Shown here: positions 1 through 64,000 of the stretch, one piece after another
How the letters are laid out: each line of letters starts with the position of its first letter
How positions within the stretch are numbered: the first letter of the stretch is position 1
Assembly: GCA_963699165.1 (NCBI GenBank)
Contig: OY969413.1
Span: forward strand, 212,310 to 276,309
Source: Candidatus Kaiserbacteria bacterium
GTDB taxonomy: Bacteria > Patescibacteriota > Minisyncoccia > Phycocordibacterales > Phycocordibacteraceae
Direction: 5' to 3'
Length of the DNA: 64,000 nucleotides
Notes under the pieces: model-generated
The model's input: the letters and a program-made list of their open reading frames with translations, nothing else
What the model was told of the DNA's origin: nothing
The model's database searches: none
Program-made: the position numbers and the translations under genes

Positions 1-251
1 GTGCGGGTGCGATGCGGGCGACTCTTCCTCGTTCGGCGAGCGCAAATGTCGGGAACACCGTTTTCGTTTCGGGTCCGGGCATGCTTCCCGTCGGCACGGT
101 CTCCGCAATCGACAGCGATCCGTCGGCTCCATCGGTAACGCTCCGCATCCAACCTGCGGTGAATTTCTTTTCCGTTTCATGGGTGCTGCTGCGTTCGACC
201 GGTTCGGCCTTCGCGGGAACGCTCTCGTGGGCGACATCAACGCTCCCATGA
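1..251 (+). CDS. mreC: Rod shape-determining protein MreC, C-terminal fragment (5' end outside window)
   Basis: Frame of ORF 12..251 is open to position 1. C-terminal G-x-PVGTV...P-x-V-x-F beta-barrel motif typical of MreC. Followed by mreD-like and PBP2 genes with ATGA overlaps. Confidence 0.45.
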   Translation, partial: AGAMRATLPRSASANVGNTVFVSGPGMLPVGTVSAIDSDPSAPSVTLRIQPAVNFFSVSWVLLRSTGSAFAGTLSWATSTLP

Positions 252-502
252 TTCGCAGTACGCTTGTGCTCCTGGCGTTCGTTTCCGCGATGTTGTTTCC
301 GTGGCCGGTTACGGTTTTGCTTGCACTCGCATCCGCCGCTAGCGACCCTCTTGTGCCGCTTGCCGTTGGTATCTTCGCGGATACGCTCTATTACTCGCCG
401 CACGCGGGTTCAGCCCCTTATTTTACGTTGTTTGGAACTCTTGGCACCGCCGTCGCGTTTTTCGTGCGCAGCTGGCTAAAGGCGAGTACAATTCGGGGAT
501 GA
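248..502 (+). CDS. mreD: MreD-like small polytopic membrane protein
   Basis: Hydrophobic 84-aa product. ATG at 248 overlaps the mreC stop (ATGA), and its stop overlaps the mrdA start (ATGA). Position between mreC and PBP2. The six-frame ORF starts earlier at 179 (alternative start), so the start is uncertain. Confidence 0.35.
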   Translation: MIRSTLVLLAFVSAMLFPWPVTVLLALASAASDPLVPLAVGIFADTLYYSPHAGSAPYFTLFGTLGTAVAFFVRSWLKASTIRG

Positions 503-2184
503 AATGGCGCGGATTGAAATGGCGGGATCCGGAGATTGCCCCGGATGAAATATTTCTTGACTCGTCAAACACGACCGATTTTAACCGCGAACGCTTTGAA
601 GGACGGCTGGAGAAGCCGCTTTCGCGCCGGACTTTTTTCATTCTGACGGGAACGATTACCGCTCTTGTTGCGATACTCGCTGTCCGTTCGTGGCATTTGC
701 AGATCGCGAACGGTCCCGCCTTTGCGGAGCAGAGTGCGCACAACAGTTTGGAGGCCGTATCGATTTTTGCGCCGCGTGGTGTCATTACCGACATGCATGG
801 AACGGTAATCGCCGAAAATATTCAAAAACCGGACGGAACCGCTGAACGCGAATACCCCGTTCCGTCCCTGAGCAATATCATCGGCTATGTGTCGTATCCG
901 AAAAAGGACGCCAAGGGCGTGTACTACGATACAAACGAGACGGGCGTTACCGGTTTGGAAGCGCAGTACAATTCACTGCTCGCCGGAAGTAATGGACAGC
1001 TTTTGACCGAGACCGATGCGGTCGGAAACATTCATTCGCAAGGCACTGTCGTTCCCGCGAAAGAGGGAGGAACGCTTCAGTTGTCGATTGATGCGAATCT
1101 TGAAAAACTATTTGCGAAAGCCATTGCCGACACGGCCACGAATCAGCATTTCATCGCCGGCGCGGGCGTCATTATGGATGTGCACACGGGTGCCGTGCGC
1201 GCTATCGTTTCGTATCCGAGTTATGACTCAAACGTGATGTCGAACGGCGGTCCGTCCGATGCAATTGCCGCGTACAATACGAATATCGGACATCCGTTTC
1301 TCGACCATGCCGTGCAGGGCGTGTATGCGCCGGGTTCTATCGTCAAACCGTTCGTTGCGTACGGCGCGCTCTCCGACGGCATTATTACACCGGACACCAC
1401 TATCGACGACCCGGGTTTTTTGTCGCTGCCCGATCCGTATCATCCGGGCAAGAAATTTATTTACAAAGGATGGCGGGCGCTCGGACCCGTGAACGTGGAG
1501 AAGGCGATTGCATGGTCATCGGATATTTTCTTTTACACGGTCGGCGGTGGCAATCAGGGCCAAAAGGGTCTCGGCATCGACCGGCTGGATTATTGGTATC
1601 GGCAATTCGGTCTCGGGACGACGACCGGCATCGGCGTCGCGGGCGAGGCGGACGGACTTCTGCCGACGCCAGCATGGAAGCAGGCGACGTTCAAGGAGCC
1701 GTGGTATTTGGGCGACACGTTCTTTACGGCCATCGGGCAATATTCGATGCAGGTGACGCCGATACAAATGGCGCGAGCGATATCCGCGGTGGCAAACGGC
1801 GGAAAACTATTTACACCGACGCTGATTGCCGGACAAACGGCTCCGTATTCTACGGTGCCGGTTGACCCTGCGGCATTCAACGTGGTGCGGACCGGTATGC
1901 GCGAAGGCGTTACGACCGCGCTTGCGAGCGCCATCAACCTTCCGTATGTTTCCGTCGCCGCTAAAACGGGAACGGCGCAAACCGGCGTCAACAACCAATA
2001 TGACAACTCCTGGGTGGAAGGATTTTTTCCGTACGAAAATCCGCAGTATGCATTCGTGGTTGTGCTCGAACGCGGTCCCTCCGGCGCCGGCGAAGAGTCC
2101 GTAAACGTCATGCGGGAGTTGTTTGATTCGCTACATGCCGAGAATTCGCAGTATGTCGGGGGGATTGCGACGACGACTCCGTAG
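499..2184 (+). CDS. mrdA: Penicillin-binding protein 2 (peptidoglycan D,D-transpeptidase)
   Basis: 561 aa. N-terminal TM segment, SxxK motif (S-I-V-K), and KTGTA motif near the C-terminus. Immediately follows mreCD. Confidence 0.85.
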   Translation: MKWRGLKWRDPEIAPDEIFLDSSNTTDFNRERFEGRLEKPLSRRTFFILTGTITALVAILAVRSWHLQIANGPAFAEQSAHNSLEAVSIFAPRGVITDMHGTVIAENIQKPDGTAEREYPVPSLSNIIGYVSYPKKDAKGVYYDTNETGVTGLEAQYNSLLAGSNGQLLTETDAVGNIHSQGTVVPAKEGGTLQLSIDANLEKLFAKAIADTATNQHFIAGAGVIMDVHTGAVRAIVSYPSYDSNVMSNGGPSDAIAAYNTNIGHPFLDHAVQGVYAPGSIVKPFVAYGALSDGIITPDTTIDDPGFLSLPDPYHPGKKFIYKGWRALGPVNVEKAIAWSSDIFFYTVGGGNQGQKGLGIDRLDYWYRQFGLGTTTGIGVAGEADGLLPTPAWKQATFKEPWYLGDTFFTAIGQYSMQVTPIQMARAISAVANGGKLFTPTLIAGQTAPYSTVPVDPAAFNVVRTGMREGVTTALASAINLPYVSVAAKTGTAQTGVNNQYDNSWVEGFFPYENPQYAFVVVLERGPSGAGEESVNVMRELFDSLHAENSQYVGGIATTTP

Positions 2185-2201
2185 CGGACCGCGGGCGGCG
2201 C

Positions 2202-2229
2202 TTGCAACTTGTCGGGGGGCAAGTACAAT
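2202..2229 (+). promoter_or_regulatory. Putative sigma70-type promoter of greA (-35 TTGCAA, 16-nt spacer, -10 TACAAT)
   Basis: TTGCAA at ~2202-2207 and TACAAT at ~2224-2229, about 27 nt upstream of the greA ATG. Confidence 0.35.
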
Positions 2230-2255
2230 GCGGGCATTACTTATGTTCATTACTT

Positions 2256-2729
2256 ATGGCTGATCCCCAAACCACCGTCGTCTCGCAGGAAAAATTTGAC
2301 GAGATGATTAAAGAACTCGAGTATTTGAAGACCGTGCGCCGCACCGAGATTGCGAAAAATCTCGAATATGCGCGTTCGCTCGGCGACCTTTCGGAGAATG
2401 CCGAATATCAGGAGGCGCGCGACTTGCAGGCCGCAACCGAAGAGCGCATCAAGAAACTCGAAGAACTCGTGAAAAACACGTCAATCGTAACCGACGGAAA
2501 AAAGAAAAACGAGGTCAGTTTCAATTCAAAGGTTTCTATTAAAAAAGAGGGAAGTTCGGAGGTGCACGAATACACTATCGTCGGCAGCGAAGAAGCGGAC
2601 ATGCGCGTGAAAAAAATATCGCATCTCTCGCCGTTGGGTGCTGCGCTTATGGGAAAGAAAAAAGGCGAGGTGTTCACGTTTGCCACTCCGGGCGGTAAGC
2701 AGACCTACACTATTGAGAAAGTCAGCTAA
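2256..2729 (+). CDS. greA: Transcription elongation factor GreA
   Basis: Product begins MADPQTTVVSQEKFDEMIKELEYLK...; coiled-coil N-domain plus FKBP-like C-domain typical of GreA. The six-frame ORF starts at 2202, but the ATG at 2256 gives a canonical-length 157-aa protein. Confidence 0.9.
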   Translation: MADPQTTVVSQEKFDEMIKELEYLKTVRRTEIAKNLEYARSLGDLSENAEYQEARDLQAATEERIKKLEELVKNTSIVTDGKKKNEVSFNSKVSIKKEGSSEVHEYTIVGSEEADMRVKKISHLSPLGAALMGKKKGEVFTFATPGGKQTYTIEKVS

Positions 2730-2755
2730 CGGTAAAATGCGGTATAGTAATCGCT

Positions 2756-4675
2756 ATGGCATTGCTTGATACGGTGCGCGCAGAGAGAATCGCGAAAATC
2801 GCGCGCTTGAAAGAGGCGGGCTTGGAGGCATATCCGGCACGCACCAACCGCACGCACAGCATCGCGCAGTTTTTACAGAATCACGAATCCCTTCAAAAGA
2901 ATGCCGAAGAGGTTTCGCTCGGCGGCCGCATCCTTTCAATTCGAGAACACGGAGGATCTCTTTTCATAGATATTTTCGATGGCACGAAAGGACAGTGCTA
3001 CATACAGCGCGACAAGCTCGGCGAAGAATCCTTCAACCTCTTTAAAGACACGGTCGATACGGGCGACATTATTGAATTTCAAGGAATTGCGTTTACGACC
3101 AAGCGCGGCATGCCGTCGCTCGATGTTTTAACCTGGCGGATGCTCGCGAAGTCGTTGCGCCCATTGCCGGACGAATGGTTCGGCATCAAAGACGAAGACG
3201 AGCGCTTTCGAAAACGCTATCTGGATATTCTGCTCACGAAAGATCTCGCCGAGCGCATCCGTCGCCGCTCCGTTTTCTGGAACACGTTCCGTCAATTTCT
3301 TTTGGAGCGCGACTACATCGAAGTTGAAACGCCGGTTCTTGAGACGACGACCGGCGGGGCCGAAGCGCGGCCATTTTCGACGCATCACAACGCACTCGAC
3401 ATCGACGTGTATCTTCGCATCTCCGCGGGAGAATTATGGCAGAAACGGCTGATGGTGGCCGGTCTGCCAAAAGTATTTGAAATCGGGCGCATTTTCCGCA
3501 ATGAGGGTATGTCAGCGGAACACGCGCAGGACTACACCCAGCTCGAATTTTACGAAGCATTCAGCGACTATGAAGCCGGCATGGAAATGATTAAAGAGTT
3601 GTACCGGAAAGTGGCGCAGGAAGTTTTCGGCACACAGCAGTTTGACATCCGAGGCCACAAAGTCGACTTGGCGGGCGAGTGGCAGGTGTATGAATATGGA
3701 AAACTTCTTGAGGAAAGATTCGGTTTAAATCCGGTAACTGAGATTTACAGCAAGACGGGCCGAAGGGTGACTGAAGAAGATTTGAAAGCCATTTGCAAAG
3801 AAGCGGGTATCGGATACGAGGAGGGCGGGTTGAACATCGTGCGTACGGCAGACAATCTTTGGAAACTCATTCGCAAGGAAATTGCCGGTCCGGGATTTCT
3901 CATAGGCATTCCCGTTTCGATGGAGCCGCTTGCAAAGCGCGCGCAAGACGGCAAGACCGTCGAACGTTTTCAGGTACTCATTGCCGGAAGCGAAGTCGGG
4001 AAGGGTTTTAGCGAACTCAACGATCCGGTTGACCAGCGCGAGCGTTTTGAAAAACAGCAGGCGCTCCGCGACGCGGGCGATGAAGAAGCGCAGATGGCTG
4101 ACGAGGACTACGTCGAAGCGCTCGAATACGGGATGCCGCCTGCATTCGGCTTTGGCATCTCCGAGCGGCTGTTCAGTTTTCTCGAAGGTGTTTCGATTCG
4201 CGAAGGTCAAATCTTCCCGCTTTTACGGCCGCAGGAACACGTCGCAAAGAAGCATGTCGAAAAACAAAAAGCGGTCGTCGTCATACAGCGGAGCGGTCTC
4301 GAACCGTGGCAAATTTTAAATACGGTTGCGCATATTTCCGCAGAGTTTGGTGTGCGGGAAGGGAGAAGTCTCCTGTATCAAGACAGCCTAACGACAGCGG
4401 ACGGCACGCGTATTCCGCTCAACATCCAGCATCCCATCATGCTGAAAGAGGCTCCTTCAGTCGAAAGTATTAAAAAGCTTTTTCTTGCGGCGCAGGAGCA
4501 TAAACTTCAGGTCACCGCATTTACGCGCGAGATGATTGAAACGACTAATGATAAAAAAATAATTAAAGAAACGGCCGCGAAGGATTTTAACGATGTCGAA
4601 TTCCTCGGTGTTTTGCTGTTCGGTCCGGTTTCAGCCGTCGAGAAACTGACTGCTGAATTTTCTGCATACACCTAA
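2756..4675 (+). CDS. lysS: Lysyl-tRNA synthetase class II with ~130-aa C-terminal extension
   Basis: N-terminal OB anticodon-binding domain; class II motifs including IFRNEG and a motif-3-like GxGxGxxR region. At 639 aa it is about 130 aa longer than typical bacterial LysRS. Confidence 0.9.
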   Translation: MALLDTVRAERIAKIARLKEAGLEAYPARTNRTHSIAQFLQNHESLQKNAEEVSLGGRILSIREHGGSLFIDIFDGTKGQCYIQRDKLGEESFNLFKDTVDTGDIIEFQGIAFTTKRGMPSLDVLTWRMLAKSLRPLPDEWFGIKDEDERFRKRYLDILLTKDLAERIRRRSVFWNTFRQFLLERDYIEVETPVLETTTGGAEARPFSTHHNALDIDVYLRISAGELWQKRLMVAGLPKVFEIGRIFRNEGMSAEHAQDYTQLEFYEAFSDYEAGMEMIKELYRKVAQEVFGTQQFDIRGHKVDLAGEWQVYEYGKLLEERFGLNPVTEIYSKTGRRVTEEDLKAICKEAGIGYEEGGLNIVRTADNLWKLIRKEIAGPGFLIGIPVSMEPLAKRAQDGKTVERFQVLIAGSEVGKGFSELNDPVDQRERFEKQQALRDAGDEEAQMADEDYVEALEYGMPPAFGFGISERLFSFLEGVSIREGQIFPLLRPQEHVAKKHVEKQKAVVVIQRSGLEPWQILNTVAHISAEFGVREGRSLLYQDSLTTADGTRIPLNIQHPIMLKEAPSVESIKKLFLAAQEHKLQVTAFTREMIETTNDKKIIKETAAKDFNDVEFLGVLLFGPVSAVEKLTAEFSAYT

Positions 4676-4773
4676 AGTTAACAATTTGCAGATACGGAGT
4701 CGCAACGGGTGAGCAGCCAAGGTCTACGCTTCAGTGACTGTTGAAGATTTTGAATAAATCGATAAAAAGAAAG

Positions 4774-4792
4774 ACCGCCGGGGGGGCGGTCG
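4774..4792 (+). terminator. GC-rich hairpin downstream of lysS (gaccgcc-ggggg-ggcggtc), weak terminator candidate without T-run
   Basis: 7-bp perfect stem with 5-nt loop, ~100 nt after the lysS stop. Confidence 0.25.
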
Positions 4793-5138
4793 GAAATTGG
4801 TGTGATGGAGCGCTTCTCCATCGTTGGCTCATCTCCTATCAATTCCAGCGTTACCTGGAAGAATCGGAATGTCGTAAGTGTTCGCAGACGGAGATTCTAT
4901 GCTGCGATCTTTCCGAAACCCCTAGCTACTAATCCTTTTTGCATGCGGATCGCAAAAAATAATCCGATGCGAGCGGGTCCCTGGAGCGCCTTAGTAGCTG
5001 AGCCCTCCGCTTCTCGGCGACTGGTCTTTTGAATTCGAACGTTTGATACATTGAGCGAATGAAAAAACCTCCGGCGGTGCGCACTTCACAAAGTCCGAAC
5101 GAGACGAAATACAGATACTGTTAGCGAAGGGATACTCT

Positions 5139-6062
5139 TTGCAAGATGTCGGAGATGCACTCGACCGACCGAAGAGTGTCATATGGTACGAGACGCAAAA
5201 GAAGAGGAAGGGACGGCCGTATGATGCTGCATATGCGCATCACATTTCATACGTACGAAGGAAATACAGCCGAGCGGTCGGCAAGATGATTGCTCTCGAC
5301 CCGAAGCTCCGGAAGTTCATCGAGGCGCATCTCTTCGACGATCAGTCGCCCGAAAACATCTCACTTCGATTGAAGCGGATCGAGAAGGATATCGGATATG
5401 CTTCATCCTCGGCTATACGCCGATATATCAAGAGCCCGTATGGCAGACGGATCGAGTCGCATCGAGCAAAGGTATTCAAGAAGAGGCGACGCTCTCGGCC
5501 ATCGAAACCACACATTGCCGACAAGCGCCTGATCGACAAACGACCGAGCAAAATCAACAAGCGATGGGGATTGGGTCACATGGAGGGCGACTTCATCGTG
5601 TCGGGCAAGAGCGGTCAAGGCATCATTCTTGGTCTGCGGGATCGCAGGGTGCGCAAAAACCTGCTGGAGCGGATCCTGCCAGTGTCAGTGCGAAACGTGG
5701 AGCGAGCGCTTCGCAGAATGAAAAAGCGGTATCCCGAGATGCAGACCATCACATTCGACAACGATATTCTCTTTCTCGAACACAAACGGCTAGAGAAGGT
5801 GCTTGGGGTGAAGATATATTTCTGTCATGTGCATGCGCCATGGGAGAAGCCATCAATCGAGAATCTGAACAAGGACTTGCGGCGGTACATCCCGAAAAGC
5901 TCGGATATTTCAAAGTATTCAAAAAGATTTGTGCAGAAACTCGAAGCAAAGATGAATCGCCGCTTCATGGATGTGCTCGGTTCACTCACGCCAGATGAGG
6001 CGTATGCTGCGGAAAAGAAACAACGCGCTCAGAGGAGCGCAAAAAACCGTCGTTCGAATTGA
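5139..6062 (+). CDS. IS30-family transposase, N-terminally truncated (possible pseudogene/remnant)
   Basis: GHMEGDFIV (the HWEGD-type first catalytic Asp region) plus downstream D and E regions. TTG start. Lacks the ~70-aa N-terminal HTH of full-length IS30 transposases. Confidence 0.7.
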   Translation: MQDVGDALDRPKSVIWYETQKKRKGRPYDAAYAHHISYVRRKYSRAVGKMIALDPKLRKFIEAHLFDDQSPENISLRLKRIEKDIGYASSSAIRRYIKSPYGRRIESHRAKVFKKRRRSRPSKPHIADKRLIDKRPSKINKRWGLGHMEGDFIVSGKSGQGIILGLRDRRVRKNLLERILPVSVRNVERALRRMKKRYPEMQTITFDNDILFLEHKRLEKVLGVKIYFCHVHAPWEKPSIENLNKDLRRYIPKSSDISKYSKRFVQKLEAKMNRRFMDVLGSLTPDEAYAAEKKQRAQRSAKNRRSN

Positions 6063-6118
6063 GGGGTTTGGGTGCCATTGGTTTCCCATTAAGATACTCG
6101 TATATGAAGGATTGTTTG

Positions 6119-7162
6119 TCAATTCATTGTACGCGTCCAGTACTTTTGGCAGTCCCCGACGGTTAATGTACACACAATATACCGCAAGGGGGACACCATG
6201 CCGAGCGACTGGTGCGGGCGTTTGGTGTTGTACCAGATCAGCCAGTCGACAAGCTTCAGATTGAAGGAATGAATATCGTCCCGCAGCAGGCCCCGATTCA
6301 GCATGATGAAGTCCTCGGAGACGGTGCGATTGAATCGTTCGACGTGGGCATTCATCTTGGGAGTGCGGGGGCGGGTGTGAAAGTGCGTGAGCCCGAGTTC
6401 GGCACAGGCATCCTCGAAGTGTTTGGCGAACTCGCTCCCGTTGTCGGTCTGCAACTCGTCGATATCGAAGGGGCAAACCTCGATGACTCGGCGAAGGAAG
6501 TCGTCCGCGCTTCTCGACGAGTGGTTCGTATACGCGCCCGCAAAGGCGAACTTCCGCTCCACGTCCACTGCCGTGAGGACGTACCGCTTCACGCCGTCGA
6601 TGAAGCGGACGACGGTATCGAGCTCCATGCCGCGCTTGCCGGTGCGGCGAAGCTTGGTACGGCGTTTCTGCGGTGTTTCCGTGTGATTGCCCGTACGTGC
6701 GTGGAACGAGAGCCGGCTCTGCTGCGGGAGCAGACCGCGGTTCTTCAAATCCAGAATGACCCGCCCAACGTATGACTCCGACACGGAGTACCCTTCTTCG
6801 CGCAGGAGAACGGCAAGCTTTGCTTTCCCAAGCCGGGGATGCGCCTGTCGTTCGCGGATGATGAAATCCTCGACCTCGGGCAGAACAGTCCTCCTTCGAC
6901 GCGCCTTCGGCGCAGTGCTCTTCGGGTCAAGTGCATCAATGCGGCCCTCGTGGGCTTTGAGTTCCTCCTTCCAGCGATACAAGGTGCGCTCCGAGGTGCC
7001 AAAGGCGTCGTATGCGGCCTCCGTCCCGTGCATGTCCCAGAATCCCAATATCTTCACCCGTCTGTCGACTTCCTTTGGTTTCCGCATATGCCGCAATCGT
7101 ATCGTCCTTTCCCACATGCTCAACCAGCCCTTCGTACCCCTGAAATTGCTTCTGATGCGCAT
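6119..7162 (-). CDS. IS481-family DDE transposase (HTH + rve integrase core); ORF terminates in flanking DNA
   Basis: 347 aa with DDE/rve hallmarks (TDNGSEF, HTRPRTPKMNAHVERFNRT). The last in-IS codon is the final ACA of the element; the stop is supplied by flank DNA (MN* here). Confidence 0.85.
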   Translation of the reverse strand: MRIRSNFRGTKGWLSMWERTIRLRHMRKPKEVDRRVKILGFWDMHGTEAAYDAFGTSERTLYRWKEELKAHEGRIDALDPKSTAPKARRRRTVLPEVEDFIIRERQAHPRLGKAKLAVLLREEGYSVSESYVGRVILDLKNRGLLPQQSRLSFHARTGNHTETPQKRRTKLRRTGKRGMELDTVVRFIDGVKRYVLTAVDVERKFAFAGAYTNHSSRSADDFLRRVIEVCPFDIDELQTDNGSEFAKHFEDACAELGLTHFHTRPRTPKMNAHVERFNRTVSEDFIMLNRGLLRDDIHSFNLKLVDWLIWYNTKRPHQSLGMVSPLRYIVCTLTVGDCQKYWTRTMN

Positions 7163-7206
7163 ATATCCTCGGTTATGAGGACTGCCAAATGTATCTGAAC
7201 TTATGC
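6128..7206 (-). mobile_element. IS481-family insertion sequence, copy 1 of 3 (~1079 bp, imperfect ~28-bp terminal inverted repeats, no target duplication at this copy)
   Basis: Identical (one coding difference) to 22926..24004 and 61070..62148. Ends are TGTACGCGTCCAGTACTTTTGGCAGTCC ... GGACTGCCAAATGTATCTGAACTTATGC. Flanks ATTCAT / AGCCCT do not match. Confidence 0.85.
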
Positions 7207-7408
7207 AGCCCTTGAGAGAAATCGAAACTGTTTTGCCATAAAATATGGCGTACAGACTGGTTTTTATGGGAATCAAATTGCATTCGCGCATCATTGATTT
7301 GCCATATCCAATCTGCCTTTCGGCATATGCATTTGAAAAAACACGGTGCGCGGCACGTGCGTAGCTTTTCGCTGTAATACGTGTCTGTGGATAACGTCCT
7401 ATAGGGAA

Positions 7409-7454
7409 GTGGGGCAAAGTGGCATATACTTCACTACTAGTGGGATGAAGTGGG
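7409..7454 (+). promoter_or_regulatory. Two pairs of MraZ-box-like direct repeats (GTGGG-N5-GTGGC and GTGGG-N5-GTGGG) upstream of mraZ, followed by a TTGACA -35-like hexamer
   Basis: GTGGGgcaaaGTGGC at ~7409-7423 and GTGGGatgaaGTGGG at ~7440-7454; TTGACA at ~7468. MraZ is known to bind GTGGG direct repeats with 5-nt spacers in dcw promoters. Confidence 0.45.
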
Positions 7455-7581
7455 CTAAGACGATTTTTGACAAAAATCGTCTGCCCGTCAAATCCGAAAG
7501 GATTTGAGTAGGGAAACGGGAGTGGTGGCCTGTTTCCTGCAAAAGTTCCCGCGATAGAGCCGCTCCCCGCTCAAAATATTT

Positions 7582-8010
7582 ATGTTCATCGGAGAATACC
7601 AACATGTGCTCGATTCGAAAAACCGAATCTCGCTTCCGGCAAAATTCCGGAAGGATCTTGGCCGCGCGGTTGTCATGACGCGCGGCCTTGATCATTGCCT
7701 TTTTGTGTATCCGAAGAAATCGTGGGCGAAGGAAGCCGAAAGCCGTGCGGAACACGCGGCTGGTACGGCGGCGGCGCGCGGCCTTGCCCGTCTTTTTCTT
7801 GCAGGCGCTATGGATACCGGTGTCGATACTTCGGGGCGCGTTCTCATTCCCGACCATTTGAAAAGTTTCGCCGGTCTCAAGAGCAAAACCGTCATCGCCG
7901 GTGTCGCAAATCGTATCGAAATTTGGGATGCCGAAGCATGGCAGGCCTACACAACTGCTATCGAGCGCGATGCGGACGACTTCGCCGAGAAGCTTGGCGA
8001 CAAAAACTGA
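7582..8010 (+). CDS. mraZ: Transcriptional regulator MraZ
   Basis: 142 aa with duplicated MraZ/SpoVT-AbrB-like halves (DSKNRISLP ... SGRVLIP). First gene of the dcw cluster. Confidence 0.9.
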   Translation: MFIGEYQHVLDSKNRISLPAKFRKDLGRAVVMTRGLDHCLFVYPKKSWAKEAESRAEHAAGTAAARGLARLFLAGAMDTGVDTSGRVLIPDHLKSFAGLKSKTVIAGVANRIEIWDAEAWQAYTTAIERDADDFAEKLGDKN

Positions 8011-8011
8011 T

Positions 8012-16000: not shown

Positions 16001-17085
16001 ACACCACTGGCTCATACAACTCCGCACAGGGTTTTAACGCCCTCTCCTCCAACACCACTGGCTCATACAACTTCGGACTTGGTTACCAGGCAGGCTATGG
16101 CGACGGCTCCAACGCCGACAACCAGTCGGTCATCGACAACTATATGACCTTCATAGGAACGTACTCGTCGCGCGACGCTTCGGTGGCTTCCACAACTGCG
16201 CTAAGCAAAAGCACAGCAATCGGATACAACGCGAAAGTGGGGTGCTCGAACTGCCTTGTGCTTGGTGGGACGGGTGCGGATGCGGTAAATGTCGGCATCG
16301 GGACGACGACGCCATACGCACGATTGATGGTTTGGGGACCGGACACCGCTTCCACTTCCGCCTTTGCGATTGTGAACAGCGCATCCACCACCGTCTTCTC
16401 AATCTTCGACAACGGCAACGCCACCTATTCCGGCTCCATCTTCCAATCGTCCGATGCACGACTAAAGTCCAACGTTACTCCGCTTGATGCCTCTTCTTCT
16501 CTTGCCGCCATCAACGGACTCACGCCTGTCTCATACAACCGTCTCGACCAGAACGACTCGGGTACGAACTTGGGCTTCATCGCGCAAGCCGTACAGAGCG
16601 TGTTCCCCGAACTCGTCTCCACCACCTCTCCCACGGTACTTACCCCGGGCGGCACCCTCACGGTCAACTATGTGGGACTCATCGCGCCTCTCGTGAAGGC
16701 CGTGCAGGCGCTTTCGGGGCAGGTGAGTGCGCTTGCCTCGACGGTGACGGGTTTTGCGCAGTCGTTTACTTCGCAGAATATTACGGCAAAACAGCAACTC
16801 TGTGTCGGCGATACCTGCGTCACTGAAAGCCAGTTGAAAACGCTTTTGCAAAATGCGGGGCAGGGGAGCGGACAATCCGCGGCCGCCGCAGCGGCGGCCG
16901 CGGGCTCGGCATCGGGAAATTCGCAAGACGCGGCCGCAGGCCAAATCAAAGTCGATTCGGCAAGTTCTACCGAACAGCAAACACCTGCTGATTCCACAGC
17001 GACTTCAGCTCCTGTGACGGGGACTACAACTTCGCTTGATATAATCTCACAGACGGATTCGTCAGTTTCAAACACTACTAACTAA
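13030..17085 (+). CDS. Giant secreted repeat protein (1351 aa): signal peptide, GIGTTSP-type fibre repeats, 17-aa NTTGSxNSAQGxxALYx beta-roll-like repeats in two duplicated blocks, C-terminal phage-tail-fibre-type intramolecular chaperone (peptidase S74-like, SDARLK) domain
   Basis: N-terminal MPSRRRFSTLPTLVLILSLAPLAAQA signal. SSDARLKSNVTPLD...LTPVSYNRLD...GFIAQAVQSVFPELV matches the self-cleaving chaperone of endosialidase/tail-fibre proteins (Ser ... Lys five residues later). Ala/Ser/Gly-rich C-terminal tail. Confidence 0.85.
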   Translation: MPSRRRFSTLPTLVLILSLAPLAAQAALYAPGATLDPACGPTDPNCGVATTTISGTITMNGSIIPSVANTYSLGTAQNTWKDVYVGPGSLYVNGQEVLYTDPSHNVNVSADVNQDLILQTSGTGDIQLNPSGTGGLILLKGNVQLSAGKTLRSSDGTPLQFSDGIQAGNLALQANKLAAANTNGSLEFASLGLGAVYVSHGNFGIGTTSPLAALAVSGGASIGSDYNFAAPSNSLIVEGLVGIGTTSPSQSLSVNGRVYSSGGFQFPDGTIQTTAAFGGGATSTLLSDSNTFSGLDSFTNASSNFAGTWQGKALSYFQTALGYTPYNATNPNNYIPLTALSAGTGISYNNTTGQITNTGITSNTGNWAGTWQTYSPASFQPAGAYATFGYPFPSGATTTALTIDGATFAAGSTGNVGIGTTSPTSPLQIGVDSFTTPDLLIGSGANVGNFISLSGNRGIIGVNPSSGQFSLTAGSGKAFAFYVNSTNAPETGTQALIVQSNGNVGIGNTSPSYKLDVSGFINTDQYSGYNQAGNTVLYASTTNNSLAIGASQAAAWMSASSTQWYSVAIGSGALATTPTSAGAQYNTAEGYQDLNHNTTGSYNSAQGANALYNNTTGSYNSAQGYKALYYNTTGSYNSAQGFYALQNNTTGSNNSAQGNSALHSNTTGSNNSAQGQAALYSNTSGNQNSAQGANSLSSNTTGSYNSAQGNSALYSNTTGNYNFGLGYQAGYGDGTNADNRSVIDNYMTFIGTYSSRDASVASTTALSKSIAIGYNAKVGCSNCLVLGGTGADAVNVGIGNVSPSYPLDVSGFINTDQYSGYKQAGNTVLYASTTNNSLAIGASSAAAWMAASSTNWYSVAIGSGALATTPTNASAQYNTAEGYQALNHNTTGSNNSAQGYKALNANTTGYNNSAQGLNALLSNTTGSWNVAQGVNSLSHNTTGSNNSAQGYQALYFNTTGQQNSAQGVSALYANTTGSYNSAQGKGALYSNTTGSYNSAQGFNALSSNTTGSYNFGLGYQAGYGDGSNADNQSVIDNYMTFIGTYSSRDASVASTTALSKSTAIGYNAKVGCSNCLVLGGTGADAVNVGIGTTTPYARLMVWGPDTASTSAFAIVNSASTTVFSIFDNGNATYSGSIFQSSDARLKSNVTPLDASSSLAAINGLTPVSYNRLDQNDSGTNLGFIAQAVQSVFPELVSTTSPTVLTPGGTLTVNYVGLIAPLVKAVQALSGQVSALASTVTGFAQSFTSQNITAKQQLCVGDTCVTESQLKTLLQNAGQGSGQSAAAAAAAAGSASGNSQDAAAGQIKVDSASSTEQQTPADSTATSAPVTGTTTSLDIISQTDSSVSNTTN
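14520..16300 (+). repeat. Tandem direct duplication of ~880 bp (two ~294-aa blocks, ~85-90% identical) inside the giant gene, each containing ~9 copies of a 51-bp (17-aa) repeat
   Basis: Blocks ~14520-15410 and ~15410-16300 align nearly base for base (NVGIGNTSPSYKLDVSGFINTDQYSGY... vs NVGIGNVSPSYPLDVSGFINTDQYSGY...). Both end in ...CSNCLVLGGTGADAVNVGIG. Confidence 0.8.
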
Positions 17086-17088
17086 TAT

Positions 17089-17592
17089 ATGATATATATG
17101 CACGACAAGACTCGACTTAATTTTATACAGCGTTTTTTTAGCTTCATCGGTCGCAGTTTTATTTGGATTGTTCTTTTGTTTGCAGCTGCAATTCTTTTCG
17201 GCGTCTATGAACTTGGACGATACAGCGTGTATCAAGCCAATCCGGGGCTCGCAAATGCAGAGCAGGCAAACAGCATACTTGAAAATGTGGGCAAGCTCAT
17301 CAACTTGCCAAATGAGACTCCAACGATGGCAACAATCAAAGACGCAATCAGCGCTAAGCAAGGACAGCCTTTTCTTGTAGATGCCGAGGACGGCGATGTT
17401 CTTATTGTATATCCCAATGCGGCGCAGGCGTTTTTGTATCGCCCGTCGGTGAATAAACTTATTAACGTTGGGCCGGTGACCAACGGGGGAAACTCGCCCG
17501 CGATACAGCAGCCGTCCGCACCTGCCAAATCTACGGCAGAGGCGACATCGAGCAATGACACAGGCGCTACCAGCACCAAGACGAAGAAATAG
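17089..17592 (+). CDS. Hypothetical membrane-anchored protein
   Basis: 167 aa, one N-terminal TM helix, Ser/Thr/Ala-rich C-terminus. Starts 3 nt after the giant gene stop. Confidence 0.45.
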   Translation: MIYMHDKTRLNFIQRFFSFIGRSFIWIVLLFAAAILFGVYELGRYSVYQANPGLANAEQANSILENVGKLINLPNETPTMATIKDAISAKQGQPFLVDAEDGDVLIVYPNAAQAFLYRPSVNKLINVGPVTNGGNSPAIQQPSAPAKSTAEATSSNDTGATSTKTKK

Positions 17593-18451
17593 TGCGGTGC
17601 GCGCTTTAACGCGCGCCGCACTTGCATTCCTATTTGCGGCTCCGTTTGCGTATGCTTCTTCGAGCAATATGGATGCAGCCAATAAATATGCATGGAGCAA
17701 TATCGGCGGATGGATCAATTTCGCGCCCGCAAACAGCACGGTCATCGTTACTGATTCTGCCATTACCGGCTACGCTTGGAGCGCAAACGACGGATGGCTC
17801 AATCTTTCGCCTGCGCAGGGCGGCGTAAGGAACGACGGACTAGGACATCTTTCGGGATTTGCATGGGATTCCGCTACCGGTTGGGTTTCATTTAACGGAG
17901 TAACAATCGACTCTTCCGGCAAATTTCACGGCATGGCAACGGGCGCAAACGATTATGCAATCAACTTTGACTGTTCTTCATGCGACGTTGTTACGTTATG
18001 GCGGCCGGCATCGTCTCATCCCTCTTCCGGTCAGGGCGGAGGCGCAATTTCGCCGGTTACTGGAGGCAGTTTGCCCGCAGTACCGTTAACGCTATTTCAG
18101 GCAATACCATTAACGGCGAACCCCCAAACTCAGTTCCCCAGAACAGCGACCGGTCAAGAAACCACAGCGGCTCGAAGTGCATCAACGGCTAAAAACCCCT
18201 CCGCAGGCGCAGTGCGTCAAACAAGTTCGACGACGAGGGCATTACGCAAGCCAACTGGTGGCTCCGCGGCCGCAACTACAACTCAAATTAAAGCCAAGAC
18301 GCCGACTCTCGCCGCAAGCACGACCGCTGAAAACAGGGTTACAACTAGCGGTTTCTATATTGGGATTGTCCCGATTCCTGCATTTGTGATTTCTCTTGCC
18401 AATAATGTCGTCTCATTCTTTAAACCATTTTTTATGGGATTGAATAAATGA
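17555..18451 (+). CDS. Hypothetical secreted protein with three W-x-N-x-GW-x-NF-type repeats and Thr/Ala-rich C-terminus
   Basis: 298-aa ORF. A GTG at ~17597 would give a clean signal peptide (VRALTRAALAFLFAAPFAYA) and remove the overlap with the upstream gene. Repeats: AWSNIGGWINF, GYAWSANDGWLNL, GFAWDSATGWVSF. Confidence 0.5.
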   Translation: MTQALPAPRRRNSAVRALTRAALAFLFAAPFAYASSSNMDAANKYAWSNIGGWINFAPANSTVIVTDSAITGYAWSANDGWLNLSPAQGGVRNDGLGHLSGFAWDSATGWVSFNGVTIDSSGKFHGMATGANDYAINFDCSSCDVVTLWRPASSHPSSGQGGGAISPVTGGSLPAVPLTLFQAIPLTANPQTQFPRTATGQETTAARSASTAKNPSAGAVRQTSSTTRALRKPTGGSAAATTTQIKAKTPTLAASTTAENRVTTSGFYIGIVPIPAFVISLANNVVSFFKPFFMGLNK

Positions 18452-18470
18452 AGTTTTCTAATACCGAGTT

Positions 18471-18926
18471 TTAACCCAACAACCCCTCCACAACCGCCTT
18501 CACGTCTCCACCGTCCGCTTTTCCTTTCAAATCCTTCATAAGCGCGCCGATAAATTTACCGGAGTCCGCTTTGCTCGAAACGCCAAGTTCCGCCATTTTC
18601 GCCTTCGCGACAACTTCGATTTCCTCGCGGCTCATTTGAGAGGGGAGATAGGATTCGATAATTGCGAGCTCCTCTTTCTCGGGTTCCGCCAAATCGTTTC
18701 GCGATGCCTTTTCAAACTGCTCGATTGAGTCCTTGCGCTGATTTGCCGCACGTTTCAACACCGCAATTGATTCCTCATCCGTGAGAAATTCGTCCGGCTT
18801 GCGCTTCTTGGACACGACTTCGTTGGTCATTGCCGTTACTAGCGACCGAAGCGTTCGCAGCTTTACTTCGTCTTTTGCTCGCAATGCGTCGGGAATAGAA
18901 CGCTTAAGATTTTCGTGGATAGACAT
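18471..18926 (-). CDS. yqeY: GatB/YqeY domain protein
   Basis: 151 aa starting MSIHENLKRSIPDALRAKDEVKLRTLRSL...; strong match to the YqeY family pattern. The six-frame ORF extends further upstream into the divergent intergenic region. Confidence 0.8.
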   Translation of the reverse strand: MSIHENLKRSIPDALRAKDEVKLRTLRSLVTAMTNEVVSKKRKPDEFLTDEESIAVLKRAANQRKDSIEQFEKASRNDLAEPEKEELAIIESYLPSQMSREEIEVVAKAKMAELGVSSKADSGKFIGALMKDLKGKADGGDVKAVVEGLLG

Positions 18927-18945
18927 GTTTGTGATTGTAACACGC

Positions 18946-19061
18946 CAGTCGCCTTGCACTCGAAATGAGCGCGGTATTTTTCTGCTGAAAAATCCGCTCC
19001 TCTTACGCCGTCGCGTTGCGAGACCCATTTCTCGTGCAAGGCGACTGGCGTTATACTTACA
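18946..19061. promoter_or_regulatory. ~30-bp imperfect inverted repeat (TGTAACACGCCAGTCGCCTTGCACTCGAAATG / reverse complement) bracketing the yqeY-rmuC divergent intergenic region
   Basis: Arms at ~18946-18977 and ~19026-19061, two mismatches plus one small indel. Each arm lies just upstream of one divergent start codon. Confidence 0.35.
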
Positions 19062-19063
19062 GT

Positions 19064-20116
19064 ATGAGCATTTTACAGGTCGGCATCCTTATCATCGTTT
19101 TGGTAACTGTTCAGGGAATTGGGCTGTATTTCATAAGCCGCCGGCGCGAAGCGCCGGCGGAAAATGGGGGCATGGTTCTTCTGCAACAACAGATGCAGGA
19201 AATGGCGCGAACGCTCGACGCGCGCGTCGCTGAATCCTCCCGCGCCATGCAGGAAAACTCGCACCGCCAATTTTCCGAAAGCTCGCGCTTGATTAAAGAA
19301 ATCACGCAAGAAGTCACCTCGGTCAAAGAAATCGGCCGTCAGACCCAAGGATTTGCCGAACAGCTTCAGTCGTTGCAGGACTTGCTCAAGAATCCGAAAC
19401 AGCGCGGCATTCTCGGCGAGTATTATCTTGAAACCGTTTTGAAAAACGTGCTTCCGCCCGGCATGTACAAAATCCAGTATCCGTTTAAAAACGGCGAAAT
19501 CGTTGACGCTGCCGTTTTTGTAAGCGATAAAATTGTCCCGATTGATTCGAAGTTTTCACTCGATAACTACAACCGATTCGTCAGCACGCAAGTGGGGAGC
19601 GCCGAGCGCGCGGTCGCCGAAAAGGCGTTTGTGAACGACCTCAAGCTGCGCATTCAAGAAACGGCAAAATACATTCGTCCGGACGAAGGTACGATGGACT
19701 TCGCTTTCATGTTTATTCCGTCCGAAGGCATTTACTACGATCTTTTAACAAATCAAGTCGGGGCCGGCGAAGAAGAAAATCTCATACAAAGAGCGGCGGG
19801 GAAGTATAAGGTCATCATCGTTTCGCCGACGTCATTTCTCGCATATTTGCAGACGGTAATGCAGGGATTAAAAGCCCTTCAAATCGAAGAAAAAGCCGTC
19901 GAAATCCAAAAGCGAGTAGGCGAGCTCGGGAAGCATATCGCTTCATATCAAGAATTTTACAGAAAACTCGGCGTCTCTCTTGGCACGTCTGTAAGCCACT
20001 ACAACGCGGGCTATAAAGAACTTGGTAAAATCGACAAGGATGTATACCGCATTGCGGAGTCGCGAATCGGCATCGAACCCGAGCTGCTTGAGAAGCCGTC
20101 GGAAGGACTTGACTAA
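19064..20116 (+). CDS. rmuC: DNA recombination protein RmuC
   Basis: N-terminal TM, long coiled coil, C-terminal RmuC nuclease-like domain (KYKVIIVSPTSFLAYLQTV). Internal ATG chosen (MSILQVGILIIV...). Confidence 0.85.
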   Translation: MSILQVGILIIVLVTVQGIGLYFISRRREAPAENGGMVLLQQQMQEMARTLDARVAESSRAMQENSHRQFSESSRLIKEITQEVTSVKEIGRQTQGFAEQLQSLQDLLKNPKQRGILGEYYLETVLKNVLPPGMYKIQYPFKNGEIVDAAVFVSDKIVPIDSKFSLDNYNRFVSTQVGSAERAVAEKAFVNDLKLRIQETAKYIRPDEGTMDFAFMFIPSEGIYYDLLTNQVGAGEEENLIQRAAGKYKVIIVSPTSFLAYLQTVMQGLKALQIEEKAVEIQKRVGELGKHIASYQEFYRKLGVSLGTSVSHYNAGYKELGKIDKDVYRIAESRIGIEPELLEKPSEGLD

Positions 20117-20118
20117 AT

Positions 20119-20147
20119 AGCAGAGCCGTGCTATTTTCTCTTTAGAA
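20119..20147 (+). terminator. Rho-independent terminator after rmuC (atagca-gagccg-tgctat + TTTCTCTTT)
   Basis: 6-bp stem, 6-nt loop, T-rich tail immediately after the rmuC stop. Confidence 0.45.
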
Positions 20148-20194
20148 AGTCGGCGTGCGTCGACATCCGTCCCGTTCGGGACAAGGAGGCCTGC

Positions 20195-20548
20195 GTGTCC
20201 AACTCGAAGAGATCAAAGCTGAATGGAGCGTGTGTGCTTGCCGCTTTTGTGGCGGCGTGCGCGCTCGCTATTTTCTGGCCAATAAATGGTCCCGGTCCTT
20301 TGTATTCGCCGACCGAGCTCACGAACAAGCAAATTCTGGCACGGCTCAAACCGGGCAAGACGGTGACGGTCCGGTTAGAAAAGGGTCGTGTACCGTTTTG
20401 CGCTCGGTACAGGGAGACCGAGATGTCTCCCAACTCACGCGTCGGGGACTTCTATGTGCGGGTCGCGTTCTTTCCGGAAGACGCGTTTCCGGACTATGTG
20501 GACGTCCGCGAGGACGGACACGACATCCAAGCCGGGTGCCACCAGTGA
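20195..20548 (+). CDS. Hypothetical small exported/membrane-anchored protein
   Basis: GTG start preceded by AAGGAGG at -8; N-terminal hydrophobic segment. The 117-aa product looks more protein-like than the overlapping +2-frame ORF 20155..20649. Confidence 0.45.
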   Translation: MSNSKRSKLNGACVLAAFVAACALAIFWPINGPGPLYSPTELTNKQILARLKPGKTVTVRLEKGRVPFCARYRETEMSPNSRVGDFYVRVAFFPEDAFPDYVDVREDGHDIQAGCHQ

Positions 20549-20633
20549 CGGTTGGCTCCCGCAATCAATCAAGCCGCGAGGGTAACTTCGCGGTCTTGCT
20601 ATTTATATGCAACCGTGCTAGATTGGACGAACT

Positions 20634-20951
20634 ATGGAAGTGGCCGTAATCAAGACGGGCGGGAAGCAGTATGTCGTCTCCAAAGGCGATACTATTTCGA
20701 TAGAGAAGCTCCCCGCCGATTTGAAAAAAGGTGACACGGTTGTCTTTGGCGAGGTGCTCCTCGTCGACAACGGCTCGGACACGACCATCGGCGCGCCGAT
20801 TATCAAAGGCGCGGAGGTCAAGGGCACCGTTGTTCTCGCCGGGAAGGCAAAGAAAATTGAGGTGGTGAAATACAAGCCGAAGAGCCGCTACTACAAGCGC
20901 AACGGCCACCGCCAGCCGGTTCTGCAAGTGAAAATCGATTCGATTTCTTAG
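20634..20951 (+). CDS. rplU: 50S ribosomal protein L21
   Basis: MEVAVIKTGGKQYVVSKGDTISIEKL...; canonical L21. Confidence 0.92.
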   Translation: MEVAVIKTGGKQYVVSKGDTISIEKLPADLKKGDTVVFGEVLLVDNGSDTTIGAPIIKGAEVKGTVVLAGKAKKIEVVKYKPKSRYYKRNGHRQPVLQVKIDSIS

Positions 20952-20982
20952 TCATCTCAAAAACTCGAGAGCAAGACCTCAG

Positions 20983-21153
20983 AACCTGTTTCAAAAATAA
21001 CTTTCTGAAATGCCTGGCCGCTGCGAGCCGCCTGTTTCGGCTACGAAGCGCAACGGCTCGCCCTCGCCGTACCTCAGGTATGTCTCGGTCTGCGCCGGCA
21101 CTTCTCGCTCGAAACAGACGGCTCTCGCAAGGCCATTATTTTTGAAACAGGTT
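20983..21153 (+). other. ~170-nt extended nested inverted repeat (perfect 18-bp outer arms AACCTGTTTCAAAAATAA / TTATTTTTGAAACAGGTT with further inner pairing) between rplU and the DEAD-box helicase gene; candidate structured RNA or 5' leader
   Basis: Outer arms at 20983-21000 and 21136-21153. Inner arms GCGAGCCGCCTGTTTCG / CGAAACAGACGGCTCTCGC. No credible ORF. Confidence 0.45.
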
Positions 21154-21205
21154 CCGCAAGGCCTTCGTTTTCGTTTTCTCATTATTTAATTATCTATATA
21201 CATTT

Positions 21206-22564
<1,359 letters not shown>

Positions 22565-22586
22565 AACTCTTCGTATAAAAGCTAAA

Positions 22587-22620
22587 GGGCGCCCTCACAT
22601 TTGTGAGGGCGCCCTTTTTA
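22587..22620 (+). terminator. Rho-independent terminator (GGGCGCCCTCACA-tt-TGTGAGGGCGCCC + TTTTT)
   Basis: 13-bp perfect stem followed by a T-run, 22 nt after the helicase stop. Confidence 0.8.
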
Positions 22621-22856
22621 TGGGCTGACGTCTACGCCGCGACCGCGAGTTTAACCATCGCCGGGCTAAGGAATCTACCTTCTGCATCAAAGACGGCGAC
22701 TCGGTTGCTGAAGCCAACGAACAAGACTTTGTATTTCTTTTCCCCCGAAATCTCGTCGATATGTAGAGTTTGTTTTTCCCAGCCCGCCGAAGCCGGATTC
22801 GTTGGTCCGAAAAGTTCCGCCGTTGAACCGATATACATAAAAAGACCTTACCTTTC

Positions 22857-23960
22857 CTAACTTGTTGAGAAGCAATCCCAACTCGTTAGTAGGTATACAA
22901 CTTTGCAAAAAATTTGTCCAGCTACTGTACGCGTCCAGTACTTTTGGCAGTCCCCGACGGTTAATGTACACACAATATACCGCAAGGGGGACACCATGCC
23001 GAGCGACTGGTGCGGGCGTTTGGTGTTGTACCAGATCAGCCAGTCGACAAGCTTCAGATTGAAGGAATGAATATCGTCCCGCAGCAGGCCCCGATTCAGC
23101 ATGATGAAGTCCTCGGAGACGGTGCGATTGAATCGTTCGACGTGGGCATTCATCTTGGGAGTGCGGGGGCGGGTGTGAAAGTGCGTGAGCCCGAGTTCGG
23201 CACAGGCATCCTCGAAGTGTTTGGCGAACTCGCTCCCGTTGTCGGTCTGCAACTCGTCGATATCGAAGGGGCAAACCTCGATGACTCGGCGAAGGAAGTC
23301 GTCCGCGCTTCTCGACGAGTGGTTCGTATACGCGCCCGCAAAGGCGAACTTCCGCTCCACATCCACTGCCGTGAGGACGTACCGCTTCACGCCGTCGATG
23401 AAGCGGACGACGGTATCGAGCTCCATGCCGCGCTTGCCGGTGCGGCGAAGCTTGGTACGGCGTTTCTGCGGTGTTTCCGTGTGATTGCCCGTACGTGCGT
23501 GGAACGAGAGCCGGCTCTGCTGCGGGAGCAGACCGCGGTTCTTCAAATCCAGAATGACCCGCCCAACGTATGACTCCGACACGGAGTACCCTTCTTCGCG
23601 CAGGAGAACGGCAAGCTTTGCTTTCCCAAGCCGGGGATGCGCCTGTCGTTCGCGGATGATGAAATCCTCGACCTCGGGCAGAACAGTCCTCCTTCGACGC
23701 GCCTTCGGCGCAGTGCTCTTCGGGTCAAGTGCATCAATGCGGCCCTCGTGGGCTTTGAGTTCCTCCTTCCAGCGATACAAGGTGCGCTCCGAGGTGCCAA
23801 AGGCGTCGTATGCGGCCTCCGTCCCGTGCATGTCCCAGAATCCCAATATCTTCACCCGTCTGTCGACTTCCTTTGGTTTCCGCATATGCCGCAATCGTAT
23901 CGTCCTTTCCCACATGCTCAACCAGCCCTTCGTACCCCTGAAATTGCTTCTGATGCGCAT
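22857..23960 (-). CDS. IS481-family DDE transposase (copy 2); reading frame runs 60 nt into flank DNA before a stop
   Basis: Same 345-aa core as copy 1. C-terminus ...WTRT then VAGQIFCKVVYLLTSWDCFSTS from flanking sequence. Confidence 0.8.
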   Translation of the reverse strand: MRIRSNFRGTKGWLSMWERTIRLRHMRKPKEVDRRVKILGFWDMHGTEAAYDAFGTSERTLYRWKEELKAHEGRIDALDPKSTAPKARRRRTVLPEVEDFIIRERQAHPRLGKAKLAVLLREEGYSVSESYVGRVILDLKNRGLLPQQSRLSFHARTGNHTETPQKRRTKLRRTGKRGMELDTVVRFIDGVKRYVLTAVDVERKFAFAGAYTNHSSRSADDFLRRVIEVCPFDIDELQTDNGSEFAKHFEDACAELGLTHFHTRPRTPKMNAHVERFNRTVSEDFIMLNRGLLRDDIHSFNLKLVDWLIWYNTKRPHQSLGMVSPLRYIVCTLTVGDCQKYWTRTVAGQIFCKVVYLLTSWDCFSTS

Positions 23961-24004
23961 ATATCCTCGGTTATGAGGACTGCCAAATGTATCTGAACTT
24001 ATGC
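22926..24004 (-). mobile_element. IS481-family insertion sequence, copy 2 of 3, flanked by 6-bp target duplication AGCTAC
   Basis: Identical to copy 1 and copy 3 apart from the transposase codon noted on feature 61061..62104; flank repeats at 22920-22925 and 24005-24010. Confidence 0.9.
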
Positions 24005-24012
24005 AGCTACGC

Positions 24013-24944
24013 TGTACTAAGTCAACGCGTTGTTGACACTTTCTAGGTACGCCTCGAGTCTTCCGAATGGAGTTGTTCCGAGCGATTGGTGAATGCGGGT
24101 CTGGTTGTACCAGTCCACAAACGCATACAAATAGCGTCGGCGATGGGCTCGAGAGATGTGATTGGAACGTGTCTTCCCGTGCCATTCGGTCATGAGGGTT
24201 TTGATGAATCGCTCCGCTTTTCCATTGGTCCAGGGATGCTTCACTTTCGTGAACGCTTGGCTCATGCCCGTTTCCCTGCAGAGTGCCGCCACCGGATGAT
24301 CCGGTCGTCCCCGGTACTCGCTCCCGTTGTCGGAATAGATGCCGGTCACGGGGAACGGCAATACTCGCTTGCTCTCGGCGAGGAACATGGCGGCCGAATA
24401 TGCGGTCTTGTCGGGGAAGATATCGGCAAAGGCGGTACGAGAGTAGTCGTCAATGGCGACAAATAGGTATTCTCTCGGTTGCGCGGCGGCTTCTCCTCGC
24501 AGGAGCGGCAGGCGCTTGGTATCGAGATGCAGCATTTCACCCGGTATCGATTTCTCGTATCGGTTCAATCGATGGGCTTTGCGGGCGAGCTTCTCTCCCA
24601 CGCGCTTTTCGGTGCGAGCAAGCTTTTGGAACCCGTACAGGATGGTGCGATATCGGTGATTCATCGAGGAACGATTCTCGAAGACGTTCAGTCGGGCATC
24701 TTTAAGTGTCTCGTATACGGTTTCTCGGGAGACTTTGTATTCTCGGGCCAAATGGGTCGCTTGAGCTCCCATACCCCATCTGCGGAACATCTCACGCCGT
24801 TGGTACGGCAACAATTTGGTATTCTTGTGCATGCAAGAGGCGCTAACGATTAAATGGTCTGAACACCAAAATCGTACCGCGCCTTTTGCGCTTTCAATGA
24901 ACTCGTCGACGCGAAAAGTGTCAACAACCCGATACTAACGTACA
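24013..24944 (-). mobile_element. Second, distinct IS481-family insertion sequence (~932 bp) with ~30-bp terminal inverted repeats (TGTACTAAGTCAACGCGTTGTTGACACT / TGTACGTTAGTATCGGGTTGTTGACACT) and 7-bp target duplication GCTACGC
   Basis: IRs and flank repeats (24006-24012 and 24945-24951) read directly from sequence. Single copy in the window. Confidence 0.85.
24017..24832 (-). CDS. IS481-family DDE transposase (271 aa) of the second IS
   Basis: HLDTKRL...YLFVAIDDYSR, SDNGSEY, HPWTNGKAERFIKT catalytic regions; N-terminal HTH. Confidence 0.85.
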   Translation of the reverse strand: MHKNTKLLPYQRREMFRRWGMGAQATHLAREYKVSRETVYETLKDARLNVFENRSSMNHRYRTILYGFQKLARTEKRVGEKLARKAHRLNRYEKSIPGEMLHLDTKRLPLLRGEAAAQPREYLFVAIDDYSRTAFADIFPDKTAYSAAMFLAESKRVLPFPVTGIYSDNGSEYRGRPDHPVAALCRETGMSQAFTKVKHPWTNGKAERFIKTLMTEWHGKTRSNHISRAHRRRYLYAFVDWYNQTRIHQSLGTTPFGRLEAYLESVNNALT

Positions 24945-24945
24945 G

Positions 24946-25545
24946 CTACGCCTCTTTTCGATTTATCAGAGCGGCTCGGAGGGTCTCCGCATCGGAATAT
25001 TCAAGTTCGCTGCCGGTCGCAAGACCGCGGCCGAGAACGGAAATTTTGATTTTGTCGCGATAGGGAGCAAGAAGCGAACGGACGTAATCGGCCGTATGCT
25101 CGCCTTCGCTTGTCGCGCCGAGCGCGAGGACGATTTCGTTCAAATTATTTTTCACATGCTTTTCAACGGATTTCAGCAATTCCTTTTCGCGAATCGCACC
25201 TTTTCCGTTAAGAGTAAGTACGCCGCCAAGCACGAAGTAGCGGCCGCGGTAGGTGCCGGCGCGCTCAATGGCGGCGAGATCCTGGTCTTTTTCAACGAGC
25301 ATTAAAAGCGAATCTTCGCGGCGCGTATCGGAGCAATAATTGCAGAGGGGAGACATTCCATTGAAGAAACGCAAACATTCGGTGCATTGCCTGACGTCTT
25401 TGCCGAGCGATGTGATAAGCTCGGCGAGTTTGGTTCGTTCATACGCAGGAGCGGCAAGCAAGTAAAAAACAAAACGTTTGCCTTGCCGCGGGCCGATGCC
25501 CGGGAATCGCGCGAGTGCTTGTGCAAGTTCGTCGATTTTATCCAT
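24946..25545 (-). CDS. recR: Recombination protein RecR
   Basis: HhH N-terminus, C4 zinc finger (CTEC...CNYC), Toprim domain. The stop codon lies inside the IS target duplication. Confidence 0.92.
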   Translation of the reverse strand: MDKIDELAQALARFPGIGPRQGKRFVFYLLAAPAYERTKLAELITSLGKDVRQCTECLRFFNGMSPLCNYCSDTRREDSLLMLVEKDQDLAAIERAGTYRGRYFVLGGVLTLNGKGAIREKELLKSVEKHVKNNLNEIVLALGATSEGEHTADYVRSLLAPYRDKIKISVLGRGLATGSELEYSDAETLRAALINRKEA

Positions 25546-25556
25546 CGTGCGAAAAA

Positions 25557-26930
25557 TTAAAACTCAGCAGCCAGTTCGCCATAGCCCGCCGTATCAACCG
25601 GCTGGAAAGTCGCGCGCTTTTCGTCGAAGTACAATTCCGTTTTTCCGGTCGGACCGTTGCGGTGTTTTTCGATCAAAATCTCCGCAATGTTCGGGCGGTC
25701 GCTCTCGGCGTTTCGTTTGTCTTCGCGATGAATAAACATCACCACGTCGGCGTCCTGCTCGATGCTTCCCGAGTCGCGCAGGTCGCTGAGTCGGGGCTTG
25801 CCGCCGCGCTGTTCGACGGCGCGGGAAAGCTGCGAGAGAGCGATAACCGGCACTTGCAACTCGCGCGCGAGCGATTTGAGCGAGCGGGAAATCTCAGTAA
25901 CCTGCTGGACTAGCGAGTCGGATGCTTTTGTCGATGTGGGCGCCATAAGTTGAAGATAGTCCACGATTATGAGACCGATGCCGCGTTCGCGCTTCAGACG
26001 GCGCGCAACCGCACGCATGCCGAGAATGTTGTTGCCCGGCTTGTCGTCGATGTAAATCGGCGCTTTGGAAAGCGTTTCGAGCGCATCGCGGATGCGGTTG
26101 AAATCATCCTCATCGCGAACTTGGCCCGTGCGGAGTTTCCACGAGTTAACGAACGATTCTGCGGCGAGCATGCGGTCGATGAGCTGCTCGGAGCTCATTT
26201 CGAGCGAAAAGATTCCAACGGGGACATTGTGCCGAACAGCCGCATTTCGCGCGATGTCGAGCGCAAGCGAGGTTTTACCCATCGAAGGCCGCGCCGCAAG
26301 AATCACGAGGTCGGACGGATGGAAACCGGAAAGAAGATTGTCGAGGGAAGGGAAGCCGGATGGCACGCCGCGAATGCCGTCTTCTTTTTTCGAAAGCGCT
26401 TCGATGCGGTCCCATGCCTCGTGAATTTTGTCGCCGATGGCGGTGAATTTGTGCGCCGCCGACGCGTTCCCGATGGCGTAGATTTTTTTCTCGGCTTCGT
26501 CGAGCACTTCCATCGTCTCGCGCGCATCGTCATATGCGGCTTCGGTAATGTCGTAGGATGCGTCAATAAGCGAACGCATGAGATATTTTCGAGATACCAG
26601 TTCTGCATAGTGAGAAAAGTTTCCCGGCGTCGGCGCTGAACCGGCAAGTTCGGCGAGATAGCTCCTGCCGCCGCTTCGTTCAAGCAGTCCTTGGCTTTGC
26701 AAGCGTTCGGATAGCGAAAGCTGGTCAATCGGCTCGCCGCGCTCGGCAAGTTCGCGCATAGCGCCGAAAATATGCCGGTGTTTTTCGGCATAAAAAGAAT
26801 CGGCCTGAATGAGATCCGAAACGTCGTGAATTGCATCGGGCTTCAGAAGAAGCGCGCCAAGAAGCGCTCGTTCCGATTCGAGCGATTGCGGAGGAATTCG
26901 ATCGGTGGCCATTACCGCCAATTGTATCAA
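25557..26930 (-). CDS. dnaB: Replicative DNA helicase DnaB
   Basis: N-terminal DnaB domain, Walker A GARPSMGKTSLAL, RecA-like C-domain. Confidence 0.92.
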   Translation of the reverse strand: MIQLAVMATDRIPPQSLESERALLGALLLKPDAIHDVSDLIQADSFYAEKHRHIFGAMRELAERGEPIDQLSLSERLQSQGLLERSGGRSYLAELAGSAPTPGNFSHYAELVSRKYLMRSLIDASYDITEAAYDDARETMEVLDEAEKKIYAIGNASAAHKFTAIGDKIHEAWDRIEALSKKEDGIRGVPSGFPSLDNLLSGFHPSDLVILAARPSMGKTSLALDIARNAAVRHNVPVGIFSLEMSSEQLIDRMLAAESFVNSWKLRTGQVRDEDDFNRIRDALETLSKAPIYIDDKPGNNILGMRAVARRLKRERGIGLIIVDYLQLMAPTSTKASDSLVQQVTEISRSLKSLARELQVPVIALSQLSRAVEQRGGKPRLSDLRDSGSIEQDADVVMFIHREDKRNAESDRPNIAEILIEKHRNGPTGKTELYFDEKRATFQPVDTAGYGELAAEF

Positions 26931-28414
26931 TTAGTCGAGCGAGTCACCACTATGCCGTTCGGCCCGTCATCCACACGATATCCCCTGTTTTCAATCTCTT
27001 TACGAATCGAGTCGGACATGGCAAAATCCTTATTTTCGCGCGCTTCTTTTCGTTTTTGCAGCAGCTCGACAATGTCTTCGGGCAGCGAATGTTCGCTCTC
27101 GGCGCCGTCGTTTGTGAAAGATACGGGTAGCCGGTCTTTGGGGGGATTGGTGAGCGAAAGTCCGAGGTACGCATTTGCATCCTGAAGCAATCCCCATTTT
27201 TCTTCGGGAGCGTATTCTTCGCTTTTGAGAGACTCCCACAGAATGCCAAGCGCCTGCGGCGTTGCCAGGTCGTCATTCAAGCTCGCGATAAAGCGCTCGC
27301 GTGCTTCGGAATGAGCAGCGGTTTTTTTCGATTCCTTCGCAATCTCGTGTGACATTTTCCAGAGTCGGTCGAGTGCGCCGGATGCGGCCGCGAGCGCATC
27401 CCACGAAAAAGAAAGGGGAGTGCGATAATGCGCCTGCAGAAAAAAATATCGGAGCGCGAGCGGATGGAATCCTTTATCGGTGATGTCCGAAAGATACACC
27501 ACGTTGCCGAGCGACTTGCTGGCCTTCTCGCCGTTCATCGTGAGAAATGCGCTGTGCATCCAGTAATGCACGAACGTGCGTCCGCTCGCCGCTTCCGACT
27601 GCGCGATTTCGTTGTTGTGATGAACCGCTATGTGGTCTTCGCCGCCCGTATGAATGTCGATTTCTTGTCCGAGAAGTGCGCGCGTCATTGCAGAACATTC
27701 GATGTGCCAGCCGGGATTGCCGCGTCCCCACGGGCTGTCCCATTGCTGCAAATCGTTCGGTTTCGCAGCCCGCCATAACACGAAATCGGATGAATGCCGT
27801 TTTCCCTCGACGACTTCGACGCGCGCGCCCGCTTCAAGCTGTACGTTCGAAATGCCGCCCAGTTTTCCGTACCCGACGAATTTTTGCGTATCAAAATACA
27901 AGCCGTCGGGGAGCCGATACGCGAACCCTTTTTCTTCAAGGGTTTTTGCGAGCGCGATTTGTTCCTGGATGTATTCGGTCGCGCGCGGGAAAAGGATGTC
28001 GTTCGTATCGATATTCAAGTCGCCGATGTCTTCGATGAAAATTTTGGCATAGCGCGCGGCAATCATTTCCGGCGTCGTCTGTTCGCGCGCCGCGCCGACC
28101 GCCATTTTATCCTCGCCGCCGTCGCCGTCGCCGACCATGTGGCCGACATCTGTAATGTTAATGACGCGGCGCATGCGGTATCCGGCCGCGGTCAGCGCGC
28201 GGGCGATTGAATCCGAAAAAACATACGCCCGCAAGTTGCCGATATGCGCGCGATTGTAGACGGTCGGCCCGCAGGAATACATGAGTGCAAGCCCGGGCTT
28301 CTGCGGAATGAAAAGCTCTTTTTTGCCGGAAAGGGTGTTGGTAAAGTATATCTGCGACCGGTGGTCGAGGCCGGTTTTTTTATTTCTGCCGAAGATTCGG
28401 GTGAATGGTTTCAT
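26927..28414 (-). CDS. cysS: Cysteinyl-tRNA synthetase
   Basis: HIGN (HIGH) and KASKS (KMSKS) motifs. Start chosen at MKPF... (the ORF extends 5 codons further). 4-nt overlap with dnaB. Confidence 0.9.
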   Translation of the reverse strand: MKPFTRIFGRNKKTGLDHRSQIYFTNTLSGKKELFIPQKPGLALMYSCGPTVYNRAHIGNLRAYVFSDSIARALTAAGYRMRRVINITDVGHMVGDGDGGEDKMAVGAAREQTTPEMIAARYAKIFIEDIGDLNIDTNDILFPRATEYIQEQIALAKTLEEKGFAYRLPDGLYFDTQKFVGYGKLGGISNVQLEAGARVEVVEGKRHSSDFVLWRAAKPNDLQQWDSPWGRGNPGWHIECSAMTRALLGQEIDIHTGGEDHIAVHHNNEIAQSEAASGRTFVHYWMHSAFLTMNGEKASKSLGNVVYLSDITDKGFHPLALRYFFLQAHYRTPLSFSWDALAAASGALDRLWKMSHEIAKESKKTAAHSEARERFIASLNDDLATPQALGILWESLKSEEYAPEEKWGLLQDANAYLGLSLTNPPKDRLPVSFTNDGAESEHSLPEDIVELLQKRKEARENKDFAMSDSIRKEIENRGYRVDDGPNGIVVTRSTN

Positions 28415-28416
28415 AA

Positions 28417-29388
28417 TTAAAATATCCATCGTTTTTTAGCAAATACCAGCAGCATGGTGAGCGCGATTGCGAACATGATGCCGAGAATAATCCAAAATGA
28501 GTCCGGGTTCTGTTCGAACGGAGTGCCTTGCAGGTGCATGCCGAACACGAGCGCGACGAGTTCGAGCGGCAGCACGCCGAAGGTTATGACGGTCAGCGTT
28601 TTCATGATTTCGTTTTGCCGCGCGCCGAGTATTGCCGTATTCGTCTCGCGCATTTCGGCCGCGACGGCGCGATGCGTTTTCAAAAGCCGCGCCACCTGAT
28701 TTCGTTCCGCGAGAATGCGCTCGGCGCGTTCCGGAAACGTCTCGCCGAAAAATCCGCGCGAGGTCAGAACGTGCAGAAAGCGTTCGGCCGGTTCCTCGTG
28801 GTTCGCGAGCGCCGCCTCCATGTGCAGAAATTCGCGGTTTATGTTTGAAATCGAACGTACGGTTGAATTTTCATGGCCGTTGAACATTTCGCGTTCGACG
28901 TGTTCGAGGCGCGCCGCCGCGTGGTTGGTGTGGTCGCGCACGGACGCATAGAGGTGCGCAAAAAGAACCTCCAGCAATATGTCCGTCGAAATCGGGTCTT
29001 TTCCGGAAACAAGCTCCTGCGCCGCCAGCAATTTTTGCAAATGATAGAGCGGCGCAACAACTTCGTAACGAACGGTAATGATAAAATGCTCGCCGACGAT
29101 AAAATCTATCTCCTGATTGCCGGTGTCGCCGTCTTCCGTGCCAGGCGTGGGGAAGTGCAGAATGACGAGGACGGCCGAATCGTCCGCCGCGACAAGCGGA
29201 ACGGGATTCGGGGAGACAATTTCCTGCTCGATGCGCTTGCCGATTGAGAATTCTTTCACGACGCTTGCCATTTCTTCATCGCCGGGCTGTTCGAGGTCAA
29301 CCCATACGCCGCCGTGGTAGCTGTGCCGACTTATCATGCTGTTAACAATACCATGTACCGTTTGCGGTGTGCTACACTCTGCAGACAA
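28417..29388 (-). CDS. corA: CorA-family divalent cation transporter with GMH in place of the canonical GMN motif
   Basis: Cytoplasmic N-domain plus two C-terminal TM helices; loop motif reads VFGMHLQ. Confidence 0.75.
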   Translation of the reverse strand: MSAECSTPQTVHGIVNSMISRHSYHGGVWVDLEQPGDEEMASVVKEFSIGKRIEQEIVSPNPVPLVAADDSAVLVILHFPTPGTEDGDTGNQEIDFIVGEHFIITVRYEVVAPLYHLQKLLAAQELVSGKDPISTDILLEVLFAHLYASVRDHTNHAAARLEHVEREMFNGHENSTVRSISNINREFLHMEAALANHEEPAERFLHVLTSRGFFGETFPERAERILAERNQVARLLKTHRAVAAEMRETNTAILGARQNEIMKTLTVITFGVLPLELVALVFGMHLQGTPFEQNPDSFWIILGIMFAIALTMLLVFAKKRWIF

Positions 29389-30638
29389 TGGATGGTGAAA
29401 GGAGAACCGGCGGCAAAAGCATCATAAAACTCGGCGTCGCTTTTGCGCTCGTCGCGGTTCTTGCTTTCGGCATCGGAGTTTCAATCGGTTCAAACGGATC
29501 TGCCGTCTCAATCGCAAATCATGTCCCGATGTTGGGCAACGGACTCGATCCGACGCCGGACCAAAACGCCGACCTCACCGATTTTTGGGAAGCATGGAAC
29601 GCGCTTCAGGCGAACTATGTCATAACGCATGCATCCTCCACGATGCCGTCCGAAAAAGACCGCATATACGGGGCAATCAGCGGCCTAGCGTCTTCCTATG
29701 GCGACCCATATACCGTTTTCTTTCCGCCGGTTCAGGCGAAGGCATTTAACGACAATATTTCCGGAAGCTTCGGAGGCGTTGGCATGGAAATTGACGAGAA
29801 GGATGGCGTGCTCACCGTAGTGGCACCGCTTAAGGGAACGCCGGCCGAAGCGGCGGGCATTAAAGCAGGTGACTTTGTCATTGCTATTAACGGCAAATCA
29901 ACAGAAGGATTGTCGGTTGACGCGGCCGTTGCGGCTATTCGCGGTCCCATCGGCAGTACCGTCAGTTTTACTCTCGTTCGAGACGGTCAAACGATTAATG
30001 TCAAAGTTGTTCGGCAAACGATTCAGGTACCGGAAACGAAAGACGGACTCGACGCCAAGACCGGCGTATACAGCATTGCGCTCTATGAATTCACCGAGAA
30101 TTCCGCGGACCTTTTCGATCAGGCGTTCGCTCGGTTTAAAGCATCGGGTTCGAAAAAGCTCATCATTGATTTGCGGGGAAATCCCGGCGGTTATCTTGAC
30201 GCGGCCGTGGACATTGCAAGCCATTTCCTTCCAAAAGGCCAGACAATCGTAACCGAGGATTTTGACGGCAAACAGCAAAACGATGTGCATACCAGCTTGG
30301 GGTACGAAGACGTGCCCGCAGGAACGAAAATCGTTGTGCTCATCGACGGCGGTTCCGCTTCGGCATCGGAAATTCTATCCGGCGCGTTGCAGGATACGCA
30401 CACCGCAACACTCATCGGAGTAAAATCGTTCGGCAAGGGCTCGGTGCAAACGCTGATAAACATTGATGGTGGTTCGCTTAAGGTGACGGTCGCCAGGTGG
30501 ATAACGCCCGCCGGGCACTGGATTATGGGCAACGGAATTACACCCGATATCGTTGTGCCGTACACGGCGGACGATGCGGCGGCGAAAACCGATCCGCAGA
30601 TGGCGCGCGCGGTGCAATTCCTCACGACCGGCAAATAA
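29388..30638 (+). CDS. ctpA: Carboxyl-terminal processing protease (S41 family, PDZ domain)
   Basis: N-terminal TM, PDZ-like region (GIKAGDFVIAINGKS), S41 motif IDLRGNPGGYL and catalytic K region. Confidence 0.85.
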   Translation: MDGERRTGGKSIIKLGVAFALVAVLAFGIGVSIGSNGSAVSIANHVPMLGNGLDPTPDQNADLTDFWEAWNALQANYVITHASSTMPSEKDRIYGAISGLASSYGDPYTVFFPPVQAKAFNDNISGSFGGVGMEIDEKDGVLTVVAPLKGTPAEAAGIKAGDFVIAINGKSTEGLSVDAAVAAIRGPIGSTVSFTLVRDGQTINVKVVRQTIQVPETKDGLDAKTGVYSIALYEFTENSADLFDQAFARFKASGSKKLIIDLRGNPGGYLDAAVDIASHFLPKGQTIVTEDFDGKQQNDVHTSLGYEDVPAGTKIVVLIDGGSASASEILSGALQDTHTATLIGVKSFGKGSVQTLINIDGGSLKVTVARWITPAGHWIMGNGITPDIVVPYTADDAAAKTDPQMARAVQFLTTGK

Positions 30639-30639
30639 C

Positions 30640-30906
30640 ATGGCGCATGCGTCGCAGGAAGAATTGAACGCGCGCCTTTCAGACGCCGCCGCTCTTGTGG
30701 AAGTCGGCGCGCGGTACGTGCATTGCAAGGACGCTTCGAAAGAATACGTTGTGAAATCGCTTGCAATACTTGAATCGACCGAAGAAATTGCGGTTGTGTA
30801 CGAGGCGCAATATGGCGACGGCATTACTTTCATCCGTCCGCTTTCAAATTGGCTTGAAACGGTCGAGTGGGAAGGGAAGACCGTGCCACGTTTTCAAAAA
30901 ATCTGA
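30640..30906 (+). CDS. DUF1653-family small protein
   Basis: 88 aa; YVHCKD..Y...VVYEAQYGDG..FIRPLSNWLETVEWEGKTVPRF matches the DUF1653 pattern. Confidence 0.55.
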   Translation: MAHASQEELNARLSDAAALVEVGARYVHCKDASKEYVVKSLAILESTEEIAVVYEAQYGDGITFIRPLSNWLETVEWEGKTVPRFQKI

Positions 30907-30946
30907 AGCGGTTGCGCGCGACCGTCGATTCAAGTAGGATGAAAAT

Positions 30947-31390
30947 ATGAAAATCGTTTTAACCAAGGATGTGAAGGGCGTCGGGCGCGCGCATGAAGTG
31001 CTTGAAATCGCGGACGGGCATGCGCTCAATTTTCTTATTCCGAAAAAGCTTGCCATTCCCGCAACGGCGTCGGCAATAAAAGAGGCGCAGGAGCGCAAGA
31101 AGCATGTCGTGGAGCGCAAGGAGCTCGACACGAAACTTGTTGCGCAAAATCTCGCGTCGCTCGCCGAGGCGCGCATCGTTATAAAAGTTAAGGCAAACGA
31201 AAAGGGGCATTTGTATGATGCGGTCGGAGAGTCGGAGATTCGCGTAGCGGCAAAGGAGCAGGCGCATGTCGATTTGCCGGAGCATTCGGTGAAGCTGGAG
31301 AAGCCGATTAAAGAACTCGGGACGTTTACCATTCCGGTCTCGTTTGGCGAATTGTTCGGGAAGTTTGAGATAATCGTCGAGGCGGAATAA
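30947..31390 (+). CDS. rplI: 50S ribosomal protein L9
   Basis: MKIVLTKDVKGVGRAHEVLEIADGHALNFLIPKKLA...; canonical L9. Confidence 0.92.
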   Translation: MKIVLTKDVKGVGRAHEVLEIADGHALNFLIPKKLAIPATASAIKEAQERKKHVVERKELDTKLVAQNLASLAEARIVIKVKANEKGHLYDAVGESEIRVAAKEQAHVDLPEHSVKLEKPIKELGTFTIPVSFGELFGKFEIIVEAE

Positions 31391-31394
31391 AAAT

Positions 31395-31440
31395 ACAAAA
31401 GTCCGCGCCGCTTCGCGGCGCGGACTTTTGTATTTTTTAC
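31395..31440. terminator. Bidirectional rho-independent terminator between convergent rplI and rpmA
   Basis: ACAAAAGTCCGCGCCGC-ttcg-GCGGCGCGGACTTTTGT flanked by A-run and T-run. Confidence 0.75.
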
Positions 31441-31709
31441 AAAACGTCGACGACTTTCTTTGCAATGACGTGCCCCGTAAAGGTCGTCTTGCGGCGATTC
31501 CTGAACGCGACTTTGCCGGTTGCAATTGCAAAAAGCGTATGGTCGCGGCCGACGCGGACATTTTTCCCGGCTTCGATTTTCGTGCCGCGCTGGCGAACAA
31601 TCACCATGCCCGGTCGCGCAGAAGCGCCGTCGGCGAGCTTTACGCCGAGGTATTTAGGATTCGAATCATTAAGGTTTTTCGCTGACCCGCCAGCTTTCGT
31701 TGATGCCAT
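31437..31709 (-). CDS. rpmA: 50S ribosomal protein L27
   Basis: [24 protein letters not shown]...; canonical L27. Confidence 0.92.
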
Positions 31710-31728
31710 AGTGGTATAGTTTTACCTA

Positions 31729-32118
31729 ATGACTATAGCAGAAGCGCGGGAAATATGCAAAAACTTCATCGCCGCACACGCGCCTGCGGGAGGTAATTTG
31801 TCCCGGGATGCCATCGTTGTCGGCATCCTTATCCTTTCGTCGTCTTCGAGCTTTGCGTTGGGCTATTTTGCAGGAAAAGACGGCAGGGAAGCCGGTACGG
31901 TGACCGTCCAGGAGTCGCTTCTCGCCGAGACGGGAACCGCGGCAACGTCGTCGCCGCAATCCGGACAATTTGTCGCATCGAAAAGCGGGGCAAAATATTA
32001 CCTGTCTTCGTGTGCCGGAGCGTCGCGCATTTCGGACGAAAACAAAGTGTGGTTTAACTCAGCTGCAGCCGCAAAAAGCGCCGGTTATTCGCCCGCTTCA
32101 AATTGCAAAGGCCTGTGA
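31729..32118 (+). CDS. Hypothetical membrane-anchored protein with C-terminal small Cys-containing domain (Y-x-x-S-x-C-x(n)-N-x-x-F-x-S-x-x-A-x-x-x-GY-x-P-x(n)-C)
   Basis: 129 aa, one TM. C-terminus KYYLSSCAGASRISDENKVWFNSAAAAKSAGYSPASNCKGL. Confidence 0.5.
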   Translation: MTIAEAREICKNFIAAHAPAGGNLSRDAIVVGILILSSSSSFALGYFAGKDGREAGTVTVQESLLAETGTAATSSPQSGQFVASKSGAKYYLSSCAGASRISDENKVWFNSAAAAKSAGYSPASNCKGL

Positions 32119-32137
32119 TCTGCTAAAATCATTTTAT

Positions 32138-32899
32138 ATGGCTGATGGCGGACCCGACAAAACGCAGGACTCTAATGCATCCTCGATAAACGAGACGGCC
32201 GAACGGCTCGCAAAAGTCGTTCACGAGGGACGCCGCACCATGCCGGACGACCGACCGTTGCTCGTATGCAAACCGAGAGAAATCGAGTCGTGGCGCGTGT
32301 TCAAAATCATGTCGGAGTTCATCGAGGGATTCGACATCATTCGTCGCTACGGACTTGCCGCGTCTTTCTTTGGCAGCGCGCGCGCGACTATCGAACATGA
32401 CATGTATAAAAAAGCCGAAATTCTCGCAGGCCGTCTCGCGAAAAAAGGTTTTGCGATTATTACCGGCGGCAGCGCGGGCATCATGCAGGCCGCAAACAAA
32501 GGAGCATTCGAGGCCGGCGGCGATTCCGTCGGTCTCAACATCAATCTGCCGTCAAATCAAGGATATAACCCGTACCTCACCGAGAAATTCGGTTTCGATC
32601 ATTTCTTCGTTCGGAAAGTCATGCTCACGTACGCGTCCGAGGTGTACATTTATTTTCCCGGCGGTTTTGGCACCCTCGACGAATTTTTTGAAATCATCAC
32701 GCTTATCCAGACGAAGAAGATTCAAAAAGTGCCGGTGATTCTATTCGGGAAAGAATATTGGGAACCGCTGCTTTCGTTCATCGAACAAACTCTTTACAAA
32801 GAATCCGCCGCAATCGATAAGAATGACCTGGAACTCTACAATCTTGTCGATTCGGTGGATGAGGCCTACGATTACATCATTTCGAATCTTTCCTGTTAG
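32138..32899 (+). CDS. LOG-family protein (cytokinin riboside 5'-monophosphate phosphoribohydrolase-like Rossmann fold)
   Basis: TGGSAGIMQAANKGA and PGGFGTLDE motifs. Internal ATG chosen to avoid overlap with the upstream gene. Confidence 0.8.
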   Translation: MADGGPDKTQDSNASSINETAERLAKVVHEGRRTMPDDRPLLVCKPREIESWRVFKIMSEFIEGFDIIRRYGLAASFFGSARATIEHDMYKKAEILAGRLAKKGFAIITGGSAGIMQAANKGAFEAGGDSVGLNINLPSNQGYNPYLTEKFGFDHFFVRKVMLTYASEVYIYFPGGFGTLDEFFEIITLIQTKKIQKVPVILFGKEYWEPLLSFIEQTLYKESAAIDKNDLELYNLVDSVDEAYDYIISNLSC

Positions 32900-33240
32900 A
32901 TATGCCGCTCGACTTTAGTCAAAAACAGCTGGTTAACAAATCCCTGCATTCGCATCGGCTGAGGAAGTGGGCGCTCGTATTCAGTATTATTTCGATGCTT
33001 GCCTCGCTTGCGGTCCTTATTATCAGAATTCTGCGATAGAAACGAAAGGGAACAGGGCAGTGGATAAATCCGCTCCCCGGCCGATGAGGCATGATATCCT
33101 CTTCCCCATGGCACGAGAAAAAAACACAGCGCGCAATCTTGAGTTTTATGCGTTTTGGACCGGATTTACCAGTACACTCATTAGCTTGCTTCAGGTTATC
33201 GTAATAGCCGTCAAGAAATAAAAGGGAACGGAACAGACGT

Positions 33241-33276
33241 CACGAAATATAGCTCCGAAAGGAGCTATATTTCGTG
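33241..33276. terminator. Perfect 16-bp hairpin with GAAA tetraloop (CACGAAATATAGCTCC-gaaa-GGAGCTATATTTCGTG)
   Basis: Read directly from sequence; lies in an AT-rich island between convergent small genes. No clear T-run. Confidence 0.4.
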
Positions 33277-33354
33277 GGGGACTTCCGTATCCAATGTGCG
33301 CACAATATATCTTTTGCGCACTACTGAAAAAGCTAATACAATCTTTCTTTCAAA

Positions 33355-33729
33355 TCACGAAAGTAAATGTCTTTGAGCAAAAGCCAAGATGACGTAGATA
33401 ATTGTCATTACGATTACGATACCGATTAATGCAAACATAGTAATAACTAAAGGATGCGGCTTCTGTCGTATTTTTGGTCCGGTGTAAACGGTCTCCGAGA
33501 TTGGTTTCCTTTCCGTCATTACAAGAATTAGTCCAAGAACGCAGCCGAGGATGAAAAAACCTTGTGCAAGTATCGCAATCATGAATACAAGCAGTCCAAA
33601 CCCGAATGAGGACGATTCCTGATAAGCATAATTGTTCGTGCCAGCCATTATTGAACTCCAAGCAAGACCAATCAGGCCAATAATGGCTAGCAACCTGGCA
33701 AGATATCGGAAGAATTTTCGAATCGCCAT
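33355..33729 (-). CDS. Hypothetical polytopic membrane protein (AT-rich gene)
   Basis: 124 aa, ~4 predicted TM helices; local GC visibly lower than neighbouring genes. Confidence 0.5.
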   Translation of the reverse strand: MAIRKFFRYLARLLAIIGLIGLAWSSIMAGTNNYAYQESSSFGFGLLVFMIAILAQGFFILGCVLGLILVMTERKPISETVYTGPKIRQKPHPLVITMFALIGIVIVMTIIYVILAFAQRHLLS

Positions 33730-33962
33730 AGTAGCAATGTTATTTTATATACGCCGTAACTAGGTTGACAATCCATTGCCAGCCGATAAGACAAAGATGA
33801 TAGATATAAGCAAAATTTGCCTGGCCGGCCGGAGAGTTGACAATTGACTGAATTGAGATGCCGAAAAATGACAACGCAAGCAGTAATACGAGCGTCCAGA
33901 AAATGAGATGCAGCATGTGTCTTCATTATACAACAAGGTTCTCCGGGTGATACTATCTGGCC

Positions 33963-34592
33963 ATGACGAGCAGTGGAATGGCGGCAGTAAGGCATTTTAA
34001 GCGGGTTGACCCGATTTTCCATGCGGCTACAAAGCGCCACCACTCTTCCCTGCCGGCGCGTCTAGCCGAGAAACGCACGAAATATGCTCTGTTTGAGTCG
34101 CTTGTGTCGACTGTCATTTCTAAGCAACTCGGTATGGCGGCGGCGGACACAATTTTCGCGCGCGTTAAACAATCGTGCGGCGGAAAGATAACCGTCGATT
34201 CGGTTCTAAAGACGCGTGACGCGAAATTACGTTTGGCCGGATTGTCGGGCGCGAAAACGAAAACGCTAAAATCAATCGCCACGGCAATTCAAAACGGCGA
34301 ACTCGATTTAATAGCGCTCAAAAAGATGCCGGAGCAAGACGCCGCAGAAAAACTCATGCGCATTTGGGGCCTTGGTCCGTGGTCGGTCGAGATGTTTATG
34401 ATGTTCGCGCTTGGCCGCGAGGATGTGTTTTCGGCGGGCGATCTCGGATTGGTTCGCGCAATGGAAACGATTTACGGCTTGTCAAAAAATTTCCCGCGGG
34501 AAAACATCCTTAAAATCGCGCAAGCATGGTCGCCGTACCGGACCTATGCATGTCTGCTCCTGTGGCGTTCTAGAGATACGAAAGCGGATTGA
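33963..34592 (+). CDS. alkA: DNA-3-methyladenine glycosylase II-like (HhH-GPD superfamily)
   Basis: HhH-GPD motif region LGPWSVEMFMMFALGREDVFSAGDLGL with catalytic Asp. Confidence 0.8.
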   Translation: MTSSGMAAVRHFKRVDPIFHAATKRHHSSLPARLAEKRTKYALFESLVSTVISKQLGMAAADTIFARVKQSCGGKITVDSVLKTRDAKLRLAGLSGAKTKTLKSIATAIQNGELDLIALKKMPEQDAAEKLMRIWGLGPWSVEMFMMFALGREDVFSAGDLGLVRAMETIYGLSKNFPRENILKIAQAWSPYRTYACLLLWRSRDTKAD

Positions 34593-35925
34593 GATATGCA
34601 GATAGCGTTGCGACCGGCATAGTTGCGCCCCCGCACGGAGTGGTGGCTCCGCGGAATTGCTGAAGCGTTTGGATTTCGGTGCCGTCCGTTGCGTACACGC
34701 CGAAATGCAAATGCGGTCCGGTCGCATATCCCGTCATGCCGGAGAGTCCGATCACCTGCCCGGTCGCTACCGACTGCCCCTTCGAGACGTCGATTTCGGA
34801 GAGGTGCGCATACATCGTGTTGATGCCGTTTCCGTGCGTGAGCATCACCCATTTGCCGAATGAATAGCACTGATTGCCGGCCGCATCGTGCGCAAGGTCG
34901 GTATTGCCGGTAGCAAGCACCGTACCGGCAAGAGCTGCCTGAACAGGCGTCCCGATGGGAGCGGAAATATCAACGCCATCGTGTCCATGGCCGTTGTACA
35001 CCTGTGGATTCGCCGTCGAGAAATCGGTGTTGCCGAAATATTGCGTGATGCAAAAAAGATTGCCGAACACTTTTTGGCGCTGTCCGCAGTTTGCCATAAA
35101 CGCGGTGCTAAACGGCCACGACAAAACGCCCGTCCCGGTTTTCGGAAGCGAACTCGGATTTACGACCAATTTCAATTGGCTCTGCAAATTGATAAGCTGC
35201 TGCTCGAATGATTTTTCGGATGCCTCTTTCTGCGTGATGAGTTTCTGATAATTAGATTCCTGATTTTTTGTTTGCGTGAGAAGCTGTTTTTGTGCCGCTG
35301 TGGTCGCATCAACGGAGCGCTTTTGCGTCGTAAGCTGATTTTGAAGCGCCACCAGCTGCGCTTCCTCCACCGAAATCGCGTCGCGATTGCTCGCGAGCTG
35401 CATTTGCTCCGTATGGAGCGAGTCAATATGGTTTCCAAGCGCCTGATTGAATTGCAGCGTCTGGTCGGCTGCGTTCCATGCATCGCTTAACGAATTTGAA
35501 GAAATGAGCTGCATGAAAAGCGGCATCTGTTCGCCCTGGTCTATGTCGCGCAGCGCTTTCGCAATCGTATTTTGATCGGCGCCTATAGTTTGCTGCGTAT
35601 CGCCGATGGAAAAAGTCAGCTGTTGAACTTGAAGGTTCGCCGTCGCGACTTTGTTTTGCGTTACTTGCATTTGCTTGGCAAGCTGTTTTTGGGAAATCGC
35701 CAGCGTGTTGATGGTCGATTGCAGCGTACTTTTTTGCGCTCCGAGCGCGTCAAGCTGTTTTTGGTATGCGGCAATGTCCGCCTGCAACGATGCCATCTGC
35801 GAATTGTTCGCGTCGATTTGCGCCTGCAAATCGGATGCGGCATCGGCGCGTGCGAATCGCGGCGTGCCGAGAAGCCCTGCCGCACACAGCAATAAAATAA
35901 ATAAAGGAAAACCGAAATGTCTCAT
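34570..35925 (-). CDS. M23-family peptidoglycan metalloendopeptidase with N-terminal signal peptide and long coiled coil (EnvC-like)
   Basis: HGHDGVDI ... HLHFGVY zinc-binding motifs; ~250-aa coiled-coil region. Confidence 0.85.
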   Translation of the reverse strand: MRHFGFPLFILLLCAAGLLGTPRFARADAASDLQAQIDANNSQMASLQADIAAYQKQLDALGAQKSTLQSTINTLAISQKQLAKQMQVTQNKVATANLQVQQLTFSIGDTQQTIGADQNTIAKALRDIDQGEQMPLFMQLISSNSLSDAWNAADQTLQFNQALGNHIDSLHTEQMQLASNRDAISVEEAQLVALQNQLTTQKRSVDATTAAQKQLLTQTKNQESNYQKLITQKEASEKSFEQQLINLQSQLKLVVNPSSLPKTGTGVLSWPFSTAFMANCGQRQKVFGNLFCITQYFGNTDFSTANPQVYNGHGHDGVDISAPIGTPVQAALAGTVLATGNTDLAHDAAGNQCYSFGKWVMLTHGNGINTMYAHLSEIDVSKGQSVATGQVIGLSGMTGYATGPHLHFGVYATDGTEIQTLQQFRGATTPCGGATMPVATLSAYLNPLSYL

Positions 35926-37364
35926 TCTCCGAGTATAGCAACCGCATCATCGACTCGCGAAATGCTTTCATTCGGACCGAGGATTGAAATAAGCGTGAAC
36001 GGGTCGGGCGAACGTTCTTTCCCGGAGAGGGCATATCTGAGCGGCCAGAGAACAGCGCCGCGTCCCCCCTTCCCTTTTGCTTCCTCGGCGTCGGCAATCA
36101 GCATAACGGCATTCTTTACGGCATCAGCCGACGCCCCGTCTGAGACCGATTTTAGGGCCTTAGAGAGCGTTTTTAGGGCCGATTTGGTCATTCCGGGGCG
36201 GTCAGCGGGTTCCTTTGCTACGAGCTGTTCTTGATGCATAGTCGGCTTTCCGAAAAGACAGGACAATTCGCCGACGAGCATTTCGCGCGCCTCGGCAAAT
36301 GTGTGTGCTCGTTCTTTTAGGAGCGGTACTGCCGCACGAAGTGTATCCGTATTGTTCATCTCGAAATTGCCTCTCGCGATGAATTCTTCGGTCGAAAGCG
36401 CGCGCATCCAGTGCTGATTTATCGAACGAAGTTTTACTTCATCGAAGCCCGCGCCCGATGCTTGAATGCGGTCGAGTTCAAACGCGGCAATGAGTTCCCC
36501 TTTCGAAAACATTTCTTGCGGCGTTCCTGGATTCCAACCGAGCAGCGCGAGAAAGTTCATAAGGGCTTCCGGCAAATATCCTTCTGCGCGATAGTCGAGA
36601 ATATCTTTTGCGCCGTCGCGTTTGCTCAATTTCTTTTTGCCGCTTGGTGCGAGAATCGGCGGGAGGGTCGCAAACTCCGGCGGCGCAATGCCGAGCGACT
36701 CGTACAGCGAAAGGAATTTCGGCATCGATGAAATAAATTCTTCGCCGCGCATGACGTGGGTTACGCCAATTTCGATATCGTCAACGATGTGCGCAAAATT
36801 GTAGGTCGGATAGCCGTCGCTTTTTATCAAAATAAAATCGTCGACGGCTTCCTCCCCTGCCGAAAGTTTGCCGCGCACGAGATCATTCCATTCGTAGCGG
36901 ACGATCCTCGGCGCTCGAAATCGCAGCGGTTTCGAATCGTCCCACGGCTCGATAGTGTCCGGGCGGTAGTCGCGGAAAAGAAACGGACGCTTTTCTTCGG
37001 CTGCTTTATTTCGCAATGCTTCAAGTTCTCTTTCCGAATACGGATCGGGGTATGCATGGCCGGCCGCAATAAGTTTACGTGCGTACACTCGGTACGATTC
37101 GAGTCGTTCGGATTGGAGATACGGCGCATGCGGACCGCCTTTGTCGATACCCTCGTCCCATTCGATGCCGAGCCATGAGAGCGATTCGACAATATGCGGA
37201 ATTGCACCGGCAACCTCGCGCTCCTTATCGGTGTCTTCGATTCGCAGAATGAATCGCCCGCCATACTTTCTGGCATACAGCCACGAGTAGAGCGCGCTGC
37301 GAGCGCCACCGACGTGCATGAACCCCGTCGGTGAAGGCGCAAAGCGTGTGACGACGGTGCTCAT
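35922..37364 (-). CDS. gltX: Glutamyl-tRNA synthetase
   Basis: HVGG (HIGH) and KLSKR (KMSKS) motifs; typical GluRS N-terminus. Confidence 0.92.
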   Translation of the reverse strand: MSTVVTRFAPSPTGFMHVGGARSALYSWLYARKYGGRFILRIEDTDKEREVAGAIPHIVESLSWLGIEWDEGIDKGGPHAPYLQSERLESYRVYARKLIAAGHAYPDPYSERELEALRNKAAEEKRPFLFRDYRPDTIEPWDDSKPLRFRAPRIVRYEWNDLVRGKLSAGEEAVDDFILIKSDGYPTYNFAHIVDDIEIGVTHVMRGEEFISSMPKFLSLYESLGIAPPEFATLPPILAPSGKKKLSKRDGAKDILDYRAEGYLPEALMNFLALLGWNPGTPQEMFSKGELIAAFELDRIQASGAGFDEVKLRSINQHWMRALSTEEFIARGNFEMNNTDTLRAAVPLLKERAHTFAEAREMLVGELSCLFGKPTMHQEQLVAKEPADRPGMTKSALKTLSKALKSVSDGASADAVKNAVMLIADAEEAKGKGGRGAVLWPLRYALSGKERSPDPFTLISILGPNESISRVDDAVAILGE

Positions 37365-38500
37365 GATTCGTGGGATAGCCCGATGGCAAGAATTTCTTTT
37401 GCCAAAATACGCGCGGCATCCGGATCGGTAAAACCTTTCGCCGATTCACCCATGCGCTTTGCAAGTTCCGGGTCGCCGAGTATGCGTTGAATTTCGGAAA
37501 CAAGAAGATGCGGCGTTAAGTTTTCTTCTTCAAGCACAATCGCGGCTCCAGTTCGTGCGTAGGCGTAAGCGTTTGTGCGCTGGTCGTGGCTCACCGATTC
37601 CGGTATCGGAATGATAATCGCCGGTTTTTTCCAAATACCGATTTCCGAAATCGAATTGGCACCCGCGCGGGAGATAACGATGCTCGCGACGCCGGCCACC
37701 CGCTGCAACGAAATCTCCGAAAGATAATTTATCGGATGATACCGGGCGGCGTGCTGGTTTTTCTCGAGTTCGACCTGCGCAACCGCCTGCACGCTTTTGA
37801 AATGCGCCTGTCCTGTTTGGTGAATGACGTTGGCGAATGCTACCAGCTGGGGCAGCGACGTAAGAATGACCTCGTTGATTTTTGCCGCGCCCTGCGAGCC
37901 GCCCAAAACGAGAATAGTCGGAATATCCGTTTCAAGACCCAAATATTGCCGTGCGCCCTGCGTTTCAACGCGCGTAAGCGCTTTGCGAATAGGAATGCCG
38001 GTACGCGCGATTTTATCCTGAACTTTTGCGGGAAAATACTGCGCCGCACTCTCAAACGATATGGCGATTTTTTTTGCGAATTTTGCGGCGAGCAGATTGG
38101 CGCGTCCCGGCTTTGCATCCGATTCGTGAATGACAATCGGAATGCGCAGGAGCCGCGCGGCGAGCACGGTCGGAATGCTTCCGTATCCGCCTTTACTCAC
38201 AACGACATCCGGATACAAGCGGAACAGTGCGAGCACGGCGTATATCGTCGAGCCCAGGGTGATGAAAGAATCGGTTATATTTTGAAACGATGAATAGCGC
38301 CGCAGCTTCCCCGCCGGGATGCGAATATAGGCAACGCCGTTTTCAAATAGCGCTTTCTCGTCAAACGAGTTCGGCGCAAGATAATACATGACTGGCTCGA
38401 TAAGATGCTCTTCGCGGGCAATGTCATTTATCGCCTCCGCAATTGCGACAATCGGATAAAAATGTCCGCCCGTTCCTCCCCCGGTAAAAACTATTTTCAT
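37361..38500 (-). CDS. murG: UDP-GlcNAc:undecaprenyl-PP-MurNAc-pentapeptide GlcNAc transferase MurG
   Basis: MKIVFTGGGTGGHFYP N-terminal G-loop; GT28 fold. Confidence 0.92.
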   Translation of the reverse strand: MKIVFTGGGTGGHFYPIVAIAEAINDIAREEHLIEPVMYYLAPNSFDEKALFENGVAYIRIPAGKLRRYSSFQNITDSFITLGSTIYAVLALFRLYPDVVVSKGGYGSIPTVLAARLLRIPIVIHESDAKPGRANLLAAKFAKKIAISFESAAQYFPAKVQDKIARTGIPIRKALTRVETQGARQYLGLETDIPTILVLGGSQGAAKINEVILTSLPQLVAFANVIHQTGQAHFKSVQAVAQVELEKNQHAARYHPINYLSEISLQRVAGVASIVISRAGANSISEIGIWKKPAIIIPIPESVSHDQRTNAYAYARTGAAIVLEEENLTPHLLVSEIQRILGDPELAKRMGESAKGFTDPDAARILAKEILAIGLSHES

Positions 38501-38516
38501 GGTTTCAGTATACCAA

Positions 38517-39614
38517 TTATGTTTTGCGATGTGCGGCCACGTTTAGGATGCAGCCGCACATAAACAGCGTCGTCATAAGCGCCGTTCCGCCATGCGAAAT
38601 AAACGGCAGCGGCATGCCGGTAAGCGGAATAATGCCGAGCATGGCGCAGATGTTGATAAACGCCTGCAAAATAATAACGAAAGAAAATCCGAGCGCCACG
38701 AGCGCCCCGAACGTATCGCGCGAGTTCCCCGCAATCACCACGCCGCGCGCCGCAAGCCCGATAAAAAACGCGAGCAGAATAAGAGCGCCGACGAAACCGG
38801 TCTCCTCGCCGTAAACGGCAAAGACCGAATCGCCGTCCGGCTCGGGCAGGTAATTGAATTTCTCGACACTCTGGCCGAATCCCCTGCCGAGCAGACCACC
38901 GGAGCCGATGGCAATAAGCGACTGCTGAATTTGATACCCGCTGCCTAATGAATTTGCGGACGGATGAATGAATGTCGTCACACGTTCAAGCACGTACGGG
39001 CGGACCGCGACGATGATGCCAAAACCGATGACGACGGTCAGTGCCAATATGCCGAAGTCGCGCCATGGTGCGCCCGAAACGAAATACATGACCGCGCCCG
39101 TCGCGAGAATGAGAATCGTGGTCGACGTGTTCGGCTGTGCAAGCAACAGCGCAGACGGCACCGCGAGAATAAGGAGGAACGGAAAAAATCCCTGTTTGGG
39201 ATTCGCGAGCTGCCGTGCTCGCGGCGCGAGCCACCACGCAAGCAGCAGTACAAAACCGATTTTCAAAAATTCGGCGGGCTGCAGCGTGGTGAATCCGAGA
39301 TTTATCCAGCGCGTCGCACCGCCCGAATGGAACCCAATGCCCGGCACGAAGACGAGCGCCGTAAATAGGGCCGTTGCGATAAAAATATGCGGAGAAAATC
39401 GCTTGAGTTGAGAAAGCGGTATAAGGCGCGCAGCGATAAAGGCAAGAATGCCGAGACCGAATCCGAGCACTGCCTGAACTAATATGTCATGTGACACCGA
39501 GCTGTTCTCGCGCGCCAACAGGCCGAGCGCCGCCGAGGAAAAAATCGCAAAGCCCGCAAGCGATATGCACAGCACGATTGCGAGGAACATGCGGTCGCCG
39601 GAAATAATCTTCAT
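38517..39614 (-). CDS. ftsW: SEDS-family peptidoglycan polymerase FtsW/RodA
   Basis: ~10 TM helices with the SEDS conserved loop; sits between mraY and murG. Confidence 0.85.
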   Translation of the reverse strand: MKIISGDRMFLAIVLCISLAGFAIFSSAALGLLARENSSVSHDILVQAVLGFGLGILAFIAARLIPLSQLKRFSPHIFIATALFTALVFVPGIGFHSGGATRWINLGFTTLQPAEFLKIGFVLLLAWWLAPRARQLANPKQGFFPFLLILAVPSALLLAQPNTSTTILILATGAVMYFVSGAPWRDFGILALTVVIGFGIIVAVRPYVLERVTTFIHPSANSLGSGYQIQQSLIAIGSGGLLGRGFGQSVEKFNYLPEPDGDSVFAVYGEETGFVGALILLAFFIGLAARGVVIAGNSRDTFGALVALGFSFVIILQAFINICAMLGIIPLTGMPLPFISHGGTALMTTLFMCGCILNVAAHRKT

Positions 39615-39621
39615 GGCACGG

Positions 39622-40698
39622 TTATTTTAAAAGCGCAATGGTCATGCCGACGATTGCGCAGATAATCGAAATAATCCAATAGCGCATTGTCACTTTGTAC
39701 GGAGGCCAGCCGATGGCTTCGAGGTGGTGATGCAGTGGCGCTATGCGGAATACTTTCTTACCCCGTAGTTTTTTCGATGCCACCTGGATAACATTTGAAA
39801 GCACGGTAATGACGAGCGGAAAAGCAATAATGAAAAGAGCCGCAACGCCATAGCCGTTTCCGAGCGTGTCGGTCATAAACGCAATAACGGCAAGCGTCAT
39901 CGTGAGGCCCATCGTTCCGGTTTCCGTCATCCAAAAACGCGCCGGCGGAATGTTGAACCACAAAAATGCGAGAATGGCGCCGCTGAGCGTGGCGCAAAAC
40001 GCGGCAAGATTAATCTGGTTTTGAAAATAAGCGATGCCCGCATATGCCATGAACACGGTGCTGAAGACGCCGCCCGCAAGCCCATCGATGCCGTCGATAA
40101 CGCCGCCCGCATAGAGCCCGATCGTGATGAATACGAAAAGCGGAATAATGAGCGCGCCAAGCGCAAGCGAGCCGTCGCCCGGAATCCCGATTGCCGTAAC
40201 GCCGAGTTTCGCATAAAACCACCAACCGATAAATAAAGATATGAGCGTTACGAAAATCAGGCGTGTGCGAAGCCGCACGCCGCGTTCACCCGAAGGGCTG
40301 ATATCGAACAAATCATTTACGAAGCCCATGCAGGCACCCGCGAGCAGAGCGAAAAACGGAATCCAGGTCTGGCTGCGGCTCAAGAAATCAATCTTTTGAA
40401 AAAGCGGAAAGGGCGCGATGCGCGCAAGCACCCACGCGCCGAGCGTGACGATTGTGACGCTTCCCCAGATGAGAATTCCGCCCATGCGCGGCGTTGATGT
40501 CTCCGTGCCGGTGTGAACGTTTGTGCGCAATTTTTCGAATTCGACGGCCGGTTTGCCGTCGAGCGCCGTTTTCTTGGCGACTTTTTTCCATACGTGGTAC
40601 TTGTACAAATAATGCGTGAGCAGCGGCGCAAAAAGAATGCCGACGAGAAAGGCCGTCGTCGCGGGAATGAATATCTTGATGATGTTCGACGGAATCAT
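39622..40698 (-). CDS. mraY: Phospho-N-acetylmuramoyl-pentapeptide transferase MraY
   Basis: Polytopic membrane protein with MraY motifs (PRMGGILI, D-D-x-x-D region). Confidence 0.9.
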   Translation of the reverse strand: MIPSNIIKIFIPATTAFLVGILFAPLLTHYLYKYHVWKKVAKKTALDGKPAVEFEKLRTNVHTGTETSTPRMGGILIWGSVTIVTLGAWVLARIAPFPLFQKIDFLSRSQTWIPFFALLAGACMGFVNDLFDISPSGERGVRLRTRLIFVTLISLFIGWWFYAKLGVTAIGIPGDGSLALGALIIPLFVFITIGLYAGGVIDGIDGLAGGVFSTVFMAYAGIAYFQNQINLAAFCATLSGAILAFLWFNIPPARFWMTETGTMGLTMTLAVIAFMTDTLGNGYGVAALFIIAFPLVITVLSNVIQVASKKLRGKKVFRIAPLHHHLEAIGWPPYKVTMRYWIISIICAIVGMTIALLK

Positions 40699-41648
40699 AG
40701 CGAAGAAACGCCCGCAAAGTGCGCGAATGTTGCGGCAACGAGCGCCGACGCATCCGTAAAGCGGTCCTCCTGCGTCGAACCGAGAACCACTACGGCAATG
40801 GGATGTTCAATGCCGCTGTCGAAGACCAGTACCAGATTGCCGCCCGCAAGGTCGGTGTAGCCGGTTTTGGAAAGCAGCAAGCGCGGAATGGTGCCGACTA
40901 TGGGGTCGGTGTTTTTGACTTTGAATTGCGTGCCGTTTGTCGCAACCGCTTCGGTCGAACTTTGCGTCGTCGCGGCCGCAACGTCGGAGTCCTGAAGCGC
41001 GAGCGCGCCCGCAAGCCGCGCGAGGTCGCGGGCGGAGCCGTAGCCGCCGGAAATCGATGTGCTCACATCAAGACCGCTTCCGTTGACCGCGTACGTTTCC
41101 GAAAGTGCGAGTGCGCTCGCGGCGCTCGCGAGCATTTGAGTTTGCGGCACGTTTTCGCGCTCGGCGGTCGCTTCGGCGATGGCGGTCGCGCCGTCGTTGA
41201 GAGATGCCGTGAGCGTCAGGCGCGCAAGGTCGCTCAAAGAAAATGTCTGTCCTGCGGAAAAGGTGCGCGGAGCGTCGACGGATGTCGCATCGGCGGGTAT
41301 CGTAATCGGCGTGTTGGGGGAAAGCTCGTTCAGCGCCGCGTATACGGTAAGAAGTTTTGTAAGCGATGCGAGCGGAAGCTGAGCGTCGGCATTTTTTTCA
41401 TATAGGGTTTGCTTTGTCGCAAGATCGTACACAATAGCCGCTTTGGCATGGAATTGAACGTTTGCGAAAGCGTCCGGCGGAGTCGAAGTTGCTGTGGCAA
41501 CCGGTGCGGGTGCCGGGGCGGGTTTTTGAAACGCAAGCGGCACGAAGAAAAAAAGCGCCAAAATGCCGCCCGCGATGAAGAGGGCAATGACGTTCTCGCG
41601 AACCGAGCGGGCTCGTTCGGCAATCTTTTGAAGTTCGGAGGAATCCAT
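40695..41648 (-). CDS. Serine-type D-Ala-D-Ala carboxypeptidase (S11, PBP5/6-like), membrane-anchored with Pro/Ala-rich linker
   Basis: SxxK (S-L-T-K), SxN (S-L-N), KTG (SKTGYT) motifs. Internal ATG chosen (MDSSELQ...) to avoid overlap with scpB. Confidence 0.75.
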   Translation of the reverse strand: MDSSELQKIAERARSVRENVIALFIAGGILALFFFVPLAFQKPAPAPAPVATATSTPPDAFANVQFHAKAAIVYDLATKQTLYEKNADAQLPLASLTKLLTVYAALNELSPNTPITIPADATSVDAPRTFSAGQTFSLSDLARLTLTASLNDGATAIAEATAERENVPQTQMLASAASALALSETYAVNGSGLDVSTSISGGYGSARDLARLAGALALQDSDVAAATTQSSTEAVATNGTQFKVKNTDPIVGTIPRLLLSKTGYTDLAGGNLVLVFDSGIEHPIAVVVLGSTQEDRFTDASALVAATFAHFAGVSSL

Positions 41649-41658
41649 ACCGGTACGG

Positions 41659-42219
41659 TTATTCGGGCAAATCCGCCGATTCTTTTTTCGCCTCTTCCTC
41701 GATAATTCCGGCAGCCGCAGGTCGAAGCTCGGCTGCGCGCGGAAGTTCATCGGCGCCGCCGATTCCCAAATGCGCCAGCGCTTCGGTTGTTATCGAATAG
41801 CGGATGCGGCGTTTATAGCGCTCGTCTTCCCTTCCCTCGATAAGGCCGCGCAGCAAAAGCGTACGAAGCGATGCGGAAGAATTTACGCCCCGAACCCAGT
41901 CGATTTCTCCGCGCGTTGCGCCGTCTTGATATGCAATGACCGCCAGCGTTTCCATGCTTGCCTTTCCAAGGTCGCGCGCCAGCTCGCTCTCGCGAAGTTT
42001 TTTAACAATCGACGCCGCCTCCGGTGCCGTTCGAATTTCGACTTCGGTTGCCGTCTCAATAAGAGCGATGCCCGTTCCCGAAAATGCATCGGAAAGCGAG
42101 TCAAGAACGCTTTGCAAGTCAGATTGCGAAATTTCCAGCAAGGCCGCAATGCGCTTCTTTTCAAGCGGTTCGCCCGAGGCGAAAAGGAGAGCGTGTACGG
42201 AGGCGGGAGGTGTGAGCAT
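41659..42219 (-). CDS. scpB: Segregation and condensation protein B
   Basis: Two winged-helix repeats (LLFASGEPL..., GIALIETATEVEIRT...). Confidence 0.85.
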   Translation of the reverse strand: MLTPPASVHALLFASGEPLEKKRIAALLEISQSDLQSVLDSLSDAFSGTGIALIETATEVEIRTAPEAASIVKKLRESELARDLGKASMETLAVIAYQDGATRGEIDWVRGVNSSASLRTLLLRGLIEGREDERYKRRIRYSITTEALAHLGIGGADELPRAAELRPAAAGIIEEEAKKESADLPE

Positions 42220-42283
42220 TGCACATATAATAGCCGTGCCGGCGCATCTCGGCAACGTACAGCCGTGTGAGAAATTGCGGTTG

Positions 42284-43027
42284 CTACCCGTAATGAGGGA
42301 CTGTTTCCACGGTCGTATTGCTAATGTGAATATCGCCGTGCGTGTCGTGCTGTTCGGCAGCGACTGCGCCCTGCTTTACAAGTTCCAGAAGTGCGAGAAA
42401 TGATACGATGACCTCCACTTTTTCCTTCGAACCGCCCGCGAATTCTTTAAATGAAAGGGTCATAGCGCTTTGCACTCGCTTTGCAAGTAAATCCATCATT
42501 TCTTCGATGGTGACGAGCGGCTTGACCCTCGCCTTCGGAAGCTCTTCGATTGCCTCGCGTGAAGCCAGAACGCGGGCGAGGGCGTCTGCAAGCGCCTGCG
42601 CTGAAAGGTCGCGGGACGGAGTGAAGACGACTTCGGGAATTCGCTCGCCGGCCGGGTACATAACGGCGCGTCCGTATATGCGTGAAAGCTCGCGCGCCGC
42701 TTCGCGCACTTTCTCGTACGCCGCGAGCCGGTTTTTCAAATCCTCGACATCGGCGCTCTCTTCTTCGGTGAGCGTAAGGTCGGGAATAAGGGATTTCGAT
42801 TTGATGAGAATCAGCGTCGCTGCGATTTGAATAAAGTTAGCCGTTTCCTCCACCGGAAATGCGTTCTGCGAGCGAACGTGTTGAATGAAGTCCTCGGTGA
42901 TGTTCGCAAGCGCCAGGTCATTGACCAAAAGTTTTCGCGCCTCGATGAGGTCGAGCAACATTTCAAACGGCCCCTCATACGATGAAGTTTTGATAGTGAA
43001 TCCGGTGCGTGGCGTTACGGTTTCCAT
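42284..43027 (-). CDS. scpA: Segregation and condensation protein A
   Basis: FEGPFEMLLDLIEARKLLVNDLALANITEDF typical ScpA N-terminus. Confidence 0.85.
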   Translation of the reverse strand: METVTPRTGFTIKTSSYEGPFEMLLDLIEARKLLVNDLALANITEDFIQHVRSQNAFPVEETANFIQIAATLILIKSKSLIPDLTLTEEESADVEDLKNRLAAYEKVREAARELSRIYGRAVMYPAGERIPEVVFTPSRDLSAQALADALARVLASREAIEELPKARVKPLVTIEEMMDLLAKRVQSAMTLSFKEFAGGSKEKVEVIVSFLALLELVKQGAVAAEQHDTHGDIHISNTTVETVPHYG

Positions 43028-44421
43028 TCTTCAATAAAACGCAGCAACAGCCGCACCGGTTCTCCCGCAGCTCCCTTGGCAAGTTCATCGCCGGGCGCGG
43101 AGGTCATTCGGGGCGCGATATCGAGGTGCGCCCACGGGCAATCAAGTTCTTTTGCAAACTGCCAGAGGAATATGCCGCCCTCGATTGCCCCGCCGTACCG
43201 GCCGGCCGTGCCGTTTGCGATGTTTGTAATGTCGGCAAATGTCCCTTTAATATCGCTCTCGTATTCGTCCCACAACGGCAGGCGCCACACGTAGTCGCCG
43301 GATGTTTCTCCGGCAGTCGAAATCTTTTCCGCAAGCGCGTCGTCGCGAGTGAGAACCGCGCTTGCATGCAGACCGAGCGCGGAGAGCGCCGCGCCGGTGA
43401 GCGTCGCCACGTCAATCACAACGGACGGATTAAAGCGCTTCGCGTAGGTGAGCGCATCTGCAAGGATGAGGCGGCCCTCCGCATCGGTGTTGAGGACTTC
43501 GATGGTTTTTCCCGACATTGATTTCAAAATGTCTCCCGGCCGGTATGCATTGTTGCCCGGCATGTTTTCAACTGACGGAATGAGGCCGATAACGGATGTT
43601 TTGACTTTGAGTTTTGCGGCAAGCGCCACCGCGCAAATGACGGCCGCCGCTCCCGACATGTCCATGTGCATTTCGTAAATTCCGTTTGAAGGTTTCAAAT
43701 TCAGGCCGCCGCTGTCAAATGTAACTCCCTTGCCCGCAAGAACAATCGGCTTCCCCGTTCCGGCGCGATATTCAAGAACCGTAAAGGTCGGTTTTTCGGT
43801 CGAGCCCTTGGCGACGCCAAGAATCGCTCCCATGCCGAGTTTTTTCATCTGACTTTCGCCAAGCACGGTGACTTTGACGGGCAGACCCTCAACCGCGTCT
43901 TTAGCGGCTTTCGCGAGCACGGTCGGCGTGATGTCGCCGCCGGGCGTATTCGCGAGCACGCGGCACGCATTCACTGCTTTTCCAATTTCTTGGCCTTTTT
44001 TGACGGCCTTTTCCGTCAGTGGAGAATACACAAGCACCTCCGCAACCTCCGTCCATCCTTCCTTGGGTTTCGTCTTGAATGTGTTGAATTCGAAATTTGC
44101 CATCTCGAAATTTTCAGCCGCGAGCTGCAGGATTGCGTCGGGAGCGATGCCGCGAAGATTCGTAAGAGGGCTCGGCGTGCGGTCGAACTGAACGGCGATT
44201 TTCTTGCATTTATGTTTCTTTGCGACGTTCACGATTGTCCGGCAAAGAATGCGAAATTTTCGAACGTTCATTTCTTCCGGCTTATTCGTTCCGATTTCCA
44301 GCGTCTCGACGCCGTTATCTTTGCCGAATCGCACCGTTCCCGTTTCAGCGTCGGTGAGAACGACGCGCACGTATCCTTTCGGCGCGTTTTCGAGGCCCCC
44401 TTTTTTGAGAGTGATTTTCAT
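43015..44421 (-). CDS. pepA: Leucyl aminopeptidase (M17)
   Basis: NTDAEGRLILADAL signature and M17 metal ligands. Confidence 0.9.
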   Translation of the reverse strand: MKITLKKGGLENAPKGYVRVVLTDAETGTVRFGKDNGVETLEIGTNKPEEMNVRKFRILCRTIVNVAKKHKCKKIAVQFDRTPSPLTNLRGIAPDAILQLAAENFEMANFEFNTFKTKPKEGWTEVAEVLVYSPLTEKAVKKGQEIGKAVNACRVLANTPGGDITPTVLAKAAKDAVEGLPVKVTVLGESQMKKLGMGAILGVAKGSTEKPTFTVLEYRAGTGKPIVLAGKGVTFDSGGLNLKPSNGIYEMHMDMSGAAAVICAVALAAKLKVKTSVIGLIPSVENMPGNNAYRPGDILKSMSGKTIEVLNTDAEGRLILADALTYAKRFNPSVVIDVATLTGAALSALGLHASAVLTRDDALAEKISTAGETSGDYVWRLPLWDEYESDIKGTFADITNIANGTAGRYGGAIEGGIFLWQFAKELDCPWAHLDIAPRMTSAPGDELAKGAAGEPVRLLLRFIEEWKP

Positions 44422-44425
44422 CGCA

Positions 44426-45814
44426 TTACTTTTTGTCGACTTTCAGTCCGAGTTCTTTAAGCTGCTTTTCTACCAGCGGTTTCGGGGCTTTCATCACCGA
44501 CGTTTGTCCGCCGCGCGTCATCGGAAATGCTTGCACTTCGCGGAGCATCGTCTCGCCCGTGAGGTTCATTATGTTGCGTTCGACTCCGAGTGCGATGCCG
44601 CCGTGCGGCGGTGTGCCATAGCGAAACGCTTTCAGCATATGTCCGACGCGCTCCTCCAGATCCTCGTTTGAGAAGCCCATCACGCGATACACCGCTTCCA
44701 GAATTTCCGGTTTGTGCGCGCGAATGGATCCGCCGCCGGACTCGAATCCATTGCATACGAGGTCGTATTGCGTCGTCAAAATGTCGCCGATATTCTCGCC
44801 TTTCAAAAGCCAGTCAAGATGTTCCGGAATCGGCATCGAGAAAGGATTGTGCGTAAACGTCCATCCGCCATCGTCTGTTTTCTCGAAAAACGGGAAATTC
44901 ACGACCCATGCATACGCCAAAATTCCTTTCTCTTTGTCTTCGTCGGTGCGCATGTCAAACTTATCGGCGCCGTATTTTTCCATAGCGTCCTTGTACGAAA
45001 TTCTCGGAAACGGCTTCTGCTTGATTTCGTATCCCATCGCTTCAACAACGGTTGTTATCATGTCTTCAACGGCAGCCATAACGTCTTCCATGGTGACGAA
45101 TGACATCTCGATGTCGACTTGCGTATGCTCGAATCCGCGGTCGGCGCGCAAATCTTCGTCGCGTATGGCGCGTGCAATTTGGAAATATCGCTCGAATCCT
45201 GCCGTCATCAAGAGTTGTTTGTATTGTTGCGGCGACTGCGGAAGCGCATAGAACTTTCCAGGATTCAGTCGGGATGGCACAACAAAGTCCCGCGAACCTT
45301 CGGGCGTGGATTCGGTTAAAAGCGGCGTCTCGATTTCAGTAAAATCATGCGCAAACAAATATTCGCGGCAACGGCGAATGAATTCGCTTCGCACGCGCAT
45401 ATTTTTTTGCATGCGCTTCGAGCGCAGGTCGAGGTAGCGGTATTCGGCGCGGACGCTTTCGTCAATGCCGCTCGTGTCTCCCGAAATATCAAAGGGCATT
45501 GCGTCAGACGCGTTAAGGATTTCGATGGCTTTAATTTCCAGTTCAATATCGCCGTTTTGTTTATCCGCTTGGGCATTTTTGGGAGGACGCTTGTTGACAA
45601 TGCCTTCGACGCGGACGACATATTCATTGCGGATGTCTCTTGCGGCATCCATGGCTGGACTTCCGGGGAGAACGACACCCTGCACGAGGCCGCTCCGGTC
45701 GCGGAAATCAAAAAAGACGATCTTGCCCTGATCGCGCCGAACATCGACCCAGCCAGAAATCGAGACCGTCTCGCCCGTGTGTTTCGCCAAATCGCCGATA
45801 CGTGTTCGTTCCAT
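44426..45814 (-). CDS. aspS: Aspartyl-tRNA synthetase, short (archaeal/eukaryal-type, 462 aa) form; Asp/Asn specificity not resolvable by eye
   Basis: OB-fold N-domain; class IIb motifs (FRDE-like, QSPQQYKQLLM, GGGSIR, GFERL). Confidence 0.85.
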   Translation of the reverse strand: MERTRIGDLAKHTGETVSISGWVDVRRDQGKIVFFDFRDRSGLVQGVVLPGSPAMDAARDIRNEYVVRVEGIVNKRPPKNAQADKQNGDIELEIKAIEILNASDAMPFDISGDTSGIDESVRAEYRYLDLRSKRMQKNMRVRSEFIRRCREYLFAHDFTEIETPLLTESTPEGSRDFVVPSRLNPGKFYALPQSPQQYKQLLMTAGFERYFQIARAIRDEDLRADRGFEHTQVDIEMSFVTMEDVMAAVEDMITTVVEAMGYEIKQKPFPRISYKDAMEKYGADKFDMRTDEDKEKGILAYAWVVNFPFFEKTDDGGWTFTHNPFSMPIPEHLDWLLKGENIGDILTTQYDLVCNGFESGGGSIRAHKPEILEAVYRVMGFSNEDLEERVGHMLKAFRYGTPPHGGIALGVERNIMNLTGETMLREVQAFPMTRGGQTSVMKAPKPLVEKQLKELGLKVDKK

Positions 45815-45821
45815 ACGAGTA

Positions 45822-46805
45822 TTATGCTACGCCGATTGCTTTGCGGACAATCTCCATTTTTGCTTCGCTCACCGCTCTCGCTTCCGTCTTGCCTTTCGCA
45901 AGAACATCCTCGACGATTCCGGCATCATTTTTCAGTTCCTCGTATTTCGAACGAATCGGGGCAAAATATCGGTCAAGGTCTTCGATTAGCGCTTCCTTAA
46001 GCGCTTTGTATTTGCCCGCGTTACTACCATATATGGTAGTAAGTTCCTCCTCGCTTCGAACGAGCTTGTGAATATCAAAAACATTTTTTGGTCGATGAGA
46101 TTGGTCCCTTCCCATCGCTTCCGCAAATGAGTCCGTGACAATGCTCATGACGCACTTGGCGAGTTCGTCGCGCGATGCAAAAAGCGGAATGACATTGTTG
46201 TAACTTTTGCTCATTTTTTGTCCATCGGTGCCCGGTACAACCGCAACCCCGGGCATAATGTACGGCTCCGGCAGCTTAAAAACGTCCTCTATGAACACGC
46301 GATTAAATTTTTCCGCGGTGTCGCGCGCGTACTCCACGTGCTGTTTTTGATCCTGCCCTACCGGAACGACGGCAGCATCGTACAGCAGAATGTCCGCCGC
46401 CATTAAGAGCGGATAGTTAAACGTGCCGACGCTGATTTCTTTGTTTTTCGCTTCGGCGTCTTTGAATGCGTGCGCGCGCATGAGATACGGCATCGTGGTG
46501 ATGGAATCGAAAATCCAGCACAGTTCCGTATGCGCCGGGACATCCGATTGCTTAAACAGGACAATATCTTCAGGGTCGAGTCCGCATGCGAGGTATGCGA
46601 GCACCAACTCGCGGGTGCGCCTCTTCATCTCCTCCGCGTCCTGCATCGTGTTGAGGGCATGATAGTCGGCAACGAAAATGAACGGGCGATATTTTCCGCT
46701 CTTCGTAAGTTCGACCTGTTGGCGAATGGCGCCGAAATAGTTGCCGATGTGCAAATCGCCGGTCGGTTTTATTCCGGAAACGAGTATCGGTTTCGAGGAT
46801 GTCAT
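45822..46805 (-). CDS. trpS: Tryptophanyl-tRNA synthetase
   Basis: HIGN (HIGH) and KMSKS motifs; 327 aa. Confidence 0.92.
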   Translation of the reverse strand: MTSSKPILVSGIKPTGDLHIGNYFGAIRQQVELTKSGKYRPFIFVADYHALNTMQDAEEMKRRTRELVLAYLACGLDPEDIVLFKQSDVPAHTELCWIFDSITTMPYLMRAHAFKDAEAKNKEISVGTFNYPLLMAADILLYDAAVVPVGQDQKQHVEYARDTAEKFNRVFIEDVFKLPEPYIMPGVAVVPGTDGQKMSKSYNNVIPLFASRDELAKCVMSIVTDSFAEAMGRDQSHRPKNVFDIHKLVRSEEELTTIYGSNAGKYKALKEALIEDLDRYFAPIRSKYEELKNDAGIVEDVLAKGKTEARAVSEAKMEIVRKAIGVA

Positions 46806-46846
46806 GAAGACATACTACCACAAGACATCGCCCGCACCGCGAAGAT

Positions 46847-47269
46847 TCAGTGTTTTTTGGCTGCCTTTTTCGCCGCTTTCTTTACGGCTTTTTTCACCTC
46901 CTTCTTGACCGTCTTTGTGGCCTTTGCGCCCGCAAGTTTTGCCTCGCGCTGTACCTTGTCCCAATTCGCCTTCAGTTCCGCGGCAACGCGCTTAACATCT
47001 TCCGGCTTTACTGCGCGGGCTTCGCGATAGGTCTTCGATACCTGGTCAACGACTTTGCCGAAATCCTTTGCTCCTTCAACCCGAAGTTTCTTCGCTTCGC
47101 GAATCGCATCCTTCTTAAGGTCATTTGCCCACTTTGCCGCTACCTTGCGATTCTTCTTCGCATTTTTGTCCGCATAGAAATAATATCCCGCGGCGGCTGC
47201 GGTGCTAGCCGCAACAAGCCCTGCCGCTATTCCAGCCGCTGCACCCGCGCCCGTGGTTTTCTTTGCCAT
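46847..47269 (-). CDS. Hypothetical protein with N-terminal Gly/Ala-rich hydrophobic segment and Lys/Ala-rich histone-H1-like C-terminal tail
   Basis: 140 aa, ...KKEVKKAVKKAAKKAAKKH; highly charged helical middle region. Confidence 0.45.
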   Translation of the reverse strand: MAKKTTGAGAAAGIAAGLVAASTAAAAGYYFYADKNAKKNRKVAAKWANDLKKDAIREAKKLRVEGAKDFGKVVDQVSKTYREARAVKPEDVKRVAAELKANWDKVQREAKLAGAKATKTVKKEVKKAVKKAAKKAAKKH

Positions 47270-47293
47270 ACCTGTAAATAAAATAATTAATTG

Positions 47294-47572
47294 TTAGATT
47301 TTTTTTGTTTTCCTTGCCGTCCTCTTGGCTGTCTTGCCGAAAAAGCCGAGCAATGATTTCAAGCGGCCGCGCCCCTGCCGAATATTTTCGCGCACACCGG
47401 CGAGGTCTTCGCGGACGCTGTCCGTCTCTTTCGAGACCTCTTCGGAAATGTGCTCGACATTTTTCAGCACGCGCTGAACCCGCCACAGGACGAACACCGC
47501 CAATATCGCGACCGCAACAACCGCAACGGTCGTTACGACGAAGAAAATGTCCATCTTCAGAAATTCGTCCAT
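47294..47572 (-). CDS. Hypothetical small membrane-anchored protein (DUF948/YtxH-like architecture)
   Basis: 92 aa, single N-terminal TM, charged helical C-terminus. Confidence 0.45.
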   Translation of the reverse strand: MDEFLKMDIFFVVTTVAVVAVAILAVFVLWRVQRVLKNVEHISEEVSKETDSVREDLAGVRENIRQGRGRLKSLLGFFGKTAKRTARKTKKI

Positions 47573-48026
47573 GTCGCAGTAAGTATACTACAGTCAAGGG
47601 CGCAATGCTTCGTACAGAAAGCCGCCGGTCGTAACCGGCGGCTGGGCGTAAGTGTGTAGACGCGCTATATCATGTCGGGCGGAATGACAAAGATGTCCGT
47701 GTCCGTGATTGCGGCATGCAGTCGTTCGAGTCCGAAACATCGCCGGATAATATTCGCCAAAGCAAGGGCTCTGCGCGGGTCCCGCTCGCCCGCATACGAA
47801 AGCGATGGCGGTTTGCCTCTGCGTTTTCGCCAGAGCGCATGCAGGACGACATACTCCGCGGCGTCCGGGCAATACCCGCTTAGTAAACTGCGTTTGCCTC
47901 GGCTCCTTCCCTGCAATCTCGACACCGCGTGTTGTTTCTTTCGTCTCCTGGACATTGCGCGTTTCCTCCATGCTCGTCCGTGCGGTATGCGTCATGCGCA
48001 TCTGCGAGCATACTACGCGACCGACG

Positions 48027-48488
48027 TTAAGTCCCGATGAACGGCTTCGTTTGCAACGCATCGCGCAAGAGCCGCGATACCGAATGCAGTTCCGACTCCG
48101 GACTTTCGTTTCTGCTGCCGGGACGATACAAAAAACGCCGTGGCTCGTATTCGGTTATGCCGGTGTCGCCTTCTTTGCGAGGAAGCACGTGCAAGTGAAA
48201 ATGCGGAACGGATTGCCCCGCTAGTTTGCCTTCGTTCCAAGCATAATTGAAACCTTCTGCGCCAAACGCAATTCGCAAAGCATCATGTATTTTTGACTGC
48301 AGGTCAAAGATTGCAATTCTTTCTTCGGGTGTGAGCTCTTCAAATGTTGCCACGCAACGGATGGGTGCGACGAGTGTGTGTCCCGGAACAATCGGAATGT
48401 TTGTAAGGAATGCCCATGCAAGTTCATTGCGACAAATTTCGCGCTTCCTAATTGCAGGAATCTCACAGAATGCGCAGCGTATATCCAT
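48027..48488 (-). CDS. HIT-family (histidine triad) hydrolase
   Basis: 153 aa from MDIRCAFCEI...; HFHLHVLPR histidine triad. The six-frame ORF extends spuriously upstream across the tRNA region. Confidence 0.8.
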   Translation of the reverse strand: MDIRCAFCEIPAIRKREICRNELAWAFLTNIPIVPGHTLVAPIRCVATFEELTPEERIAIFDLQSKIHDALRIAFGAEGFNYAWNEGKLAGQSVPHFHLHVLPRKEGDTGITEYEPRRFLYRPGSRNESPESELHSVSRLLRDALQTKPFIGT

Positions 48489-48640
48489 GTTGAATGTTAT
48501 GGCATGAGTATACCAAGAACGAGGGAAAATAAGTGCTCCGGGTTGGATTCGCTTCTCGCTCTGCTGAGCTCGAAACCTCCGCCCCCTCCTCGGGGGCTGC
48601 GGCCCGCGGTTCGAATCCTTCCCGTCCGTACATGAAGCAC

Positions 48641-48675
48641 AGAAAAGGTCGGATAAAAAATCCGACCTTTTCTGG
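48641..48675 (-). terminator. Rho-independent terminator downstream of tRNA-Tyr
   Basis: AAAAGGTCGGAT-loop-ATCCGACCTTTT with T-run on the minus strand. Confidence 0.6.
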
Positions 48676-48680
48676 CTTAG

Positions 48681-48764
48681 TGCGCCGGGTTGGATTCGAA
48701 CCAACGTAGGACTATGTCCGACAGGTTTACAGCCTGTTGTAATTGACCACTCTACCACCGACGC
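48681..48764 (-). tRNA. tRNA-Tyr (anticodon GTA) with long variable arm
   Basis: Manual cloverleaf on the minus strand: acceptor GCGTCGG/CCGGCGC, anticodon stem ACAGG/CCTGT with loop CTGTAAA, variable arm CGGAC-ata-GTCC, T-arm GTTGG-TTCGAAT-CCAAC, discriminator A. Confidence 0.85.
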
Positions 48765-48792
48765 AATGCGTCCACTATAACGGATTTTCGCG

Positions 48793-50046
48793 TTATTTCA
48801 AAACCAGAATGAGTACGCCCTGTTTTCCTTTTCGGACAAGTGCGTATCCGCCGGAAAGGTCGCCAGAATATATTTTTTGGTCGGGACTTTCGATTGTCTG
48901 GCCGGAAAGAGTGATGCCCTTCCCTTCGATGAGGCGGCGAGCATCGGATTTTGACGACGCAAGGCCGCCCGCGACGAGCGCTTCAGCGAGCGAGTATCCG
49001 TCCTGGATATCGCTCCTCGTAATAGCGACTGTCGGCGCTTCCGCAAGAGTGACTGCGAGGGCGTCGCGCGACAGTTCGCTAAACGGAGTCGCGCCAAAAA
49101 GCGCATCCGTCGCGGCTGCGACTTGCGCCGTCGCGGCGGGACCGTGGATGATTTCCGTTGCAAGGCGCGCGAGCGTTTCCTGGGCCTGCCGTTCTCCCGG
49201 ATTCCTGCGATGCAATTCCATAAGTGCATCGATTTCAACCGGCGGCAAGAACGTGTAGACGCGAAGATACTTCTCGATATTCGCATCGGGAAGATTAATC
49301 CAAAATTGATAGAACTGGAACGGCGATGTTTTTTTAGGATTCAGCCAAATGGCATTCCCTTCGCTCTTGCCGAATTTTTTGCCGGCAGAGTCGGTCACGA
49401 GCGGAATGGTAAAGGCGAACACGTCTTCACCGAGTTTTTTGTGAATGAGGTCGACGCCCGAAAGGATGTTTGTCCACTGATCGCTCGCGCCGATTTGCAG
49501 ATCGCAGCCGAATTTTTGGTGGAGCGTGAGGTAGTCGAATCCCTGAAGCAAAGCGTAGGTGAATTCGGTATACGAAATGCTTTCATCCGGGGCGTCAAGC
49601 CGCTTTTTAATGATGTCGCGCTTTATCAAATCGTTCACCGTAAAATATTTTCCGATATCGCGTAAAAATAACAGCAACTGTACGTTCGACAGCCAGTCCG
49701 CGTTGTTGACCATTTTAAATGGCACGCCGCCGAGAATCTTTTTCAGTTCTGATTGCAGCGCGCGCGTATTTGCGGCAACGGTTTTTTCGTCCAGCAGGAC
49801 CCGCTCGCCTTTTTCGCGCGGGTCGCCGATTTGTCCCGTCGCTCCGCCGACCAGAAAAACAAGCGTATGTCCCGCCTGCGCGAGCCGCTTCATGAGGAGG
49901 ATGACGGCAAGGTTGCCGATTTGCATCGAATCGGCGGTGGGGTCAATGCCGAGATATACCGTTCGCGGTTTCTCGAGAATCTTCTCAATCGGCGCAGAGG
50001 TGTGCTCCAGCAATCCGCGCGCTTTTAATTCTTCGGCAAGCGTCAT
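48793..50046 (-). CDS. tyrS: Tyrosyl-tRNA synthetase (with C-terminal S4-like domain)
   Basis: HIGH-region (PTADSMQIGN), KFGKS (KMSKS), C-terminal S4 fold. Confidence 0.92.
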   Translation of the reverse strand: MTLAEELKARGLLEHTSAPIEKILEKPRTVYLGIDPTADSMQIGNLAVILLMKRLAQAGHTLVFLVGGATGQIGDPREKGERVLLDEKTVAANTRALQSELKKILGGVPFKMVNNADWLSNVQLLLFLRDIGKYFTVNDLIKRDIIKKRLDAPDESISYTEFTYALLQGFDYLTLHQKFGCDLQIGASDQWTNILSGVDLIHKKLGEDVFAFTIPLVTDSAGKKFGKSEGNAIWLNPKKTSPFQFYQFWINLPDANIEKYLRVYTFLPPVEIDALMELHRRNPGERQAQETLARLATEIIHGPAATAQVAAATDALFGATPFSELSRDALAVTLAEAPTVAITRSDIQDGYSLAEALVAGGLASSKSDARRLIEGKGITLSGQTIESPDQKIYSGDLSGGYALVRKGKQGVLILVLK

Positions 50047-50061
50047 GGCAAAACTATACCA

Positions 50062-51852
50062 TTATTCGTGCAAACCGATATGCAGTTCGTAGAAATGCCG
50101 ATACACGCCGTCTTGAATCTTGACGAGTTCATCGTGGGTACCTTGTTCTGCAATCTCTCCCTGTTTCAGTACGATAATGCTGTCGGCTTTGCGCACCGTC
50201 GAAAGGCGGTGCGCGATAATAAAGGTCGTCCGTCCACGCATGAGCTCATCGAAAGATTTGCTCACGTACTTCTCGGTCTCCGCATCAAGGGCTGATGTGG
50301 GTTCATCAAGAATGAGAATGCGGGGGTTTCGCAATATGGCGCGCGCGATGGCCACCCTCTGTTTTTGACCCACTGAAAGCTTAATACCGCGCTCGCCGAC
50401 TTCTTGTTCGTACTTTTTCGGAAACTGTTCAATAAAGATGTCCGCGTGTGCCTTCTTCGCCGCTTCTTCCACCTCGGCATCGGTTGCGCCGGGTTTTCCG
50501 TAGCGGATATTTTGCATTATGCTTGCGTTGAAGAGTACGACTTCCTGCGGAACGATGCCGATGCCGCGGCGCAAATCATTGAGATTGACCGTCTTCACGT
50601 CATGGCCGTCTATAAGCACTTCGCCTTGAGTCGGAAAATAGTAGCCCGAGATGAGTTCGGCGGTCGTAGATTTACCCACACCCGTTTCGCCGACAAGTGC
50701 CACGACTTCGCCGGCGCGGACGCGAAACGACACGCCTTTCAAAACCTCCGGTTGGCCCTCTTCATAGGAGAAATGCACGTCTTTGAATTCCACATTGCCC
50801 GCAAGCTCGGGCAAGCGCACGGCTTGTTCGGGTTCGTATGTCTCCGAAGGCGTCTCGAAAATAATTTCGCTGCGCACAAGCGATGTCAACCCGTTTTGAA
50901 TAGTCTGCCACTGTCCGCCGAGCGACACGAATGGCCCCATTATCATTCCGGCGTACGCATTGAAAGCAATGAGCTCGCCAATGGTTATGCTGCCGTTTGA
51001 CACGAGCGCCACCGAGTAAAATAAAATGATGCCCTGCGTAAGCGTGACAATGACGCGCTGGGAGAAGTTCATGGCGCTCCATGCGTATTCCATTTTCATC
51101 CATAGCGGCAGAGCATTCTTGAAAAACGCAGAATGTATTCGTTCGCTTTCGTATGTCTCGGCGCTCGCCTGTTTTACCGTTTGCACGTTCGTATATGCAT
51201 CGGCGCCGTCGCCGTATGCGCGGTTCCAGATTTTGATGCCTTCTTCCTGATAGAAAGCGGTTTTAGGTAAAATGCGCACAAGCACCAGGAGATATATTGC
51301 GACTCCGGCCAGAAGAATTGCAGCCAGCGAAGGGCGCATTGAGAATGATATGGCAACACCGATAAAAATTGTAAGAAATTGCGGCGCAAGCGAAACAATC
51401 GTATCCGCGGTTCTTGCCAACTGCCATGCCGCTCTGGAAACCATTTCCGATATTTCGCCCGAACGATTTTTCTTATGAAAAGCAATCGGAAGCGTAAGCA
51501 GATGCGTGAACGCATTTGCTTGCACCGCAATTTCAAGTTCGGTCGTAAGAAGCCGGCTTTGTCGGTCGATTAACCAACTGACGCCGTTTGCGATAATCTG
51601 CGCGACGAACCAAGTGGCAAGAAGCACCGACCAGCCTTGATAAGAACCGAGCAGCGGAACTGCGATGATGTGCGGGTTAACAAGCGTATCGAAAAAGCGC
51701 CCGGTTATATACGGAATGACGCCGTTAGCGGCGGCGGAAAAAATGCCCGCAATCGAGAGCAACGTGAGCACGCCCTTGTATGGATTCAGCTGTCGCGAGA
51801 GCGCTTTGCGCTTTTGAGCCCACGTGAATTTTGGCCGTCTTTCATCGTCCAT
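50062..51852 (-). CDS. ABC exporter, fused permease/ATPase (MsbA-like)
   Basis: 6-TM N-domain; Walker A GETGVGKST, signature LSVGQKQR, Walker B ILILDEPTSALD. Confidence 0.88.
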   Translation of the reverse strand: MDDERRPKFTWAQKRKALSRQLNPYKGVLTLLSIAGIFSAAANGVIPYITGRFFDTLVNPHIIAVPLLGSYQGWSVLLATWFVAQIIANGVSWLIDRQSRLLTTELEIAVQANAFTHLLTLPIAFHKKNRSGEISEMVSRAAWQLARTADTIVSLAPQFLTIFIGVAISFSMRPSLAAILLAGVAIYLLVLVRILPKTAFYQEEGIKIWNRAYGDGADAYTNVQTVKQASAETYESERIHSAFFKNALPLWMKMEYAWSAMNFSQRVIVTLTQGIILFYSVALVSNGSITIGELIAFNAYAGMIMGPFVSLGGQWQTIQNGLTSLVRSEIIFETPSETYEPEQAVRLPELAGNVEFKDVHFSYEEGQPEVLKGVSFRVRAGEVVALVGETGVGKSTTAELISGYYFPTQGEVLIDGHDVKTVNLNDLRRGIGIVPQEVVLFNASIMQNIRYGKPGATDAEVEEAAKKAHADIFIEQFPKKYEQEVGERGIKLSVGQKQRVAIARAILRNPRILILDEPTSALDAETEKYVSKSFDELMRGRTTFIIAHRLSTVRKADSIIVLKQGEIAEQGTHDELVKIQDGVYRHFYELHIGLHE

Positions 51853-51880
51853 CGTTTAGTTATAACACTGAAAGCAAAAT

Positions 51881-52399
51881 TTATTGAGCCAGAAAGAAAA
51901 GACCGGCCGCGGGAGCTATGAACCACCAGAAGAAGAATTGGTCAGGTGCGAACAGCAAAGAGATTTGCGACGGAAAGTTATACACGGAAGGAATCAGAAA
52001 GACATGGTACGCGAGCGCCATCAAAAATGCCGAGGCGAGAAACGGCAACACCAAAATTCCCAAAATGCCGACATGCACGAAGTCGGAGGCGGCGACGCGG
52101 CGTAACACCATATAGAAAATGAATGTTAGGACGACGTATAGTCCTACGTGCACGAGCAGCGCCGTGAGCTTCGGCGCCGTGGGCAAAAAAGACATATACG
52201 GAAACGCGAGGTAGACCGCGTACGCGCAATAAAACGCGAGCACTATCGATACGAACGGACCTCGCCCGATGTACTGCAGAAAGCAGTAAAAGAGAATAAA
52301 CAGGATTATGAGCACCAAAAAATTGCTCGCAATGGCCCATGCGCTAAGCCCGTATTGCGATAACGTCGGAAGCGCCTGCACGATTGCGTCGGCATTCAT
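51881..52399 (-). CDS. Hypothetical polytopic membrane protein
   Basis: 172 aa, ~5 TM helices, Phe/Tyr-rich. Confidence 0.5.
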   Translation of the reverse strand: MNADAIVQALPTLSQYGLSAWAIASNFLVLIILFILFYCFLQYIGRGPFVSIVLAFYCAYAVYLAFPYMSFLPTAPKLTALLVHVGLYVVLTFIFYMVLRRVAASDFVHVGILGILVLPFLASAFLMALAYHVFLIPSVYNFPSQISLLFAPDQFFFWWFIAPAAGLFFLAQ

Positions 52400-52423
52400 A
52401 CAAGACAGTATATACCGCCCAAA

Positions 52424-53512
52424 CTAGAGCCCTTCGGTTTTCAACTCCTCGACTATTTTGCGGGCTTTGCCGGACAGCTTGTTTGGAAGCGTCGCTTCGA
52501 GGCGAATAATCAGGTCGCCGCGCGCGCCTTCCGTCGGGACTCCTTTGCCGGCAACGCGCAACAGCTCTTCGGCGCGTTTCATTGCGGGAATTTTTACCTC
52601 AAGTGTTTTTCCTTCGAGCGTCTCGATGGATACGGTTGTTCCGAGGAGCGCGTCGGTGAGTTTTACCGGAAGATTCATCACGAGGTTTGCACCTTCGCGG
52701 CGAAATATGCGGTGGGGCTGCACGTGCACCTTCACGTACAGGTCGCCCGCGACGCCCGCCTTAATCGCTTCGCCCTGCTGCGGAAGGCGAATCATTTCGC
52801 CATTGTCGATGCCGGACGGTATCGAGACCTTGATTTCCTCCTCTTTTCGCAGCACACCATGTCCTTTGCACTCGGGGCATTTCTCTTTTGGAATTTTACC
52901 GCTTCCATCGCAAGTCGTGCACGTGCGAACGCTGGTGAACTGGCCGAGAATGGAATTGCGCGTCTCGTGCACGCGGCCGCTTCCGTTGCAGGTTTTGCAG
53001 GTGTCGAGTTCCGTTCCCGCCTTTGCGCCCGAGCCATGGCATATGCTGCAGGTCGAGACCTTGGCGAGAAGCACCGTGCGCGTCGTGCCGAACACGGCAT
53101 CTTTGAATGGAATTTCAAGGTCGATAGAAATGTCGCGCCCGCGCGGCGTTCTTGATTGGCTGTTTCGGCCGCCGAACATGTCGCCGAAAATATCGCCGAA
53201 GTCGAATTGCATGCCGTCCGCATCAAATCCCTGCTGGAATTGGCTGAAATCAAAGCCGCCGAAGCCGCCCGCGGCGGCGCCGCTTGAGCGTGAGCCGCCG
53301 CCGCCTTGAAACGCCTGTCCGTACGCGTCGTATTCGCGGCGCTTCTTATCATCACTAAGAACCGAATACGCTTCGGTAATCTCTTTAAACTTATCCGCAT
53401 TGCCTCCTTTGTCGGGATGATATTTGTGCGCGAGCTTCCGAAATGCTTTTTTTATGTCGTCAGGCGTCGCTTTTCTATCGACGCCGAGTACGTTGTAGTA
53501 ATCTTTTGGCAT
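52424..53512 (-). CDS. dnaJ: Chaperone DnaJ
   Basis: J domain with HPD, G/F region, four CxxCxGxG zinc-finger repeats. Confidence 0.92.
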
Positions 53513-53601
53513 AGGGTGCCATCATTATACGCTCCTATTTTTTCAATGCAAAACAACAGGCGGCGCGGTAAACCGCGCCGCCTGTTGATAACGATTTCCG
53601 A

Positions 53602-55497
<1,896 letters not shown>

Positions 55498-55533
55498 ATA
55501 TTTTTATAAAGTTAGGTGTCTATTTTATACCTC

Positions 55534-56139
55534 TTATTTTTCGCTTGCAAAGTGCGCCACGCGGACTTTAGCGGCGCGAATGATATCTTCTCCAATCTTC
55601 CACCCTTTCTCAAGTATTGCCGTAATAGTATCATCTTTCGTCGCGTCGTTCGTTGCGTCTTGGCCGAATGCCTCGTGGAGCGCCGGATTGAAGGGTTCGC
55701 CGACAACGCCCACTTCCTCAAGACCGAGCGAAGCAAACGCACTTTCAAGCTGTTTTGCGATTGCCTGAAAACCCTCGGGAATTTCGCCGTGTTCTTTTGC
55801 GCGCTCAAGCGCGTCAAATGCGGGCAAAAGCGTCTCGACGGCTTTGACTTTGCCGCGAAACTCGGACACCTTCGACTCGTCGCCAAAACGCTTGAGCGCA
55901 TTTACATAGTCGGCTTTGGCTCTCTGCCAACCGTCCATGTATTCCTGCTTTTCCTTTTTGCACGCTGACAGCTCCTCGCGCAATTTCGCCGCCTTCGACG
56001 ATGCTGCATTCAGCGCGTCGTCGTCCGAACTTCCGAAGGAAGTTTTAGGATCGGCCTCAAACTCAACATCTTCTGGTTCATCCCTAAACTCCGCCGCATT
56101 GGCGGAGTCGGGCGAACTTTTTCCAAAAGTTATAGCCAT
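55534..56139 (-). CDS. grpE: Nucleotide exchange factor GrpE
   Basis: Long helix plus C-terminal beta domain; order grpE-dnaK-dnaJ. Confidence 0.88.
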   Translation of the reverse strand: MAITFGKSSPDSANAAEFRDEPEDVEFEADPKTSFGSSDDDALNAASSKAAKLREELSACKKEKQEYMDGWQRAKADYVNALKRFGDESKVSEFRGKVKAVETLLPAFDALERAKEHGEIPEGFQAIAKQLESAFASLGLEEVGVVGEPFNPALHEAFGQDATNDATKDDTITAILEKGWKIGEDIIRAAKVRVAHFASEK

Positions 56140-56181
56140 ATGCTAAATATGCCCGAAAAATGGTGCGATGTCAAAAAAGTT

Positions 56182-56814
56182 CTAAATCCGTTTATTATCT
56201 ACCCTCACGAATTCCAAAAAGTTGTTAATGGCAACCATCCAGAAAACCAAAATCAATAAGGTCTGGACTATCCATGAAGAGAGATTCGGTGTTGCATAGA
56301 CGCTTAACGATGACGCTTTCGGAAATTGGGGATGACTTGGGCAAACATCCTGGATTCCGACTCCCTTTTTGACAAAGCCGCAAGATGCAAGGAAACTGGT
56401 TTGTTCAACCGCGATTTGAAGTGGAATTTGCGATATTACATAAGACGAGTTCGGCATAATTTCATACGCGTCTGGGTTCTGCACTGAGCTTCCTGTAAAG
56501 CCGGTTGGAATACGGCCCGAAATGTAGGGCATTAATGGATCATCCTTAGGTACTGCCCATGAATATACCCAATCAAATGCCAAGGTGTGGTTTTCGATAT
56601 GCAAATCATAATAGCCAATTGCCGGAAATAGACCCAAATACTTTGAGAAGATTGGTACCCATGGCGCGAATACTGGCACCATTGCAGGGAACATGATTGT
56701 ACTGCTGGCCGAATTAATTATAGTGTTTGATGACAATTGGTAGCGTTGAAAAGGGTACGGCAATAGAATTGCGACGGTAAAAAGTGTTAGCAGTACAAAA
56801 ATGATATACTTCAT
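56182..56814 (-). CDS. Hypothetical exported/membrane protein (AT-rich gene)
   Basis: 210 aa, N-terminal and C-terminal hydrophobic segments; lower local GC than flanking genes. Confidence 0.45.
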   Translation of the reverse strand: MKYIIFVLLTLFTVAILLPYPFQRYQLSSNTIINSASSTIMFPAMVPVFAPWVPIFSKYLGLFPAIGYYDLHIENHTLAFDWVYSWAVPKDDPLMPYISGRIPTGFTGSSVQNPDAYEIMPNSSYVISQIPLQIAVEQTSFLASCGFVKKGVGIQDVCPSHPQFPKASSLSVYATPNLSSWIVQTLLILVFWMVAINNFLEFVRVDNKRI

Positions 56815-56896
56815 ATCGAATAGAATATCGCATAATTTTCTAAAGTGTACAGTATCCGCAATTAAAAAACCGCTTGTGGCGGTCTTTTAATTTCTA

Positions 56897-57292
56897 CTAA
56901 CGTTTACTCCACTGTTTCGCTTTCCGCGCTTTAACAAGTCCCGGCTTTTTGCGCTCTTTGGCGCGCGGGTCGCGCTTCAAAAACTTTGCGGCCTTCAAGA
57001 CCGTGCGGGTCTTCGGCTCTGCCTTTGTGATGGCGCGGGAGATTGCGTGGCGCACGGCATCTGCCTGTGCCGCGATGCCGCCGCCGGAAACATGCGCGAC
57101 GACCGCGTAGTTCTCTGCGCTCTCTGCCGTCGCGAGTGCTTCCTCGGCGACTTTTGCGCGCTCGTTAGTTTTGAAATAGTCCTTCGGGCTCTTGCCGTTA
57201 ATCACGACGCTGCTTTTTGCGGCCTTTGCTATGCGAACGCTCGCAATGGCGGTCTTTCTTCGTCCTACTGCGGTGATGAATTCTGTTGCCAT
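56897..57292 (-). CDS. rpsI: 30S ribosomal protein S9
   Basis: Canonical S9 ending ...KARKAKQWSKR. Confidence 0.92.
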   Translation of the reverse strand: MATEFITAVGRRKTAIASVRIAKAAKSSVVINGKSPKDYFKTNERAKVAEEALATAESAENYAVVAHVSGGGIAAQADAVRHAISRAITKAEPKTRTVLKAAKFLKRDPRAKERKKPGLVKARKAKQWSKR

Positions 57293-57297
57293 AAAAT

Positions 57298-57669
57298 TTA
57301 TGCGTTCACGATAAGATTCTTCATGCGCGGTGCGCGAAGCTTGTTGCGCGGAATCATTCCGTCAACCGTTTTCCGTACGACATCCGCAATGCCCTTCTTC
57401 TCAATCATTTGCTCCATTGTCATTTCGCGAAGACCGCCCGGGTAGCCGGTGTAGTGCGTGTAGACCTTTCCTTTCGTGCGGCGCGCCGGCAGGTGGAGCT
57501 TGCTTGCGTTCTCGATGATGACGGTTGTCGGCACCGCGATGTTCTTTGCGAAAAGCGTTGAACGCTTTCCGAGAAGCGCATGAGCCGCCTCGCTCGCAAC
57601 GCGTCCAAGCGTGCGATCGGTCGCATCGATAGTGTACGTCGTCGGCTGTGGCTTCGTGTTAGGAGTCAT
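57298..57669 (-). CDS. rplM: 50S ribosomal protein L13
   Basis: Internal ATG chosen (MTPNTKPQPTTYTIDATDRTLGRVASEAAHALLGK...). The ORF extends 18 codons upstream. Confidence 0.9.
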   Translation of the reverse strand: MTPNTKPQPTTYTIDATDRTLGRVASEAAHALLGKRSTLFAKNIAVPTTVIIENASKLHLPARRTKGKVYTHYTGYPGGLREMTMEQMIEKKGIADVVRKTVDGMIPRNKLRAPRMKNLIVNA

Positions 57670-57685
57670 GATGCTGTTATAAATA

Positions 57686-58039
57686 CTAGACAAATGCGAT
57701 ATACGCAAGCTTGCGCGCGTCATTTTTGCCGCGGGTTGTGCGCTTCACGACGCGGGTGTAGCCGCCCTCGCGTGTCGCGTAGCGAGGACCGATTGAGTCG
57801 AAAAGCTTTTTGACGGCTTCATCGTCGCCGAGGCGGGTCTTGGTGAGCCGGCGGCTTGCAAGCGTATTCTTCTTTGCGTAGGTCACGAGGCGCTCTACAA
57901 ACGGGCGGAGGGCTTTCGCTTTTGCTTCGGTGGTCGAGATGCGCTCTTCAAGCACGAGCGAACGCGCCAGCGAGCGGATGAGCGCTCGCCGCTGGTTGCT
58001 CGGTCGAGCAAAGGTTCGTGCTTTTTTAGTAAATGCCAT
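57686..58039 (-). CDS. rplQ: 50S ribosomal protein L17
   Basis: MAFTKKARTFARPSNQRRALIRSLARSLVLEERISTTEAKAK... Confidence 0.92.
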   Translation of the reverse strand: MAFTKKARTFARPSNQRRALIRSLARSLVLEERISTTEAKAKALRPFVERLVTYAKKNTLASRRLTKTRLGDDEAVKKLFDSIGPRYATREGGYTRVVKRTTRGKNDARKLAYIAFV

Positions 58040-58049
58040 ACCGGATTAA

Positions 58050-59015
58050 TTATTCTCCCTTGAGGGTAAGCCCGAAGCCGGCGAGCGCCTCCGAAATTTC
58101 GCTCACGGCCTTGTCTCCGATGCCGTCGAGTTCTTTGAGCGCGCTCGGTGTCTTGCGAATGAGTCCGGCGGTCGTTTTGATGCCCGCATCGGCAAGAGCC
58201 GATACGATACGGGAAGAAATGCCGAGATCGGCAATTTTAACTTTTGTTGAATCCGCAAATCCTTCGGCCGCGGCGTTTTTACCGCCCTTTTTTTCCGGTG
58301 CGCCCTCCTCAGCTGCTGCCGGTGCGCTCTCCTGGAATCCGATAACGGCGCGAAGCTGATGAATCATCGTTTCAATCGACTGCTCGAGCGCCTCGCGAGG
58401 CGCGATAGTGCCGTTGGTCTCGATAAGAATGCGGAGGCGATTGAAATCCGTGCGGTCGCCGACGCGCATGTTTTCGACTTCATAGTTGACGCGGCGAATC
58501 GGCGTGAAGGTCGCATCGAGCGCGATAGTGCCGATGTCCACCTTGTCCTTCGTGAGGACTTCGCGCGAAACATAACCGAGGCCGCGCTCGATAGTCGCTT
58601 CGAGTTCGAGCGATGCCTTGCCCGAGAGGTCGGCGAGATGCTGGGTCGGATTCTTAATTTCAACTTGCGAGGGCAAATTGAAATTCTTTGCAGTGACTTC
58701 GCCCGTGCCTTTTGCGGTAAGGGAAATGGTCTGCGGCTCGTCGCCATGAAGCACGAAGTGAACGCGTTTCAAGTTGAGCAAAAGCTCCATGACGGTTTCG
58801 CGAACACCGTCGATAGTCGCAAACTCATGCGGAACGCCCTCGATTTTCACTTGTGTGATTGCCGCGCCCGAAAGAGAGGAAAGAATAATGCGGCGAAGCG
58901 AGTTGCCGAGCGTATGCCCGTAGCCCGGATAGAGCGAATCGATTTCATAAACGCCCTGCAGTCCTTCTTCGGAAACAATGCGAGGCTTACTCGGGAGTGT
59001 GATGTGGTATTCCAT
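58050..59015 (-). CDS. rpoA: DNA-directed RNA polymerase subunit alpha
   Basis: N-terminal dimerisation/assembly domain plus C-terminal HhH domain. Confidence 0.92.
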   Translation of the reverse strand: MEYHITLPSKPRIVSEEGLQGVYEIDSLYPGYGHTLGNSLRRIILSSLSGAAITQVKIEGVPHEFATIDGVRETVMELLLNLKRVHFVLHGDEPQTISLTAKGTGEVTAKNFNLPSQVEIKNPTQHLADLSGKASLELEATIERGLGYVSREVLTKDKVDIGTIALDATFTPIRRVNYEVENMRVGDRTDFNRLRILIETNGTIAPREALEQSIETMIHQLRAVIGFQESAPAAAEEGAPEKKGGKNAAAEGFADSTKVKIADLGISSRIVSALADAGIKTTAGLIRKTPSALKELDGIGDKAVSEISEALAGFGLTLKGE

Positions 59016-59042
59016 AACGCAATCGTAATTACCAATTATAAA

Positions 59043-59654
59043 TTATCTCGTGTAGAACGAGAGCACGGCCGCCAAATCGCCCGCGACGTCCGCGGATGCG
59101 GCTGTCGGACGTTCGATGATGCTGCCCTCCATCGACTTCGCATTCCACGAAAGCCATGACGGAAGCGGGCGCTCCGCAAAGCGCTCGCCGAATCCAACAA
59201 GAGAACCGTGTTCCTTCGAACCCTCGCGAATCGCGATGTGCTCGCCAACGGAAAGCATGTGCGACGGCACGCGCACCTTCTTGCCTCCCACCAAAACGTG
59301 GCCGTGTGCCACCATTTGGCGCGCCGAGCGCCGCGTAGACGCCAAGCCGAGACGCCAAATGACATTGTCGAGGCGCATTTCGAGAAGCTCGTGGAGGCGT
59401 TCAATCGGCTTTATGTCGTGCGCATCGAGCGCCTTCGCGACGTAATTGCCGAACTGGCGCTCCGTCATGCCGTAGGTAACGCGCACCTTCTGCTTCTCGA
59501 GCATCTGCTTTCCGTATTCGCTCTGACGGCCGCGGCCGCGGCGCTTGTTTTTGGCGGAACGCTCCGCGGAGAGCGCAAACTTTTGTGTCTGCGCTTTTTC
59601 AAAGACGGTTGCGCCGAGGCGCTTCGCAATTTTGTATCGTGGACCGGTAATCAT
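59043..59654 (-). CDS. rpsD: 30S ribosomal protein S4
   Basis: MITGPRYKIAKRLGATVFEKAQTQKFAL...; C-terminal S4 domain. Confidence 0.92.
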   Translation of the reverse strand: MITGPRYKIAKRLGATVFEKAQTQKFALSAERSAKNKRRGRGRQSEYGKQMLEKQKVRVTYGMTERQFGNYVAKALDAHDIKPIERLHELLEMRLDNVIWRLGLASTRRSARQMVAHGHVLVGGKKVRVPSHMLSVGEHIAIREGSKEHGSLVGFGERFAERPLPSWLSWNAKSMEGSIIERPTAASADVAGDLAAVLSFYTR

Positions 59655-59665
59655 GGCATTAAAAA

Positions 59666-60100
59666 TTACACGCGGCGCGGCTTCGGCGGGCGCGGACCGT
59701 TGTGCGGAATCGGCGTCACATCTTTGATGGCGCGGATTTGAATGCCCTTGCCCGAGAATGCGCGAAGCACCGACTCGCGTCCCGCGCCAACGCCGCGGAT
59801 GACAACCGATGCTTCCTTGATGCCGATCATCGTTCCTTTCTCGCCGAGAAATTCGCCGACTTTCGCGGCGGCATACGGCGTGGATTTGCGGGCTCCGGAA
59901 AAACCGAGAGCGCCCGCGGAAGAAGACACAATCGCATTGCCCTTCTCGTCCGTAAGGATGGCCTTCGTATTGTTGAAAGTCGCCTCGATATGCAACACGC
60001 CTTTCTCGAGGTGGCGTTTCGTGGCCTTCGAAAGAGCGCGCTCTTTGCGCCCCTGATCCATGCCTTTGCCGCTCTTCTTGATGATGCGTTTTTTTCCCAT
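59666..60100 (-). CDS. rpsK: 30S ribosomal protein S11
   Basis: HIEATFNNTKAILTDEKGNAIVSSSAG... canonical S11. Confidence 0.92.
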   Translation of the reverse strand: MGKKRIIKKSGKGMDQGRKERALSKATKRHLEKGVLHIEATFNNTKAILTDEKGNAIVSSSAGALGFSGARKSTPYAAAKVGEFLGEKGTMIGIKEASVVIRGVGAGRESVLRAFSGKGIQIRAIKDVTPIPHNGPRPPKPRRV

Positions 60101-60107
60101 AGATTAA

Positions 60108-60488
60108 TTATGTTTTTTCAAGCGTACGGCGTCCCGAGGTCATCGTCTTCCTGACGTTGCCGCGGCGCGTGCGCGAGTTGGTCTTGGTGCGCTGGCCGCG
60201 AACCGGCAAACCTCGCGCATGGCGATCGCCGCGAATCGAACGGATGTCCTTCAGACGCTTTATGTTCTGGCCGATTTCTCGGCGAAGCTCACCCTCGATG
60301 GTAAAACCTTCCGCTAGCGTGCGGATTCTTACTTCCTCATCGGGCGTAAGGTCGCTGCCTTTCATTGTCGGAACGACGCCGACCTCTTTCAAAATCTCGC
60401 GGGCACGTGCCGGGCCGATGCCGAAAATAAGCGGCAGCGAGTACGCGAGTTGTTTGTTATCGGGAATGGTAACGCCTGCGATACGCAT
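60108..60488 (-). CDS. rpsM: 30S ribosomal protein S13
   Basis: MRIAGVTIPDNKQLAYSLPLIFGIGPARAREIL... Confidence 0.92.
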   Translation of the reverse strand: MRIAGVTIPDNKQLAYSLPLIFGIGPARAREILKEVGVVPTMKGSDLTPDEEVRIRTLAEGFTIEGELRREIGQNIKRLKDIRSIRGDRHARGLPVRGQRTKTNSRTRRGNVRKTMTSGRRTLEKT

Positions 60489-60499
60489 ACGAAAATAAT

Positions 60500-60616
60500 T
60501 TACCCCTGACGCGCCTTGCGTCGAGGATTCTTTTTATTAATACGATACAGACGCCCGCCGCGGCGGACGAGCTGATCTCCCGGTTGCTGAACTTTAATTG
60601 AAGCACGAACTTTCAT
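60500..60616 (-). CDS. rpmJ: 50S ribosomal protein L36, Cys-less (zinc-independent) variant; missed by the >=60-aa ORF track
   Basis: Manual translation on the minus strand: [38 protein letters not shown] (38 aa). Sits between infA and rpsM as expected. Confidence 0.8.
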
Positions 60617-60752
60617 CCTGTTAGAAATAGGACGCGGACATTTCTATCGCGCGAAACCCATGATTATTTTGAACATCTTATAATTTAGCCGATTTTAACA
60701 GTTTTTTATTCAGTCCGCTATTTCGAACGGGATTCATCGTAATGTCTGAAAA

Positions 60753-61022
60753 TTATGTTAATCGGCGAACTATTCTCGCGCGGCCGCCATACGGGTCGAG
60801 CACCATATCGACTTGGTCGCCGACCAAAACGCGAATGCGATGCAACCGCATCTTGCCCGAAAGATATGCAAGAACAATCGCTCCTTCTTCCGGCTCCGGC
60901 TTCACGCCGGCATCGTCTGAAGGTTCCTCTGCCGGCACAGACATGCGAACCCGAAAGAGTGAGTTTGGCAACACCTCTTCGACGGTGCCAACCGCCGTTT
61001 TTGTACTTTCGCCGTCATTCAT
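60753..61022 (-). CDS. infA: Translation initiation factor IF-1 with ~17-aa acidic insertion
   Basis: MNDGESTKTAVGTVEEVLPNSLFRVRM...GAIVLAYLSGKMRLHRIRVLVGDQVDMVLDPYGGRARIVRRLT. Six-frame ORF 60753..61418 extends spuriously into the adjacent IS. Confidence 0.85.
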   Translation of the reverse strand: MNDGESTKTAVGTVEEVLPNSLFRVRMSVPAEEPSDDAGVKPEPEEGAIVLAYLSGKMRLHRIRVLVGDQVDMVLDPYGGRARIVRRLT

Positions 61023-61060
61023 GCAGAGCCATATCAATGTAGCAGGTGTCGCTAAAATCG

Positions 61061-62104
61061 TCAAATAGTTGTACGCGTCCAGTACTTTTGGCAGTCCCCG
61101 ACGGTTAATGTACACACAATATACCGCAAGGGGGACACCATGCCGAGCGACTGGTGCGGGCGTTTGGTGTTGTACCAGATCAGCCAGTCGACAAGCTTCA
61201 GATTGAAGGAATGAATATCGTCCCGCAGCAGGCCCCGATTCAGCATGATGAAGTCCTCGGAGACGGTGCGATTGAATCGTTCGACGTGGGCATTCATCTT
61301 GGGAGTGCGGGGGCGGGTGTGAAAGTGCGTGAGCCCGAGTTCGGCACAGGCATCCTCGAAGTGTTTGGCGAACTCGCTCCCGTTGTCGGTCTGCAACTCG
61401 TCGATATCGAAGGGGCAAACCTCGATGACTCGGCGAAGGAAGTCGTCCGCGCTTCTCGACGAGTGGTTCGTATACGCGCCCGCAAAGGCGAACTTCCGCT
61501 CCACATCCACTGCCGTGAGGACGTACCGCTTCACGCCGTCGATGAAGCGGACGACGGTATCGAGCTCCATGCCGCGCTTGCCGGTGCGGCGAAGCTTGGT
61601 ACGGCGTTTCTGCGGTGTTTCCGTGTGATTGCCCGTACGTGCGTGGAACGAGAGCCGGCTCTGCTGCGGGAGCAGACCGCGGTTCTTCAAATCCAGAATG
61701 ACCCGCCCAACGTATGACTCCGACACGGAGTGCCCTTCTTCGCGCAGGAGAACGGCAAGCTTTGCTTTCCCAAGCCGGGGATGCGCCTGTCGTTCGCGGA
61801 TGATGAAATCCTCGACCTCGGGCAGAACAGTCCTCCTTCGACGCGCCTTCGGCGCAGTGCTCTTCGGGTCAAGTGCATCAATGCGGCCCTCGTGGGCTTT
61901 GAGTTCCTCCTTCCAGCGATACAAGGTGCGCTCCGAGGTGCCAAAGGCGTCGTATGCGGCCTCCGTCCCGTGCATGTCCCAGAATCCCAATATCTTCACC
62001 CGTCTGTCGACTTCCTTTGGTTTCCGCATATGCCGCAATCGTATCGTCCTTTCCCACATGCTCAACCAGCCCTTCGTACCCCTGAAATTGCTTCTGATGC
62101 GCAT
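61061..62104 (-). CDS. IS481-family DDE transposase (copy 3); stop codon supplied by flank DNA (TI*)
   Basis: 347-aa ORF; one conservative difference from copy 1 (REEGH vs REEGY). Confidence 0.85.
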   Translation of the reverse strand: MRIRSNFRGTKGWLSMWERTIRLRHMRKPKEVDRRVKILGFWDMHGTEAAYDAFGTSERTLYRWKEELKAHEGRIDALDPKSTAPKARRRRTVLPEVEDFIIRERQAHPRLGKAKLAVLLREEGHSVSESYVGRVILDLKNRGLLPQQSRLSFHARTGNHTETPQKRRTKLRRTGKRGMELDTVVRFIDGVKRYVLTAVDVERKFAFAGAYTNHSSRSADDFLRRVIEVCPFDIDELQTDNGSEFAKHFEDACAELGLTHFHTRPRTPKMNAHVERFNRTVSEDFIMLNRGLLRDDIHSFNLKLVDWLIWYNTKRPHQSLGMVSPLRYIVCTLTVGDCQKYWTRTTI

Positions 62105-62148
62105 ATATCCTCGGTTATGAGGACTGCCAAATGTATCTGAACTTATGC
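61070..62148 (-). mobile_element. IS481-family insertion sequence, copy 3 of 3, flanked by 6-bp target duplication AATAGT; inserted 48 nt upstream of infA
   Basis: Identical to copies 1 and 2 apart from one transposase codon (H in copy 3 vs Y in copies 1 and 2). Flank repeats at 61064-61069 and 62149-62154. Confidence 0.9.
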
Positions 62149-62156
62149 AATAGTCC

Positions 62157-63419
62157 CTACGGATTGTCGACGGTTATAGTGATTTGGGAGGGGTCTTCGG
62201 GGAACGACCGGCGCCAAAACGGGCGCAGAGTGATAATCGCCCGCTTCACCTCGGGATAGTTGGTAAGCGCGACTTCGGCTTCCGAAATCGACTTGCCGCT
62301 AACGGCCGCGGCGATGCGCGTCGGGTCGACGGTGTAGAGAAGCGTGGCCGTGCCGGACAGCGAGAAGTTAAAAGGGGCCGTATCTACGGTGGGAATGATG
62401 TCTATCGGCGTGAGGGTCAGGTTGTTGCTCGGCGTAAACGTGAGGGGTTCGCCTTGATAGGTCGTGAGGCCGCTGATGGACAATGCAATCGTCTTTGCGA
62501 GCGCGGCGTTCGGGAAAACGACGGCCGTGATGGTTCCCTGTTCCCGAATCGTAACCATGCCGGTGCTCGAAGATGTCTGTGGTGCGAGCTCCTGGAATGT
62601 CGTAGTTGCTGCGCCGGGCAAAAGCGTATAGCCGGAAGGGATTTGCGACTTTAGCGACGAGTCGAGGTCCGGCGCGAGCGCGGTGATGAGCGTGCCGGTG
62701 GTTTGCGCCTCGGTATTCGGATCGGTTACGGGAACAGTTCCCGCTTGTCCACCGGAAAACGCGGCCGTCGAACGGGCGTACACTGCTGCCGCCTGCGGCG
62801 TTCCCGCCAATCCGGGAAGCGTGAATGCGGAAGGGCCGACGTTATACGTACTGCCGTTTTGGTCGGCATACACCGTCGCGGATACGCTGCCCGGTTTTGC
62901 GTTGCTACCGGCCGGAACTGTCACACCCGTATGAATGCGGAATATAAGTCCCGAAGCCGTCGCGAAGCGCGTCGTTGCGACAAGCCGCTGCACTTTTGCC
63001 TGCGTGTTGTAGATGGTGATGGTGCCGGACGCAAGCGAGTTTACGGTCTTGGTGCCCGTGCCCTTTACGTCTTGCGATGCTACTTTTTGAGCGGTGATTA
63101 TCTGGTATGGAAGCGCGTTTGCGGTCTGTCCGGTCGTGCTTGCGGAAACGGGCGCATTGCTTGCGGTGAAAGAGTTCTGAACCGCGGCGTTGATGGTGTT
63201 TGGCGTTACTTCCACCCGCGCGGTTGAAAAATACATCAAAACACCCGCCGATGCCGCTACAATAATTACTACGGCGATAAGCGTTCCCCACGGAAAGCGA
63301 TTCCGGCGCTGAGGCGAGCGTGAGAGCCGTTGCGGCGGACCGGATTGACTATCCGCAGGACCGGACGGTCCGACTTCCCTGCGCCGCGAGGGCGGAATTA
63401 TGTCATTTAGTGTAGGCAT
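62157..63419 (-). CDS. Hypothetical bitopic membrane protein with large Thr/Ser/Ala-rich extracytoplasmic domain; possibly PilN/PilO-like
   Basis: 420 aa: short basic cytoplasmic N-terminus (MPTLNDIIPP...), one TM, long periplasmic domain. Immediately downstream of a PilM/FtsA-like gene. Confidence 0.45.
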   Translation of the reverse strand: MPTLNDIIPPSRRREVGPSGPADSQSGPPQRLSRSPQRRNRFPWGTLIAVVIIVAASAGVLMYFSTARVEVTPNTINAAVQNSFTASNAPVSASTTGQTANALPYQIITAQKVASQDVKGTGTKTVNSLASGTITIYNTQAKVQRLVATTRFATASGLIFRIHTGVTVPAGSNAKPGSVSATVYADQNGSTYNVGPSAFTLPGLAGTPQAAAVYARSTAAFSGGQAGTVPVTDPNTEAQTTGTLITALAPDLDSSLKSQIPSGYTLLPGAATTTFQELAPQTSSSTGMVTIREQGTITAVVFPNAALAKTIALSISGLTTYQGEPLTFTPSNNLTLTPIDIIPTVDTAPFNFSLSGTATLLYTVDPTRIAAAVSGKSISEAEVALTNYPEVKRAIITLRPFWRRSFPEDPSQITITVDNP

Positions 63420-63473
63420 TTTTGAAGTATATCAGTTTTCGGCAGCGGCAAATCGCACCGTCTGTGCATAGTA

Positions 63474-64000
63474 CTATTTACGCTCATCCGAACGGTACGA
63501 CAAGTACAAAGCCATGAGCAAAAGCGAGAGGTCGGGTGCCGGTGCGGCCGACTGCCGTACCAATCCGTTGAGGTGGCTAGGTAGCACGGTGACGATTTTC
63601 GGCGGATTGTTCGAGAGCCAGAGCTTCTCCAGTACGGTTGCGCTCAGTTCGCGTTTCATTTCGGCCGTTTCCGGTTCGCCGCCGAGCAGGAGAATCGTTC
63701 TCGGCAGCGGATAATTTTTGGCAAGTTCGGACAGCTCGCGTTCTACATCTTCCGTCCATGGATTCTCGCTGCCGTCCGGCACATCGACGATAACGGCCAA
63801 AATTCTGTTGCGAACTATGGCGATGGACGTTATCGGCCCGACCGCATCGATAATAAGCGCGTCGTTTTCGTGCGGAAATGCCCGCAACATGGTCTGAAAA
63901 CGAAGCGAACCGCCGCCGATAGAAAGAATATTTCTCGTATGATAGGCGCTTCGCAACATGGCGTCGGTGTTTTTCACGACCGTCTCGTCGATTTTTGAGG
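63474..64000 (-). CDS. Actin-like ATPase of the PilM/FtsA family, C-terminal part (5' end beyond window)
   Basis: DAVGPITSIAIVRNRILAVIVDVPDG and ILLLGGEPETAEMKREL resemble the second-domain phosphate/adenosine motifs of PilM/FtsA. The frame stays open to the window edge. Confidence 0.5.
   Translation of the reverse strand, partial: SKIDETVVKNTDAMLRSAYHTRNILSIGGGSLRFQTMLRAFPHENDALIIDAVGPITSIAIVRNRILAVIVDVPDGSENPWTEDVERELSELAKNYPLPRTILLLGGEPETAEMKRELSATVLEKLWLSNNPPKIVTVLPSHLNGLVRQSAAPAPDLSLLLMALYLSYRSDERK

What the first reader, a model, noticed from the sequence alone, without database searches (positions are those of the whole stretch)
20983..21153. 170-nt nested inverted repeat (perfect 18-bp outer stem) between rplU and the DEAD-box helicase gene
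AACCTGTTTCAAAAATAA (20983-21000) pairs perfectly with TTATTTTTGAAACAGGTT (21136-21153). Inside, GCGAGCCGCCTGTTTCG pairs with CGAAACAGACGGCTCTCGC, enclosing a ~75-nt GC-rich core. Nothing credible is coded here (the one six-frame ORF is antisense and Arg-rich). It could be a long 5' leader controlling the helicase, a small RNA, or an oversized terminator. DEAD-box helicase genes are often cold-regulated through long structured leaders.
Basis: seen in the sequence. Interest (0 to 1): 0.5.

Follow-up and report, generated by a model that had tools for sequence, protein, structure and literature searches.

The report
Mobile palindromic insertion beside rplU terminator
The 173-base hairpin is real, but it is a recently inserted, non-coding palindromic DNA element rather than a conserved control region of the helicase gene: five related species lack it at this site, and elements with the same 19-base ends occur at two unrelated loci elsewhere.

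Summary
Observation confirmed. A perfect 19-bp inverted repeat (20982-21000 / 21136-21154) encloses a core that is itself an imperfect palindrome. The 173 nt fold as one hairpin (z about -7 to -8 on either strand). Rfam has no match.

Interpretation mostly not supported. The host is a Minisyncoccia/Paceibacteria (CPR) MAG. Five related species keep the same YqeY-RmuC-rplU-helicase order, but their rplU-helicase spacer is only 56-101 nt and lacks the hairpin. The insertion is bounded exactly by the repeat. It lies at the 5' foot of the small rplU terminator and upstream of a conserved AT-rich block abutting the helicase start.

Scans with the arm found two more elements with the same ends. One is in another Patescibacteria genome, where it rewrites the last codons of msrB and is absent from three relatives. 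The other is on an unassigned metagenome contig. The three cores share no sequence similarity, yet each is a hairpin.

No target-site duplication, parent IS or second copy in the 64-kb window was found.

Best reading: a MITE-like selfish palindromic insertion, probably co-transcribed with rplU. Together with the flanking stem and U-run it may now serve as the rplU terminator. Modest interest.

The parts
20982..21000 (.). Left terminal inverted repeat GAACCTGTTTCAAAAATAA (19 bp)
   Evidence: (I1, 100% complementary). The same 19-mer ends the elements in L082 and L146.
21136..21154 (.). Right terminal inverted repeat TTATTTTTGAAACAGGTTC (19 bp)
21001..21014 (.). 14-nt stretch (CTTTCTGAAATGCC) with no partner on the other side of the palindrome. 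The L082 copy has a longer unpaired stretch next to the equivalent arm.
   Evidence: Folds.
21015..21135 (.). GC-rich imperfectly palindromic core. Inner arms 21025-21039 / 21110-21124 again contain CCTGTTTC/GAAACAG. Apical stem 21068-21073 / 21077-21082, loop 21074-21076.
   Evidence: I2; core alone, z -3.1 on + and -5.4 on -; 85% self-complementarity; no similarity to the cores of L082 or L146.
20966..20981 (+). Native left flank (CGAGAGCAAGACCTCA), conserved in relatives as CGAGRRC.GAC.... It pairs with the right flank around the element in the + strand RNA.
   Evidence: Alignments A2 and A5; fold.
21155..21179 (+). Native right flank. It is a remnant of the rplU intrinsic terminator (CGCAAGGCCTTCG, where relatives have AAAGGC-loop-GCCTTT) followed by a U-run (TTTT at 21174-21177). 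The 9-mer CGCAAGGCC is also present inside the element at 21126-21134.
   Evidence: Terminator-like sites in relatives; direct repeat D1; composite fold.
20634..20951 (+). rplU (ribosomal protein L21), the upstream gene. The element lies 30 nt after its stop codon.
   Evidence: Pfam Ribosomal_L21p on the identical product.
21180..21235 (+). AT-rich block and helicase start region, nearly invariant at nucleotide level among species. TATATA/TATACA at 21195-21202 lies 4-6 nt before the ATG at 21206. This is the putative helicase promoter with a very short or absent leader (inferred).
   Evidence: Alignments A2 and A5. The sigma-70 consensus scan found nothing, so the promoter assignment is inference only.
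21206..22564 (+). DEAD-box (RhlE-like) helicase gene, the downstream neighbour
   Evidence: Pfam DEAD/Helicase_C.

Best explanation
The 173-bp segment 20982-21154 is a non-coding, wholly palindromic DNA element that inserted recently into the short rplU-helicase spacer of this Minisyncoccia (CPR) species. It landed between ...GACCTCA and CGCAAGGCC..., at the 5' foot of the rplU intrinsic terminator and upstream of the conserved helicase start region. It belongs to a rare family defined by nearly identical 19-bp terminal inverted repeats (GAACCTGTTTCAAAAATAA) around cores that are unrelated in sequence but always fold into one long hairpin. It behaves like a MITE or other non-autonomous selfish element. 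The termini would be the part recognised by a trans-acting mobilising protein (inferred), and the palindromic body is the cargo. At this site it is most likely transcribed as the 3' end of the rplU mRNA (inferred). There it forms a very stable stem-loop that, stacked on the flanking native stem and followed by the native U-run, can act as the rplU terminator or 3' stabiliser. It is not a conserved regulatory leader of the helicase. Shown: the structure, the insertion relative to five related species, the other two family members, and a second empty site. Inferred: the mobilising mechanism, transcription, and the terminator role.
For: Structure. Insertion: relatives with helicases 82-91% identical keep the YqeY-RmuC-rplU-helicase order, with rplU-helicase spacers of 72 nt (L004), 56 nt (L008), 100 nt (L009), 73 nt (L171-173) and 101 nt (L175), against 254 nt here. 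Alignments A2 and A5 and the raw sequences place the extra DNA exactly at the repeat boundaries. Family: among 152 loci hit by exact 18/19-mer scans of 185,579 species genomes and JGI metagenomes, only L082:6281-6475 (195 bp, arms 19/19 and 18/19) and L146:312-451 (140 bp, arms 16/19 and 19/19) have a second arm. Both fold as single hairpins (cores alone z -3.5 to -6.7). Second empty site: L082's relatives L164, L166 and L167 (MFS protein 82-88% identical) have an msrB-MFS spacer of 35-38 nt or an overlap, against 175 nt in L082. There the element replaces the MsrB C-terminus EEK* with PVSKINTP*. Close relatives of the L146 locus also lack it. No coding capacity and no Rfam family. The same genome stretch carries another unrelated IR-bounded insertion (18937-19056) and two IS481-like elements that relatives lack, so this lineage has been accumulating insertions.
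Against: No target-site duplication is visible in the window (flanks TCA | CGC), although the arms are perfect and so the insertion looks recent. L082 is ambiguous, and L146 has TA/TA, which equally extends the repeat. Only one copy occurs in the 64-kb window at up to 3 mismatches; the rest of the 993-kb genome could not be searched. No full-length IS with these termini was found among the scanned loci, and the neighbouring IS481-like elements have unrelated ends. The three cores share no similarity (p > 0.16), unlike most MITE families. Only three loci were found in very large collections, although the scans required an exact 18/19-mer. Transcription and terminator function are untested.
Confidence: 0.62

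Rival explanations
1. The composite hairpin (native flanking stem plus inserted palindrome plus U-run) is now the functional rplU terminator or 3'-end stabiliser. It insulates the helicase from rplU read-through. This is an exapted role, compatible with a mobile origin.
For: Relatives have a small intrinsic terminator AAAGGC-loop-GCCTTT plus a T-run at the homologous position. In the window that small hairpin has lost its loop (AAGGCCTT). However, 20966-21173 folds into one hairpin of -93.8 kcal/mol that ends directly before UUUU.
Against: The terminator scan of the window region reports no site here. The basal stem contains G-U pairs and bulges. A stem of about 200 nt is far from canonical terminators. 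No transcript data are available.
Confidence: 0.3
2. The element carries, or is, a small structured RNA gene expressed from the strand antisense to rplU and the helicase. The hairpin would then be under RNA-level selection.
For: In all three members one strand folds clearly better: window - (-96.1 against -81.9), L082 + (-92.6 against -69.2), L146 - (-72.7 against -49.2). In each case that strand is antisense to the flanking genes. All four arm mismatches in L082 and L146 are G-U on that strand.
Against: On a strand-neutral palindrome alignment, the G-T against A-C counts are 1:2, 5:1 and 0:4, none significant. The preferred strand was chosen after the fact. No promoter-like site was found on either strand. 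There is no Rfam match. The cores are not conserved.
Confidence: 0.1
3. It is a cis-regulatory 5' leader (for example cold-responsive) of the DEAD-box helicase mRNA.
For: It lies 52 nt upstream of the helicase ATG on the same strand and is very stable.
Against: It is absent from five related species whose helicase and start region are conserved. The conserved AT-rich block with TATATA/TATACA 4-6 nt before the ATG lies downstream of the element. Elements with the same ends sit next to unrelated genes (msrB/MFS, a GAF-domain protein).
Confidence: 0.05
4. It is a folded-DNA recombination site of the integron attC type (conserved ends, free but palindromic centre), or a substrate of another site-specific or single-strand recombinase, rather than a transposase-driven MITE.
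For: The architecture of conserved termini plus unrelated, always palindromic cores, the insertion without duplication, and the one-sided unpaired stretch recall the attC logic (established knowledge of integron attC sites).
Against: The attC R'' (RYYYAAC) and R' (GTTRRRY) boxes are not present at the ends on either strand (read directly from the sequence). The element is solitary, not in a cassette array. No integrase was seen among the neighbouring genes examined. Conservation over 19 bp is far more than attC sites show.
Confidence: 0.08
5. It is a spontaneous local inverted duplication (replication template switch) with no mobility.
For: The whole element is 85% self-complementary. A 12-mer of the core (AAGCGCAACGGC) also occurs in rplU, and a 9-mer (CGCAAGGCC) occurs just outside the element.
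Against: The same 19-bp termini bound elements at two unrelated loci in other organisms. The short local matches are not significant in 64 kb (E = 0.5).
Confidence: 0.04

Closest known systems
Bacterial MITEs that fold as hairpins (for example Neisseria Correia elements, enterobacterial ERIC/IRU, pneumococcal RUP, Bacillus bcr1); comparison from general knowledge
   Same: Size of 140-195 bp, no coding capacity, terminal inverted repeats, whole-length hairpin potential, location in short intergenic spacers next to terminators and gene ends, and presence/absence polymorphism between related genomes.
   Different: No target-site duplication at the best-resolved junction. No multi-copy evidence. 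No cognate IS found. Family members share only the 19-bp ends, whereas members of known MITE families also share their interiors.
Rickettsia palindromic elements (RPE); comparison from general knowledge
   Same: Palindromic selfish DNA in a reduced-genome bacterium with no known transposase. It can invade the end of a protein-coding gene and alter the protein: the L082 copy replaces the MsrB C-terminus.
   Different: RPE families are defined by conserved whole-element consensus sequences and many copies per genome. Here the cores are unrelated and only single copies were seen.
REPINs / REP doublets mobilised by RAYT (HUH) transposases; comparison from general knowledge
   Same: Hairpin-forming inverted doublets with conserved arms, no target duplication, and frequent association with terminators.
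   Different: REP arms are themselves short palindromes with a conserved GTAG-type 5' tetranucleotide and occur in tens to hundreds of copies alongside a RAYT gene. None of this was seen or could be tested here.
Integron attC sites; comparison from general knowledge
   Same: Conserved ends with a structurally conserved but sequence-free palindromic centre, and recombination without duplication.
   Different: The R-box consensus is absent, there is no cassette array or nearby integrase, and the arms are conserved over 19 bp.

Membership tests
MITE (miniature inverted-repeat transposable element) | Small size (under about 500 bp) and no coding capacity | tested here: met
   The element is 173 bp. 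Its only ORFs are spurious.
MITE | Terminal inverted repeats | tested here: met
   A perfect 19-bp repeat, with the same termini in L082 and L146.
MITE | Target-site duplication flanking the repeats | tested here: not met
   The window flanks are TCA | CGC. The empty sites of five relatives show a clean insertion without duplication. L082 is ambiguous. L146 has TA/TA, which also extends the repeat.
MITE | Presence/absence polymorphism (empty sites) showing insertion | tested here: met
   Window against L004, L008, L009, L171-173 and L175. L082 against L164, L166 and L167.
MITE | Multiple copies within a genome | tested here: inconclusive
   One copy in the 64-kb window at up to 3 mismatches.
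MITE | An autonomous IS with matching termini | tested here: not met
   No second arm within 9 kb of any of the 152 exact-arm hits other than the three short elements. The candidate pairs flank ordinary genes. The neighbouring IS481-like elements have different ends. ISfinder could not be consulted.
Conserved cis-regulatory leader / riboswitch-like RNA | Conservation of sequence or structure at the orthologous position in related genomes, with covariation | tested here: not met
   Absent from five related species. No Rfam family, even at E <= 10.
Intrinsic (Rho-independent) terminator | A GC-rich stem directly followed by a U-run at the end of a gene | tested here: inconclusive
   The composite hairpin 20966-21173 is followed by UUUU, but it is not reported by the consensus scan. 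Relatives have a canonical small terminator at this position.
Integron attC site | R'' RYYYAAC and R' GTTRRRY boxes at the ends; location in a cassette array | tested here: not met
   Neither motif occurs in the terminal 30 nt on either strand (read). The element is solitary.
Retron msr-msd | a1/a2 repeats around a long hairpin, with a reverse transcriptase gene immediately downstream | tested here: not met
   The repeats and hairpin are present, but the downstream genes are a DEAD-box helicase, an MFS transporter or a GAF-domain protein, not a reverse transcriptase.

The most novel reading that the evidence does not exclude
The three elements may represent an undescribed class of hairpin-shaped mobile DNA that crosses phylum boundaries. 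Only a 19-bp terminal helix would be specified, and the body could be any palindrome. The elements would insert without target duplication into short spacers next to terminators and gene ends, and move as a folded single strand (or via an RNA) using a recombinase that is not a classical DDE transposase.
Probability: 0.15. Interest if true: 0.6.

Novelty: new variant of a known kind. Interest (0 to 1): 0.3.

Why it matters
The finding removes a tempting false positive. A very stable 170-nt structure in front of a DEAD-box helicase gene is not an evolved cold-sensing leader. It also shows that the ~1-Mb genome of a CPR bacterium, usually thought poor in repeats, is being invaded by small palindromic insertions. 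There are two unrelated ones plus two IS481-like elements within 6 kb that relatives lack. Such insertions can rebuild terminators and rewrite gene ends, as with MsrB in L082. If the shared-ends, free-core architecture holds in more members, it would point to a mobilisation mechanism that reads only a terminal helix. Finding the responsible enzyme would then be worthwhile.

Tried and rejected
- **Rfam.** Gathering threshold on the whole window and E <= 10 on the three elements gave nothing relevant.
- **Other copies in the window.** The arm at up to 3 mismatches and blastn-short of the whole element found none.
- **Collection scans with the arm.** The genome contigs 18-mer scan gave 110 loci and the metagenome contigs 19-mer scan gave 42. 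All but L082 and L146 are single chance hits in AT-rich DNA. The viral-contig scan gave 0. Hits in other CPR genomes (L034, L060) have no second arm.
- **Parent IS.** I looked for a second arm within 9 kb. The pairs in L045, L059 and L067 flank ordinary genes. The IS481-like neighbours have unrelated ends.
- **Coding potential.** phmmer of the antisense ORF gave only a chance eukaryotic zinc-finger repeat hit.
- **RNA-level strand selection.** The G-T against A-C counts are not significant, although the minimum free energies differ between strands.
- **Similarity between the cores of the three members.** None was found.
- **Insertion into a hairpin loop as a common target.** This looked plausible for a reconstructed window site. 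However, the relatives' terminator lies just 3' of the insertion point, and the L082 empty sites show no hairpin there.
- **Literature.** Searches for the arm sequence and for MITEs or palindromic elements in CPR found nothing relevant.
- **Resemblance of the arm to IS6- or ISL3-type ends.** This rests on my memory only and was not testable, so I do not rely on it.

Full report
**1. The observation**

The region between rplU (20634-20951, +) and the DEAD-box helicase gene (21206-22564, +) contains a perfect 19-bp inverted repeat. GAACCTGTTTCAAAAATAA at 20982-21000 pairs with its complement at 21136-21154, with 135 nt between the arms. A second, inner pair of arms lies at 21025-21039 / 21110-21124 (15 nt, 93% complementary).

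- In 100 dinucleotide-preserving shuffles of the window, none gave two matches to the arm.
- The 173 nt fold as one long hairpin on either strand: + strand -81.9 kcal/mol (z -7.4), - strand -96.1 kcal/mol (z -8.1).
- The core without the arms is still a hairpin. The element is 85% self-complementary over its whole length.
- The apex loop is at 21074-21076. A 14-nt stretch (21001-21014) has no partner.
- Two other assemblies of the same species carry an identical copy, so this is not an assembly artefact.
- The antisense ORF is not a gene. Its only hit among 1.84 billion representative proteins is a chance match to a eukaryotic RanBP2-type zinc-finger repeat protein.
- Rfam has nothing here, either at gathering thresholds or at E <= 10.

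**2. Organism and synteny**

The helicase is annotated in its source as coming from a Minisyncoccia bacterium MAG, on a 993-kb contig. Its relatives at 74-91% identity, where a source names them, are labelled Paceibacterota, Parcubacteria or Kaiserbacteria, or generically 'Patescibacteria group bacterium' or 'bacterium'.

I fetched the loci of five related species:

| Locus | rplU-helicase spacer |
|---|---|
| L004 | 72 nt |
| L008 | 56 nt |
| L009 | 100 nt |
| L171-173 | 73 nt |
| L175 | 101 nt |
| window | 254 nt |

All five keep rplU directly upstream of the helicase. Where the contig reaches far enough, YqeY and RmuC lie upstream as in the window.

The alignments and raw sequences show two conserved blocks.

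- **Block 1.** CGAGRRC.GAC... is followed by a small intrinsic terminator, AAAGGC-loop-GCCTTT plus a T-run.
- **Block 2.** An AT-rich block abuts the start codon (TTTATTTA.CTA..ATA...ATGCAA.TAGG...TGGAATCATCA). It is almost invariant at the nucleotide level.

The window has both blocks. The extra DNA is exactly the repeat-bounded 173 nt, sitting between ...GACCTCA and CGCAAGGCC.... That position is at the 5' foot of the terminator and upstream of the start-proximal block. The structure is therefore an insertion specific to this species, not a conserved leader or sRNA gene.

**3. Other members of the family**

I scanned 185,579 species-representative genomes with the 18-mer and the JGI metagenome contigs with the 19-mer. 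This gave 110 and 42 loci. Almost all are lone chance matches in AT-rich DNA with no second arm. IMG/VR gave none. Two hits are genuine.

- **L082:6281-6475** is in a Patescibacteria MAG. It is 195 bp with arms GAACCTGTTTCAAAAATAA / TTATTTTTGAAACGGGTTC.
- **L146:312-451** is on a 1.3-kb metagenome contig. It is 140 bp with arms GAACCTATCTCAAAAACAA / TTATTTTTGAAACAGGTTC.

Both fold as single long hairpins, and their cores alone do too (z -3.5 to -6.7). Yet the three cores show no sequence similarity in either orientation (p > 0.16).

In L082 the element lies between msrB and an MFS transporter gene. Three relatives (MFS protein 82-88% identical) have a 35-38-nt spacer or overlapping genes there, against 175 nt in L082. 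The arm now supplies the last codons and the stop of msrB, so EEK* became PVSKINTP*. This is a second, independent empty site.

The closest relatives of the L146 locus also lack the element, but synteny differs, so no junction can be defined. The named relatives of the L146 GAF-domain protein are not CPR bacteria. The family may therefore extend beyond Patescibacteria.

**4. What kind of element**

The element is small and non-coding, has terminal inverted repeats, shows presence/absence between close relatives, and recurs at unrelated sites. These features fit a non-autonomous mobile element of the MITE or palindromic-repeat type. Several defining MITE features are not met or could not be shown.

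- **No target-site duplication in the window.** The flanks are TCA | CGC, even though the arms are perfect. L082 is ambiguous by a few bases. The TA/TA in L146 can equally be read as extending the repeat.
- **Only one copy in the 64-kb window**. The host genome is not among the scanned representatives, so its copy number is unknown.
- **No full-length IS with these ends** among the hits. The two IS481-like elements inserted between the helicase and recR (22.8-24.9 kb) have unrelated ends.
- **Unrelated cores.** Conserved ends around unrelated but always palindromic cores is unusual for MITE families. It recalls the logic of integron attC sites, but the attC R boxes are absent and the element is solitary.
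- **Not a retron.** No reverse transcriptase gene follows any copy.

I therefore describe it as working like a MITE, not as a proven member of that class.

**5. RNA-level selection**

In each member one strand folds much better, and that strand is antisense to the neighbouring genes. All four arm mismatches are G-U on that strand.

On a strand-neutral palindrome alignment, however, the wobble counts are 1:2, 5:1 and 0:4, none of them significant. The preferred strand was also chosen after the fact. No promoter-like site was found. I keep an antisense RNA as a low-probability rival.

**6. Likely consequence at this locus**

With its flanks, 20966-21173 folds into one composite hairpin of -93.8 kcal/mol. 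In it the native sequences CGAGAGCAAGACC and GGCCTTCGTTTTCG pair around the element, and UUUU follows.

The small terminator present in relatives appears to have lost its loop in the window (AAGGCCTT). The insertion-bearing hairpin may therefore now terminate or stabilise the rplU transcript. This is inference.

The helicase probably starts from the conserved AT-rich block. TATATA/TATACA lies 4-6 nt before the ATG, which suggests a very short leader or none. The hairpin would then lie outside the helicase mRNA. This is also inferred, and the consensus promoter scan did not call a site.

**7. Verdict**

The regulatory-leader and sRNA readings are not supported. The 'oversized terminator' reading is partly right, but as a by-product of an insertion.

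The element is a lineage-specific, repeat-bounded palindromic insertion. It belongs to a rare and, as far as I could find, undescribed family with conserved 19-bp ends (searches found no literature). Interest is modest. The open point worth following is how an element specified only by its terminal helix is mobilised.

Noticed in passing
window 18937-19056: A second, unrelated repeat-bounded insertion of about 120 bp (31-nt arms GTAACACGCCAGTCGCCTTGCACTCGAAATG, 87% complementary) fills the divergent YqeY/RmuC spacer. That spacer is about 137 nt here against about 20 nt in relatives L008 and L009.
   Followed up: partly
window 22800-24950: Two IS481-like elements with rve integrase ORFs (22857-24185 and 24017-24832, both on the - strand). 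One has 32-nt ends at 24011-24042 / 24915-24946. They lie between the helicase and recR, whereas in L009 recR follows the helicase directly. The fragmented assembly GCA_049279115.1 breaks here.
   Followed up: partly
window 20195-20548: A 117-aa ORF with no Pfam match lies between RmuC and rplU. It is absent from L008 and L009, where RmuC and rplU are 42-43 nt apart. A 95-aa ORF occupies the same place in L172.
   Followed up: no
window 21180-21235 and homologous positions in L004, L008, L009, L171, L175: The nucleotide sequence around the helicase start (TTTATTTA.CTA..ATA...ATGCAA.TAGG...TGGAATCATCA) is almost invariant among species whose helicases are only about 82% identical. This suggests a conserved promoter, translation-initiation signal or regulatory signal, possibly a leaderless mRNA.
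   Followed up: partly
L009:2405-2440 and L175:1110-1142: Two relatives each carry a different small hairpin (about 30-40 nt) inserted just upstream of the conserved CGAGRRC block in the same rplU-helicase spacer. The spacer is therefore a hot spot for hairpin gain and loss.
   Followed up: no
window 12473-12747 and 48608-48702: Inverted partial copies of tRNA 3' halves lie next to the tRNA genes at 12421-12492 and 48681-48764. They may be scars of integrated elements.
   Followed up: no
window 21126-21134 / 21155-21163 and 20895-20906 / 21046-21057: The 9-mer CGCAAGGCC occurs both inside the element, just before the right arm, and immediately after the element. A 12-mer of the core (AAGCGCAACGGC) also occurs in the rplU coding sequence. 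Neither repeat is explained.
   Followed up: partly
L082:5056-6847 and L146:539-1039: Both other family members lie next to methionine-sulfoxide reductase genes: msrB and msrA in L082, and a GAF-type free Met-R-sulfoxide reductase in L146. This may be coincidence.
   Followed up: no

What the first reader, a model, noticed from the sequence alone, without database searches (positions are those of the whole stretch)
22920..24951. Two different IS481-family elements inserted back-to-back at one hotspot, with overlapping target duplications allowing exact reconstruction of the empty site at the recR stop codon
Copy 2 of the 1079-bp IS is flanked by AGCTAC (22920-22925 and 24005-24010). The adjacent 932-bp IS is flanked by GCTACGC (24006-24012 and 24945-24951). 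The duplications overlap by 5 nt, so the ancestral sequence was ...TTTGTCC-AGCTACGC-CTCTTTTCG..., with CTA being the recR TAG stop on the other strand. Both insertions used the same 8-bp window immediately after recR without disrupting it. Intact TSDs and identical IS copies argue for recent activity. The two transposases face the same direction toward recR.
Basis: seen in the sequence. Interest (0 to 1): 0.55.

Follow-up and report, generated by a model that had tools for sequence, protein, structure and literature searches.

The report
Two transposons stacked beside a promoter
Two unrelated small jumping genes sit back-to-back just after the recR gene of a tiny-genome (Patescibacteria) bacterium, most likely because both kinds insert at a fixed 5 or 7 bases upstream of a promoter-like TTGACA box; the pile-up itself is ordinary, but this targeting rule appears not to have been described.

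Summary
IS-A (22926-24005, three 99.9% identical copies in the window) and IS-B (24013-24944) are adjacent, carry intact overlapping target duplications, and leave recR with its TAG stop. Both transposases match the IS481 model best, but below its curated cut-off.

Corrections:
- IS-A is probably 1080 bp with TG...CA ends and a 5-bp duplication (GCTAC). That duplication is nested in IS-B's 7-bp GCTACGC.
- Both transposase genes lie downstream of recR and are transcribed away from it, not toward it.
- The empty site was not found in two public collections.

New finding: the stop codon is incidental. Both duplications end flush against TGGACA (22915-22920, minus strand), a -35-like hexamer.
- All 7 IS-A-family insertions read at DNA level have T[T/G]GAC exactly 5 bp beyond the transposase-distal end.
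- 98 of 116 homologue clusters end two residues past the element, so the hexamer's TGA supplies the stop codon.
- In 29 IS-B-family flanks, perfect TTGACA occurs 7 times, only at offset 7, usually followed by a -10 box.

The duplication regenerates the target, so elements stack. This predicts that IS-B arrived first.

Closest precedent is ISAba32 abutting XerCD sites. I rate it a new variant of a known kind, of moderate interest.

The parts
22892..22897 (-). -10-like hexamer TATACC, 17 nt downstream of the TGGACA hexamer
   Evidence: Read from the sequence and scored 4 of 6 at spacer 17. The promoter scan does not call it because position 6 is not T.
22915..22920 (-). TGGACA, a -35-like hexamer (TGTCCA on the + strand); proposed anchor of target choice for both elements
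   Evidence: Both duplications end flush against it. The same position holds T[T/G]GAC in 7 of 7 IS-A-family sites. It holds TTGACA-like hexamers in 10 of 29 IS-B-family flanks, and only at that offset.
22921..22925 (.).
   Evidence: A 5-bp duplication length is supported by relatives L163, L190 and L191.
22926..24005 (-). IS-A copy 2: 1080-bp IS481-like element with TG...CA ends. The imperfect inverted repeats are TGTACGCGTCCAGTACTTTTGGCAGTCC and TGCATAAGTTCAGATACATTTGGCAGTCC.
   Evidence: Boundaries come from the three copies and from relatives.
22857..23960 (-). IS-A transposase ORF (HTH_32 + rve + rve_3; DDE residues present). There is no stop inside the element. In this copy the ORF runs 21 codons into the flank, because the hexamer is TGGACA rather than TTGACA.
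   Evidence: Copies 1 and 3 stop at the TGA of TTGAC after 2 extra codons.
24006..24012 (.). GCTACGC: left copy of the IS-B 7-bp duplication. Its first 5 bases are also the right copy of the IS-A duplication.
24013..24944 (-). IS-B: 932-bp IS481-like element with inverted repeats TGTAC...GTTGTTGACAC; the only copy in the window
   Evidence: Relatives have 7-bp duplications.
24017..24832 (-). IS-B transposase, 271 aa (rve + rve_3, weak HTH_7); its stop codon lies inside the terminal repeat
24945..24951 (.). GCTACGC: right copy of the IS-B duplication. It contains the recR stop codon (24946-24948) and the last sense codon.
24946..25545 (-). recR, intact; the duplication restores its last codon and stop
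22632..22838 (-). orf68, an unconserved 68-aa ORF downstream of the TGGACA/TATACC promoter-like site; now separated from recR by about 2 kb of IS
   Evidence: called as a gene in GCA_049279115.1. No homologue in 160 related loci.
61059..62154 (-). IS-A copy 3 (61070-62149) with 5-bp duplication ATAGT (61065-61069 and 62150-62154). It abuts TTGACG (61059-64)-17 nt-TACATT, upstream of infA (ATG at 61022).
6117..7207 (-). IS-A copy 1 (6128-7207). It abuts TTGACA (6117-6122) across 5 bp (TTCAT), has no target duplication, and lies next to an IS30-family transposase gene (5139-6062).

Best explanation
Two distantly related IS481-like insertion sequences landed one after the other in the same few base pairs because both use the same landmark. 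That landmark is a TTGACA-like (-35-type) hexamer, and each places its staggered cut so that its target duplication ends flush against it. The duplication is 5 bp for IS-A and 7 bp for IS-B.

In the ancestral sequence the hexamer TGGACA began one base after the recR stop: ...GAG GCG TAG C|TGGACAAATTTTTTGCAAAGTTG TATACC... on the minus strand. The cuts therefore fell in the recR stop region, and the duplication automatically rebuilt the recR end.

After the first insertion the duplication copy next to the hexamer is again a perfect target. A second element can insert there, and elements stack. Under this rule the later arrival must be the one nearest the hexamer, so IS-B came first and IS-A second.

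IS-A always has the hexamer on its transposase-distal end and has no stop codon of its own. It normally borrows the TGA of TTGAC. Here the hexamer is TGGACA, so the ORF reads 21 codons further.

Status of each step:
- Shown: the element boundaries, the duplications, and the positional enrichment of the hexamer and of a -10 box.
- Inferred: that the hexamer causes target choice (by direct recognition or through a promoter-bound host factor), the order of arrival, and that the site is a working promoter.
For: Local anatomy:
- Searches give the element boundaries, the duplications and the recR stop.

IS-A family at DNA level:
- Seven independent sites were read: window copies 1-3, L163, L190, L191 and L192.
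- Each shows element end ACA | N5 | TTGACA, TGGACA, TTGACG, TTGACA, TTGACG, TTGACT or TTGACG.
- The 5-bp duplications in relatives are CATCC, GTGGA and TTTCC.
- An offset scan of six of these sites (L192 was read afterwards) finds at least 5 of 6 matches to TTGACA in 6 of 6 at offset 5, and in none at the 24 other offsets.
- T[TG]GAC occurs at only 0.0013 per position per strand in the window.

IS-A family at protein level:
- 98 of 116 homologue clusters end exactly two residues after the Thr encoded by the terminal ACA.
- The second of those residues is never K, E, Q, M or W (0 of 98, against 12 of 98 for the first). This fits N5 followed by T and then a stop.

IS-B family:
- 29 distinct flank sides were scored from four transposase clusters of 56-89% identity.
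- Perfect TTGACA occurs in 7 and a match of at least 5 of 6 in 10, all at offset 7. Only one such match occurs at any other offset.
- In all 6 insertions whose two sides can be paired by their 7-bp duplication, exactly one side carries the hexamer. In one of the six (L172) the contig end shows only its first four bases, TTGA.

Promoter character:
- Hexamer-bearing flanks have a -10-like box 16-18 nt further on, scoring a mean 5.0 of 6 against 2.6 of 6 for other flanks (Mann-Whitney p = 2e-4).
- The promoter scan independently calls TTGACG-17-TACATT next to copy 3, upstream of infA.

Precedents:
- A stop codon supplied by the target is reported for the IS481-family members ISLxc2 and ISLxx4 (PMC2516522).
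- Insertion abutting a site at exactly the duplication length, with tandem insertions, is reported for the ISAba32 subgroup of IS1202 (bioRxiv 10.1101/2022.12.17.520857).
Against: - No empty site or singly occupied site was found, so neither the two-step history nor the order is observed directly.
- The hexamer here is TGGACA, not TTGACA. Its -10 (TATACC) is weak and the promoter scan does not call it.
- orf68, the ORF downstream, is unconserved.
- The IS-B rule is a preference, not absolute. Several flanks have no hexamer, and L173 has neither a hexamer nor a duplication.
- Metagenome contigs through repeats can be chimeric, so flanks were treated as single sides.
- Sample sizes are small at the DNA level.
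- Selection against disruptive insertions could add to the -10 enrichment.
- Copy 1 lacks a duplication.
- L180-L183 show an IS-A-like end directly abutting an IS-B-like end in a geometry that the rule does not explain.
Confidence: 0.72

Rival explanations
1. Classical IS481-type sequence preference. Both elements target a CTAG/TAG-containing site, and the recR TAG stop codon is itself the hotspot.
For: IS481, ISLxc2 and related elements duplicate NCTAGN (PMC2516522). The three duplications in the window that can be read all contain CTA or TAG: GCTAC, ATAGT and GCTACGC.
Against: Duplications of relatives lack TAG/CTA. In the IS-A family they are CATCC, GTGGA, TTTCC and CTTGC. In the IS-B family they are CAATTGC, GATTGCC, GCATGCA and GCTATTC. 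None of the duplications fits NCTAGN. The invariant feature lies outside the duplication.
Confidence: 0.08
2. Coincidence plus selection. Both elements insert more or less at random, and only insertions in the short non-coding gap after recR survive in a gene-dense genome.
For: ISs are generally enriched in intergenic and inter-operon regions through purifying selection (PMC13548323). The recR/helicase gap varies in relatives from 3 to 3765 bp.
Against: Selection cannot explain base-exact registration. Both duplications start at the same base next to the hexamer. The hexamer sits at exactly the duplication length in 7 of 7 and 10 of 29 unrelated junctions and nowhere else. The IS-free gap here is about 358 bp, so two hits within 7 bp by chance is unlikely.
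Confidence: 0.07
3. Same hexamer-anchored targeting, but the opposite order: IS-A inserted first and IS-B then inserted into the right-hand duplication copy next to the IS-A end.
For: The final sequence is identical under both orders (worked through). In L180-L183 an IS-B-like end directly abuts an IS-A-like IRL end, so IS-B relatives can land at IS-A ends. The IS-B hexamer rule is not absolute.
Against: In that order IS-B would have had TGCATA (3 of 6 matches) on one side of its duplication and CTCTTT on the other. That means no hexamer, whereas all 6 paired IS-B-family insertions have one. IS-A copies are 99.9% identical, which fits a recent burst.
Confidence: 0.2
4. The pair moved as one composite unit (IS-A, spacer, IS-B) and inserted once with a 5-bp duplication GCTAC.
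For: The outer flanks do share GCTAC (22921-22925 and 24945-24949), as a single 5-bp duplication would.
Against: The 7-bp spacer between the elements (GCTACGC), together with the preceding A that ends IS-A, reads AGCTACGC. That is exactly the reconstructed target with its neighbouring bases, which would be a coincidence if it had been carried from another site. The two outer ends belong to different, unrelated elements, which a single transposase is unlikely to pair.
Confidence: 0.03

Closest known systems
ISAba32 subgroup of the IS1202 family, abutting XerCD recombination sites (bioRxiv 10.1101/2022.12.17.520857)
   Same: The transposase is a DDE (rve-type) enzyme distantly related to IS481 and IS3. 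The element is always found at a distance from a defined site equal to its own 5-6 bp duplication. Insertion is oriented, and tandem insertions at the same site are reported.
   Different: The landmark here is a 6-bp -35-like hexamer (TTGACA) with a -10 box downstream, not a 28-bp XerC/XerD site. The transposases match the IS481 model best. The elements are much smaller (0.93-1.08 kb). IS-B accepts the landmark at either end. The hosts are Patescibacteria.
IS481 of Bordetella pertussis and ISLxc2/ISLxx4 of Leifsonia (IS481 family proper)
   Same: About 1 kb long, a single transposase ORF without frameshift, TG... termini, a short duplication, and many near-identical copies. In ISLxc2 and ISLxx4 the transposase stop codon lies in the host target (PMC2516522). 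Elements often sit juxtaposed to flanking genes (PMC13548323).
   Different: The target there is the palindrome NCTAGN, which is itself duplicated and supplies TAG. Here the duplicated bases are variable, and the conserved motif (and the TGA stop) lies just outside the duplication. HMM scores fall below the curated IS481 cut-off.
Promoter-proximal 'safe haven' integration by rve-type integrases, such as Ty3 at Pol III start sites, and Tn7 at attTn7 downstream of glmS (own knowledge, not tested)
   Same: Insertion occurs at a fixed distance from a conserved functional landmark, so that host genes are not disrupted.
   Different: Those systems use a dedicated targeting protein or contacts with transcription factors. 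Here there is a single small transposase and no evidence yet for a host partner.

Membership tests
IS481 family (both IS-A and IS-B) | Transposase matches the family profile (NCBIfam NF033577) at or above the curated cut-off | tested here: not met
   IS481 is the best-scoring family for both, at 182.9 and 166.0 bits against a cut-off of 224. IS3 is second at 93.8 and 63.3 bits. A relative of the IS-B transposase (P0115) is named 'IS481 family transposase' by NCBI. Both are best treated as divergent IS481-like elements.
IS481 family (both IS-A and IS-B) | Single transposase ORF with an rve-type DDE domain and N-terminal HTH, and no programmed frameshift (unlike IS3) | tested here: met
   There is one uninterrupted ORF in each element. 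Pfam finds rve + rve_3 in both, HTH_32 in IS-A and a weak HTH_7 in IS-B. DDE residues are present, with D-to-E spacing of 35 and 39.
IS481 family (both IS-A and IS-B) | About 1-1.5 kb long, terminal inverted repeats beginning 5'-TG(T), and a short target duplication | tested here: met
   IS-A is 1080 bp with ends TGTACG.../TGCATA... and a 5-bp duplication. IS-B is 932 bp with ends TGTAC.../TGTAC... and a 7-bp duplication. The TGT terminus is stated for the IS3 and IS481 families in bioRxiv 10.1101/2022.12.17.520857.
IS481 family (IS-A) | Transposase stop codon supplied by the target (reported for some members) | tested here: met
   There is no stop inside IS-A. The stop is the TGA of the flanking TTGAC in copies 1 and 3 and in relatives, and 98 of 116 homologue clusters end two residues past the element. 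Precedent: PMC2516522.
IS481 proper (Bordetella type) | Target and duplication of the form NCTAGN | tested here: not met
   The duplications are GCTAC, ATAGT, CATCC, GTGGA, TTTCC, CTTGC, GCTACGC, CAATTGC and others.
Site-abutting IS of the ISAba32/IS1202 kind | Insertion at a distance from a specific site equal to the duplication length, with tandem insertions at that site | tested here: met
   The offset-specific hexamer is at 5 bp for IS-A and 7 bp for IS-B. This locus is a tandem case. This concerns behaviour only.
Site-abutting IS of the ISAba32/IS1202 kind | IS1202-family transposase and a XerC/XerD recombination site as landmark | tested here: not met
   NCBIfam returned no IS1202-type hit, only IS481, IS3, IS21 and others. 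The landmark is a 6-bp hexamer followed by a -10 box, not a 28-bp xrs.

The most novel reading that the evidence does not exclude
Two only distantly related IS481-like lineages, abundant in Patescibacteria and groundwater metagenomes, may recognise promoters rather than just a hexamer. They might be tethered to sigma-70 region 4 or RNA polymerase bound at the -35 element, and integrate at a fixed 5 or 7 bp upstream. That would be a bacterial counterpart of Ty3-type promoter-directed 'safe haven' integration, with the IS-A transposase even terminated by the TGA of TTGACA.

Hints in favour:
- Transposases sharing only 32% core identity and carrying different N-terminal HTH domains show the same landmark.
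- A -10 box is enriched at the correct spacing.
- Two IS-B flanks with poor -35 boxes (TTGGCG, TAGCCA) have good -10 boxes.
Probability: 0.25. Interest if true: 0.8.

Novelty: new variant of a known kind. Interest (0 to 1): 0.55.

Why it matters
As first described, two ISs sharing a target is a routine consequence of site-preferring transposition. It mainly documents recent IS activity in a roughly 1-Mb Patescibacteria genome. The 64-kb window holds five ISs: three IS-A copies, one IS-B and one IS30-family element.

The added value is the rule behind the pile-up. It is a base-exact association of two IS481-like lineages with the upstream edge of -35-type hexamers, seen in many unrelated metagenomes.

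If it holds, it matters in four ways:
- It explains how ISs persist in very gene-dense genomes without breaking genes or promoters. One example here is insertion 5 bp upstream of the infA promoter.
- It gives a simple, testable system for how a small DDE transposase measures distance from a landmark.
- It offers a free computational marker for promoters in uncultivated Patescibacteria.
- It warns annotators that IS-A transposase ORFs end in host DNA, so their C-termini differ from copy to copy.

Tried and rejected
- Exact search for the reconstructed empty junction TTTGTCCAGCTACGCCTCTTTTCG gave 0 hits in metagenome contigs and in genome contigs.
- Exact-protein look-ups of RecR and the neighbouring helicase found only one other assembly, GCA_049279115.1. 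Its contigs break 127 nt into IS-B and IS-A at the same junctions, so there is no empty allele.
- RecR relatives (160 loci, at most 86% identity) contain neither transposase within 4 kb. They are too diverged to show the ancestral junction and only support the ancestral gene order.
- Exact-protein look-ups of the window's IS-B transposase and of P0121 (the IS-A representative on a 993-kb contig) returned nothing. Other insertion sites in the source genome could therefore not be collected.
- The 73-member P0121 cluster is contaminated with IF-3 proteins and cannot serve as a copy count.
- The 5 versus 6 bp duplication for IS-A cannot be resolved, because the ambiguous base is T in the element and in every target.
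- I looked for a symmetric (palindromic) target. Only L190 has a hexamer on both sides, so this was rejected.
- I looked for IS30-like inverted repeats to explain copy 1's missing duplication. The result was inconclusive.
- The promoter scan does not call the TGGACA/TATACC site. An internal outward promoter-like match in IS-A (TCGGCA-17-TATATT) is no more than shuffles give.
- Literature searches for TTGACA or -35 targeting by IS481-like elements found nothing. The library is incomplete and ISfinder/TnPedia could not be consulted.
Full report
**1. What is in the sequence**

On the + strand it reads:

...AAATTTGTCCA GCTAC [22926-24005] GCTACGC [24013-24944] GCTACGC CTCTTTTCG...

- AGCTAC is at 22920-22925 and 24005-24010.
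- GCTACGC is at 24006-12 and 24945-51.
- recR is the minus-strand ORF 24946-25545. Its TAG stop is the CTA at 24946-24948.
- RecR matches TIGR00615 and the RecR_C domain to their last positions, so it is complete.

A repeat search and direct comparison show three copies of the left element, which I call IS-A. They start at 6128, 22926 and 61070, are all in the same orientation, and differ by 1-2 bases. The points where the copies diverge fix the left end at 22926.

At the right end all three copies share one further base (A at 24005). Four relatives from other metagenomes and genomes (72-75% identical transposases; L163, L190, L191, L192) begin with the same TGCAyAAGTTCAGATAC terminus. Three of them have 5-bp duplications: CATCC, GTGGA and TTTCC.

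IS-A is therefore best described as 1080 bp with TG...CA termini and a 5-bp duplication, GCTAC. That duplication is nested inside the 7-bp duplication of the right element, IS-B. The alternative of 1079 bp with 6 bp cannot be excluded formally, because the ambiguous base is T in every element and every target.

IS-B is 932 bp, with inverted repeats TGTAC...GTTGTTGACAC. It is single-copy in the window.

**2. What the elements are**

- Both transposases score best against the NCBIfam IS481 model (183 and 166 bits, cut-off 224). IS3 is a distant second.
- Pfam finds rve + rve_3 in both, HTH_32 in IS-A and a weak HTH_7 in IS-B.
- Both keep a DDE triad.
- The two share only 32% identity over a 136-residue catalytic core, so they are separate lineages.
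- Both have thousands of homologues, mostly on roughly 1-kb metagenome contigs. That is what multi-copy elements look like in short-read assemblies.

RecR relatives place the organism in Patescibacteria (Kaiserbacteria/Paceibacteria).

Both transposase genes are on the minus strand, downstream of recR and transcribed away from it.

**3. Was there an empty site?**

- The reconstructed 24-mer has no exact match in the metagenome or genome collections.
- The only other assembly carrying identical RecR and helicase proteins (GCA_049279115.1) has the same two outer junctions. Its contigs end 127 nt inside each IS, a typical repeat break.
- Among 160 related loci (RecR at most 86% identical), 118 show recR and the DEAD-box helicase gene converging. 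The gap ranges from 3 to 3765 bp (median 135), and none has either transposase.

The pair is therefore a lineage-specific insertion into a conserved convergent gap. The empty allele itself remains unobserved.

**4. Why the same site**

On the transposase strand the three window copies of IS-A read:

- ACA|ATGAA|TTGACA
- ACA|GTAGC|TGGACA
- ACA|ACTAT|TTGACG

The four relatives read:

- ACA|CATCC|TTGACA
- ACA|GTGGA|TTGACG
- ACA|TTTCC|TTGACT
- ACA|CTTGC|TTGACG

. In an offset scan of six of these sites (L192 was read afterwards), a match of at least 5 of 6 to TTGACA occurs in 6 of 6 at offset 5 and at none of 24 other offsets. It is not seen on the other end, apart from L190. T[TG]GAC occurs at 0.0013 per position per strand in the window.

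IS-A has no stop codon of its own. In copies 1 and 3 and in the relatives, the ORF ends at the TGA of TTGAC, two codons past the element.

Of 116 homologue clusters with the conserved C-terminal motif, 98 end exactly two residues after the terminal Thr. The second of those residues is never K, E, Q, M or W (0 of 98, against 12 of 98 for the first). This is as expected if the sixth flanking base is a pyrimidine followed by a stop. The rule is therefore family-wide.

In copy 2 the hexamer is TGGACA, so there is no TGA and the ORF runs on to 22857.

**5. IS-B follows a similar rule**

For IS-B I collected 30 distinct junction sides, 29 of them long enough to score, from four transposase clusters (56-89% identity; L165-L189) plus the window.

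- Perfect TTGACA occurs 7 times and a match of at least 5 of 6 occurs 10 times, all exactly after the 7-bp duplication. Only one such match occurs at any other offset.
- In all six insertions whose two sides can be paired through the duplication, exactly one side carries the hexamer. In one of the six (L172) the contig end shows only its first four bases, TTGA. The hexamer lies on the IRL side in four and on the IRR side in two, including the window.
- Hexamer-bearing flanks have a -10-like box 16-18 nt further on, for example TTGACA-17-TATAAT in L174 and TTGACA-18-TATAAT in L167. The mean score is 5.0 of 6 against 2.6 of 6 in other flanks (p = 2e-4).
- The promoter-scan tool independently calls TTGACG-17-TACATT beside IS-A copy 3, 14 nt upstream of the infA start codon.

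In every case the promoter-like site points away from the element. The IS sits upstream of the -35 and does not separate a promoter from its gene.

**6. Applying the rule to this locus**

The ancestral minus strand was ...GAG GCG TAG C TGGACA-N17-TATACC..., followed 54 nt later by the ATG of orf68. Both duplications (GTAGC and GCGTAGC) end at the base before TGGACA.

The recR stop is involved only because the hexamer starts one base after it. recR survives because the duplication re-creates its last codon and stop.

A duplication regenerates the 'N5 or N7 plus hexamer' geometry next to the hexamer, so a second element can insert there. Under this rule the later arrival is the one adjacent to the hexamer. 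That implies IS-B first and IS-A second.

The reverse order gives the same final sequence. However, it would have required IS-B to insert with TGCATA and CTCTTT beside its duplication, that is, with no hexamer.

A single composite insertion is unlikely. The spacer between the elements, read with the A that ends IS-A, is AGCTACGC. That reproduces the target together with its neighbouring bases.

**7. Comparison with what is known**

- A stop codon provided by the target is reported for the IS481-family members ISLxc2 and ISLxx4, where NCTAGN is duplicated (PMC2516522). Here the duplicated bases vary and the conserved motif lies outside them, so the classical IS481 target is not met.
- The closest behavioural precedent is the ISAba32 subgroup of IS1202. 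Its transposases are distantly related to IS481 and IS3. These elements abut XerCD sites at exactly the duplication length, in one orientation, with tandem insertions reported (bioRxiv 10.1101/2022.12.17.520857).
- I found no paper describing TTGACA or -35 targeting by IS481-like elements. The library is partial and ISfinder could not be checked.

**8. Limits**

- DNA-level samples are small.
- Metagenome contigs through repeats can join different copies, so I counted sides rather than contigs.
- The IS-B rule is a preference, not a law.
- The local hexamer and -10 are imperfect, and orf68 is unconserved.
- Whether the transposases read the hexamer directly or sense a promoter-bound factor is open.
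- Copy 1 lacks a duplication, and L180-L183 show a different IS-A/IS-B abutment that the rule does not explain.

**9. Verdict**

The pile-up itself is an ordinary outcome of site-preferring transposition. The underlying -35-abutting rule, shared by two IS481-like lineages, is a new variant of a known kind and is worth a systematic survey.

Noticed in passing
window 5139-7207: A second IS cluster. An IS30-family transposase gene (5139-6062; 169 bits against a cut-off of 80) lies directly beside IS-A copy 1 (6128-7207). Copy 1 has no target duplication (left flank TTCAT, right flank GCCCT) but still abuts TTGACA at 6117-6122. Recombination between IS copies or an adjacent rearrangement is likely.
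   Followed up: partly
window 61022-62154: IS-A copy 3 sits 5 bp upstream of a promoter-like TTGACG-17-TACATT. That site lies only 14 nt before the infA (IF-1) start codon, and the transposase gene is co-directional with infA. This is an insertion next to an essential gene that leaves its promoter intact.
   Followed up: partly
L180-L183 (ENA ERZ27254767, ERZ27254737, ERZ28563825, ERZ28563591), about 110 nt upstream of the transposase gene: In other metagenomes an IS-A-like element and an IS-B-like element are again directly adjacent, but head to head. The junction is ...CTTATGCA|GTACATTCCC, with the IS-B-like end lacking its first T and no spacer. The hexamer rule does not explain this geometry.
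   Followed up: no
window 14536-16288: Two blocks of six tandem 51-nt repeats (14732-15286 and 15608-16162) lie inside a larger 876-bp duplication. Identity between copies is 63-91%. This is probably a repetitive protein-coding gene.
   Followed up: no
protein cluster of P0121: The 90%-identity cluster represented by the IS-A transposase also contains many proteins named translation initiation factor IF-3 (167-200 aa). This is either a clustering artefact or chaining through read-through ORFs that fuse the transposase tail to a downstream infC.
   Followed up: no
window 22584-22617: A strong bidirectional terminator-like hairpin (15 pairs, 10 of them G-C) lies between the helicase gene and orf68. 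It is the only terminator-like site between recR and the helicase gene, so recR and orf68 may originally have been co-transcribed.
   Followed up: no
L003-L162, region downstream of recR: In relatives the convergent recR/helicase gap ranges from 3 to 3765 bp (for example L009 at 3320 bp and L096 at 3765 bp). Other DNA has therefore been gained here repeatedly. The content was not examined, except that it lacks these two transposases.
   Followed up: no

What the first reader, a model, noticed from the sequence alone, without database searches (positions are those of the whole stretch)
48531..48764. Second tRNA (Tyr) also followed by a partial duplicate of its own 3' end plus an orphan T-loop-like element
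tRNA-Tyr(GTA) lies on the minus strand at 48681-48764 and is followed by a clean terminator. About 125 nt further on the minus strand, at ~48536-48555, lies CGAATCCAACCCGGAGCAC, a near-copy of the last 20 nt of tRNA-Tyr (TTCGAATCCAACCCGGCGCA). Between them is the string GGTTCGAATCC (a perfect T-loop consensus), which I could not fold into a cloverleaf. Two independent tRNAs in one window each carry a downstream partial copy of their own 3' end. This suggests repeated integration and excision of tRNA-targeting elements that left short att scars; less likely, decayed tRNA duplications.
Basis: partly seen in the sequence, partly recalled or inferred. Interest (0 to 1): 0.5.

Follow-up and report, generated by a model that had tools for sequence, protein, structure and literature searches.

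The report
Decayed tRNA-tail-matched hairpin insertion element
The partial copy of the tRNA-Tyr 3' end and the 'orphan T loop' are the two arms of one ~108-nt non-coding hairpin element, a decayed relative of a widespread, apparently undescribed family of structured elements that sit just behind tRNA genes in Kaiserbacteria-like (CPR) bacteria and whose arms copy the end of the tRNA they follow.

Summary
There is no third tRNA. The 'orphan T loop' (48608-48618, + strand) lies on the strand opposite the tRNA. On the tRNA strand it is the 5' arm (CGGGAAGGAUUCG) of an inverted repeat. Its 3' arm is the near-copy of the tRNA-Tyr end (48533-48551). Together the arms close a ~108-nt GC-rich hairpin element placed after the tRNA terminator.

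Both elements behind tRNA-Glu in this window have the same layout. One of them (12520-12670) belongs to a family I call type A. I found about 70 copies in CPR genomes and metagenomes, 53-77 nt behind at least 13 tRNA species and always on the tRNA strand. Each copy has:
- an inverted copy of the tRNA's last ~24 nt, split by a hairpin;
- a conserved three-helix core;
- a direct copy of the tRNA end.

Covariation is very strong: 97% of cells pair, and 28 of 47 pairs show compensatory changes. Rfam has no match. Occupancy of the tRNA-Tyr site is patchy (13 of 64 related genomes), with remnants, tandem copies and nested inserts.

The best reading is a small non-coding insertion element that duplicates the tRNA 3' end. 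It is not an empty att scar. The Tyr copy is degenerate. How the element moves, and whether it acts as RNA or ssDNA, is unresolved.

The parts
48680..48764 (-). tRNA-Tyr(GTA). Its last ~24 nt (T loop, T-stem 3' strand CCAAC, acceptor 3' strand CCGGCGC, A73, C) are the sequence copied in the element.
   Evidence: ARAGORN; Rfam RF00005, 58.8 bits.
48774..48801 (-). Promoter-like site for tRNA-Tyr (TTGAAA-16-TATAGT), overlapping the tyrS stop codon.
   Evidence: Consensus scan. Inferred only.
48640..48674 (-). Spacer or terminator hairpin (15-bp perfect stem, loop UUUUU, U-rich 3' side) between the tRNA and the element.
   Evidence: the repeat finder I2; sequence. Not called by the terminator scan.
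48533..48640 (-). The whole Tyr-linked element (108 nt, GUGCU...GAGCAC). It folds as an outer stem GUGCU/AGCAC, then CGGG/CCCG, an AA/AA mismatch and GGAUUCG/CGAAUCC, enclosing three small GC-rich hairpins.
   Evidence: RNA folds: -52.4 kcal/mol, z -3.0; -48.3 kcal/mol, z -3.2.
48608..48624 (-). 5' (inverted) arm CGGGAAGGAUUCGAACC. It is the exact reverse complement of 17 nt (GGTTCGAATCCTTCCCG) of the CCTTC-type tRNA-Tyr found in about 35 related genomes.
   Evidence: the repeat finder I1 and I3; blastn-short 17/17 hits to the tRNA-Tyr genes of the related loci.
48552..48607 (-). Core of the Tyr element (three short hairpins). No homologue was found in any fetched locus except the identical strain copy L177.
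48533..48551 (-). 3' arm: direct copy of the resident tRNA-Tyr end (CGAATCCAACCCGGAGCAC, 18 of 19).
12421..12493 (+). tRNA-Glu(CTC), followed by two elements of the same architecture.
12494..12519 (+). Spacer hairpin whose stem extends into the tRNA-Glu acceptor 3' strand (12485-12501 / 12513-12529).
   Evidence: the repeat finder I3.
12520..12670 (+). Type A element, full length. It comprises a' (reverse complement of the acceptor 3' strand), hairpin H2, t' plus inverted T loop, core helices P1-P3, and a direct copy of the tRNA-Glu end.
   Evidence: Covariance model R1, 142.7 bits, E 7e-33; fold z -5.3.
12671..12700 (+). Second spacer hairpin (12659-12676 / 12693-12710), again including the copied acceptor 3' strand.
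   Evidence: the repeat finder I2.
12701..12853 (+). Type B-like element. Its a' (UGUGACCCCA) is perfectly complementary to the tRNA-Glu end. It has hairpin H2, arms ACGGGGAAUCG / CGAUUCCCCGU (12735-12745 / 12832-12842, 11 of 11), a different core and a decayed distal copy.
   Evidence: I9; R1 weak hit, 14.3 bits, E 0.11; fold -75.4 kcal/mol, z -5.1; nhmmer E 0.01 to the L012/L022 type B profile.

Best explanation
Window 48533-48640 (-) is one small non-coding hairpin element inserted immediately 3' of tRNA-Tyr and its terminator. It is neither a tRNA nor an empty att scar. It is a degenerate member, by architecture, of a superfamily of tRNA-linked structured elements that is common in Kaiserbacteria-like Paceibacteria.

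Anatomy of a complete element, on the tRNA-sense strand, after the tRNA discriminator and C74:
- a short spacer, often an AAA-hairpin-TTT terminator-like module;
- a', the reverse complement of the acceptor 3' strand plus N73 and C74;
- hairpin H2;
- t', the reverse complement of the T-stem 3' strand and T loop;
- a conserved multi-helix core;
- a direct copy of the tRNA's last 16-24 nt.

The insert is therefore bounded by a direct repeat of the tRNA 3' end, like attL/attR. It also closes on itself through the inverted copy.

Proposed mechanism (inferred). The element is gained and lost by recombination at the tRNA 3' end. The duplicated tRNA end, together with the highly conserved tRNA body, supplies homology on both sides. 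A relative carrying the same tRNA can then acquire the cassette by a double crossover, or by a trans-acting recombinase. Recombination or replication slippage between the two direct copies deletes it. The inverted copy pairs with the extra tRNA end, in the read-through transcript or in single-stranded DNA, and so masks it. The element is thereby self-contained and does not interfere with folding of the real tRNA.

The Tyr copy in this window is old and decaying. Its inverted arm still carries the T stem of a different tRNA-Tyr allele. Its core has no detectable relatives.

What is shown: the anatomy, the family, the structure, the patchy distribution and the arm matching. What is inferred: the recombination route, the masking role, and whether RNA or DNA is the active form. 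The confidence given (0.6) is for the identity and architecture; for the recombination-and-masking mechanism alone I would say about 0.35.
For: Tyr locus. A direct repeat and inverted arms surround a GC-rich foldable core. There is no tRNA or Rfam family there.

Same layout at tRNA-Glu. It occurs twice behind that tRNA in the same window.

Family.
- nhmmer and the covariance model R1 find type A behind tRNA-Tyr in L004, L005, L019, L045, L053 and L066.
- A 19-mer scan of metagenomes gave 74 loci, about 66 of them real.
- In 36 of these, a same-strand tRNA ends 53-77 nt upstream: Arg TCG/GCG/CCG/TCT, Glu TTC/CTC, Gln CTG, Ser TGA/GCT, Tyr, Val and Gly. One further copy follows a tRNA carrying a group I intron.

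Arms match the neighbouring tRNA.
- a' is the complement of the 3' strand, not a copy of the tRNA 5' strand: GCGCCGG against tRNA-Tyr 5' GCGTCGG, and GACCCCA against tRNA-Glu 5' GGCCTCA.
- T-loop position 59 is matched in 28 of 28 5' arms.

Structure.
- RNAalifold gives 47 pairs, 28 with compensatory changes.
- 97.1% of cells pair, against 79.5% in shuffles and about 40% with slid partners. The covariation score is 0.452 against 0.127, with 0 of 500 shuffles as high.
- Fold z-scores are -4.4 to -7.6.

Insertion behaviour.
- Empty tRNA-Tyr sites lack the spacer and a'.
- The proximal copy is followed by the A-rich spacer. The distal copy is often followed by CA (completing CCA) and, in L150 and L060, by the CATACAA(G/A)GGAC flank seen at empty sites.
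- Remnants occur in L008, L028, L051, L060 and L045.
- Tandem elements occur at the window's tRNA-Glu and in L105.
- Occupied genomes are scattered on the TyrRS tree, and their nearest neighbours are mostly empty.

Arms travel with the element.
- The Tyr 5' arm is the CCTTC allele in a CCAAC genome.
- L012's arms are CCTTC in a CCTCC genome.
- The distal copy of the window's first Glu element (GTGAGGTCAC) equals the L135-type tRNA-Glu, while the resident tRNA has GTGGGGTCAC.

No gene family recurs beside the elements; the most frequent one is in 7 of 66 loci.
Against: - The Tyr element itself is not hit by the type A model at E<=10 or by the type B profile. Its core has only marginal similarity to L012 (3 of 300 shuffles as good), and blastn/nhmmer find no homologue. 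Its membership therefore rests on architecture and on the similarity of its 5' flank to L012.
- Cores up to 98% identical sit behind different tRNA species with completely different arms. Simple homology-driven spread at one tRNA does not explain how arms get retargeted.
- No recombinase, reverse transcriptase or HUH enzyme was identified. There are no excised or circular forms, and no strain-level presence/absence polymorphism; L177 is identical.
- 18-24 nt is short for RecA-type recombination.
- In many loci a good terminator lies between the tRNA and the element, which argues against efficient co-transcription.
- The helices are almost purely Watson-Crick: 21 G.U plus one invariant U.G position, against 10 A.C, among about 1300 cells. 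RNA versus ssDNA, and even strand specificity, is therefore only weakly supported.
- The set of copies used to compare arms was pre-filtered for good distal copies.
Confidence: 0.6

Rival explanations
1. Functional cellular non-coding RNA. The elements are RNA genes embedded in tRNA transcription units. The closing helix (acceptor-stem copy stacked on a T-stem copy, with H2 in the place of the D and anticodon arms) mimics the tRNA minihelix. RNase P, RNase Z and the CCA-adding enzyme could then excise and finish the RNA, and the conserved core carries the function.
For: - Covariation is strong, and loop and junction nucleotides are invariant.
- The elements are always on the tRNA strand and often lie between tRNA genes of one cluster: L106, L108, L113, L119 and L131.
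- Wobble pairs favour the tRNA-sense strand, G.U 21 against A.C 10 plus one invariant U.G.
- Many distal copies end in ..ACCA.
- E. coli RtT RNA is a precedent for an RNA processed from a tRNA-Tyr operon that ends in the tRNA's 3' sequence (my own knowledge).
Against: - Distribution is patchy even among close relatives (20% of tRNA-Tyr sites), with truncated, tandem, nested and orphan copies.
- A terminator precedes the element in many loci, and no promoter of its own is seen.
- a' also pairs with the discriminator and C74. The helix end is therefore blunt and unlike a tRNA acceptor end.
- There is no functional reason why the mimic must equal the neighbouring tRNA.
- There are very few G.U pairs for an RNA family.
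Confidence: 0.2
2. Empty att scars. Integrase-bearing islands or prophages integrated into the tRNA 3' ends and later excised or were deleted, leaving only short duplicated tRNA ends.
For: - There is a direct repeat of the tRNA 3' end, with the distal copy next to native-looking flank.
- Tandem arrangement behind tRNA-Glu resembles accretion at att sites.
- A phage-like S74-domain gene follows the tRNA-Glu array.
- tRNA 3' ends are classical integration sites (my own knowledge).
Against: - Precise excision restores a single site and leaves no duplicate.
- The interval is a conserved, covarying element found at about 70 loci, not random residue.
- No island-occupied variant was found among 64 tRNA-Tyr loci.
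- No tyrosine or serine integrase lies near either tRNA.
- The inverted copy is unexplained.
- There are no matches in viral contigs or phage genomes.
Confidence: 0.08
3. Single-stranded-DNA hairpin transposon (like an IS200/IS605 PATE or a REPIN), or another guide-dependent mobile element. A trans-acting HUH transposase or recombinase recognises the hairpins. The target (the tRNA end) and the element's own 3' end are both selected by base pairing with the internal complementary segment a'/t'. This would explain insertion exactly after the tRNA end and the identity of the element's 3' end with its target.
For: - The target and the element's 3' terminus are the same sequence, and both are complementary to an internal segment that lies next to hairpins.
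- The helices are near-perfect Watson-Crick.
- GCGNAGC and GCGAAAGC mini-hairpin motifs recur.
- Orientation is strict, on the sense strand, which is the lagging-strand template for co-directional genes (my own knowledge).
- Smaller elements are nested inside, with a 5-bp duplication.
- The same core occurs with arms for at least 13 tRNAs.
Against: - No Y1/HUH transposase or TnpB was seen. The neighbourhoods were only clustered, not fully annotated.
- Known IS200/IS605 guides are 4-5 nt, not 9-24 nt.
- How new guides would be acquired is unexplained.
- Several arms match foreign tRNA alleles rather than the resident tRNA. This shows that arms are inherited and not re-templated at each insertion.
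Confidence: 0.12
4. For the Tyr copy alone: chance-independent local debris. These would be fragments of an inverted and a direct partial duplication of tRNA-Tyr genes, left by rearrangements at a locus where the tRNA is known to flip, and unrelated to the type A/B family.
For: - No sequence homologue of the Tyr core exists anywhere in the data.
- The 5' arm is a perfect 17-nt piece of another tRNA-Tyr allele.
- tRNA-Tyr is inverted relative to tyrS in L005, L006, L047, L055 and L061.
Against: - The order and spacing are the same as in the family: terminator, complement of the acceptor end, inverted T arm, foldable GC-rich core, direct copy.
- The 5' flank TGTACGGACGGGAAGGATTCGAA closely resembles L012's TGTAGCGGAGGGAAGGATTCGAA at the same locus.
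- Two further elements of the same design lie in the same window.
Confidence: 0.1

Closest known systems
RtT RNA / the 178-bp repeats downstream of E. coli tyrT (Rfam RF00391)
   Same: Repeated non-coding units directly 3' of a tRNA-Tyr gene, each ending in a copy of the last ~19 nt of the tRNA. They are released from the tRNA transcript (my own knowledge).
   Different: - There was no Rfam hit at E<=10 over the Tyr or Glu loci.
- To my knowledge RtT has no inverted copy of the tRNA end and is tied to one tRNA in enterobacteria.
- The elements here occur behind at least 13 tRNA species, with arms matched to each.
att duplications of tRNA-targeting integrative elements (prophages, ICEs, and integrase-less CIME-type derivatives)
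   Same: The insert is bounded by direct repeats of the tRNA 3' end. The tRNA stays intact and the displaced copy sits next to the old flank. Tandem accretion and patchy occupancy are also shared.
   Different: - The insert is 110-190 nt and non-coding.
- No integrase was seen.
- An additional inverted copy is split by a hairpin.
- The same core is combined with many different tRNA ends, whereas one integrase normally serves one att sequence.
REPINs / PATEs (hairpin-forming non-autonomous elements of the IS200/IS605-RAYT world) and MITEs
   Same: Small, abundant, non-coding and intergenic. They form long hairpins with near-perfect Watson-Crick stems, have a modular structure and carry nested insertions.
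   Different: - The terminal inverted repeats are not constant. They equal the adjacent tRNA end.
- Association with tRNA 3' ends and with one orientation is strict.
- No RAYT or TnpA was seen.
- The window's own IS (IS481-like) has unrelated ends.
Retroviral / LTR-retrotransposon primer-binding site
   Same: An 18-24 nt segment exactly complementary to the 3' end of a specific tRNA, reaching into the T loop (my own knowledge; compare a'/t').
   Different: - No reverse transcriptase was seen.
- The complement is interrupted by hairpin H2.
- A direct copy is also present.
- The element lies beside the tRNA gene itself.

Membership tests
tRNA gene (a third tRNA at 48540-48640) | Cloverleaf recognised by tRNA finders or the Rfam tRNA model | tested here: not met
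   ARAGORN finds only tRNA-Glu and tRNA-Tyr in the window. Rfam at E<=10 over 48350-48900 gives no tRNA, tmRNA or tRNA-like hit apart from tRNA-Tyr.
att scar of an integrase-mediated island | Direct repeat of the tRNA 3' end bounding the inserted DNA | tested here: met
   19 of 20 identical, 147 nt apart; 0.08 expected by chance.
att scar of an integrase-mediated island | Integrase gene or island cargo between or next to the repeats, here or in occupied relatives | tested here: not met
   There is no ORF between the repeats. No far copy of the tRNA end lies within about 4 kb in 64 related loci. The neighbouring genes are tyrS, HIT and an ABC transporter.
RtT RNA (RF00391) | Match to the Rfam covariance model | tested here: not met
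   There was no hit at gathering threshold in the window, nor at E<=10 around either tRNA.
Type A tRNA-linked element (defined here; model R1) | Significant match to covariance model R1 (six helices, 47 pairs) | tested here: not met
   The Tyr element is not among the hits at E<=10 with filters off. Glu element 1 scores 142.7 bits and Glu element 2 scores 14.3 bits, E 0.11.
tRNA-linked element superfamily (types A and B; architecture) | Location on the tRNA strand just after the tRNA and a spacer hairpin, ending in a direct copy of the tRNA's last 16-24 nt | tested here: met
   Tyr. Family.
tRNA-linked element superfamily (types A and B; architecture) | Internal inverted copy of the tRNA end (a' and t' plus inverted T loop) that pairs with the direct copy and closes a structured core | tested here: met
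   In the Tyr element GUGCU/AGCAC, CGGG/CCCG and GGAUUCG/CGAAUCC pair, with an AA/AA mismatch because t' is of the CCTTC allele. There is no recognisable H2.
tRNA-linked element superfamily (types A and B; architecture) | Sequence homology of the core to other members | tested here: inconclusive
   Only marginal local similarity to L012 (score 26 against 16.4 +/- 2.8; 3 of 300 shuffles as good) and to L119b. blastn and nhmmer find nothing.
MITE of the window's IS481-like insertion sequence | Terminal inverted repeats shared with the autonomous IS | tested here: not met
   The IS ends carry TTTGGCAGTCC repeats that are unrelated to the element arms.
IS200/IS605 PATE or REPIN | Cognate HUH (Y1) transposase or RAYT in the genome; constant hairpin ends | not tested
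   Whole genomes could not be scanned. No recurrent neighbouring gene family was found. The ends are not constant.
TIGR arrays (TIGR-Tas) | Tandem ~36-nt units with two 9-nt spacers and an adjacent Nop-domain Tas gene (PMC12045711) | tested here: not met
   The units here are 110-190 nt with 14-24 nt tRNA-matching segments that are complementary to each other.

The most novel reading that the evidence does not exclude
The elements could be a new class of programmable, protein-less mobile nucleic acid, or the guide component of an unknown trans-acting system. A conserved structured core would be combined with two exchangeable segments: one complementary to, and one identical with, the last ~24 nt of a chosen tRNA gene. 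Target choice would then be made by base pairing with the tRNA gene end, in the way of group II intron EBS/IBS pairing, IS200/IS605 guide sequences, omega-RNA or bridge-RNA systems. Under this reading the arms for at least 13 tRNAs are retargeted guides rather than passive duplications.
Probability: 0.2. Interest if true: 0.85.

Novelty: new variant of a known kind. Interest (0 to 1): 0.65.

Why it matters
If the reading holds, tRNA genes of these ultra-small CPR bacteria commonly carry a type of hitch-hiker that has not been described. It is a 110-190 nt structured non-coding cassette that rebuilds, in inverted and direct form, the end of the tRNA it follows.

- Annotation: such copies are not pseudo-tRNAs and are not evidence of past prophages.
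- Evolution: these would be selfish or regulatory elements persisting in extremely reduced genomes.
- Mechanism: one conserved core is paired with arms for at least 13 different tRNAs. That calls for either an unknown templating or guide-based process or an unusually effective homology-driven spread.
- Resource: the family gives a ready, covariation-supported RNA/ssDNA structure (model R1) to test experimentally.

Tried and rejected
- Third tRNA, tmRNA or tRNA-like RNA: none by ARAGORN or Rfam.
- Known ribozymes and riboswitches, including hammerhead (the CUGA...GAAA resemblance) and T-box: no Rfam hit, and the hammerhead core residues are absent by eye.
- Anticodon-arm reading of hairpin P2 (CUGUAAG): rejected. 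C and G pair, leaving a 5-nt loop, and the same loop occurs behind non-Tyr tRNAs.
- Viral or phage origin: 0 type A hits in viral contigs. The 22 type B-pattern hits were all chance matches in coding DNA. There were no blastn hits in phage genomes.
- Strain polymorphism: the only other contig encoding the same HIT protein (L177) is identical across the locus.
- Empty-site flank comparison by blastn: the flanks are too diverged, so only motif-level similarity (CATACAAGGGAC...) could be used.
- The closest occupied/empty pair, L012 and L013 (TyrRS 96% identical): the downstream regions are unrelated, so no boundaries could be read.
- MITE of the window's IS481-like element: the ends are unrelated.
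- Recurrent neighbouring enzyme: no family occurs in more than 7 of 66 loci. The top one, a ParB-like DNA methylase, lies upstream of 5 copies and was not pursued.
- A conserved ~97-nt stretch upstream of the elements in L121 and L122 does not fold as a tRNA.
- TIGR-Tas dual-guide arrays: unit size and spacer length do not fit.
- Comparing which tRNA-end copy the arms match best: abandoned as evidence, because my set was pre-filtered for good distal copies.
- Literature searches found no description of such elements.
Full report
**1. Check of the observation**

tRNA-Tyr(GTA) lies at 48680-48764 on the minus strand (ARAGORN; Rfam tRNA 58.8 bits). The tyrS stop codon lies 28 nt upstream (ORF 48793-50046). 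A promoter-like TTGAAA-16-TATAGT overlaps that stop.

A perfect 15-bp hairpin with a U-rich 3' side follows the tRNA (48640-48674). After a further ~90 nt comes CGAATCCAACCCGGAGCAC (48533-48551), which is 18 of 19 identical to the tRNA end. With three mismatches allowed, this 19-mer occurs only at these two places in 64 kb, where 0.08 is expected.

GGTTCGAATCC occurs twice (0.02 expected): once in the tRNA and once at 48608-48618. The second copy is on the opposite strand. No third tRNA or other Rfam family is found, even at E<=10. The HIT-family gene starts at 48488.

**2. What the pieces are**

Read on the tRNA strand, the 'orphan T loop' is GGAUUCGAACC. It is complementary to the downstream tRNA-end copy.

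The 108-nt stretch GUGCU...GAGCAC folds as follows (-48 to -52 kcal/mol, z about -3):
- an outer stem GUGCU/AGCAC;
- then CGGG/CCCG;
- an AA/AA mismatch;
- GGAUUCG/CGAAUCC;
- three short GC-rich hairpins enclosed by these stems.

The same design occurs twice behind tRNA-Glu(CTC) (12421-12493). Each element has a 5' arm (G)ACGGGGAAUCGAA and a 3' arm copying the tRNA-Glu end. Each is preceded by a hairpin whose stem includes the copied acceptor 3' strand.

**3. Relatives of the tRNA-Tyr site**

A TyrRS-based scan showed that the window is Kaiserbacteria-like (Paceibacterota, CPR). It returned 67 loci with TyrRS 62-81% identical, and 64 of them carry tRNA-Tyr next to tyrS.

Occupancy of these 64 sites:
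- Eight have a downstream same-sense copy of the tRNA end: L005, L012, L019, L022, L046, L053, L060 and L066.
- L004 and L045 carry cut or half elements.
- L008, L028 and L051 carry remnants, namely the spacer, the complement of the acceptor strand and part of the next hairpin.

That is 13 of 64. The other sites lack all of these features. Occupied genomes are scattered over a TyrRS similarity tree, and their nearest neighbours are mostly empty.

**4. The type A family**

The elements of L019, L053, L066, L005 and L004 share a conserved core with the first element behind tRNA-Glu in the window, but their arms differ.

A metagenome scan with a 19-mer from that core returned 74 loci. About eight are chance matches inside coding-like sequence. 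The covariance model later confirmed 71 matches in these loci.

In 36 loci a tRNA on the same strand ends 53-77 nt upstream of the 19-mer. The tRNAs are Arg(TCG, GCG, CCG, TCT), Glu(TTC, CTC), Gln(CTG), Ser(TGA, GCT), Tyr, Val(CAC) and Gly(TCC). One further copy follows a tRNA interrupted by a group I intron. Many of the remaining copies are cut by contig ends, with a partial tRNA still visible. A few are orphans: the second copy in L150, and L159.

The anatomy is constant. After the tRNA come, in order:
- a spacer, which is either an 18-nt ACGAGC..AGCGAGGA module or an AAA-hairpin-TTT module that is often a good terminator;
- a', the reverse complement of the acceptor 3' strand, the discriminator and C74;
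- AGC and hairpin H2, with loop CUGGGAG;
- t', the reverse complement of the T-stem 3' strand and T loop (GGAWUCGAA);
- the core: P1 with a variable tip, then GUGUACUGA, P2 with loop UGUAA, UCGAWAAG, and P3 (GCG-UAAU-CGC);
- GG, and then a direct copy of the tRNA from T60 to C74.

a' is the complement of the 3' strand and not a copy of the tRNA's 5' strand. For Tyr it is GCGCCGG, against the tRNA 5' strand GCGUCGG. For Glu it is GACCCCA, against GGCCUCA. The variable T-loop position 59 is matched in all 28 5' arms, and in 27 of 28 copies of the 3' UCGAW.

**5. Structure**

The alignment holds 28 distinct elements from 12 tRNA species (A1).
- RNAalifold predicts 47 pairs in six helices, 28 of them with compensatory changes.
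- 97.1% of cells form standard pairs, against 79.5% after shuffling and about 40% with slid partners.
- The covariation score is 0.452 against 0.127, and 0 of 500 shuffles reach it.
- H2, P2, P3 and the P1 tip covary independently of the tRNA.
- Single sequences fold with z from -4.4 to -7.6.

Nothing in Rfam 15 matches. The literature searches found no description.

The helices are almost purely Watson-Crick. There are 21 G.U cells plus one invariant U.G position, 10 A.C cells and about 1220 Watson-Crick cells. This gives only a weak preference for the tRNA-sense strand, and an unusually low wobble content for an RNA. Single-stranded DNA is therefore not excluded.

**6. Behaviour as an insert**

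- At occupied sites the tRNA is followed directly by the A-rich spacer and lacks an encoded CCA.
- In 13 of 28 copies the distal copy is followed by CA, which completes CCA.
- In L150 and L060 the distal copy is followed by the CATACAA(G/A)GGAC motif that follows tRNA-Tyr at several empty sites.
- In L022 the duplication extends over the whole 61-nt tRNA end plus terminator.
- Elements occur in tandem, type A then type B behind the window's tRNA-Glu and type B then type A in L105.
- Elements carry nested small inserts. A 68-nt insert with a CTGTA duplication occurs in L149 and L165, and a ~63-nt module occurs in five loci.
- Cores are shared across tRNA species: L152 Arg(GCG) and L169 Glu(CTC) are 98% identical, and the window's Glu element and L113 Arg(TCG) are 96% identical. 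One 249-kb contig carries two different core variants.
- Type B elements (L012, L022, L105, L119 and the window's second Glu element) share the end modules. L119 and L105 are picked up by the type A model at 41.7 and 32 bits.

Several arms match foreign tRNA alleles, so the arms are inherited with the element:
- L012's arms are of the CCTTC type in a CCTCC-type genome.
- The distal copy of the window's first Glu element equals the L135-type tRNA-Glu.
- The Tyr 5' arm is an exact reverse complement of 17 nt of the CCTTC-type tRNA-Tyr of about 35 other genomes, while the resident tRNA is of the CCAAC type.

**7. The Tyr element itself**

It is not recognised by the type A model or by a type B profile. 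Its core has no homologue in any fetched locus except the identical strain copy L177.

What ties it to the family:
- its position, and the order of its parts;
- the remnant of a' (GUGCU, which pairs with the distal AGCAC);
- the inverted T arm and the direct copy;
- a 5' flank very like that of L012 at the same locus (TGTACGGACGGGAAGGATTCGAA against TGTAGCGGAGGGAAGGATTCGAA);
- a marginal core similarity (3 of 300 shuffles as good).

I read it as an old, shortened copy. Its distal arm has been homogenised with, or derives from, the resident tRNA. Its inverted arm still shows another allele.

**8. Mechanism**

Shown:
- a structured, tRNA-matched cassette;
- bounded by a direct repeat of the tRNA end;
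- variably present, modular, and decaying.

Inferred, best guess:
- Gain occurs by recombination that uses the tRNA body and the duplicated tRNA end as flanking homology, or by an unidentified trans-acting recombinase.
- Loss occurs by recombination or slippage between the direct copies.
- The inverted copy pairs with, and neutralises, the extra tRNA end.

Not explained: how one core acquired arms for at least 13 tRNAs. This keeps guide-based or templated mechanisms alive. Such mechanisms would resemble IS200/IS605-type ssDNA transposition, group II EBS/IBS pairing or omega-RNA logic.

A cellular RNA processed as a tRNA mimic remains possible. It is disfavoured by the patchy distribution, by the upstream terminators, and by the blunt closing helix, which also pairs the discriminator.

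Pure att scars are disfavoured. The interval is itself the conserved element, and no island or integrase was found. No gene family recurs next to the elements.

**9. Comparison with known systems, and verdict**

The nearest precedents are:
- the tyrT/RtT repeats of E. coli;
- att duplications of tRNA-targeting integrative elements;
- REPIN/PATE hairpin elements.

None of these combines a conserved structured core with both an inverted and a direct copy of the end of whichever tRNA lies upstream. I therefore class this as a new variant of tRNA-3'-end-associated insertion elements. There is a one-in-five chance that it is something categorically new, namely base-pair-programmed targeting.

The interest lies in the family it reveals.

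Limits of this work:
- The metagenome set was ascertained with an exact 19-mer.
- Whole genomes could not be scanned for enzymes.
- No expression or population data were available.

Noticed in passing
window 6118-7207 and 61060-62149: Two 99.5%-identical copies of a ~1090-bp insertion sequence encoding an HTH_32 + rve + rve_3 (IS481-like) DDE transposase. Its subterminal inverted repeat TTTGGCAGTCC is unrelated to the tRNA-linked elements. In copy A the ORF is extended to 432 aa by fusion with flanking sequence.
   Followed up: partly
window 13030-17085 (+): A 1351-aa ORF with a Peptidase_S74 (endosialidase chaperone, tail-fibre-like) domain starts about 180 nt after the two elements behind tRNA-Glu. 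It may be phage- or island-derived cargo next to that tRNA.
   Followed up: no
window 2756-4675 (+); 45822-46805 (-); 48793-50046 (-): An aminoacyl-tRNA-synthetase-rich neighbourhood. It holds a class II D/K/N synthetase fused to DUF2000, a TrpRS-like class Ib enzyme, and TyrRS directly followed by its cognate tRNA-Tyr. The tyrS to tRNA-Tyr linkage is conserved in 64 of 67 related genomes.
   Followed up: partly
L005, L006, L047, L055, L061 (tRNA-Tyr coordinates): In five related genomes tRNA-Tyr lies in the opposite orientation to tyrS. In others it is displaced by 0.4-2.4 kb. The locus is rearrangement-prone.
   Followed up: no
L149 and L165 (P2 loop of type A); L122, L126, L154, L158, L172 (between GUGUAC and UGA): Still smaller inserts are nested inside type A elements. 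One is an identical 68-nt insert flanked by a CTGTA duplication. The other is a ~63-nt hairpin module (GCCGAGAUUUUAAAGGAGCGAAGCGACUAUUAAAAUCC...).
   Followed up: partly
L171 1423-1661 (-): A group I intron (Rfam 58.5 bits) sits inside a tRNA that ARAGORN misses. A type A element follows this intron-containing tRNA as well.
   Followed up: partly
L012 5283-5367; L022 3882-3965: The two genomes carrying type B2 elements have tRNA-Tyr genes with unusual anticodon stems (GCACG/CGTGC and CATCG/CGATG) and D arms, compared with all other relatives. L013, whose TyrRS is 96% identical to that of L012, has the ordinary tRNA-Tyr. The tRNA may therefore have been exchanged together with the element.
   Followed up: no
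L109, L121, L122, L144, L172 (0.5-1.4 kb upstream of the element, opposite strand): A ParB-like-domain DNA methyltransferase gene, with a second methylase paralogue beside it in L121, L122 and L144, recurs upstream of five elements that lack a detectable upstream tRNA. In L121 and L122 a conserved ~97-nt stretch ending in a tRNA-like 3' end lies in between, but it does not fold as a cloverleaf.
   Followed up: partly
spacers and P1 tips of type A/B elements (e.g. window 12500-12512; L117, L132, L150): GCGNAGC and GCGAAAGC mini-hairpin motifs (GNA and GAAA loops closed by C-G) recur in the spacers, the P1 tips and the nested inserts.
   Followed up: no
window 48507-48515 (-): An extended -10-like TGGTATACT lies 19 nt upstream of the HIT start codon, immediately after the Tyr element. 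Similar TGGTATNNT boxes precede the tRNA genes in the window and in the related loci about 10 nt before position +1, which implies very short tRNA leaders.
   Followed up: no
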